Shown here: piece by piece, positions 1-64,000 of the stretch | Position numbering within the stretch: the stretch's first letter is position 1 | How the letters are laid out: each line of letters starts with the position of its first letter | Source: Stylophora pistillata | Lineage: Eukaryota | Reading direction: 5' to 3' | Assembly (NCBI RefSeq): GCF_002571385.2 | Contig: NW_019217808.1 | Location: forward strand, 320,035 to 384,034 | DNA: 64,000 nt | Notes under the pieces: generated by a model | Database searches by the model: none | What the model was told of the DNA's origin: nothing | What the model saw: the letters and a program-made list of their open reading frames with translations, nothing else | Program-made: the position numbers and the translations under genes

Positions 1-180
1 CTTCCAAGTATAGAGTAATAGAGATGAAAAAGTGAAACTCTTACACTGACTTTTTTTCCGCTGGCTTTGTTTCAAATAATGCGTGGGTTATAGTTTTGTT
101 CATAATGAAACAACTATTCACCTCAGTGCCGGTGGCTAGCGGTGGATATTTACCTCTCCGCTTCGCGGCTCGGTAAATAT

Positions 181-793
181 TAGCCTGCAGAACCGGCGTA
201 ATTTTTTGCGTCTTACTGGCGAACTGAGACAAGCGTCAGGCGAGCGTATAGCGCGAGTCGCGCGAGGGAAGGAGGGCGTGATCATGATTAGGTTACGACT
301 TACTGGTTACAAATTTTTGCAATTTCGAAAAATAATGTATATCGGATGCGCTGGGAATAGGCTTACCCACACTGTACAGCAATAACGTGTCCATATCTTC
401 GAATAAGGGAAGAAAAGCCATGAAACTGCTACATTAATAGCCAGTAGAACAGTAGGCTACGAGCCATCCCTCCTTTTCGGCGGAGTCCGTCGCGCGAGTC
501 TTAAAAAGTTAGCAAGAAAAGAAACAAATGGTGGCTGACACGCTAGCTACTTTATCGTGACCCTTTCTCCCAGGGTTACGCGCGGTGCGCTATAACATTT
601 CTTTTTCCACTGAGTCTTTTTTTACCCTCGCGACGGACTTTGCCGAAAAGGTGGCACTGCTCGCAGTGTAGTAGAATGGGTGTATTTTTTTTGCTATTGA
701 AGCGTTTGTGAAGGCGAGCGCGAGGTGTGTTCTTGTGTCCGCGGGTGAAAAAACGTAAAAAAAAAAAAACAAACATGTTTGTTCTGCAGGCTG
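181..793. mobile_element. Nested MITE-like elements: outer element with TAGCCTGCAGAAC / GTTCTGCAGGCT termini, containing an inner element at about 452-670
   Basis: Terminal inverted repeats at 181-193 and 781-792. The inner element has imperfect inverted ends (TAGGCTACGAGC...TTTTCGGCGGAGTCCGTCGCG vs CGCGACGGACTTTGCCGAAAAG...GCTCGCAGTGTA). No coding capacity. Confidence 0.55.
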
Positions 794-911
794 TCATTTT
801 CTTTACCTACGAGCGCGTGAAATTTAGCGCATTAGCGGTGCGTTCTGCTGTAGAGCAGAGTTACTCCCGCACAAGGGGTGGTAGCTAAGCCCAAAACAAC
901 ACCTGGCAAAA

Positions 912-919
912 TGACGTCA
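912..919 (+). promoter_or_regulatory. CRE-type palindrome TGACGTCA next to a candidate first exon of the epimerase gene
   Basis: Perfect TGACGTCA in a CpG-richer patch, followed by clustered splice-donor-like sites (GTAAGG at 986, GTAAGT near 1006). Confidence 0.3.
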
Positions 920-2932
920 CCAGTCGGCTGTCAGTCATTTGGCAGAGGACATTCGCCGCATTTGCCGAATTCGCACTCAGAGAAAGTAAGGTAACGGTAT
1001 TCGGGGTAAGTGGTTGTTTATCGCAATGCTAGATCTTCGCTTTGAAATACCATCCCTTTTCGAAGTTGAGTATTAGATGCTAGAAATCTGCAGCGTTTTC
1101 AAGGCAAGAATGAAAGGAAACTTACGTTATCAGTGAATACAGAAAGCGAGTTATAAAGATGAAAGCAATGAATTTTTTAATAGTTAAAGAGCGACAGCTC
1201 TTATTGACAATTAAGTTCAAAGGCCTTTGAAAACGCTAAGACGAGCCTTTTTGCAGGGAGGATGTCTCTAGATACATTTTGATTTTTGAATTTTTCTGTT
1301 CGCCTTGACAATAGCCATCGATAAAGAAGCGAAGTATTCAGGGTGAATAAAGCTTTCTTGTTTCTTTTGAGAAAGAGTTGTGTAGGAGGAAGGCATTAAC
1401 TGACTTTTTTAAATAATTATTCCCCACGACTTTTGGTCGGCGTAGCTTACGGTAAATTCAGGTGTACGACACTTCAGTTTGATGCCTATTTTCACTTTAT
1501 TTATACGATAAAATCTGCTCTGAAAGAAATAATTTCCTAAGAACATCGGACTTCGAAAGTATGATCATGTTCCAAAATTCTTATTTTACAAAGCAAGCCA
1601 GAGACAAAAGGTTATGTAACTTATGCTCATGTCTAGCTTAATTTACTCTTAAACGTTTTCGAAAACTCCAATGGTTGGCGATTTTTGTTTTCATTCATGT
1701 GAACGAGCGTCTCGTAAACAAATACGGCATAGTGGTTAAGGTAGCCTTGGAAGTTTCCAGACGGAATGATCATAGTAACGCGAAGAGTGTAGGAGGAGTT
1801 GTTGATAGGAGGTTAAGTCCTCGGTTTGCCTATTCCGATAGACAGTCGCAGACAGCTGCAAATATCTGTCCTGGACGAGGTCGTGGATGTTGCGCGCCGT
1901 GACTAGATGGACCTGGAACACGAGTCTGATATAAAAAATGGCTATAAAGCTTGTCCCTTGTCAAGGGCTATATTTTAATTTAATGCTTAGATATTATGCC
2001 GGCAAATTTATCTTAGTATGGCTCTCGGTATGCCTGCAATCATAGACAGTCGCAGACAGATGTAAAGACCTGTCTTCAGGGTGAAGATATTGTCCACTGT
2101 GAGTAGTGGTTTTAAAACTTAGGATGAACCTGGTGTTGAGCACGATTGGGAGTGATGAAAAAAAATAAGTCTGCTTTGAGAGGAAATCAGCTAGATGTTC
2201 TCTCGTCCTTGTTTCAGAAGTTGTTTTTTGTTTTTGTTTTTTTTTTCCCTTTCAAAACAGGAAGTTTTCGAGATTTTTAAGCTGCACACTCAAGGGATGA
2301 CTACATAGAAATCTGTGTTAGTTTAGCTTTTTTCTTCTTCCATTCCAAACACTTAAGACTCAGTGGAGTGACTCTTACTTCAGTAACACGTATTTGAACA
2401 CTTTGAATCAACAAAACATTCGCGTGTAATTAAATAAGCTTGAATGTTTAATGTATTTGACACATGGTTTTGACGCCGATAATCTTTCGAGACGTGTTTA
2501 CTCTTTGTGCTAATGTTACGTTTGAACAACAGAGAACTTAGGTTTCGATGACAGCTATTTGCCAAAAAACTTGTGGGAATATAGCAATGGCAGTTGTCGT
2601 GTTTTTATAATTGGCCGCTTCAAGCCGATTTTTTTTTTTATTCCCCAAGGTATCATTAAGAAAACCAAAAGATTTTTAAATAAATTACGGATGTTTGAAT
2701 GTACGTTCAAAAGAAACTTCGCGCCATACCCAGCACGAACTGTATTTTTCACAAGTATTTGACACTGTCAGATAGGTGAGATAAATTATACTCGAAAATC
2801 TGAGCTTAATGCTTTTGAGTGGCACCCCTTAAATATGGCATTACGCCGAGAATGTGCGCAAAATTTTTCAATCTGCTTTACTTAATAATTCAAAATAGTT
2901 TAAAATTATATTGTTGAATAAATCCCGAGACG

Positions 2933-2985
2933 CAACCTCATTTCCCACCCCCATGTAGGGGGAATAGTCCCTGAGAACGAGGTTG
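2933..2985. mobile_element. Ultra-short (53 bp) MITE
   Basis: Ends are CAACCTCATT and AACGAGGTTG. Flanks are a near-perfect 9-bp direct repeat, CCCGAGACG (2924-2932) and TCCGAGACG (2986-2994). Confidence 0.55.
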
Positions 2986-3619
2986 TCCGAGACGAAGTCT
3001 GAGCGCGATAACCAACTTAGTTCGTGCAAAATTGCGAAAAGTATCCGATGAGTCTCTAGGCTTAGTTTTAGGGCAGTTAGTTAAGTCATTGCGATTGGGT
3101 CCGAAATTCGCAAAAGTTTTACAGCTGTCATAGAATTTTTGGAAAACGTTGCAAAGGGTTTCAATTCTTCTTCTGGTGACAGTTTCGATAGCTGTCAGCT
3201 ATCATTCTCAAAATGAATGACATCGTCGTAAGTCGTTGCTTGTGCTGTCATTTTGAAAGGCACAGAGTTTGGCGTGCTTGAAAGTTACCACTGCACGCTT
3301 GAATCGAAAATAGAAACTGCAAACTGTTAAAAAAATTTTGGGCTATTTTTGAAGAAGCTGTAGTTCAGTGAGGAACTGTTTCTAGCAGTCACAAAGGGAC
3401 TGTTTCTTGTCGCAGATTTCTTTTAAAACCAAAGTCCAGTTTGCGAGCGCCAGTGCGTAATTTCTGCTTTCAATATTTTATTACCTGAGTTCAAACATAC
3501 ACGATTCGTGTTTTAATAATATGCATAACGAATTTCTCGATTCTGACTAGCCAAGAATAAAGCAGTTTCAGGAAATACGATGCAGAAATACGGAAATTTA
3601 GTGCAGAGAAATTATAATT

Positions 3620-4185
3620 CAGTGTAATTTGCGATACACAGAGATAAACTACATAGTTTGTGTTTTTGTATATTACCAAGGTACACGACCCTTTAGGCAC
3701 AAGAATTATTTTTAGTTTTTCTTCATTGTCACAACCTGGTAACAGTGAAATAAGGCTCTTCTGAAAAATCATCTGTGGCGTTTGAAGTAGTGCATTTCTT
3801 ATTTCGTCGGGCATTAAAAACGTTCATTTTCTTACTCATTGCACTGAATTGATGTTTGATGAATGGAAGGGGCGTGGTCATACTAACGGCTGGCTTGCTT
3901 GACACTAAGCAAGAAAAAGGGGTATTACAGTGTAATTTACGATACAGACATACTGTCAGCTACATAGTTTGTGTTTTTGTATGTTGCCAAGGTACACGAC
4001 CCTTTTGGCACAAGAATAATTTTTCATTTTTTCTTATATCGTTGCAATCTGGTAACAGTGAAGGCTCTTTCAGAATAGTAACTGTGGCGTTTGAAGTAGT
4101 GCATTTCTTGTCTCGTCGGGCATTAAAAACTCGTTCGTTTTTATACTTGGTGCTTGGCCGTACAAACGGCTGGCTTGCTTGACAC
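3620..4185. repeat. Diverged tandem duplication, two units of about 260-290 bp
   Basis: Units at about 3620-3905 and 3929-4185 share CAGTGTAATTT...CTACATAGTTTGTGTTTTTGTAT...CCAAGGTACACGACCCTTT...CTGTGGCGTTTGAAGTAGTGCATTTCTT...AACGGCTGGCTTGCTTGACAC. Confidence 0.85.
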
Positions 4186-4711
4186 CCGGCCGTGTTAATT
4201 GTAACACGACATTAGCATTTAATATGAATTTCGCACAAAATTTGTCCAGTCTGTAGAGTTAAAATATCAACGCGCAACAAGATTTTCATTGGTCAGCTCT
4301 GAGCAACTTGTTACTGACGCAGATGACGATCTAAACGAGGAAGCGTGTTCGAATACGGAATCAACCAACCAACCAATAAGTAAACTTCAGAAGCTCTCAG
4401 ACTTTCTCACATCAGTGACGTTGTGGTTGGATGTGTAACTAAGCTAATCCTGAGAATTTGCCGTTATTTCAAAACAGTATCCCCAAGCTGATAATTAAAA
4501 AAAATTCTCACTTCCTGTTTGTCTCGCATAGTGTCACAGTTTTAGAGGAAAATATGTGTGTTGATCCTTTAGAGTACTGTCAATTGCCTCTTTTTTTTTT
4601 TGCCTGAAAAATGAATGTCAGTACCTTCAAATACGCTAAAATGTTGTTGGACTTACGCTTGGATGATTTTCCCCTTGTTTTTAGATTTCGTTGCCAGTAT
4701 ACGGTAAGAAT

Positions 4712-6072
4712 ATGGAAACTAATGGATGCTACAATTTGCGAAAGCGGCGAGTGTTGGTAACGGGTGGCGCAGGCTACCTTGGATCAACAATGGTACCCAT
4801 CCTGCTCCAACGTGGTCATCACGTGGTTGTCTATGATAAGTTCATGTGGGGAGCTTTTCCCCTTTTGCCTCATGCAGCGAACCCAAATTTGGAGATTGTC
4901 AGAGGGGACATTCTGGACAGGAACCTCTTGGCGAGACACATGGAAGACTGTGACGTTATAATCCATCTCGCCGCCATTGTTGGATACCCTGCTTGTGAAA
5001 AATTTCACGATGAGGCCATCCAGGTAGGAGGACTGGAACGAGAAATTTTCCACCTGATTCAAATGTAATCTAGAGTTCCGTTGGCTTCTCTCATTTCGTT
5101 CAAAGATTGATTCAAAAATAAGAAAACTCGCGCTATTTCACCACTAATCAGATGCAAAACTAAAGGAAGACAAGATCAGACAAGGCTGAACAAGTCTAGG
5201 CTAGGGTAACTAGACTAGATTAGTTTTTCAATGGGACTGGATTGGACTAGGCTAGACTGGGCCAGGCCAGACTAGACGGGATTAGATTGGAGAAGTCTGA
5301 ACGAGGTTAGGCTAGGTTAAATTAAACTGCTTAGACGACCAGATTAAACTTGACTTTTTGCGATAATACCCTGACAACGACTGTGGCCATGTTCTCTGTG
5401 GCCATGTTCTTGTAGGTGAACGTAGAGGGTACAAGGAACATTGTAGAAAATCTAGCAGAAGATCAGCATTTAATCTATGCCTCCACTGGGTCATGCTACG
5501 GAGCTGTCCAGAATGGCGTTTGTGACGAAGAAACACTGATTTCCCCCCTAACTCTGTACGGAAGAACAAAAGCTGAAGGAGAGAAATTGGTGTTGGACGC
5601 CGGAGGAGTTGCGCTTCGCTTGGCCACTGTGTTCGGTGTGTCCCCCCGCTTACGGCTCGACCTTCTCGTGAACGATCTTACTGACAAGGCTCTAAGGCTC
5701 CAGCACTTCGATCTGTATCAGGGGGGCTTTCGCCGCACTTTCCTTCACGTGAAAGATGCTGCCAGAGCATTTGTGTTTGCGGCGGAAAACTATAAGGAAA
5801 TGGCAGGGCAGGCTTTCAACGTTGGAGACGAGAACATGAACTTGTCAAAGTCTGACGTGGCCTGCATCATCCAAGAGTGTGTACCAGGCTGCCTCATCAC
5901 GCAATCTAACAGTGGAGAGGACAAGGATAAAAGAGATTATGAAGTGTCTTACAAGAAGGTCCGATCTCTAGGTTACCCCGCTACGATATCAGTGGAAGAA
6001 GGTGTCAAGGAACTCGTGAAATTCTTACCATGTCTTAGTGAAGAAGAAATCGAAAAAGCGAGGAATATATAA
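4712..6072 (+). CDS. NAD-dependent epimerase/dehydratase (extended SDR), similar to bacterial GDP-heptose C4-dehydrogenase (Cj1427/WcaG-like); about 322 aa
   Basis: Exons 4712-5023 and 5416-6072 are joined by a phase-0 GT-AG intron. Motifs: Rossmann [17 protein letters not shown], catalytic YGRTK (YxxxK), [38 protein letters not shown]. An acceptor AG at 4683-4684 implies a further upstream exon. Confidence 0.9.
5165..5350. repeat. Degenerate pentamer microsatellite (CTAGA/CTAGG/CTGGG-like) in the epimerase intron
   Basis: Runs such as CTAGGCTAGG, CTAGACTAGATTAG and GACTAGGCTAGACTGGGCCAGGCCAGACTAGAC. Confidence 0.6.
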
Positions 6073-6524
6073 TGATAAAATCAAATGCTGAAAATAACCC
6101 CATCAAACTCCCTAGATGTGATTTGTAACTCTCATGTCAGTAATTAGTCTATTCCTTGTAAGTTAGTCTTAGGAACTGGGTATATTATCTCTGGGTGCTT
6201 ACTGGTAGCATGTAACAAACGCGATTAGAGTTTTCTCTTAACAGGAATTAAGGATTTTTTCAAACAAGGTCTTGATTTTTTAAACGTATTTATTTCACTC
6301 TAAGAAAAAATATTTACAAAACGAGATAGGTTACTGAATTTACGGTGAGCTTTTCACGATGAGGAGGTTGCTTTGAGCAGTTTAATTGCCCTGTAACTTA
6401 ATTTGTTTATAAGCCTAGTGACTTTGTTTTAGCACTCTCTTGACTGTTGGTACTGAGTACAAGCACGCTTGCATGATATTCTACAGGAGAACAGTCTGCG
6501 CGGGTCATTTCATAGTGAATATAT

Positions 6525-6840
6525 ATATATCTTATTAACCAAGCGCGAGGGCCGTACTGGGAGAATATCGGCCCGAGGTCTTGACAGTACGGACCGAGCG
6601 CAGCGAGGTCCGTACAAAAAAGACCGAGGGCCGATATTCTTCCAGTACGGTCCCGAGCAAGCTTGGTTAATAAGAGATTTATTATACGACTGAAGTTCAA
6701 AGGGACACAAGTGCGGTATCATTCGGGACCATTCGGGACAGTGCCCGGTCCAATACTTAGAGAATATTGGACCGGCAATAGAGCATTTTGATTGGTTGAT
6801 TTTAGTTATTGGCCCTCTGACTGCCCGAGTCGTGTAATAA
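6525..6840. mobile_element. Non-autonomous hairpin-type DNA element (family also at about 19552-20005 and 39818-39930)
   Basis: Imperfect palindrome of about 145 bp, CTTATTAACCAAGC...GTACGGACC-GAGCGCAGCGA-GGTCCGTAC...GCTTGGTTAATAAG, then a tail ending TGTAATAA. Near-identical copy at 39818-39930 and a diverged copy at 19552-20005. Confidence 0.75.
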
Positions 6841-8232
6841 AGCCTATTAGCGAAAATAAGTATGCGGTACATGTATCAAGCAGTATTCGGCTTAGTAGTG
6901 TCGAATCAAAATCTTGCTTCAACCCAATCAGTGACGGCCAACTGACCATCACTCGTACTCCAAGGAGTCTTGGGTCTCAGAAAGACTTGTGTTCTGTTCT
7001 ACAATGATGTTAGATGTTAGATAATTTTGTAATTTAGTTACTTAGACTTCAATTTGCTCTATGGGTAAAAGAAAAAAGCGCGGTTTGAAAACGCTAATTA
7101 ATCACGAACTCGATAATTCAACGCGGATCGCGCCTTAACGGCCTTTGGCTCTGTTTTTGTTGTCAACTGTTGGTCTACCTCTTATCTAGACGAAACCGTT
7201 AGATTTCAATTTAAGATTTTCGTTTTTAATTTCGCGCTCTCTCTCTTTTCTCTAACATTAAAATTTTCATAGGCTCAGGAAAAAGGAACCACTGACAATG
7301 CGTGGGAAAGCGAAACAGCTAGACAAGTAATGTTTCCCAGTGTTTTCCATGTTCTCCAATATTTAATTTGCAAATAATATCATAGTGATTTCTTTTCAGT
7401 TAAGACGCCTAGGTTACATAGTTGGTATTCTCACTGAGCAATTGAAAATAAACATAACTTGATGCATCGCAGAACAAGATGGTGATGGTGGTTCAGCGCG
7501 GTGAATTTTTTTTTTTTTCAATATTTGAGTTCCTTTTTGGTCGAGACCAACAACAGCTTTTGAAGTAAACTATGAATGAAGTTGACATTTACAAATTAAA
7601 CCAGTCATACCAGTCAGTCTAGTAGTCCATTCAACGCGTCTCCAGCAAACTTTTAAATATTTTACTTTGTGTTGGTTGACTTAACGTTGGTTTGTTATGA
7701 AAGCAATTTGATAGATATGTTCAGAGTATCTTTCATCTTGGCTAGTAGCGGCACAGTTTATTAAAAACTACCAAGTTATCTTTAACTCAAAGTCGAAAGC
7801 AATTAAAAGATGAAATAATAACTTGAAATGTGTATCTCGGTTGTAACACGGATTTTCTCAAACGTCGTTTACTTGTTTATGAGGATCGCACGCTTGTCCA
7901 TAATCCCAGTGGAAATGGACAAACTTTATTCAGTCTCCATATTTTCCCGAGCTTTTTTTAGGATTCACCATTAATATTCAAACTTCAGCTATCATTAATA
8001 CAAAGTTATTTTTCCCTAGTTACAGTTTCAAGTGCTATTTCAGTTGTCTGCTCGCGATCATATCATTTCTTGCTAAAAAAAATACCAAATAAACCCCTGA
8101 TCGTCTGGCGATGTACATATTCCTGGTTGTTGAGCTGACATCACGGGCAATGGAGTATATTTTCTGAATTTAGTACCGGAAAAACAAGAACTGGAAAGCC
8201 TCGTGGTTTGAAGAAGCATGGCCGGAAACTTA

Positions 8233-8298
8233 TCACAGCAACGACTAGAAGCTAGAATGTTATGCTCACAGCAACGAGTAGAAGCTAGAATGTTATGC
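8233..8298. repeat. 33-bp tandem duplication (2 copies)
   Basis: TCACAGCAACGA(C/G)TAGAAGCTAGAATGTTATGC x2 with one mismatch. Confidence 0.9.
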
Positions 8299-9639
8299 AA
8301 TCTTGACGAGGAATCATGTTTGTAAAAGATAAATCGAGAAACATTACACTTCTATAAAAAGGGAAGCTACTGCCGGATAATTAAAACTCGTCAAATTCAC
8401 TTGAGATATTTTGCTACACGAGAGATATTTGGCTAGTACACTCTTAAAATAAATACTGCACAGACTTCAATATCGCATGACCGGGAGCTTGCGTGACAAA
8501 CCAAAGGCCAGAAGTAAATTTTATTCACGAGAAGTGGTCTTTACGCTCACTGCAAAATAGTGCAACTGGCCTAATATCAAAATAATTCTTTGCGGGTAAG
8601 AATAAAAAAAATAATATAGGTGGGTTTTCAATGCAAGAAGTTATAATCGTTTCATTCCATGCTACTCTATTTCGGAAAATTGAGACGTGACAGACTGCAC
8701 GATGCTTCCATTCAAACCGGTTTTTCGTTACACGTGATTGGGTCGTGCTATATCACAACAACGTAAACGGTATGTAAGCTCGTAAAGCCATTGATCGATC
8801 GTAGTTGGAAAGATCTTTCACGGTGTATGGTTCGGCTCGCCCAGATACTGAAATATTCACCTGTATTGCAAAATGCTTTGTGGAGTGAATCGACTGAGGT
8901 TTGTACATAATATTTTAGTGTTACGGTTTCAAAATGCGAGAAAAAAAAAAAATTTTTTGACAAGCGAACTTTAATTTCATGAAGACCGATTGGGTGCTGT
9001 GTAAGCACTCTTGGGTGATGAGTAAGCACGTTTGAGTTGGAAGTTTGAAACCAACAGCTTTTTCTTTGCTTTGAGCTGCTGAATATTTTCTGGGATTACA
9101 ACTCTGCAAAACAAACTTAAAGCTAATTTCAGGTGGTTTTGTTTTACCGGTCTATCAGGCAGCCCGCCGGAATAAAATTTTTACCTTGTACTCGAGAACT
9201 AATTAGCTTAAACTTATTACTGTTACAAAATACAAGTTTTGTAGTACAGTGTGCAGTATAGCTGTGATCATGTTTACTCCGTGAAGATCTTCTTCCTTTC
9301 AGAAGTGATAAAAACACCGCTTACAAATCAACAAATACTTCGCACAGATAAAAGACCTTACGAGCGACCAGGCGTTTTATGACGAGGACAGACGAAAAAA
9401 ATTACTTGTTATTAAATTGTTTTTTCTGCCTGTGAAAAAAAGAAAAACAAAAAAAAAAAACGATCATACAGTCCAGATGATGAGGATTTGTTTTTTCGCA
9501 AGCCCGATGAGTTTATGAATAGAAGTTTGAGTTGGTTAGGTTGATGTTTGATCAAGTCAAATCATCTTGAAATTTAACAAGTGATTGACGAAAGTGTTTT
9601 ATTTTCAGTTTGAAGTTTATTAAAACCAGTGAAAAATTC

Positions 9640-12600
9640 ATGCGTGGAGGCGAGAATTGTGTTTCGTACGTCATAGTTTATGGAAATAAGTTTATTATTA
9701 AGATTATTTTGAACCATTGTGGAACTTTCAAAGTTATTAACCATATTTCAGCTTATAGCAACCTCTGTCTACTTGTTGAATAATGAAAAATATTCTCAAA
9801 ATCGATGTCTGTTTTATAATCCTTGAGAGAAAGAAAAATACAAAGAGTTGAAATCGTTGTTATTTCGTTTTGTTTATAGATTGAATAGCAAAGGTGAAGT
9901 TTGAAATTTTCTAGAAAACAATTGTGGTATAACATATTGCAATTACCTGTGGATTTCTACCAACACCTTCTTTGGTGTCTGCAATAAACAGTCCTTCATT
10001 AAACTCTGAAGAATCAAACTGTTTTGGTTTGTAATTTTAAAAGTTGAGTAAATTTTGTTAGACCAGATGTTCACACTATTGTGAAATCTGCCCTTTGCCC
10101 ACGCAGCCTGGTGAGAGGAATTCTGGCTTTGGTACCTGTTAGTAGAAAATGAATTAAACGAGCACCGGGACTCTATTGCTTTGAATCATTGTGAATATGT
10201 TATTTCCCAGTGAATATGAGATTTCCCAGTGAGTAGTTTGATTTACTGCTAGTCATAACTTTATTCAAAGGATGGACAATTTTTAATCTCAGTAGTGAAT
10301 ACAGCCAGTGAACAGCATTACTTTTTTTTATTTGCTTACAAACAGATTGGATTTACTTCATAGTGATGTGTGCAGCAAACCTGATTATGTAACAACTGAA
10401 AAATATTAGGCTTCAGCGACAGACTAAGGAATTGTAAGGGCAAAGGATAATATTTTTTTAACTGTGGATCAATTTACATGTAAAGCACTTGATCTGAAGT
10501 CCATATTTTTTATCTGAAATTCAAGGCAGGGTGCTATCATTGGCTACCAAGGATTGTGGGAAATTCTCTGGCCTATTTTTTGGCCTGTATGTGCGCTTTT
10601 TATTATCAAAATTCTCTCACAACCCACTTCCCATGGGAATGAACCCTATCAAAATCTTCAAACAACAGAGATTTATAACCTCTTAGGTAGAAGAGGACCA
10701 TGCTTCTGAAATTAGCTCATTTTGTTTCTTCATCCAGACAAAAATAAAAAAAATGTGAGTAAGTATACAGTTCCATGAACATTAAAACAGGCTTAAAATG
10801 AACTTGTCAACTTGTTGCAAAAACTGAACTTTGAAACAGTTTATTATCTCATTTCAGCTTGAAGAGATGTGCCCGGTACATTTTTATCAGGCATCTGTCA
10901 AGTGCTCAGACCAAGGCTGCCCTGAAACCATTTTACTTTGCAGTTCATCCTGATCTTTTTGGCCAGTATCCAATGCAGAGGGTAAGCAAAATTATTCAGT
11001 GACACTTAAGTCTTGAAGAACCTGTAATAAAACATCTCAAAATATTTGAAATGGTTGATGACCAAAGATTTCACTCAAAGGGGTCTCATATTAAGTACGT
11101 ATAAATGTTGTCATGGCAAGGATCACAGTGTGTGATTATTTTGTCTCATAATGACGCCCTTGGAGACCTGTGATTTCATGTGATGGCATAGTGATCTGTG
11201 GACTCAAGTTTAAGATCACAGCCTGACAATATTATAAATGCATGGACGAAAAGCTGTGATCTTATGCATCTGTGGCTTAATTCTAAGATTGTCAAATTTA
11301 AGGCTTTAACCCTTTTTCTACCAAGATCTGATTGTTACTTCTCCCCTCAAGCTATTTGACATATCTTTATAAATTAGTTGCAAGAATTTGGTGTAAGATT
11401 AAGGCAACAACTTCTACCTGAGTATTAAGTATTCTCATGTTTGCTGGAATATGTTTGTATATTATTGTTGTAAGGTTGTTGTGTAGGAAAGGCTGGGATT
11501 GTACACATCTGTGACTATTATAAGAACTTCAAATTAAGCTTAAACCTTTTTCTACCAAGATCTGATTGTAACATCTCTCCCCCCCACATCAAGTTTCTAG
11601 ACATTTCCTTGTAAGTTAGTAGGGAGAATTAGGAGTTAGATCAAGATAACTTGATTAAAGTACCATTTAGTTGTTGTCAAGAGAGATTTTCATACAAATT
11701 TTACTTTTTTGGTTTATTTGCAGTCAATAAATGAAGATTCATTGAAGAGGTTGAACTCATACTTGGAAGATCTGCAGAAGAAAAATCCTGTTAATCCTAC
11801 ACACTTGTTGTTTTATCTGAAAAATGATACAGCAACACCACCACTTGAAGAGGGTAAGGCATACTAAAACTTAAGGGGTTGTGATGATAATATAAAACAG
11901 CCTTATGTGTTACCGTATTAAAGTGTTTTTTCTATGATGAAATGTTATAATTTTTTATTTAAATTTTAGTCATAGGGCAGCTTATTTATAATAAGTAGGT
12001 CATCTATTGTTATATTTTGTGTTCTTTCTTTATATGCATATTACCTTTTAAATCGGGAAAGTGTTGAGAATTTGCCATTTTACTCAATGTACTTTCTTAT
12101 TCCATGTAAGGGCAGTTAAGAGTCCTTGTAGCTCAAGGGTATCCCAGAGTCAACTGGTGTTAAGATTGCCTATGAGAGGGTGTCATCCAAGTTGTGGTAC
12201 AAGTATCATCATAATTATACTAGCATGTTGGAATTGATAATTAACAATAAATTAATAATTGTTGAACATGCGGTTGTTAGGGCTGGATCTCTTCAAGACA
12301 GTAAGAGTTTCGCTTTTCTCACGTGATGTCCAGTTCACCATCAGCCATATTTTGAAGACCTGTGGTATGTTGGAGGATTTGGTCACCCTTCATCAAAACA
12401 GTGAAAAACCCAAGGTGTCAGTAGCACTGCCTTATGATGCACCACTTCACTGGCTTAATGTTTATAAACAGTTTAGTGACAGACAGAGCCCTGTGGACCT
12501 TGCTCAATTACAGCGAAACTCACGACTCTCTCTAAGGGACTTCCTGGACAAGAACATCAAAAATGCCAAGGGAAAACAAGAAAGTAGCCAATCTGTCTTA

Positions 12601-14501
12601 GAGGAAAGTAAACTATTGTCTGATAAGATTTGTGAAGAACTCAGATTAAACAAGCTGCAGTCAATCAGTGGCTGGAGTTATGCATCTTATCATGGCTCCC
12701 TTAAAAACTTCTGGAACCTTTGCTTATCCAAGCAGTCTGACCTTCAGAATCTCAAGGGACGTACAATAATTTTTACAGACTGGACAGGGGTTGATCCTCT
12801 CGGTCGTGTCATGTTGAATGCTCAAGATGTCCCAGAATTTTGGCTTTCAGTAAGTAAGACAACCTTTACGGCCTTGTGGCACACAACCACCTGAGCTTAT
12901 TCTACTCTTTTGGCCTGAAGACATGTTAGGAGAATTTGAAATCTTGCTAGATTGCATGCTTGTCTAAAAGATTGATGAAACCCTTGGTGGTTATGTATAA
13001 ACTATATTCTGCTCATCTAAAGAGGTGTTGTATCTGGACCCTGCGGTTGCAGGTGCAAAACTATTGAAAAAAATTGAGTGAAAGTGAGTAGAAGTTACAA
13101 AGTTTGCAACCTAACCACAGATATTTCGTTGTTTTGGAGGGATCAAAGTAGGTAATCCTGCTAGCTGATAAGAAAATCAGAACACAGAATTCACTTCACT
13201 TTGGCTGCTTACAGAAACTAGAGCTCTCAATTAAGTCTTGTTGATTGAATGTGAGACTTGGGAAAACAAGTTCAATCTTTTGCTCTCATGCTGAGAAAAT
13301 ATTATTTCTTTTTCTGTCAGAACTTAACATCCTTGGAAGACTCTGATGTTCTTGTCGATCAGGTTCCTATGTGGGAGAGAAAACTCTCTTCATTACTTGG
13401 TGACATGAAGATCAAATATGATGAAGATTCACCCTCAGTCTCAGTTGTGGAATATTTAAACTACTTGTACAGAGTAGTTTCTTCACTGAAAAGAGGATTA
13501 CTTGGACCTGATGCTTCAACAACCATTCAGCCGGGAGAATTCAAAGAGTGTACTGCAAGAATTCTAAGGTTTGTTAGTTTTTATGTTACCAAGTCAAAAT
13601 AGAAAAATTGAAACTTTTTCACTCACAAATTGTCAGTGTCGAAAAAGATTAAAAGATTATAAATTTATTCTCTTATCTTGAGCCTGACAAAAGTACAGCA
13701 TTGCTCAAAAGCATATTGACAGTCCTTCAAAACTTGATCCTCCAAGTTGAGAATTGAGACATTTGAGTTGAGTTTCAAGACACTCAAAACTTGTTTTGAA
13801 TGTCACAAAATGAAGAAACAAACAAATATTAGTTGGATAAGACTGAAGCAATGATAGAAAAGGCTGCAATGATTTTAAGTCTTCAGAAGGAAAAATGATG
13901 TGTATTTACCTGGAAAAATAATTAATAAAAGGACAATTATAGGGAAATGATTAAAAATTATTATTTCAGTCCAGCAGATGCACTCAGCCTGTCACTTAGT
14001 GGTGAGTTTAGAATACCACCTTCAATTCCAACAGAGTTGATAGTGGATTTTCTGGGAAAGCACAAACAGAAGGCTATGGACCTACATGACGAGAACAAAA
14101 GGTGTGGAGACTTATTCTGATACTATCAAACATTTGTTTTATACTGCAAAGAACAGGATAAAGTCCTGCAAGGTGTGCTAGCTACTATGCCGGGCTCGAA
14201 ACCTGGTTATGAATTTTTATTTTAAAATACAAGGAAATAAATTTGCTGATGGTTATCATATTTTCATTTTGTTTCCAGGAACATATTAACAGAAGAGCAG
14301 GCAGTTCAGTCATGTAGAGAGAAATTTCAGTTCTCCTCTCTTTCTAAAGACAGCTCCGTTTCACCATTGCAGATGAGTGACTGCTGTGAGAGACTTCTTG
14401 GGGAAGACTACCCTGATATTAAAAATACAAACCTCATTGTTTCCAAATATTACCATGTCAATGAAGATGGTCAAATCAGTATTCCATGGAACTGGAAGTG
14501 A
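9640..14501 (+). CDS. TCAIM: T-cell activation inhibitor, mitochondrial homolog (DUF4460/DUF4461); about 483 aa, 7 coding exons
   Basis: Exons 9640-9665, 10858-10981, 11724-11853, 12281-12849, 13321-13568, 13970-14101 and 14279-14501 splice in frame with GT-AG ends. Diagnostic ALKPFYFAVHPDLFGQYP...INEDSLKRLNSYL at the N-terminus and C-terminal IPWNWK*. The first 26-nt exon is inferred from phase compatibility. Confidence 0.9.
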
Positions 14502-14921
14502 ATCTCTTAATTGGATGAGAAACACATTTGTCCTCACTTTAGCCCTTTGCTCTGATGAAGGACTAACACTTGAAATGTTAGTTTTAAAACTTTTTATGGT
14601 GGCCAATTAATTAATATAAATTATAAATTAATCCAAAATTACCCTTAGGCTAATCCCCTCAGGAGTGTCCAAAATGGAATTGTTCTGTACAATGTAAATA
14701 TATTTTTATCAATTTAAGAAAGGTGCAGGTAACAAGAGAAGTAAACTTTTACCCTTGATCTCCCAAGGTCTCTTTAGAAATTCTCCTTACCATCTATTGC
14801 ACAATTTTTATGATGTTCATTTGGAGAATTTGGTATTCAATCAACTAATAATCCCTTAATTGACATTTTTCCAATGAAGATATTCCTCCTTTGTCACTCA
14901 CGAGAGTTAAAGTGTTAATTC

Positions 14922-15222
14922 AAGGTAAAGGCTGTTTATGAGTCAAGTGGTCCATCAGGCAAACACTTAGCTCCAGTTTCTGTGGAATGAAGTGACTAGG
15001 AGTATTTCTACTCCCCCTTGGATGGGATGCCAGTTTGTCCATCGCAGGGTTACCCCCCAGCATTAAATTCGCCGGTACCCATTTAAACACCTAGGTGAAG
15101 AAAGGCACTGTGAGGGTAGTGTCTTGCCTAAGAACACAAAACAATGTCCCCAGCTAGGGCTCAAACCTGGACCACTCAATCCTGAGTTGAGCCCACCAAC
15201 CATGAGGCCACCATGCTTCCTA
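14922..15222 (-). mobile_element. tRNA-derived SINE with CORE/MIR-like central domain
   Basis: The minus strand has A-box-like TGGCCTCATGG, B-box-like GGTTTGAGCCC, then GTGTTCTTAGGCAAGACACT...CACAGTGCC...AAATGGGTACCGGCG. Related copies lie at about 19400-20155 (-) and 41895-42130 (+). Confidence 0.7.
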
Positions 15223-15984
15223 CATTAATTTAAACAAGTGGATAATATTCCCTGGGCTGAAATGATAATAAATGCGTGGGCTGATTGATAGATGAATCTT
15301 GGGAGTTAAAGGGTAAAAGCAGGAAACTTGCTAAATCTATTTACTTTTGTCAAAAATAAAACTAATATATTGAATAAAGGCTGATAAGTCATGTCATTTT
15401 TAAGGGCAAAGAAACACAATAAAAAAACTTCTACACAGTAAGGGACTGATCTGGGTTTGATAGTAAATAATGAGTCAGTGTAAATAATCATCGGGAAATG
15501 TTACTTTTTAATAGAAATGCAGTAAATGTTGTTGAGAAAATGTATTACATTGGAATGATAATAACTTCCATGTGAGTAACATGAATTTTTAATCACAAAA
15601 AGGGTGGAGTTTAAAATCTTGAAAGTTTACGGTTAAGACATACTTGTCTGGTAAATAGGTACAGTCATTTATTGCACTCTCCTTGTCAGACATTATTTAT
15701 TATAATACTAAAATACTGCAAATACCGAACTGATGAGTATTCTAGAAGTAATATGCTATTTAAGTTGTTAGACTTCTTAAGTTATACATTAAATTTTTTA
15801 TAATTATTATTAAATGTGACTGAGTAGTTTTTATAACTCATGTGGTTACAATTTATTTTGTTCTTTTTGTAAGCTTGGATGCAGTGATATGGAAATAATA
15901 AACTTCTTTTTGAAAAATGCCAAGTTGGAATTTATTAGCATTTAAGTTCCCTAACAATTCCAAAACATAATAAAGTATTATCGA

Positions 15985-16115
15985 CACCCGCCAATCACAG
16001 TTGTGGAATACCAGCCAATCACAGTGGAGCATCCTGCTTTATAAGAAGACCTGAAACCAGTGGACCTTATTGCCTGATGAAGATTAGCAGTATGCAGTTG
16101 AAACATTGCAATCCA
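15985..16115 (+). mobile_element. Penelope-like terminal-repeat remnant with minimal hammerhead ribozyme motif
   Basis: Two CCAATCACAG boxes and TTATAA precede ATTGC-CTGATGA-(stem II)-GAAA-CATT-GCAAT at 16069-16112. Confidence 0.5.
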
Positions 16116-18062
16116 CATTATAAGTGATTATAACATGAGACAAATGCAAAAACTGATTTCAGCTGATTTACACATCTCTTCTGTCCATTTTTTTTTTGAA
16201 TAATTGTCATACTTTCATAGTATGGAAGATGAACAATGAAAACACACGTTTGCATGGTTTAATATCTCTATTTGACTTTCCTCTAAGTGTACCCAATGAT
16301 TATTTAATTGCCTCCAAGTAAAGGGATCACTGTGGGCTTTAAGGTTAAGTTCTGATTCTTGGGCCTTTCCTGTTGAGTTTTTTATTTTTATGGGTGCCGT
16401 AATATCACATTGTTAGTCCGAGTTTTCATTTGAAATGTAGGATGAAAGTTTTTTTTTCTTTTCAGTTTCCTGGGGTAAACAGTTGTTGTTCAAACACGGA
16501 AAAATCTTATTGTATCAATAACAATAAATTATCATTATTTATTGTTAGGGTTAAAAAAGGTATTGGTACTTTTCTAATGGTTATGCAGCAATCACTTCGA
16601 ATACTCGACAACACCCTCCCCCTCCTGGGTAGGTGAGGAATGTTGAGTGTTTCCAGCAGAATCCTAGTGTTATCAAAGTGAAGGTGTGGTAAATAGTTCA
16701 CTCTTGCAAGAAAATGGCTCGAAAGAAAAGGTCCACAGGGTCATGGTTTTAAAGCTTGGTCAATATATAGAAAGTCACAGCGGCAAGAACAAGTCAATCT
16801 TCACTAGTTCAACGTTACTCACCCCAAGAGGCACTTCCTGATTACCCATAAAACCCAAAAGTACCTTTCCCTTGGTTGAATAACATGTTATTTTATTCAC
16901 GTTACCTTTTATGTAAGTGCTTTAAACATGAAATGAGGGTTCAAGAAAGGGCTCCTAATTTTTTTGTTACATTTTTTCTTTTTCTCTCTCTGATATATTT
17001 ATATTCTTTATATTGCAATTCACTGCCTTGGAGGAAATCCAGAGGCATGTTCCTTAGGGAAATTTCAAATGTCTTAACTCTTATTAATTAAAGGTTTACT
17101 ATGGAGCCTTATTCTTATGTAACAGAAAGCAGAGAACTAAACTATGCAGAAAAATCTTTATTAAGAATACAAAAACATAATTTAAAATTTGTGTATGCAC
17201 TATATTTATCATACTTTATTGCTTCTTAATTATTGAAGATAAAATATGACCTTCAGCAAGTAATAAGTTCAGCTCAAAACACCCTTTCACTGTTTGCTTT
17301 TCAATTTCCCATCAATCCACTGCAAACAATTTTAAGGTAAAAAACATTCCCACTGACTGAAAGTACTGATTTACTGCTCTGTAATGCAAAAGTGTTACCA
17401 AGCAGTAATAAACAAGTTGATTATTTTGTCAAATAAATTGATCTCAGAACATTCCTGAATATCCAAGGTGTACTCAAGTCTCCTTTGCAACTTTTCTTTG
17501 GACTGCCATGCAGTGCCACTCAAAGAGAATGGTTGCAAAGGAGAAAAAGTTAAGATCTTTCATTTACAATGAAAACTAAGGGGGGGGGGGAAGAGAGGTA
17601 AACACCATAACACAATGACCATTAAGGCCCTTGTGTTATTTCCTTCCTGTTTTTGTGAGTAATACAGCATTGTGAAACCATCCTTTGGACAAGACTGAAA
17701 CCCTCACTATGCTGGGGTCCTACTGATCTGTGTTTTACAACAGCTCTGGTGCATAATAATGACATTTCAACTGTTATAACAAACTTATTTAAGTGACAGT
17801 TATTTCTAAAATTCTGCAGAATTTGCCTTAAATACTATAATTATTTAATGTAATGTTTGCAAAAAGACAATTACATTCATGCATCAACTACTCATTTGAA
17901 CTGATAGCTGATCAAGTTCTACAATTTCCATGTAGAAACTATAATAATATTATGATAAACTTGTTCATTCCGCATGAATAACATTTCTATTTTTATGTCA
18001 AAGCTGCTACAGGCATTCCCAGGTCAAAAGAAGCACACTAGATGAATACAAAGCCAAAATGC

Positions 18063-21000
18063 TCAGACAGTAGCCTTGGAACACATATGTACATCTTGAT
18101 TGTGTACGCGGCTCAAGTCAGGGCACAGGGCTTCATTATCCTTTCCAGTCCATGCACGGCCATCTCTGAGTGCTTCATTTAGACTGTCAATCCATGTCGC
18201 ACGGTCAGACTTTGTATCAGCAGCCAACAGGTACCTTATGCAGTAGGTAACATACATAGAATTGATCAGCTCGTTCCTTTTAAATTCTGATGTTAAAAAC
18301 GTTGTCATTATTACAGCTTCACAAATATTGAAGATATACAAGAGTCTTATGGTAGTATAATGTACATTTTTAAGAGGATTCAAGGTTTAAGGAATCCACT
18401 CCCTTAAAACAAGTGGCTTTTAAAATTAAAGGAGAAATGAACACTTATGCATGAAGAGAGTAAAGTTAAAGCCACTAAAATGATGTCCCACAGCAGGCAG
18501 GAGCGATCAATCATTGCTGGATACCGCACCCTTTTATCTAGAACCCTGAATACACATAAATTTGAATTCCATAATTCTTAGTTAGACATCTTTTTATTGG
18601 TCTGTTCATGTTGTGAATGTTTTGCATACAAGCCAATTGAAGTTGATCTTGCTACCAATTTTATTGACTGCAATTACATCATGACCATAACTTACTTGAC
18701 TTCAGTACCACAGGACCTCCTGAGTTTCAGTTCGATGGTGTTTGGACGGGCACACAGGTCTCTCGCCACTCTTGTGACTTCTTCATTGATACACTCTGCT
18801 AAATTGATGGAGCCCATTGGGGACTTTGACAGAAAGAAACACATGACCATTAGATAATGTGGATTAAGCCAAAGAGTACAAGCCTTGTAAGACAAATCAG
18901 GAAAATCAGTATGTCAGAGAATCACAATTTTCCTGACTTGTAAGGATACTTACATATATATAATTAAAAATCAAACTTTTCTAGGACTTTTACAAAGGTT
19001 CTTTAAAACATAATTCAGAGTTCAGTCCCAAACACAATATTTCTTGCTTAGATTGTTGTTGCCAGAGAAATAATTTTTAGTCCTTTCCCATGACTTTTTA
19101 TGACCCAAACTCTGTGACCTCTCTAGTCTAAAAATGATGTTATTTATCATTTTAAAATTTCATGATAATTGGGGATTTACTTAAAACATACTTTGGTTTC
19201 CTCATCTCCTGGATATCTCCAATAGGACATCACAGCTCCCTGTAGCACACACCATCTTCTTTGCCATGCTCCATAGCCCCCTATGTCCTCCAAGATGGTC
19301 TGATAAAAAGAAGAGACAATGTGATGGTTAGAACCCGTAATCATAAGATGTGATTTTCCAAAACTTTCCATGATCCTAAAAGGTAATTAAAGTTTAACTT
19401 GAGCCTATTGACCCACCCCAGCCAGAGATTATCTTGGTATCCCTGTGGCATGAAGCAACTAGGAGTAGTTCTTACCCCCCCTGGATGGATGCTAGTCCAT
19501 CACAAGGTTACCCCCACGACTTCATCAGGCTTCCTTGACAATTTGCCAGTACATAGGCATTATTAACCAAGCATAAGGTCAAGATAGCAGGATATTGGCC
19601 AAGTTCTTTTTTTGCATTTTTATGGACCGAGATGAAGTCAAAAAAGAACAAGACTAATATCCAGCCATCTTGACCAAACAAGCTTGGTTAATAAAAGATT
19701 TATCATACTGCAAAAAGATTTGGCTTTTTAAGAATTAACAAGTGACTTGTTTACTTCGAGAGCAGGAAAAGCCAACTGTGTTTGTAGCACAACAAACTCC
19801 AGAGAGTTGTTTTCATTTTCTTTGTTTTGATTATCTTCTGCTGCTTTTTGTCTTACCATTGCTGAAATTGTCTAATTTTTTCATGTGCAGAATCAATGCA
19901 GGCAATTCCAAGCGGGTAAGATGGGCCCATCTTGCCTACTTGGTAGCCAATCAGAATACAGGATTCACTTCATCTTGCCCATGGGCACTGTGAATGATGT
20001 AATAACAATTTATACTCCTGGGTGAAGAGAGGCACTGAGGGTACAAAGTGTCTTGTTCAAGACCACAACACACTGACCCATCCAGCTCTAGAACCCAGGC
20101 CTCTCAACCTGGAGTCTAGTGCACTGACTATTTGGTCACTGCATCTCCCACATCCTTGAACCTGAGTGACATGAGAAAATGTCCATCGTTCATGCTCCCT
20201 TTATAAAATTTTCACAAAGAGAAACACCTTTCTTCCTGACGTCATTAAATTTTCCGACAGTGAGGAGTTTCTCATCCCCATTCCCCGCAATCCTGATATC
20301 TTACATATAAATTAAATATCAAAAAGCACTGATTTTTAACAGTCTTCACCATAAGTGCACATTTACCCCTACCAGAAATCCATTGACACGGTTGCTGTAT
20401 TGAGGAGAGCAGTCAACCTTCATTTCCAAGAAGTTTGTCAAAGGACAAGTGTCAGGCACCTGATGATAAATCAATGACAAGTGCTCAAGAATGCAAACTA
20501 CATGTAGATCAAGTGGCATTTTAAAGGCCCCCCATACATAATCAAAAGGTGGGTTTAATCAAGTGCATTTTTAAAATTGAGAGCTGGCAATATCCATCAA
20601 AAAACTATACAATAATAAGTGATTTTTGCATTGCTACAGTTCCTTTCTGCCTCTTACGAGCCAAGAGTGAGTCTCACAAGGCAAAAGGGTTAGCCAAATG
20701 GACTCAGAGCTGATTGCTACAAAGGTTCTCGTAGCACCCATCAAGGTTGACATTCTTTCTTTCTAACTCCTATCATCTTGACAAAGAAAAATATCAACTC
20801 ACCTTATCAAGAGAAAACTGTTTTGATTTGATGATTGGCAGGTTAACATGTGTCACTCCAACAGGCACAAAGCTACTAGTTCTGAACACTGTTTGTGGTG
20901 ATGCCAGAACTTGAGTTGCTGAAAAATGTATATGAGGATTTCTATCAATCAATACACTCTCTTGCCTCTGTGCCCTTAGTGTTTAAAGGCATTGAGCTTT

Positions 21001-23829
21001 TAATTAATAATTCTGTCTGATAGAATGAAATTTCCAGATTTGAGACATTAGCCAGAAAGTACTTACCTGGTGAAGGAGTGTCTGATGTGCGCCGCTGAAT
21101 GGAAAAAAACAAACAGAAAAAGGAATCCCAGTGAGTAAGAAGCATGTAAATGACAAAGACTGAATGTTATATACCTAATGATTATTTCCAATTTTAATTA
21201 TTATTCAGGCTGGTTTTTAAGGGTTGTAACCTGTGACACTTGCTATGGCTGAGTTCACTTGATCTTACGGGTGTCTGAATAGTTTATGTTGGTTGTTCTC
21301 ATGTTACACTATCCCACTAATTACACTGCTATGGGGGATATTTCTAGTGTACCAGGTGCTTCAAACTTACTGATAGCCCTGCATTACCAATAAAATGTTC
21401 AACTGTTCAAGAGTTCCTTTAAATCACGCGAGGTCTTAGAAGACTTCACCCTCGCTGTAGCTGGTCTACCTTTGCACTGATTATAATTTTTAGGTCTTTA
21501 TATTATTTTAACTGGAGGAGATGCTTTAGCTGGCTGTATAGTACTCAATACATAAAGTAGAGCATAAATAGAAAGTAAGACCACCGTCTGATGATTGTGA
21601 AAGCATGAAACTACGAGTCACGGAAACTTTGTTTTGTTGTTGATTTTACTATTTCTATATTATTTTAATAGTTTTTCCTATTTAGTAATGCTAAATTTTT
21701 TCTTTTCCCATATATTTTAATCAGTCCTCTATCGTTAACATGCATTAATATTAATAATTCTTTTAAAAAGTTGTAAATAATTAGATATATGATTTAAAAT
21801 TGTAAATAATTGCTATCATTATTATTAAATGAAGCAGGCCAATTTTTATCTTAATTTTTGTAAATATTTTTAGTGATTATAGTGAATAAAGGTTTTATTT
21901 TTATAAAATGTTCAACAGCTGCGCCAAAGAGATCTCTCATTCTGATTTTTTGCATACAATAAAAAAAAAACTTTGATGATCAACCAAATGGTATACACAA
22001 AGATTATGCTTGTTCTTACACCAGCAAGCATTCCTTTCACAACTTTAGGTGACTGGAAGATCTTGTGCTTGGTTGGAGTGGATACAGGCCCAGGCATCAA
22101 CGTCTTCTTTACATTCTGGAAATAAAAATCATTTCATTCAAAATTATTCTAAGTACTACAATTAAACTTTTGAAACTTATGAGCAAAAATCTAGATGTAT
22201 GTATATGAGGATTATGCATTTACAAGGGCTATCTTCCCTATTTTTCTTTGCTATATGAAAGAAGTGGGAGTTGAACCTGATAGTCGAGTATGCAGATCTC
22301 ATTTTGTGAGTTTTAGGATTGTTATTTTGTAGACAGATGCATAGCATTAGAAAGTTATAACTTACCATGCAGAAAAGCTTCACAGCAACAGTAAAATCTG
22401 GTCTCAAGTCTTTCCTGTGACAGTAAAAAAATATTATACCCTTAAGATCTCAGCAATGGCCTTGAAAATCACCCACTTCACTAATGGTATGAATCTTACC
22501 AGGTTAAAAGGTGTCTGGTCAATCTTGGCATCTGGGCTAAATGTTACACAATTTCATACAAGTTGCCTTAAAACCACAGAGACCATAACTTGTGGTTCCT
22601 CATGGCACTGGTTTAGAGAACAGCCTTGCAGTGGCCATAATGCCATGTTTGTTTTGTGTCTAATACAGAACTAACTGCTTCCCTATAACATCGAATGTCA
22701 CTTACAACGTAAACTTTTCAGGGAACACCAAGAAGTTTCCCTCAGTGGCATCGTTTGTTGATAAAACTCTGGAACAGTAAAACTCATGTGTACCATGCTG
22801 GATGATGCAAACGAAGTAAAACACACCAAGATCTGTTGAACAATGATCAAGCTAAATTAGGACAAGTTAATTTCACACGATAATTGTCAATAGCAAATTG
22901 CAGAGCTGATGTTAAAGCTTTCTTAATTGGGGAAACTCACTGTCAAGTCCACTGTCAACATACAGGAAAGCTAGTAAATTGCACTATAACTCACGAATTT
23001 TTAAGAATTCAATTAAGACTTTTCTTTTTAGTCAATCCTTTCAATAGCGGTTAAGTTATGAATTCTATATAGCCAATTTAACTGTAACATGTAATTATTT
23101 TTTAATTAGTTGAGATTTTAATATTTAGAGATATTAATTGTAAAGCACTATTGATCTGTCATTGTAAAAAGCGCTATATAAGAAATAAATTATTATAATT
23201 ATTATTATTATTCCCTTGATTTTTTTCCTGAACATATCGTATGTGTATGTACATTTTACAAGATAGTTAAGGTCAATCCACCTCCCATAATTCTCCGTAT
23301 TAATTGTGCTATTAATACAAAATTAATGTACAACTTTAATGTTCTCCCCACTCCTATTACCAAAAGGAGATTGGCATTTGGAAGATCACATATAGATGCC
23401 ATAGTTGAAGATGAACAAAAAGAGGATACACTTGTCAACTTACCACTTCTGACACCCACTCTTAGCATATCCATAAGTTCTTGACGAAGAGTGATTTTGA
23501 TACCTATCAAAATAATGTACAAATTTTTAAAAAGTCTCACTAATAATTTTAATCATAAGTGCATAAAGAGAAATGTGTTCTTGTCTTTAGTTTAACCCAA
23601 GGACAAACAAAATTTAATATTAGACTGTCACCTGACAAGGATAAGGTTGCTGTACAGGCTGGCATCCCAGAACCACTGCTGTTCATTGTTTTAAATTCCT
23701 GTGCATCTTCATCACCAGCTCCATCCCCAGTTTTCAATTTGTTGACCTCATCTAGACATGCTGTTCTGTGCTCAGCTTGCAATAAAATTTTTGTCAAAAG
23801 TAGAGAGTCAGTAGTTTTGCAACAATAGT

Positions 23830-23873
<44 letters not shown>

Positions 23874-26800
23874 ATAAAAATTTTACACTAAAGAATGCCA
23901 TCACAAATTAACTCATAAGGAATTAAGAAAATCTACATCCTGATAGCTTGGGATTGAATTATCCAATGGTGCATAAAGAAGAAAAATTAAAATATTAAAA
24001 TCCTGGTTACTTTTTAAATTTAATTTAATAATTGAAACTCTACAGATTATGAAATAGATAAGTGCATCAGTCACTGCATTGTAAACTGCTACAAGCAGTC
24101 TGGTAAAGTCCCCTGCACAGTGTTGTAAGCCCCATGGGGAGTGGTCATCTAACCTATGATATGATATGATGACATCTATATCCAGAAATGATTTCAAATT
24201 ATGTAAAAACCATTTGATTGATGTGATAAGATCATCCAAAGCTGCACCTACTTGCGAGTAATAAAACTCTTTCTGCTTCAATTTCTTCCCGGGAGCCTTT
24301 AAAGGTGATGTCATTTGCAACACACAAGTTCAGAGCCTGACTTGCCTGAAGGACAATGTTCTGTTGGTACGCTGCTTCCTCAAGGAGAACCTATAAAGAC
24401 AGATTTAACTTTAATCTAAAGACTTTTTCATTACAAATTTTACTAACTCTGGGTTTATTGTCTTCCCTTCCCTTTTCTTTATTATGAGCTTTTCAGTAAA
24501 AGTTTTTGAAGAAAGCAGATACTCCTCCTGAAGGTAGATGATGTTTGAGAATGAATTGATACAGGGACAAGGAATTCTTTCTCTACTACTCTTGGGAATG
24601 AAAGGGCAAGGCGCATTAAGAGGATGTGAACATTCAAAAACTCAGTGGTGAATGCTGAACTGCGATTTTAGTGGACTTCAAACTCTTATTCAAACACACT
24701 TTAATCTCATCCTGTATTCTCTTTGGTCTCTGTGGTATTGGCTGTTTAGGCTTGTGTACTGTCTTGGTGGCATACTGTTCACTAGACTGACTGTTGTATC
24801 CAGATTGGTAGGTCCGTCTTTCCTCTCGATCAGCCCCCATGGAAGATGCTGAGGCACTTTCTTTCCTCTTTTTCTCTTCTTTCTTTTGTTCTTTCTCAAG
24901 CTAACAAAAAGGTAATAAAACAAGGTTACACAAGGTCAACACATGCAGGGGAAGACAAAGTCAAGCACTAAATACAATGTGTACATGCAAGTTCCTATAA
25001 AGGAATTAATGAACCGACGGCCAAGATTTATTTATCACAACAACTTCATGGCACAGTATGACAAGCTAAAACCTAGTACAAAAGCAAGATTACCAAATGA
25101 ATGCTTATCTGAAAATGTAACTGTCAAATCCTTCAATGTACCTGTTTATACTTCTCTTCATAGCTCATTTTAAAGATACTCTCTCTCTCTTTTTCCAGCT
25201 CATCAAACTGACCAAAATCAAAGGTGAATGTCATTTCATGAATGTCAACATCGTTAAGGTTGATAGTTTCATTTGGATCAAAGTGGGACTCTTTGGTAGG
25301 TCTTCTAGGAACCTTAAATGCAAACTCCTCTTTTTTAGTAGATTTTTTTTGCTTCTTTGAAGAGCTTTGGGCCTGCTTTTCCCACACAACAGATGCAACT
25401 TCCTGTTTGGAGTCCTGGTCAGCTAGTTTTGCGGCACTTGGAGGTTTCTCTGTCTTAGATTCTTTCACTGCAGTAACTTGGGTTTTATCCCTTCTGTTTG
25501 CATTCCTTTTTCCTTCTGGGTTATCATGAGAAACTGCTTGGACAGTAACAATGCTCCTACTGCTTCCACTCTTAGCAACAGCTTTTGGGTTTTCTTCTTC
25601 AATCACACAGGCCTGGATGACACATGGTTGTTCTTCTGACCATTGCTTTCCATGATTCAGCTCCAGTCTCTCTTCACTGCCAACTGGAGTTGCAACAATA
25701 GTCACTCTGTTATCTGAGGTTGCTTTTGTTTTATTTTCTTCCACTTTCTTATCATCAGCACATTCTTCTTGTGTTTTATTGTCTGCTTCATTCAAGCTGA
25801 TCACTTTTGTTCGAGGTTTTGGAGTGGGTTGATCACCATCAGATTTGTCGACGTCATCTAAATCATCAACACTTCCTCTCCTGTCTCGCTTGACTAGAAC
25901 AGGGGGATAGTTTCCATTGCTTTCCTCATCAGCAGATGAACTTTGCTGACTGTTTCTTGCTTTGGCATCCTTTATCGCACCTGCACCTTTGCTGATTTTT
26001 TTCATATCACTTCTATTGTCATTCTTAAACTGGCTTTGATCCTGAAAAGTTGTAGGAGGGTCTGGAGCTTTCCGTTTGATCACAGAGTTGCTGTTATGAT
26101 TTCCGCCGTTGTTTTCTTTTGTATTCTTTGGTGGGGATAAAGCTCTTCTCTTAGCTGCTTGCAGCTGTTCTTCAGAGCTTTTTTCAGAGCTGTCTTCAGT
26201 AACTGCCACTCTTGGGGGCTTAGGGGGAGGTACAAATTTGTCTTTTTCATCACTCACTTTGTTTTTTGTTGACATGCTATTCTCAAACACACTCCGTGCC
26301 TCAGCCAGTTTACCAGGGGTATGTGATGTCTGAAGCTCAAGATGTTTCTTGTCCTTGATATTCTCCTGTAAGCAAAAGACAGCCAAACATCCAATTAACA
26401 TTCTAAATAATTTGCGGGAAAATCTTGCCCCCATTATTGTAGGTGAACAATGTGTTCAGTTTCACAAAATGTAAAATATTGCCTGGGTATGTTTTAAATG
26501 CCAAGTAATCAAGGATATTCATGTCATTGATTATAATTATGAATTACCTTCTGCTGATCCCTTGCAGCATTGGCTTGAAATGTTGCAGATCGTGATGCTA
26601 CACTAGGGCTGCTAACATTGGAATTGTTCACTCCAGCTCCTTGAGTTACAGCTTTCCAATGTTTCTTTGGTGTTGCACCATTTTCTTGATCTTTCTGTTG
26701 CATCTTCATCAGCCTTTCTTTTCTTGCCTAATGGATAGAAAGAGTACAAAGCTACATTTAAAAGGATAATTTGTAATTGTGAAGGAAGTTCCTTCTTCTA

Positions 26801-28338
26801 AACACTCTTCTTGAAAGTGAAGGTTGAGTTGGTAAGAAGAAGTTCCATTTTGGTCAATCCTGGGGAAAAAGATCAAGACCCTACATGTATCACGAGACAA
26901 TATGCATGCAAATAGAATACGATAATTGACATTTGACTTCAATCTTCCATAGACTGTATCATATTTCTAATTAAGTAGCAAATGACAGTTTGTAGCCTTT
27001 TCTTACATCTAGGCAGTTCAAAAAGCCACGAAACTCTGGAACAAAATTCATCTCTCAAACTGGCAGTCTCAACCAACACTTTTCATTCACTAATTTTTTG
27101 TTTTTTCTCATTACCATGTTCCCACCAATAGTGTAGCTCCATTTTCTGCATGTAAAACACACACAACCCACAATTCCTCCATTTGCTCTGGACAAAGGGT
27201 TAATGCTTAAAATGTCGAATGAAAAAATTCTTTATGGAGGCCAATTAACAATATCAACTCAGTTGATAAAACCAGTTGATGTTGATGGTAGTCACTGTGC
27301 ACTTGTACAGTGTACATGTGGGTATTCCTAAGTTAGTTGAAAGAGCAATGTACCTGAACTGATGGGCTGTTAGCATCAATGTCCTTGGAATTATTCAAAA
27401 TAGCACTTTTGCCACTGTCCTCACTGCCAATTCTGCGTCTTTTAATGTCATCAGTATCAACATCAGCTGAGCCGCTGTCAGTATTGTCTTCTGACAGTGG
27501 ACGCCGAGGTCTATCATGAGTGGGGGAATTTCTCTTTGCTCTGCATGCCTCCAGTTCTTCACGCTTCTTAACAAGCTGGTTTTTTCTTGCCTGAGTTCTT
27601 GCTAATAATTTCTATTAAAAACAAATAAATTGTCACCAGTTAAGCATTTCTTTTTTGAAAAGTTTTCATAGATGAAAGGACAAATAAAAACAACTTAGAC
27701 GTAATAATAGGCTCTTAGTCTGAACTTATTTTATACACATTTTAAAACAGATTTAAAGTTTCGCCTAAAGCGTTGTTCAGTTACTTTTAACAAATGATTT
27801 GACAGTTACATTTCCGATAAGCTTCGGTAATTTTACTTTTGTACTGGAACGACTGGAATGTACTCGTGATTTCTGGCAGATCACGGAGGGATGAAGGACG
27901 TTGGGGTAGAAACATGCAAGTAATCTGAAGCACTACAAACCAATGTTTTATCTGGAATTTTTTTTCGTTGAACAGAAGATTAGAGACTAATTCTAAGTCT
28001 AACTAAAGTACAATAGCTACGTGCTGAGATTTTCAAAACTATTGACCATCGCGGTTTTTAGGAATCTTTCTGCCGGCCAACGTTATGCATCTGTTTGCCT
28101 GTTTTGGCGAAAAATAGTCCTTCGAACCAATTTCAATCTGTTTAGGTTTCAACTAACCACCGACGAGTACATTCTTATCATTCACAGAAACAAAAAACTG
28201 AATTATGAACAAGACCTCCACTGCGTATCCTTGAATCATTTCTAACGACAAGTTTCGCTTGAGTTTCTTGATTTGCGAGTTCTCCTCAAAACACTCTGTA
28301 AAAAAACTTGAAAGCATTACCTGTGTAAATGGATCCAT
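18063..28338 (-). CDS. ANLN: Anillin (actin-binding cytokinesis scaffold; anillin homology and PH domains); about 1044 aa, 17 exons
   Basis: Exons in plus coordinates: 28321-28338, 27354-27611, 26548-26727, 25142-26365, 24700-24900, 24252-24390, 23632-23775, 23444-23503, 22706-22832, 22366-22414, 22020-22115, 21067-21094, 20803-20918, 20373-20459, 19192-19299, 18696-18823, 18063-18234; all phase-compatible. Motifs: N-terminal MDPFTQKLLARTQARK; QQNIVLQASQALN...EIEAERVLLLA; PH domain [22 protein letters not shown]...YWRYPGDE...CARPNTIEL...LLAADTKSDRATW. Confidence 0.93.
19400..20155 (-). mobile_element. CORE-like SINE split by insertion of the hairpin DNA element (about 19552-20005)
   Basis: The SINE sequence stops at ...CAATTTGCCAGTAC and resumes at CAATTTATACTCCTGGGTG..., which is contiguous in the 14922-15222 copy. 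The intervening block starts with TTATTAACCAAGC and ends TGTAATAA. Confidence 0.65.
23833..23871. repeat. (AAT)n microsatellite
   Basis: About 13 perfect AAT units in an anillin intron. Confidence 0.9.
27085..27272 (+). mobile_element. Penelope-like terminal repeat fragment
   Basis: Matches the 38439-38631 repeat (CCATGTTCCCACCAATA...CCCACAATTCCTC...GCTCTG...AAGGGTTAATGCTTAAAATGTC...GGCCAATT...TCAACTCAGTTGATAAAACC). Confidence 0.6.
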
Positions 28339-29917
28339 TTTCAGTCTGGAACTCTATACCATTGGGGCGTCGAATAACGTTGAATATTCTCCTGTGTGAA
28401 AATATCGCCTTGTTGATTTCACCTTCGAACCGTTCACTGGTAAAGTCGATTTGAAAGTAAGCGCTTGAAACAATATCCTGTCACGTGAATCATAATGTGA
28501 CCCAGTCCACAACGGTTTAGAATGTTTACTTCGGGTTTTTGATTCATGCTGATTCATGGTAAGATAATTTTAAAAATGGCTCGTTACTCGTGATTCTGTC
28601 CGACACTTTACAAAATAAAAGATACAATTTGAAAATTGAAGAACTTTCCCCTCATTTTTTCTAATGCACTTTGTACAAGTCTGAGCCTTGCAAGTAGTAG
28701 AAAGACAGGCCACGTTTTGGGATTAATTTGACATCAGGGAGGGGAGGGTAAAAAGCGGAGTTTGTTCATTCTATGCCTAATCGGTACACAAAATACAAAA
28801 TCAAGCTGCCTCTAACTTTTCTTTCTCGTCAGAAAAACGTGATGAAGCACACGTTCTCCAAATTTAAAGTTTTCAGTGTCCTATCATTTAGTGAGTTAAG
28901 ATAAGAGTAGTTGAAAGGGAGGTTTCTCAATTGTTTGAAATCTTTGTACCAATTTTTTTTCCAAAATGAATGTTTGGCAGTTAATTGCCATTTCAGAGTG
29001 TCTTCTCATACAACTGAGGTCTGGTAAATATAAAAAAAACCCGAGAATTGTGTCCTGGTGGCAAGTAAAGTGAAAAGCCAGTCAGAAGGAAGATCACACT
29101 TCACTATGTCCCCCTTGTTAGGAGCTGGCTACAAGATAATTAATTTCCAAAATGCCTTTGCTGAGAACTGGGGCAACTTTATTCTTGTCACATAACTTCA
29201 AAATAATTTATTTTAACAGTAACAGTGGACTAAGAGTCACACCTTCAACTCACAAATTAGTTTAAAATAGTGGTTTTTAACTTGTTTCAAGAAATTACAG
29301 TTAACTGCAGATTGCTTTCAAAATTATGAATTTTGTTCCTCTGGAAAATACTTAATTAATATGTAATTTTTATTAATATATTTTTGACAGACACATATTT
29401 CTCAGGTTTACATGCCAGCATGTTCACACCTGCCAAAAGGTGTTAGGGGGAAGGTAATTGTCATAACCATTAAAGGAGCCGCCTGCTATGGCCTGAACAG
29501 CTTTCAAAAATTTAGCCTGTGTAATTCCTGTTCATCATATGTAATTCATATTAATCTTCCTCCCATTATAACATTTATTTTTCTTTTAACAATGGAGTTT
29601 AAAACAGCTTAAAATGGAATTCAATCATGAAAAGATTGTATGTTTCAACAACTCCATGTCATCATTTTGTTGGTCAGAGTACAGATAAATGTGGGTTTAT
29701 CTGTGTTAAATTTAAGGTACACTTAATTGAAATACAATATAACCAGCAAAGGCTGCTTATTATGCAAGAGATCTAGAGTCAGATTGAGTGTTTAACTTCT
29801 ACAAAATATTCTTTGAAAAAAATTGAAAACCATACTGAAATCTCAATTCTGACTCTTTTTCAAAGCAAATCAATTCACAGTATAAACAATGCCCTCTGCA
29901 AGCTGCATTTGATCTAA

Positions 29918-30362
29918 ATAATAATAATAAATAATAACTTGTATTTATATAGCGCTCATATCTTAAACTCATGGCGCTTTACAACACTGTACGGGGGAAT
30001 TTACCAGACTGCTAAGCAGTTCACAATCAAATGAAAGCGAATATAACAGATGCCCCCTCCCCCCTATTCCCAGTAAACAGGCCAGACCACATCACAGTAA
30101 TCTCATGAAGTGTGTTCTTTAACACCCCCTGCCTAACCAAATTAACTAATTAATAGTTGTAGGAGACAGGACCTCCATTTATTCGTCCCTATCCGAGAAG
30201 ACTAGAACATCTCACCATTTCTTGATCGATGTTATAGAAAGGTAGCATATTCTTCTCAATTATTTTAAGACCCTGAGTGTTGGTCCGGCCGGGGCTCGAA
30301 CCCTCGACCTCCCGCACAACAGTCCGGCGCTTAACCAATTGAGCTAACCGGGAGGCGGTTAG
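29918..30362 (-). mobile_element. tRNA-derived SINE (family 2) with LINE-type tail
   Basis: The minus-strand head AACCGCCTCCCGGTTAGCTCAATTGG (A box) ... GGTTCGAGCCCCGGCC (B box) is followed by a body and a tail ...AGCGCTATATAAATACAAG(TTA)n. A close copy lies at 40175-40533. Confidence 0.8.
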
Positions 30363-30366
30363 GCGG

Positions 30367-30495
30367 TGACCCTGATCAATAACAACAACTTTGTCAGCTT
30401 TCTCAATAGTGCTCAGACGATGGGCCACTATCAATACCGTGTGGCCAGTCAAATTCTTGTAAATTGCATCCTGGACAAGATGCTCACTTTCTGCA
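30367..30495 (-). pseudogene. 129-bp duplicated fragment of the ABCB9 NBD coding sequence
   Basis: Matches 30951-31079 with 3 mismatches (AESEHLVQDAIYKNLTGHTV.IVAHRLSTIEKADK.VVIDQG) and directly abuts the SINE head. Confidence 0.9.
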
Positions 30496-30739
30496 AAATC
30501 AAATGTAACTTAACTTTTTATGCCTTCTATACAATATTGAACCTCATAAAATCTGACTTGCATTTATTTGAAAATGCTGACAGGATTCATTAACTCATCA
30601 TACAACAAATTCATTGCCATTGCTGATGTCTACCCTGACAAAAACATTTAAAATTTTAAGGTTTTCTTCCTCTTAACAACAGATTTGAAGGTTAACTTAA
30701 AAGAAAGATTACTGAAGCTCCTTTTACAGGCTCACAAGA

Positions 30740-33169
30740 TCACTTTCTAGACAAAGCTGAGAGGTGTGGACTAGAAGAATAAGGAGAATTGCTTCCATCA
30801 CTGCTCTCCGAATCGCTCTGATCAATATGTCTGGATCCAACATGCTGTGAAGAATTTCTTCCTTCCAGCCCTAACATTTGGCGGCTCACAAGCTTTGCAT
30901 AGAGTCCATTTTGTTCCACTAGCTCTTTATGCTTTCCTTGGGCAATAACTTGACCCTGATCAATAACAACAATTTTGTCAGCTTTCTCAATAGTGCTCAG
31001 ACGATGGGCCACTATCATTACGGTGTGGCCAGTCAAATTCTTGTAAATTGCATCCTGGACAAGATGCTCACTTTCTGCATCTAAAGCACTAGTAGCCTCA
31101 TCCAGCAGGAGGATTTGAGGATTGCGAACTAATGCTCTAGCAATAGCGACCCTTTGCTTTTGACCACCTGATAACTGCAAGCCCTTTTCACCAGTTTCTG
31201 TGTTATATCCCTGCGGCATATCACTGATAAAAGAATGTGCATTGGCAAGTTTGGACACATTTTCCACTAAACATTGATCAATCTCATCATTACCAAGACC
31301 ATATGCAATGTTTTCCTTGACTGATCTAGCAAACAGTACTGGTTCCTGACCAACCAGAGCCACTTTGTTGTGCAAATATTTGTGATCAAAATTCTTCACT
31401 GGGATTGAATCAATCAAAACTTCACCAGAAGTTGGCTCATAAAAGTGCTCTAGAAGACTTATGCAGGTGCTCTTCCCACCACCACTGGGACCCACTAGAG
31501 CAATCACTTCACCTGGTTTGATGCTAAATGACACCTTATCCAAGACTGTAATATCTGGTCTTGTGGGATATGCAAAGGAAACATTTTGAAATGTAACTTC
31601 ACCTGAAACTTCACCAGGAGTAACAACACCACTGTTCTGAATCTTGGGTTCTCGGTCAATGAGTTCAAATACTTTCTGAGAAGCACCAACAGCCTCCATA
31701 AGACCTGTATATATCTCACCTACTTCATCTATGTAAAAGCTAAGCTGAAGTAGATACAGTATGAAAGATACTAAATATCCACCGGTCAGATCTCCATTAA
31801 TTACTAAATGGCCACCATAGAGTAGAACAATGACGTCAATGGCAAGGGAAAGAATTTCAGTCCACCATCTATATCCTCCATACAGGAAGGATTCCTTGAC
31901 TTTAAGTCTATATATTCCATCTTGTTTGCTCTTGTATCGTTCATATTCACCATCTTCATTTGCAAAGCTTCGAACAGTCTTCATGGAAGATACAACTTCT
32001 GCTGCAATTTCATTTGCCTTGGCAGTTTCTTCTTGAACTTCTGTTGCCAACTTCTTATAGTAGTCTCCATAAATGTCTGAGATAAGTGCAACCAAAGGCA
32101 AGCCAACCAGGGTTACAATAGTTAACTTCCAAGAAAGTTTGAACATAAAAACACATGTACCAATGGACTGAACGCAGTTCCGCAGAAAAACGTTTATGTT
32201 TAATCCTACTTGATCTGACATCTTTGTTGTGTCTGAGCTCAAACGCGAGACAATATCTCCTGTCTTTGTACTATCAAAGAATCCAATTTCTTGTTTCACA
32301 ATAGAGCCAAATAAAAAATTACTGATCCTCTTGGTAAATCTTGCCGCAATCAAGTTGAACAGCCCACCACGCAAGCCAGCTGCGATTGCTGTACCAAGTG
32401 ATATGAGTGTCATTATGACAATGGCATTCAAAAACTTGGTCTTGTCCTTATCAATGGCAATAGCATCTATGACCTGTCCAGTGTAATAAGGAATGAATAT
32501 TTCACCAGTTGCTGCAAGTAAGAGGAAAACAGATGCCAAAGAAATGTAAGGAAGGTCTGGTTTGCAATAAGACATCAGTCTCCAAGCAGAAATATTGTTT
32601 TTCTTCCCATTAGCGCTAGTCTCTTCCGAATCTTGAAAATCGTCCACAGTGATGAGAGCCTCTCTTTCTTGTATTGTGCCAGTTTCTTGTTCTGTAGATA
32701 AGGCCGTGATTTTGATTTTAGAGAGGAAATGCCACAGACCATTAGCAATCACCGTGGCAACTACAGTCCATCCCAGGAATAACCCCAACCAAATATTTGA
32801 CGTTTTGTCCAATTCACATTCCGTGCTGACAAGGAATTTGGTTACAACGAAGACGACGACTCCAACGCTGTAATAAAGCCAAGGTTTCTTAAATGTGATA
32901 ATTCTGGAAACTGCATCCATTTTGCGTTTAGCAAACAGTATTCCCAAGACGGCACCAAATAAAGTGCAACAGCGTACCAAAGACAAAATCCACAAATCAA
33001 AAACCGAGGAACAAAATTTGAATTTTTCCACTTGTGAACGTTCATTAAAACTAGACAGGTGCTTTCCATGAATAAGCAACACAACAGAAAAGAGGGTGTC
33101 CATAACTCCTCCCAAAATACAGGAAAAGAGTGGTTTGGTTAATCCATGTCCACGCGAACAATCCACCAT
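30740..33169 (-). CDS. ABCB9: ABC transporter subfamily B half-transporter, ABCB9/TAPL-like peptide transporter; intronless, 809 aa
   Basis: One uninterrupted ORF. It has a hydrophobic TMD0-like N-terminus, a core TMD (GEIFIPYYTG, QEIGFFDSTKTGDIVSRL, SSMKTVRSFANE), Walker A GPSGGGKS, Q-loop VGQEP, signature LSGGQKQR, Walker B ILLLDEATSALD and H-loop AHRLS. Confidence 0.9.
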   Translation of the reverse strand: MVDCSRGHGLTKPLFSCILGGVMDTLFSVVLLIHGKHLSSFNERSQVEKFKFCSSVFDLWILSLVRCCTLFGAVLGILFAKRKMDAVSRIITFKKPWLYYSVGVVVFVVTKFLVSTECELDKTSNIWLGLFLGWTVVATVIANGLWHFLSKIKITALSTEQETGTIQEREALITVDDFQDSEETSANGKKNNISAWRLMSYCKPDLPYISLASVFLLLAATGEIFIPYYTGQVIDAIAIDKDKTKFLNAIVIMTLISLGTAIAAGLRGGLFNLIAARFTKRISNFLFGSIVKQEIGFFDSTKTGDIVSRLSSDTTKMSDQVGLNINVFLRNCVQSIGTCVFMFKLSWKLTIVTLVGLPLVALISDIYGDYYKKLATEVQEETAKANEIAAEVVSSMKTVRSFANEDGEYERYKSKQDGIYRLKVKESFLYGGYRWWTEILSLAIDVIVLLYGGHLVINGDLTGGYLVSFILYLLQLSFYIDEVGEIYTGLMEAVGASQKVFELIDREPKIQNSGVVTPGEVSGEVTFQNVSFAYPTRPDITVLDKVSFSIKPGEVIALVGPSGGGKSTCISLLEHFYEPTSGEVLIDSIPVKNFDHKYLHNKVALVGQEPVLFARSVKENIAYGLGNDEIDQCLVENVSKLANAHSFISDMPQGYNTETGEKGLQLSGGQKQRVAIARALVRNPQILLLDEATSALDAESEHLVQDAIYKNLTGHTVMIVAHRLSTIEKADKIVVIDQGQVIAQGKHKELVEQNGLYAKLVSRQMLGLEGRNSSQHVGSRHIDQSDSESSDGSNSPYSSSPHLSALSRK

Positions 33170-33525
33170 GTTTTTTCAAGCACGGATGCAGGTAAACAGA
33201 GCTATTAAACTTGGTTTGTGGCACTTTTTCCTGGATTATGTCGCTACAAAAAAAAATCACTTCACAAATGTCTTGTTTGAGAATTAAAAACGTCGTTGAT
33301 AGATAATCTAAGATGCCACGACTCTTATTCCCGGCAAAGTTCGGGTTTTCACCCGGCGAAAAGTGCAACGGGCATCACTCGTCTCTTCGCAACTTTGCCG
33401 CGAAACATTCGTAAACTTTCGGAGATGCTCGTAGAGGTCTGAGTACAAGGAGGTGTCCCCCAGTAATCGCGGTCACGTGCCACTTCCTTGCATGCTCAGA
33501 CCAAGTTCGGCAGAATTTAGTGAAG
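33170..33525. promoter_or_regulatory. Probable bidirectional promoter shared by ABCB9 and VPS35
   Basis: Only 356 bp separate the divergent start codons. The interval is CpG-enriched and contains GTCACGTG (33472-33479) next to ETS-like CACTTCC (33481-33487). Confidence 0.6.
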
Positions 33526-45405
<11,880 letters not shown>

Positions 45406-48113
45406 AATTTATTACCCAGTAGATGATTATTAGCTAAATAAGTACTTTAACCAGTAAAATTGAAAGGGTGCTTCTAGACGGACTGACAACATCATAGACT
45501 ACAGTAGATGCCTCATTTAGGGGAAGCCTTAAGGGCAGTAATGAATGTTCCATGAACATAGGCATCCCCTATGGTAGAGGGACCAAAGTTAATGTTCCTA
45601 GAACGAGGGGTGTTTCGAGGTATGTGGATGGAAAAAAAACACCTTGTCAGGATTTCTTTCTTGTCACTTATTAAAGCCGCAACGTTTGGTTTGAAGTGAG
45701 ACGTCAAGCCTTTTATTTCACTTAAATTGACTCATGTAATCGAAATCAGATCTTGCTGCATTGTTCTTTCAATACAATTGCGAAGAATTCAGGGAAGAAA
45801 ATTCAGATGACTTTTCAAAGTTCGTTTGAGGTGGTTCATCAGACCAGTACTTACCTGGTTCTCAATTACCTTTGTTCAGTCTTTGCCAAATATCGCGAGG
45901 TTAATACGTGGAAGGAAAAAAAGAGATACGTAGGTCCGTTGTAGAATTTTACGCGACTAGTGCAACCTTGTTGCAAGCGTTAAATTCACGTTTAATCAAG
46001 GGTACTGTACGTTTTCCACCCAGAAGACGTTGCGATACTTCAGGGTGTCAGTGGCTCAGGGTACCATACACTGATTAGTATTTGCGCGCGTGTTGCAGTG
46101 TGTCGTGCGACGTAAAAAATTGATAAACTTCTTATGTTTATAAATGTTTGGTTATATTCATCGGCTGGTCCAAATCTTGATGTAAGTTTATCCGGTAATT
46201 GTGGATTCAAATTGGGGAGCAGAATGAAATAACGATGTTGGTCGCGCTCCACGCTCGAACTTCTCTTCACCTGACCTTATCACGTGTATAGCTTGTTGTG
46301 TGGCGACTATGAAGGAGACTACGGGTTTCCAAGTCTAGAGAAGTGTTCTTTTTTTTAGTAGTGAAGAGTCAAAGAGAACCAAATTTGAACATGTCAAGTT
46401 GAATATTTTAAAATTTGATTTAAAGATTGCAAGCAGAATTTGTTTTCATGGGTCAGGCAAAGAGCTTGTTTATGTATGTTGTAAAAATTTTCCTCCATAG
46501 TGACATGGAATCGCGGGCAGCGTTTCTGTGTTCTGTGTACACTTGCTTTCAGAGTAAGGCCACGGGCAAATCCACTGTTGGGAACGTTCTATTTCCTGAA
46601 GAATAAAGATCATATTCTTGAGAACCGTCGTTTTAAAATGCTTTTGATTTGACAGACATTTTTCGAGACAGCAAAACACCCTGGCACAAGACTGTGATAG
46701 CCTTCTCAAGAAACTCTGGTATCCATGCTCGCTTATTTCTTGTTAATGCGTTAGGTAAAGTTAGTGATCTTTTTTCTAGTGATACGTTAACTGAAGTATA
46801 ATACCGATGTAAATTCAAAAATTCTTCAAATAAATATGGATTTTTAATTATTTTCTTACCTTTCCTTTCTAAGAAGCTTTGCATACGTTAACCAGCATCG
46901 AAGCGTGAGCGAGCCCGTAACTTCTCACCCCCTCCCCCATTTTACTCTCACCTTTTGCCACCCCAAAAAGAAGCAAACAAATTAGAAACAAACAGACAAA
47001 AGAAAACGCTTCTCATCTTAATGAAAAGTCCCAAGGAGAAAAGGAAGGAGAAAAGCATTATTGTCTCTAATTTTATATCTGACTTCCTTTATTTCTTTTC
47101 AGTGATTCTTAATTTCTCTCCAGTTTTCACAGAAGAAAGGGATTTCAAGTTCACATTATTATAACTCCGCTTTTGTCGATTGTTCTCGGGAGAGAGGAAG
47201 TATCAGGCTGCGCGCTCTAGATGGTAAGCTGAATAATTGACGCAATTTGATTGGTTCTTGTGATCCAATGGAGGACAGACGCACAGATGACGTCACGATA
47301 AAGTTTCCTTTCTAATTTGCCTTTTTTTTTTTATAGAAAACTAATAGATTCCATGTTGACGTGAGTATTTGCAGTAGCAGTAATAGGTCACAGATGTTAA
47401 AAGGTTGTAAGAACATTGTCGACGCACTCGGCAGCACCTTGTATTTTGTTCTTACAACGTATTGAGTCATCTGTTTTCTATTACCGAACAAACACACAGC
47501 AACATGGAATCTGGTTGTTAAACTTTTGCGGTATCCTTCGATCGCAGAGATAAGGTTCCTCGAAGTAAGGAAAAAATTTCCCGTGAATTAAACGCTTCAA
47601 AAAACTCCAGGGGAATAAGGGAGTTATCGGTTCCACCTGTCCACTAGTGATTGGAAAAACAATGAAAAGAGGATAAGAAAATCAGATAGTAAAATGTAGG
47701 AAACATACACAAGTTTTCCTAAGTTGGACAGAGGACACTTGATTGTGCAACTTTTCTCTATTTCTCTTCTTTTGTCTTTCAACTTTTAATTTCTAAAACC
47801 TTAACACGTTCGTGCTGTGTTGCATGTTATTTTTCCGAGAGTTCTAGTTTACAGATAAACTATCATTTCTGTCTCCCGGAAACATTTTTGCGTGTTTTCT
47901 GTTGAAGCAGCAGGAAATTAACGAGGTCTTAAACGCCGTGCCTTCTGTTGTTCTTTGAGTTACAGCAACCTTGATCTGCTGGGTACATTTCACTTAAAAA
48001 CCTGAGAAGGTACTACCTACTGCTAAAAACACAGACGAAAACAACGAAAAAACTCTTAATCCCCTGCCTTACGACGTTTTATCGTCATATTTTCATCAAA
48101 ATGCGGAAAAAAC

Positions 48114-48260
48114 ACAGTTGAACCTCTCCACCACGGCCGCCGTGAAGACAGAAGAAAGTGGCCGTTGTAGAAAGGTTTAAATGAATGTATGTACAGCCCG
48201 CCGGGAGCGAAAAAAGTGACCGTTGGCAGAGTGGTGAACGTTAGTGAAGGTTCAGCTGTA
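48114..48260. mobile_element. Tc1/mariner-like MITE
   Basis: Ends are CAGTTGAACCTC and GAAGGTTCAGCTG-TA, with internal GGCCGTTG-like subrepeats. Confidence 0.5.
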
Positions 48261-50036
48261 GTTATCGGCGAAAAGTTTTCCAGTGACTTTTCTTTTAGTA
48301 TGATTTTAAACATCACCTTCCCCTCCCTCTGTTTTATGCTCACCAAAACTAGTCTAATGATGCGGACCAAAAAATCCTCAAATATCATTTATTTCCCCTT
48401 TTCTTGGATTTAAAGAAGATAATTTTGAAAGGAATATTCAAAATCTCAGGAAAATCAAGCTGTCAAGCTGCTGAAATAACACGATTTTTTTAGGTAAAAT
48501 GATGGCAAACACCGTTAAGAATAAATAAATAGATTAACAAATGAAATGACGATCGAAGAAATAAAGTAAACGTATGGATCATTCCCTTCAATAACACAGT
48601 TGAAGCTCGTTTATTATGCATATTGATTGTAAAATAGCGTAGGGGGGCGTCATAGAGATTGAGAACATAGATAAAGCTTTAACAATATCGTGGTGTTCAA
48701 AATAGTCAGATTAATTCTCTAATTTGTTTCAAGCATACAATCAATTTTCATCGAACTCGTCAGTTTGGTGGCTAAAAGATATTGACTCGTCAAACTTTAA
48801 TTATTTTGAACATAACAATTCGAAATTTCCGGCTTCACAAAGCATCGTAAGTGATCGCTCGATAACCTTTTGCCTTTTTTCAGCATTTTATCTTATTCTA
48901 AAGATTTAGAATATGTCTAGTTTTTTTCTGGTATTTAGAGTATTTTTTGCATACGAATTGATTTTTAGCGAGAGGGTACCTCGCTTTTGAAAATATATAT
49001 CATTTGAGGAGACGAAATATTGTGACGTATCAGTGGAAGTTGTTTTTCACCGGCCGCCGGACTCGCATTCTACGGAAAAACAAATGCTGTTTTCAATTCG
49101 AAATCAAGAGAAATATTCTGTTGTCAGAAAATGAGGTGTTTTTTGAACAAGGCTGTAAAATACTTCACGTCACCTCAAGTGGACGTAACATGTGAATAGT
49201 ACTTCATAACAAATGTTTCCACCTACGAATTTTGCGACCTTGGTCGATAAGCCTTTGAAAGGTTTTGGAAATTAAGAAAAAAAAGTGACATTTTTTTTTT
49301 CTTTCTGAGTTGCGACAGCAAGAAATAGCATTGTTCCAAACGCAAAGAAATTACCGCTCTCTAATTTTAGCTTTCATTCTCTTGTCACCCCGAGATTAAT
49401 AGTTCTTGTTTTACTTTTATTGCAATCAAGAAATGTACATGCTAATGTGGAAAAGTATATTAAGCAAATGGGTTTTTTGGCGTTCACAATTTTATCCTTA
49501 GACAGTTTTCCCTCCCCTTTTTTTTTCTGCACTTTTGAAACATTTGTGCTTAATGGAGGTACTGTTTCCTCCCCTTAAAACGGGTTTTTTCGCTCGTAGT
49601 CGTCCAGGACACAGCCCAATTATTTTAAAATTTATTCATGTTGAATTTTACCCTTATTGTTTATCTTATTTAAAAACATAGAAACATTTAGTTTTTTCCT
49701 GGCCTCCGACTGTTTTAGGACCCTCTTAATCAGCCTGTTAAATTGAAAAAAAAACAGAGCATATTAGTCCAGAGGTCGTTTGCATTATGCAGGGCTTTAA
49801 AACAAGAGAAATAAACTTATTTCATGACGGCGATTTTTCTCTTGGACAGCTGACTATCGGCACCGGATGGTTATTTGAATAGATCATCGGACAAGGAAAA
49901 TAGCTTTGTTTTAATTTGGCTCTTTTTGATTGGTAGAATGTGCTGGAAAGCTGGCTTTTTCAAAAGCTACTTTAAGTTATAAACAGTCGTGAGACTCGTA
50001 CGAAGATCAAGTCGTGGAAGTTCTCACAACGTGAAA

Positions 50037-51023
50037 ATGGGTTGTAGCCCTTCGCACGCTGTTATCATAAATTCGTCACCGACGCACGAAACGATCTGTT
50101 TACAACCAAGGATATACATGGTTTCAGAATCCACTCTCTGTCTTTTACAAGACGTGGGAGAATTGAAAGTCTACAACATCGACGAAAGAAATCCACAAAC
50201 TGCTATTGAACGCTTCCGAGGCGCTCAAGACCAGCTCCAAAATCCCTTGTTGTTTCATCCCCATCTTCGCTCGCGACATAAGCGGATAAGCGAAGGCGAT
50301 TTGCAATCGGCTGGTTCGGCGAGCATTGCAAGCGACCCGCTCAGTGAGGAAAATGCACGGGTTGGAGAAATCGCTCGAAACGACGAAGGTAGTGAGGTTT
50401 GCAGTGAGTCTAGCGATAAAATAAGCGACAATACAAACACGCAGATACAAACAGAGTCTCCTGGATCCTCGAATGCGCACTCTGTAACCGTTGAAGTTTA
50501 CAGTTACCAACAAAACTCAGGTGAACTGGAAGAACAAGGCAAAGCGAGGAACGGTTTTGAAACTACGGAAAATACTGCGAACGAGCCGAGCATTACGGTG
50601 AATACTGGAACTTCGGCTGTTTCTGAAGAAAGCAACCATACATCTGATGAGCGAGACAACATTAACGAAAGTTTCCACAGTGTGGAAAATCACGAAAATG
50701 CGATCATCGCGGTAAATAGTAATGTTTTGGTTGCCGTGGCAGTAAACAACAAAACCCACACTAATTCCGAGCAAGGTGTCACTAGCGAGAGCTTTAAAAA
50801 CGCAGAAGATCTTGACAAGAAAATCATCGCAGGAAACAGTGGCGCTTCAGTTACCGTGCCAGACATGGAAAGAAAACAAACATTTCCTGAACATGTTGAG
50901 ATCAACGAGATGCATGCGCTCAGGGATGCTGTAGACATGAGCGATACGACCAACGAGCCGACATTAATCGCTTGGAAAGAATTTTCTGATCAGTCGGCGC
51001 CGATCGCGGGAAATGGAACGTGA
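50037..51023 (+). CDS. Uncharacterised intronless protein, 328 aa, N-terminal MGCSPS (predicted myristoylation/palmitoylation), acidic and Ser/Thr/Asn-rich C-terminal part
   Basis: 987-nt ORF, more GC-rich than its flanks, with AAAATGG start context. An inverted CCAAT (ATTGG, about 49930) and TATAAA (49978-49983) lie upstream. No recognisable domain. Confidence 0.7.
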   Translation: MGCSPSHAVIINSSPTHETICLQPRIYMVSESTLCLLQDVGELKVYNIDERNPQTAIERFRGAQDQLQNPLLFHPHLRSRHKRISEGDLQSAGSASIASDPLSEENARVGEIARNDEGSEVCSESSDKISDNTNTQIQTESPGSSNAHSVTVEVYSYQQNSGELEEQGKARNGFETTENTANEPSITVNTGTSAVSEESNHTSDERDNINESFHSVENHENAIIAVNSNVLVAVAVNNKTHTNSEQGVTSESFKNAEDLDKKIIAGNSGASVTVPDMERKQTFPEHVEINEMHALRDAVDMSDTTNEPTLIAWKEFSDQSAPIAGNGT

Positions 51024-51673
51024 AGATCAATAGAAAAAAGCCAATTCGCGCGAAAGACGGACGCGGTTAAGCAAAGAGAAGCAGCTTCTCGTAGTTTTAC
51101 GGTCGGTTATTGAACACCGTGCGCGAACATTCCGTGTAGCGTTTTGTCCTAAACAAAGGTTAAATTTAAAAGGAAAAGAAGAGGGAAAGAAGGCGAGCGC
51201 GTATATGAAAAACCTGTCGCTTTTTACATCTATAATTGTGAACGTTTAAGTTGACTTATTGCTGTCGAAAGCGCTAGATTCGCCAAAACAAAAGTGGAAA
51301 CATGTAAATTAAGCAAAAAATATCGTATGCAATAGCATGTTATCATAAATGTCATCACTTGCATTTGAAGATGATCCTCAGGCAAAACAAAACATTTCCA
51401 TTCTCCATGTTTACTAATTAGCTTTACACAAACTAATTCGATCGTTTGTAATAATTCGTTAGTGTAAAATTACAGGAACATCACCCGAATGCTTGTGACG
51501 AGATAAATGGTTGTTTACTTGCAGCAAGTAAGTGAGAATACTCGTGAGTTTTCTCACTGTTGATAAAGAATGGTATTCAGGAACTGATTCTACGTGCGGC
51601 ATAAGCTGTTTCCCTTTTTAACGGAAGTTTAATCGCAGCATGAGAAGTCAACATTCCCTCAAGTATAGGCTCC

Positions 51674-51858
51674 ATAGACCACTTTCATAAATGGCTGCTG
51701 GATTAATATTCTTTTGTTCAAATTTAAATTTGCCTAGGCGGCCTCGTTCTCCAGTACAAAATTCAAAAGAATACATTATCTCAAGCCAGGCCACCCAGGC
51801 AAATTTACATTTAAACAAAAGAATATTAATCCGGCAGCCATTTATGAAAGTGGTCTAT
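51674..51858. mobile_element. Long-TIR hairpin MITE
   Basis: ATAGACCACTTTCATAAATGGCTGCTGGATTAATATTCTTTTGTT... pairs almost perfectly with ...AACAAAAGAATATTAATCCGGCAGCCATTTATGAAAGTGGTCTAT. Confidence 0.8.
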
Positions 51859-54735
51859 AGAATCGCGTTTTTTTGCTTTCTGTTTCGTTTATGGCGTTTT
51901 ATTTTGGAAAATATTTTCAATTTATGTCATTTTCTTCACGGTGAGATAAGAAATTATTTATTTCGTTGGTAGACGCTGGAGTTAAAGAAGACAATGTGTT
52001 CGCTACGCGATTCCCAAAGCAACCTTTAAGTGCTGTTCTTTTTACTTTCGATTTGCAACAATTTTTGTCGCAGTAATACAGGAATAATAGCTAAAGCTAA
52101 TTCCTTTCTTATGAGATGGAATACATTGTTTTAGTCCTGCGTTCAGAATCGCAGACAATTTTATTTTCAACTCAGAGGGAAACCGTTAAGTTTTTTTATC
52201 CAGCTCGTTGCCCCGAGCTACAATTTTTTTTTACTTTGTTTACTTGCTTTTGAGTGAAACAACACAGCCGCGAGAAATGGAGAGAAGAATACTGGAATCA
52301 GAATTGTGAATACAAGCTGCGGTTGTGTAAATGAGTGAGCAGCTGCGCTTTCTTCCTTATCAAATTTGCATTTCGTCTGCAAAGGTTTTATTCAATGATT
52401 CAGCTTTGCCGACCGTGTCCAATGTTTTTTCTTCTGAAGCAACTGCTCTTTAGCAGTGCAAGGAAGCAATATGAAATACTTTGAGGTGATCATAATTCAT
52501 TTTTTCGGGATCCTCATCCTTTATTTCTAGAACACCCAGTACAAAAACAATTACAAATGTACTAGCGCAGGAATCATTGGCTATTAATAGACCGCCCCCC
52601 TCTTTTAGAAATGTACGCGTGTCCGCTAGTTTTTTTTAATCTTTTTTTCGGAAATCCTTTGTTACGTTACCACGAAAACTAGCACCAAAAAAAGTAAAGG
52701 CAACTCAAGCAAGAATTGTAACTTGCGAAATCATGGTTGTTAAGTGGACGATATGTTTCCTCGAACCTTGAAATTGCATGCGTCATAAAAAGCATTAAAG
52801 CCTCCAGCTTTCACACTGAGATAAGAGTCCATCTGCTGACTTAAATGTGAACTCTGAAAGCTTTCTCTTAAGAATCATATCTTTGATTTCCACTACTATT
52901 AACATAAGGAGAAACACAAAACCATCATTGAAAAAATATTTGAAAACCATAGTTTTAAAATGGCGCGACACATTTTATGTAATTGCTTTCTCTCAATGCC
53001 CCCGATAAATGATTATGGGAGCGACACCTTAGTTATTTAGCTATCTCCCTGTCATTACGTTAAATCGAGAGAAAAGAGATTTGCAGGTGATATTTACTAT
53101 TGATGAGAGATGAAATGACATTGTTGATAAACATTCTTGAAAGCCTAAGGGATTTGTCTCCTTCCGAAGGGGATTCACTTTCTTTGCACGAAAACATCAC
53201 GTCTGCGGTGATTCCTTAGAGCGCAGAGGATAAGATCTTTGTAGTATCGAAAAGATTGTCTTGTAAAACAACACTGAGAAAAGACTCCATTTGCGATTTA
53301 TCTACCGCAAAACAAACAATTATGCTAATAAACTGACGCATTCTAAGACGGAAAAAACCCATGATATTGAACCGCTTCTCGAGGGGCTCTGTACCGGTGA
53401 CAAAAAACTGTGTGCCGGTGGCGAAGCAACGTGCCGACTATCGTGCTTCTGAAAAAAATCTTATTCCTTGTTGGTGTTTTGTGTTGCTCAGGAAAGCTCT
53501 GTGTGCTCTTTTGGTGTTTTGAATGATGTGATCTTAGATTTTCTTGGTGATTAATTCTTAAAACTCGTTATTCCTTGTCGAATCTATGTTAAGGTAACAT
53601 CTATTTGAAGGGTTTACCGTGATATTTACAGTAGACTGAAAAATTGCAAACATTAAGTTTATCTTCATTTGACCATCTCCGCACGGAATGTGTGATAACT
53701 GGAGGGTCAAATTGTTAGAAAGCAAAAGGTAACATTGCTTCAAATTGCCTCTGTAATTCTGCTTGTCTAATTTCAGCATTCAAATACTATACGCAATAAA
53801 TTATTTATTACTATTAAACAAAATGATGTTGTTCATCGCGTTTTTTATAGATAAATGAGCGTTTAATCGTTTATCTCAATAACTGCGCGCCATTACACAC
53901 CAATACAACAAACCAGGGTGCTATGAGTAGTTACACGTAAACTTTCGACCTTGTCACCTGACAAAGACTAGCAGTATAGCAGTCGAAACGTTAATTTATC
54001 TTATTTATTACTGCTTGAGGTAAGTAAAGGCAAAACCTAAGAAATGTTTTCAGATCTCTCAATCGATTAATATGCTACAACCAGTTACAAAAATGTCGAG
54101 AAAAAAAGTGCATTTCCCTTCTTCATCAGATGGCCAAGAAGTAATTTAGACTAAAAAACACAAAAGCTGCCTCCACTTCCCCAATTCAGTGTTCATCGAA
54201 GCTTTGTATTTGAAACTGTTTAGCTAGCAACATTGCAAAGGGGAGACTGGGAGATACATTACATTGGATCGCATAGTGAACCATTATCCCTCGTGGCGGT
54301 AACATGTCTCAACCGGCATTTTACAACTGGTTGTAGTTTACTTTAACTTTTAACTCCCATGAGTGACCAATACACTATTTCTCCTTACAATATCAATGCA
54401 ATATCAAGCAGACAAGTAATGAGAATAAAGAAAAAAGAAAATTAAGGGATTATCACTTGATCCAATACCAAATTCTCTAAACTAACATCATAAGAACCGT
54501 ATGGCAGACAGTAAGGAGAATTGCTAATGAGATCTTGGGAATTATAACATAACCAAAGTAAAGCGCGCGGTCTGATTGGTCAATTTAGCGTCCCCCACTT
54601 GCCCATGGGTGTACGCTGCTGACGTGAGCAAATGCAAAGACTTTTTCCGCGCGCGCTTGTTTTTTCTGGTCATGTAAGATTTGTTAAATAAAAGGGAACT
54701 GTTTAGCTACAATGTATCAATGTTGTTTTATAAAA

Positions 54736-54920
54736 CAAATGGTAAACACCACAGCGTACACTATTGAGTTACGGATGCACTTGGGAGGTTTGCTAAGCAC
54801 TCAAGAAGCTAGAGTCGCTCTCGGCTATCGCCTCGCGCGACTCTTACACTTCTTTCGTGATTAGCAACCTCCCGCGTGCATCCATAACTCAATAGTGTAC
54901 GCTGTGGTGTTTACCATTTG
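54736..54920. mobile_element. 185-bp palindromic repeat (hairpin end of a non-autonomous DNA element starting near 54543)
   Basis: CAAATGGTAAACACCACAGCGTACACTATTGAGTTA... pairs with ...TAACTCAATAGTGTACGCTGTGGTGTTTACCATTTG, and pairing continues toward the centre. Confidence 0.8.
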
Positions 54921-55765
54921 CTAATGAAGGTAGAAAATGGCTTAATGAATGATTTTGTTCAATAGGCTATACATCCTATGAATATCGAGTCAATTCAATA
55001 CTGTTTCTACAATAATATAAATAAATTATTATAAAAAATGAGAAGTTAATTTGTGTATTTACATTGGCTTCTGCTAAGCTTAAATTGCAGAGCTGAGATC
55101 ATACGCAAAGAGATTCTGGAATAAAACGTATCTCGATATAAGTTGCGTTAAGCTGACACCAAACTAGCCTCAACAGCCACTTAACCAGCTGTTGAGGAAT
55201 AAAAAAAAAAAGCTTCTAACTGCTTAAAGAGAAAGAAAACGCAAGTGCCCAGGTAACGATTGGTTTTAGTCCAACCACGGCTTAGTTTCGACACTGGGTA
55301 AAAAATTAGTTTCACACGATTCCTCTACAAAACTAATACATGTATAGAGGTCTCGTGCTGTCAGAGTGATTAAACTGGTGTTCGGACGATTTTACATCCT
55401 TACTTTCTTATGGTATATGTATGGTTCGCATGAATACTATTTACATTTAGAAGCAACTTTGATTTGACAATCAAGTAAGTTATTTCTACTGGATAAAGCC
55501 GTGTATCCTAACCTGACATAAGGGCGTGGCTTGGAGAGGGGTTGCTAAGGATTTATTTGGCCCCTTGTTGATTACAAAAACGTGATAACAGGTACCTTAA
55601 AGCTTTGCACTTACCCTCGTTTTAAAACAGAGGCTTTGTGCATCTCATACCTGCTCATCTAAAAACTGGTGACTTTGTCTTTATCTTCATATGAATTATC
55701 TACAATTGCAGTGAATGGGAACAAGGTGGTTGAAGACAATTTCTTATGGAAGAAAATTTGAATTC

Positions 55766-58700
55766 TTATGGACTTGATGTTTTCCGCTTAGGATCTTTTG
55801 TGTCGCTGGTACGACGTTTCTTGAACTTGGATGCTGTTGCTCTTATCTGAAAAAAAAAATGTGAAGGCTTTGGTGAGAACAGTAATGACTTAAACAAAGG
55901 CTAAAGGGAACTTTAAACTAGCGTTTTTTTTTTTTTTGTTCGACGCTCGTGACAAGACGAAAAACATCTTTCTCTATTTCTCTACCGAACCCAAAACTTA
56001 CCATCTTTTTTATCCTATTCACAAAACATGACATTGACATTACCGACCCTTACAGTATGCAGGACGCGTGTCATATACGAACTTCGTTACGTAAACGGCC
56101 TTGTTCAACGTAGAATCTATGTGGCCATCAACAAGAAAATCGCTGAGAAGTTTTCAAGTTTTTTCATCGTACTGTTTCAGACCTGCGAGCACCTTAAATA
56201 TTCTTGAAGGAATTGTCTCTCCCCCTCTCACCTGGAAGTCATCGCAACTCACCTGTTTAAGATGTTCTGCATTACTGAAGGTCCTTTTCGCGAGGTTGAT
56301 CTGCTCAGCCTTGTAAAAAAAAAAAAAACAAAACAAGACAAATAGAACACGTTGACTGAAAACTGATCGTACTTTGCTTCATCTAAAAGTTTATTTGTTT
56401 GTAAATAGCCAGGATATAAAGTCTCCAAATCAAGTACCATTTCATTTGTACCGTAAATTTAGTGTTTAAATAATCTTAATTACAACAAAATTAGTAAATG
56501 TTTAAAACGGTGCTCTGGAAGACAATTGGTTGATTACATATCTTTTTAAATAATATGCCAAATGTTTAAAATAATTTTCTTGTTTAATCAGTCAATTCTG
56601 TGTTTAACAAACATATTAAGGATTAAATGCGCTTTGGGGGGCGATTATTTTATAACAAGATTTAAGATCATACAGCATCGCGCAAAAGAAATAGTATTTC
56701 ATTTTTAATTTAGGTTCACGATCATTCGATTACCGTTTGTTATCAGTGAAGTTTATCCAGTAACTTTTTCTTAAAACAGTTTATACTGATTTGCAAAATT
56801 AAATCGTATTTATGTGTTAAATTTGAGCTACCTAGCTACCTTAGTCATCAGTAACAGTTTTTCGCTAGCTTCGATAGTCTCTCCCGTATCCGGCTGAGGA
56901 GAAGAGCAATGTTAGCACAATGTTATTTCAAAGGCATTTGACCAATATTAGCTATTAGCAATACAACCGAATGCAGTTCAACAATGCACAGGTTTTGAAC
57001 TGTTAAAACAGGTAAGCAGCAAAGAGAAATACTCAGAAACATTACTGGCACGTTATGACTCAAAAGAGTACGAAAAAAAAATCAGTCAAACTGTTAACTA
57101 ACCAATTAAAAATCGTACCGCATAAACGAATAGCTAGCCTCTTGCAGATGTGATGTTAAAAATTTAGTGACTGGTACTCTTTAGGGCTCTAGATATGCCT
57201 AACCTCCCCAAAACATCGAGAATAGAAGGACAACAAACTACCTCAAAGAAGGAGAATTTGCTTACCATTCGAGAACTTATTTAGTTTGTGAACATTAACC
57301 TTTATTCTCGTAACCTTACTGTTTGATTCAGGGGTGATATTGTAAGGAGAAATTAGATGCTAATCACTTTTAGAGGCTAAAGGGTTAAAGGCGCGCTTAA
57401 GTATGAGAAACCTCACCAGAGAAACACGCATCTTGCACAAATATGAGTTTTTACATTTATATCTCAATATACATTTTGAGAAGCGATAGTTAAAATAATT
57501 AAATCAAAAACTTTTAGAGCAAGGTGGAAGAACTGGTATAATCTCAGTGAGAGTGCAAATGTAATACACTGTTTTACTTACTTTCCAAAAGTTCTTGAAA
57601 ATCTCCAGGAAGTTCCCCCAGATACCGAAAAATAGAGGCGGGGTAACCTGAACAAAAACGTTAAACACGTTAAAGAGGTACGTGATGGTTTGTTAGTCTT
57701 GAAAAATAAGTTTGTCATTAAAAAGCCATTTCAGTCCACTTTATCCTTCGCCATCCTTGGTCGGTCTTATATCATTGTTATCTTCTTTGTGTTTGCCTTT
57801 TTCACCTGTGAATATTTGAGGTATCCTTCACGATGGAAGGATGGTTGGCTTCTCGATCAACGTAGAAAAGAGTTAAAACATAGGCAAGTTTACCTCTTCT
57901 CCTTCTCCCGTCTACTGAAAATAATCCACAACTTCCTTGAAATCTTTCATCGTGGCTTGAAGCTTGTTTTGAACCCGTTCAAGTTCTCTTTCACCTGGTG
58001 GTTAGATTAGATATTTTAGTCAGAAATGTCTGACTTATCCAAGTGATTGAGATTTCATTGAAATCACATTTCAGGTAAAAGGGAGTTTTTGTCAGAGTTA
58101 AAACTTTCAACTTAGTATTCTCAGTCAGATGTGTATGAAACCGCATCAACTCCCCTCCGTCTTTATCATCGCTTGAGGGAGGGAGGTTGGAGGTTTTTGT
58201 CTGGGGGGGGGAATGATTTTTAGAGGGAACGGTATGGGGATCGGTCATCGCCAACAGAGTATACAAGGGAACATCACAGACCCTTATGAGAGAACGAGTT
58301 TACTGCGACACAATCAAAATCCTGTCCTCTGACTCACCTATCCCCCCCCCCAAAAAAAATCAGGCTATCGATAATGACCGGTCCCTGAGAAAGACCCTAT
58401 ACAAGGTTAAAATCTGCGCCTCGATTGAAGTGATAAAATCTATTTTTGGTCCTACTCTCACCGGTCTGAAGATATTCTTTGACAAAGCTCTCAAACGGTT
58501 CGCGGTGCACATTACTGCCGCCCCCAAGTACCATCTCAGACTGCAAACAAAAGCATTCCTTTAGAAACCGTCATATGCTTTTGGAAAAAAATCCTAAGGT
58601 CGTACAAATATCATTGTAATTTAATGGATACAGATTGCAACAATGGAGGAAACAACCAACTTGAAGGTGAAGAAGACACCTATTAATCGAAATTTTGGCC

Positions 58701-61700
58701 ACTGTTATTTGCTAAGAATTATAAACGTCTTATTTCTCCCAAAAATACCACCTCATAATCAAACATCAGGACTATGAGAATAAAGGAAATAATCACGACC
58801 TGAAGCTCTTGATTGTTAGACAAATTCTCCAATCATACACATCGTATAAGACTAAGGAACTGATAAAGCCGTATGTACAGACGCTGTCGATCAGATGGCA
58901 ATCAAAACATTTCTGGAAAGTGCTAATGCGATCCTCTCAGTTAACGTTAAAGCTTTAATTACTTTTGGGTACAGCTATGATTTCAATTTTAGTAATGTGA
59001 TGTTTGACACGACAACTCAGTAACAAATTACTTGCTGCAAACGTAAAATGAATTCACTTTAAACGACTCACTTTGGCTTTACAGGTTGCTAAAGATATCT
59101 TAGCTTCTGCAAGTTCTGAGAAAAGGCAAAAGGAAAAAAGAAGGATAAGTTTCATTTTTAACAGAAAATTCACCTGGATTTTCAGTGATTTTAGTGGAAG
59201 CTATCAAATAAACAATGTGTTACCTGCTTTGATATCCTTAAACGAAACCTAAGGAAGTAAAAAAAAGAAAAAAAGTTTGAGACAAAGAATCTTTTCATCA
59301 CTGATTTACTGCGTATTTTGAATTTCCTTGTCTGCAGAGTTGTGATTTGGACCTCGAGCTCAACAAACCCTTCAATTTACAAATCAGCTGCCTCTATTAT
59401 CAACAACGAACCAATTTACCTGAGCAGCAGCGAGGATTGCGTAGGGGTCTGGTAGAGTAAAATCTCCCGTCTCGCCGCCGTGTTTCTTGTCACAATAAAG
59501 TTGAACGATGTATTTCATAAGATTCGTTCCATTGTCCTAAAAAATCACGAATAAAGTCAGACATAATGACTCATCATGGCCAATACCTCAGCTTAGGATA
59601 ATTACATTTCATGCGCACCTGTTGCATGTCATCTACACTGACATCTAGCGTCAACCCTTTCCCTCTCCGGAAAACTAATTGTGCCAACCCCAGTGGGGAG
59701 TCCTGTGCCAACGCTAATTGACCTGTTATTTTTCAAATTTTAAACGTTTTTCAGTTTTAGAGGCCAGATTATTTTACATCTCCAGTGTCAGCGATTTGAC
59801 TGTTAATCTCTAACTTTGCATGTACAGAGTAGGTCTAGTAGACACGCAATGTGCAAATTGCGTGACGTACTCAGTACGTCACGCAGGCAGTGAAGGGGTA
59901 CACGGGCTCCTGGGTACACCCATTTGTCTCGACTCATCTCCTCTCACCTGTGTTTTGACATCTTTGATTTTGTTGAGTATACTCAATTGGAATCCATCTG
60001 CCTGTCCTCTGTTCGTTCCGCCATTCATGAAGTTTCCCAGAGTCAGGATTAGGGACAGTATAAATGAGATGTCTTCGCTGAAAACCAAGGGAGAGGTGCA
60101 TTGTTAGAAGGGAAAAAATGGGAAAATAAATGAAATTTCATTGCGTTGACTTGCAAACAATATTGTCGTTTCAAGGCTAACAGAATATAGCCTGTACAGC
60201 GGCGTAGCCAGGATTTTTCAAANNNNNNNNNNNNNNNNNNNNNNNNNNNNNNNNNNNNNNNNNNNNNNNNNNNNNNNNNNNNNNNNNNNNNNNNNNNNNN
60301 NNNNNNNNNNNNNNNNNNNNNNNNNNNNNNNNNNNNNNNNNNNNNNNNNNNNNNNNNNNNNNNNNNNNNNNNNNNNNNNNNNNNNNNNNNNNNNNNNNNN
60401 NNNNNNNNNNNNNNNNNNNNNNNNNNNNNNNNNNNNNNNNNNNNNNNNNNNNNNNNNNNNNNNNNNNNNNNNNNNNNNNNNNNNNNNNNNNNNNNNNNNN
60501 NNNNNNNNNNNNNNNNNCGTAGCCAGGATTTTTCAAAGGGGGGGTCACAGAGGCTACTCACCAGATTGTCATGTCGACCTCCCCGCCGTGTATGTTTTAC
60601 TTAATGTTACAGTTTTGGGATGAGCAGTGAGAGTATAGTGGGCAGGCCAAGATATCGTCATGGCGTTTTCACCATCTGAACATTATAGGTTGTTTGCTCA
60701 AAAGAAGGCCTACCAAGGGAGGGTCACGGGCACCCCAGGAAACCCCCCCTGGCTACGCCCTTGCTGTAACTAGTTAACCTCACTCGTTCATTTGCCACCG
60801 GCGTTAAAACAATGCAACTTATTCTGGGCGCCAGAACTTACTTTGTACGTAGTAAACTGCTGGCCTCACAAATTGCGGATAATCTTCTGTCTAATAAAAG
60901 GGAAATGCATGTTATGTCAGTACATAGTGAGATGTCCTTTAAAACGACCGAATCTGAAGAGAAATTGGCTCACCAATGGCAGTCAAGTTCTCTGTAAATT
61001 TATTCCTGTACAACCAGCATTCGAGGCGTTCTGCAAAGTGATCCATCTTATGCATTTGAAACAAGAACTCCTCTGGTTTGTCGAGTGGAACTAAAACAAA
61101 AACAAAAACAAAAAAACGCACATCAGAAGAGCAATTTCATCTTTCAAATGCAAATGCTAGCTTATCAATCACTCCCAGAGACAGTTGACAGTTTAACTGA
61201 ATAAACGAAATGTTTCTTCTACACAGTGGAAAATATTGAAAATGTATCTTTGAAAAAAAATAAGAGCTTACTCTTTGGATTCTCTTGTTGATATTTTGTG
61301 ATCAGCTCGATTTCTTCAACCTTGGGGCGAATGTCGTACAACGCTTTCAGTCTGTTAGAGGAAAAAAGTATCTAGACATAAAACACCGTCAAATGTAAAA
61401 GTTTACGTTTTGAAACGCTCCGGTTCAAAAAGTTATTTTGAGTCTAAAAACTGAAATACTTGGCATGGGACGCGAGTCAAAAAGCCGGTGTGGCAGCTAG
61501 GGGTAGAAGGGTAAGAGTGGAGATTTCTTTTAGCTACAAACAGGCGAGTTTAGTATTTATTTTGAGCGTGAAGATTTGAAACTTGTGGAATAGTAGTCTT
61601 ACCCATCCATGTCGATGACAGAGGTGTCCATTTTGTAGACTGCTTCCTTTATGTCCTCCAACTGACAGCTTAGACTGCTCATGATGATACCAATTGTCTG

Positions 61701-64000
61701 GGATCGGCCATTATCGAGCAGCTTGGCGGCCTGGACGGGAGGAATTTAGATTATACACGATATCTGAACAGAGGATGCACGTTACAACCAAGAGACGATC
61801 AAAGTAAGAGAATTCACCCAATAAATTGGACTCTTTTCATAAAGATAGCCTCACCCAGACCCACGCTGAATCCTGATTTAAACAAAGATATTCGCAGAGT
61901 TGATTTAAGTGATTGAAGCGAGTTGGGAAACACTTACTTGTTGTCCTTTGGAGTGTGCAAAATGGCTGTCATCTTTGAGCGAGATCCTTCGTGGATCACC
62001 TTTAGACATCTTGCTGACTTTGCGACCAAATAACCTGTGATTTAAAAAGAGATTAATCCTTTCGCTCTCACCAGTGACCAAGACATAATTTTTCCTTACC
62101 GTATCAATATAATATCAAGCAGACAAGTGATGAGAATAAAGTAAAATGTCAATGAGGGGATTATGGGTGGATCAAATACTAAATTATCCAAACTGATTAA
62201 AAATTTTGGATTCAAAGACGCAGCTAAACACCTACTTTTGGAATTCTTTTCTATTGAAGTCCAACTCTTTTATATATTTCCAAATACTGCTCTTGGATTT
62301 ATTGTTGTTCACATCACCAGCGTCTTGTTCATCTGAAAAAAAAAAAAAAAATAAAAAAAAATAAAAAGCGACGTCGTGGTTTTCATAAGAACTTAATTTG
62401 ACCTCTTTTAAGTAACAAGTAGTAACGTTTAAAGTGTCCGGCTTTTTGAATTTTTTCTGCTCATAGTCCAGGTTTTACAAGACTTGCTCAAAATCATTCA
62501 TTCAGTAAACAGTGCCAGCTGAATTACATAGATCCACTTAAATTGGACAAAGGGGTCTCCATGCCAGATCAACTATCTCCTCTCTGGCACAGAACTTTGA
62601 TAGTATCACAAAACCAACCTGATATCAAAATCCTTGTCCAAAACAGCGGTTTCATTTCCACGTCAGGTTTTACGGCAGCTTTCTTCGGCTTAACCCCTCC
62701 TGCTAGCCGACGGCCTCCAGGTCNNNNNNNNNNNNNNNNNNNNNNNNNNNNNNNNNNNNNNNNNNNNNNNNNNNNNNNNNNNNNNNNNNNNNNNNNNNNN
62801 NNNNNNNNNNNNNNNNNNNNNNNNNNNNNNNNNNNNNNNNNNNNNNNNNNNNNNNNNNNNNNNNNNNNNNNNNNNNNNNNNNNNNNNNNNNNNNNNNNNN
62901 NNNNNNNNNNNNNNNNNNNNNNNNNNNNNNNNNNNNNNNNNNNNNNNNNNNNNNNNNNNNNNNNNNNNNNNNNNNNNNNNNNNNNNNNNNNNNNNNNNNN
63001 NNNNNNNNNNNNNNNNNNNNNNNNNNNNNNNNNNNNNNNNNNNNNNNNNNNNNNNNNNNNNNNNNNNNNNNNNNNNNNNNNNNNNNNNNNNNNNNNNNNN
63101 NNNNNNNNNNNNNNNNNNNNNNNNNNNNNNNNNNNNNNNNNNNNNNNNNNNNNNNNNNNNNNNNNNNNNNNNNNNNNNNNNNNNNNNNNNNNNNNNNNNN
63201 NNNNNNNNNNNNNNNNNNNNNNNNNNNNNNNNNNNNNNNNNNNNNNNNNNNNNNNNNNNNNNNNNNNNNNNNNNNNNNNNNNNNNNNNNNNNNNNNNNNG
63301 GGTGGGGCGGAGACGGATATACTGGACATTGAGCTGGACCTTGACAGATCAGAGGAAGGCTCACTTTCCATTGTATCTTCAGAAGGCGTCATGTCTTTTA
63401 CTCGTTCAAATTCTTGCTTCATTTCGTTTATTTTTTCTTGGTAATTTGATATCTCCAGTTGGTGCTCTGCTTTGATTCGCTCAATTTCTTTCTTCAGAAA
63501 GTCAACAGTTTCTTTGTCTTGTTGTACTTGTGAATCGTGTGAATCAGTTCCTGTAGAAGGCGACTGCTTTGTTGGAACACTCTCGTCTTTTTCCCCATCA
63601 TGGAAACCATTCACCATTTTGACGGGCGAGATTTTTCGGACCTTTGGGGTAGCACTTTCTCCAGCACCTTTTGGATTAATAAAGGGCGATGTCTTTATGG
63701 ATGGGGCCATTATATCAACTTTCTCGGTCTTAGTTTTGTCATCAGTGGTTGTCTCACGAGGAGATGTAGAAGCCGTCTTCCTTCCCTGAACAATTATTGG
63801 AGCTTTAGCCACGAACGTCTGCGTGGCGGCTTTCACTTCTTGAGCTTTTTCTTCTTGAACGGCTTTTTTAATGGGAATAAACCCACCATTTTGGTGCGCA
63901 GTGGATTTTATGTCCTCACTCACAGAACCGGTTTCAATTTTTTGAACTTGTGGAGCCCTATGCATGGTCACCGAACCGGTTTGAACCTGTTGAACCTGTG
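55766..64000 (-). CDS. Formin, FMN/Cappuccino subfamily (FH1-FH2); 5' end lies beyond the window; contains an in-frame TAG at 57912-57914
   Basis: Exons in plus coordinates: 62619-64000 (partial; FH1 poly-Pro in the gap), 62236-62332, 61938-62034, 61603-61730, 61272-61351, 60974-61090, 60842-60890, 59948-60077, 59420-59536, 59224-59248, 59072-59115, 58462-58540, 57894-57994, 57582-57647, 56253-56309, 55766-55846. FH2 motifs: [70 protein letters not shown]. Basic C-terminal tail. Confidence 0.88.
60196..60763. mobile_element. MITE with CAGCGGCGTAGCCAGG / CCTGGCTACGCCCTTG termini, spanning an assembly gap
   Basis: Terminal inverted repeats at about 60197-60212 and 60748-60763. Confidence 0.6.

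Follow-up and report, generated by a model that had tools for sequence, protein, structure and literature searches.

The stony coral Stylophora pistillata possesses, as an expressed gene of its own nuclear genome, an extended short-chain dehydrogenase (SDR) whose closest characterised protein, by sequence and modelled fold, is the Campylobacter capsule enzyme Cj1427. The explanation that best joins the observations, and that we consider probable, is that this is a host gene of a Cj1427-like SDR family, that the family entered animals by a single bacterial transfer before cnidarians and bilaterians diverged, and that its product would oxidise GDP-linked sugars at C4. The gene lies in a stretch of 64,000 nucleotides (contig NW_019217808.1 of assembly GCF_002571385.2, forward strand, positions 320,035 to 384,034), here called the window, and positions are those of the window unless a contig is named (the window itself being G000:C25:320035–384034). 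The features of the locus are listed below.

1–4684, + strand: 3' part of the intron of about 9.4 kb that follows the second 5' exon; acceptor AG at 4683–4684
4685–5023, + strand: third exon, the first coding exon within the window; ATG at 4712, Rossmann motif TGGAGYLGS
5024–5415, + strand: phase-0 GT-AG spliceosomal intron of 392 nt, between Gln104 and Val105; joint seen in polyA RNA
5416–6072, + strand: last coding exon, 218 codons and TAA; STGSCYG and catalytic YGRTK (YxxxK)
6073–6548, + strand: 3' UTR, up to the reach of the RNA contigs
G000:C25:310385–310483 (L007 1501–1599), outside the window: first 5' exon, with GT donor, from transcript mapping
G000:C25:315246–315320, outside the window: second 5' exon, AG before and GT after, from transcript mapping

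Read directly from the letters, the coding sequence runs from the ATG at 4712 to ...ATC CAG at 5023 and resumes after an intron with the ends gtagga...ttgtag (5024–5415), giving 104 + 218 = 322 codons. Short direct repeats occur within the intron, whose sequence is practically unique in the genome. Contigs from polyA RNA-seq runs of two studies (X1 and X4 in P1, X3 in P2) leave out exactly these 392 nt, whose ends are GT..AG, and the joint is placed at 5021/5414 (cut +2) in three polyA runs of the two studies. RNA depth is about 5 on the intron versus 86–310 on the exons, and X15, a DNA-type run, reads through the intron unspliced. The Logan transcript L006 carries the junction ATCCAG/GTGAAC, and its 322-aa product (P0001) is 99% identical to that of the window gene, the sole difference being at the polymorphic position 5978, which encodes Pro, Arg or His depending on the run. 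Three alleles occur there, namely C (Pro) in the assembly, G (Arg) in three RNA runs and A (His) in one other run, and the corresponding residue column varies between species. The first-pass annotation, made from the letters, had described an intact 322-aa extended SDR split by a phase-0 GT-AG intron; both the letters and spliced polyA RNA confirm this, with the 5023/5416 junction seen in X1, X3, X4 and L006. In the searches described below the two exons were used separately, while work on the whole protein relied on P0001, a database entry whose sequence is predicted from a transcript contig in public data.

Upstream of 4684, L006 and the RNA contigs of X3 and X4 diverge from the window letters, and their 5' letters map to C25:310385–310483 and 315246–315320. 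These are two additional 5' exons, 4.7 and 9.6 kb upstream of the window, that splice to the acceptor at 4683–4684. The two window exons of the earlier gene model are therefore retained, but the model was not complete: the whole gene spans about 16 kb, three GT-AG introns separate its four exons, and the coding sequence lies in the last two of these. The second 5' exon ends in ...CAAAATG/gtaagt, with its ATG in frame and downstream of an in-frame stop, and positions 4685–4711 are in frame with that ATG. Translation may thus start ten residues earlier, which would add MISLPVYGKN and yield 332 aa. A 17-codon upstream ORF (MVGLLAGRNTLGTKELC) is located in the first 5' exon, in the frame of the main ORF, with a TAA before the main start. 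A search of the assembly of about 398 Mb finds the gene in single copy. At the 3' end, RNA contigs span 5414–6541/6548 and L006 extends to 6554; the 3' UTR can be followed only to about 6548 because every assembly, whether of transcripts or of DNA, breaks off at a high-copy repeat. This very high-copy repeat (about 6525–6840) starts about 450 nt past the stop codon and has a summed contig depth of 10^4–10^6 in every run, and the ORFs at 6407–6872 that lie on it, on both strands, are probably spurious.

The locus belongs to the coral's own nuclear genome and is expressed. The same assembly does include bacterial contigs (C1404 and C3145), and a bacterial contaminant or an assembly artefact might be suspected for that reason, yet the chance of this is negligible, given the three GT-AG introns over about 16 kb and the spliced polyA transcripts from two studies. 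The surroundings are equally those of a host gene: the contig is large and carries host repeats, one of them of high copy number and adjoining the 3' UTR, and a DUF4461 gene lies downstream in the window (12259–13602) just as it does downstream of the orthologue in another coral (L025). Introns, polyA RNA and this conserved synteny rule out bacterial contamination, which had already been thought unlikely from the letters. Elsewhere in the window, an uninterrupted ORF of 809 codons on the minus strand (30740–33169) encodes an ABC half-transporter (ABC_membrane and ABC_tran); so large a gene without introns is out of the ordinary in this genome, and a retrogene or a further acquired gene may be considered.

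By sequence and predicted structure, the protein belongs to the Cj1427-like family and is a soluble, NAD-dependent extended short-chain dehydrogenase. The Pfam family PF01370 (Epimerase) matches both exons above its cut-off (E 8e-14 for the exon from 4685 and 1.1e-17 for 5416–6072), and the Cj1427 structure 6vo6 matches each of them as well (E 2.8e-20 for 4685–5023 and 3.2e-46 for 5416–6072, the latter with a residue-level alignment). No NCBIfam equivalog came near its cut-off (dehydratase models, 38–44 versus 365 bits). Among solved structures, P0001 scores 251 bits against 6vo6/6vo8 (E 1.4e-73), and the next chain, MoeE5, scores 82. The titles of both entries name Cj1427, an NAD-dependent dehydrogenase of C. 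jejuni, in 6vo8 with NADH and GDP-D-glycero-D-manno-heptose. The coral gene had been set apart from the canonical animal extended SDRs in the first reading of the letters, and this separation is upheld, since human UXS1 reaches only 59–61 bits and MAT2B about 57, and the two together span about 55–61 bits. UXS1, GALE, GMDS, GFUS and TGDS belong to the same superfamily, have the same fold and likewise act on C4 of nucleotide sugars in an NAD(P)-dependent manner; in the coral genome GMDS and a GFUS-like exon are found as separate multi-exon loci on C342 and C34.

The likeness to Cj1427 extends to individual residues and to the predicted fold. The two proteins are about 41% identical and share the extended SDR fold, the Rossmann motif and YxxxK, and the blocks that had been recognised as Cj1427-like from the letters do align with it residue by residue: RLATVFG(V/I)SPR(L/M), (T/N)(F/Y)(L/I)HV(K/R)D, GQA(F/Y)N(V/M)G and GED(K/P)DKRDY(E/L)VS, the last containing the shared GEDxDKRDYxVS. 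The AlphaFold model (pLDDT 94.9) has the alternating strand-helix pattern of an N-terminal Rossmann fold. In a Foldseek search with this model, ranks 1–6 are all 6vo6/6vo8 (TM 0.87–0.97, rmsd 1.2–2.5 Å), with the best superpositions at TM 0.91–0.97, rmsd 1.2 Å and 40–41% identity, whereas other SDRs fall to TM of about 0.8 and 22–28% identity, the hits next in rank being 23% identical. A GxxGxxG cofactor motif is present in the exon 4712–5023. Within an alignment of 24 family members, the coral protein retains 25 of the 25 invariant columns, and S127/T128 and Y152-G-R-T-K156 are invariant or nearly so. Certain segments differ, with VSY in the coral and TNSGYG, RNYIHVRD, YNMGL and VSN in Cj1427, and the coral gene is, unlike that of Cj1427, an animal gene with introns and without heptose-pathway neighbours. 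At the position where RmlB and the dTDP-glucose 4,6-dehydratases have STDEVYG, with an acid/base pair beside the catalytic Thr, the coral protein has STGSCYG. The Asp-Glu pair of the 4,6-dehydratases is absent from both the coral protein and Cj1427, so the dehydratase hallmark is missing, which fits an oxidation without dehydration. Close phage relatives were also considered and rejected, as isolated phage genomes hold only SDRs of 30–32% identity; viral metagenome clusters appear as look-alikes in Atlas.

The family is widespread in animals. Word-index searches, with EukProt among their sources, returned thousands of matches, and the names given here are taken from the matches listed, among which all named eukaryotes are animals. 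Orthologues are found in cnidarians (Montipora, Nematostella and Dendronephthya), in many bivalves and gastropods among the molluscs, in arthropods (Limulus, a scorpion, spiders, a mite, a centipede, a millipede and the fly Bradysia), in Priapulus, and in echinoderms, hemichordates, amphioxus and tunicates (Styela and Ciona), that is, in at least eight animal phyla among the matches listed. Identity to the coral exon is 65–70% across Cnidaria, Mollusca, Echinodermata, Hemichordata, Cephalochordata and Tunicata, and Arthropoda and Priapulida show about 50–57%, to other queries. With 65–79% identity to the Stylophora protein and membership of one clade (100/100), the animal sequences are true orthologues of it. 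Such a distribution rules out a transfer specific to corals or cnidarians; of the outcome that the first-pass annotation had named as refuting its transfer, the part on animals, orthologues spread widely over them, is what is observed. The family is not unnoticed either, because NCBI RefSeq already labels it after Cj1427 in many animals. No vertebrate name appears among the matches listed, and we know of no vertebrate with such a gene. In the literature, none of the papers mentioning Cj1427 among the matches listed deals with an animal homologue, the name 'manno-heptose dehydrogenase' was not found in any paper, and articles on horizontal gene transfer in corals make no mention of this gene.

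Some members have a history of duplication. Montipora has two paralogues, one of them of 367 aa, while the Stylophora genome shows one match only. The same division by length is seen among coral-like database proteins (P0015–P0025, of 367–381 aa, versus P0006/P0001), and the 367-aa paralogue is a full-length product in several ENA assemblies. In Nematostella, about 150 nt past the stop codon, a degenerate copy of the last 40 codons or so (L021:2098–2212, 37–67% identity) appears to be what is left of a tandem duplication of part of the gene.

In a representative library at 50% identity the animals collapse to a few entries, below which stand hundreds of proteins of 300–315 aa with 36–47% identity, and a scan of bacterial and archaeal genomes finds relatives of up to 49% identity in Myxococcota, Planctomycetota, Ignavibacteriota, Patescibacteria, Verrucomicrobiota and others. 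Three trees were built: a FastTree of 200 rows, a quick IQ-TREE of 81 rows and a careful IQ-TREE (LG+C20) of 57 rows from which the longest branches and near-duplicates were left out. In all three, the named animals form one clade together with three further lineages (P0123/P0363/P0365, P0128/P0284). The careful tree gives this clade 100/100 and separates the family from outgroup SDRs at 100/100; within the clade it recovers the arthropods (99/95) and Nematostella with the stony corals (89/82), as vertical descent predicts. The animal clade sits inside a bacterial group comprising a Myxococcota MAG (L029), P0124/P0126 and P0129 (94/89), and a larger grouping around it (98/90) has the Cj1427-type group as its sister (99/89). 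The quick IQ-TREE also nests the animals within bacteria (SH-aLRT 96 and 99). P0148, of the Cj1427-type group, scores 394 bits against 6vo6, versus 251 for P0001, and shares TNSGYG, RNYIHVRD and VSN with Cj1427. Since the animal clade lies in a sister subfamily, the animal genes are best described as Cj1427-like and not as orthologues of Cj1427.

The nesting of the animal clade among bacterial sequences makes a bacterial origin plausible, and from these trees we infer that the animal family was probably acquired from bacteria before corals and bilaterians split. No donor is named because the bacterial sister group is poorly resolved. On this view a single transfer from a bacterium would have brought the gene into the animal lineage ahead of the cnidarian-bilaterian divergence, with vertical inheritance from then on and loss in vertebrates. 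The alternative of an ancient eukaryotic gene that descended vertically from before animals, without bacterial transfer, and was lost in most other eukaryotes and in vertebrates, is rather unlikely. The lineages P0123/P0363/P0365 and P0128/P0284, in or beside the animal clade, could be non-animal eukaryotes, and protist orthologues below the identity of about 49% to which the listed matches reach would not show. Among those matches, however, EukProt included, the named eukaryotes are all animals, and the clade is nested within bacteria at 94/89 and 98/90. In addition, no intron interrupts the coding sequence in five of the eukaryote genomes or contigs sampled, an uncommon state for a gene of long eukaryotic ancestry.

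The coding sequence is continuous in Nematostella (L021), in Lottia (L022) and in the octocoral Dendronephthya (L024), and also in Mytilus-like contigs (P0035) and in a soil eukaryote (P0289). By contrast, Stylophora has gained a phase-0 intron that it shares with two other stony corals (L025 and L026), where the intron stands at exactly the Stylophora position, with the junction ...ATT CAG/gt...ag/ATA AAC. Amphioxus has an intron 9 nt, or three codons, farther downstream (VNK/EGT). Most simply, the ancestral coding sequence had no intron, and stony corals and amphioxus each acquired one independently. An ancestral intron was rejected on account of its absence from Nematostella, the octocoral, Lottia and the Mytilus-like contigs and of the 9-nt offset in amphioxus, and an origin as a transposon-derived 'introner' is not supported, since only a 45-nt piece of the intron matches elsewhere in the genome. 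The first-pass annotation had proposed a bacteria-to-animal transfer followed by intron gain. Of this proposal the bacterial origin remains plausible and the later gain holds, the intron being absent in five other eukaryotes and common to two other stony corals; the transfer, if it took place, is old and shared across animal phyla.

The reaction can be approached through Cj1427, which has been used with 2-oxoglutarate (PMC10680097). Like Cj1427, the coral enzyme would turn a GDP-linked sugar into its 4-keto form by oxidising the hydroxyl group at C4, with no dehydration step, and the product would feed a downstream epimerase, reductase or aminotransferase. Both chemistry and substrate are inferred here from an identity of about 41% to one characterised enzyme of the sister subfamily. 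The genes beside the nearest bacterial relatives agree with such a role. One relative (P0125) begins at the stop codon of a gene for ManC, a mannose-1-phosphate guanylyltransferase (GDP-mannose pyrophosphorylase); another (P0126) follows a DegT-type aminotransferase within a polysaccharide cluster; a third (L044) comes after a cupin 3,5-epimerase, and a fourth (L031) precedes a second SDR and a glycosyltransferase. These neighbours make or consume 4-keto sugars derived from GDP-hexoses, although bacterial neighbourhoods are not transferable to the animal gene. They also bear on the idea that the protein is a plain C4-epimerase, or an SDR of some other chemistry, and not a dehydrogenase that releases its product. 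The next solved relatives after Cj1427 are indeed 4-epimerases (MoeE5, UDP-GlcA 4-epimerase and UDP-GlcNAc 4-epimerase), and release of a keto product cannot be read from a sequence. But these 4-epimerases score 72–82 bits versus 251 for Cj1427 and lack the family-specific blocks shared with it, and the bacterial relatives adjoin enzymes that consume 4-keto sugars, so that simple epimerisation appears improbable.

As to the sugar, a function identical to that of Cj1427, on GDP-heptose, is unlikely. It would be suggested by Cj1427 being by far the closest characterised protein, and by a bacterial contig in the same assembly that carries HddA-like, GmhA-like and nucleotidyltransferase genes. In the coral's own DNA, however, the pathway is not apparent. 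A GmhA model searched against the coral genome matched only the bacterial-type contigs C1404 and C3145; an HldE kinase model gave a weak match (E 5.5e-4); the match of the HldE transferase model, which is generic, was a two-domain cytidylyltransferase locus, taken for an ordinary animal gene; and an RmlC-type cupin was not found in that genome. A host ADP- or GDP-heptose pathway was rejected on these grounds, and a heptose substrate in the coral is doubtful. According to two commentaries, Tang et al. 2024 report enzymes of NDP-heptose biosynthesis in some animals, e.g., Arthropoda and Mollusca (PMC11461863, PMC11573728), and their loss in deuterostomes (PMC11461863). On that account, a heptose substrate is possible in the animal lineages reported to make NDP-heptoses, and the earlier statement that the sugar pathway would be new to animals no longer holds as worded. 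The gene is nevertheless present in deuterostomes, the nearest bacterial relatives adjoin ManC or an aminotransferase and not heptose genes, and the coral protein falls in the sister subfamily. The subfamily position and the restriction of GmhA to bacterial-type contigs make GDP-mannose more likely than GDP-heptose, and the occurrence of the gene in deuterostomes, said there to have lost NDP-heptose enzymes, points in the same direction. The sequence comparisons therefore suggest that the substrate in the coral is more likely GDP-mannose or another GDP-hexose, and the enzyme would act on GDP-mannose sooner than on GDP-heptose.

The bacterial contigs themselves are of some interest. C1404 (L010, L014 and L016) is 35.9 kb long, with 30–36% GC and back-to-back ORFs, and those scanned belong to bacterial-type families, among them an SLT lytic transglycosylase, a PD-(D/E)XK transposase and glycosyltransferases. 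A cluster on it contains an HddA-like kinase, a GmhA-like isomerase, an ABC exporter and a nucleotidyltransferase, and the contig probably derives from an AT-rich associated bacterium with a GDP-heptose-type pathway. C3145 (L009), of 1.9 kb, is of the same kind.

Taken alone, the window adds modestly to what is known: it supplies one more orthologue of an automatically annotated family, corrects the gene model and dates an intron gain. In its phylogenetic setting, the locus is a clear case, and one that can be dated, of a gene of probable bacterial origin that was fixed before the cnidarian-bilaterian split, with two later and independent intron gains that can be placed on the tree. The identity of 65–70% between corals and bilaterians indicates strong constraint on an enzyme without a described role in any animal. 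This marks a gap in animal glycobiology, namely a nucleotide-sugar step that vertebrates lack and that is labelled only by analogy with a capsule enzyme of Campylobacter. A bolder reading, which we hold to be a long shot, is that a C4-dehydrogenase for GDP-hexoses, derived from bacteria, has been retained in invertebrates as far apart as corals and sea squirts and gives access to a nucleotide-sugar route not yet described in animals. In one form of it, the enzyme would convert GDP-mannose to GDP-4-keto-mannose, from which GDP-fucose synthase (a 3,5-epimerase/4-reductase) or another reductase would produce GDP-L-galactose or GDP-talose. Sea-urchin and snail galactans contain L-galactose, and to our knowledge the animal enzyme that makes the L-galactose of these and of the ascidian polymers has not been identified. 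The sulfated galactans of ascidians contain L-galactose (PMC3366676). The gene is present in Styela, Ciona, echinoderms and gastropods, and, if this L-galactose reading were true, the enzyme family would be a source of L-galactose for the sulfated galactans of ascidians and also for the galactans of sea urchins and snails.
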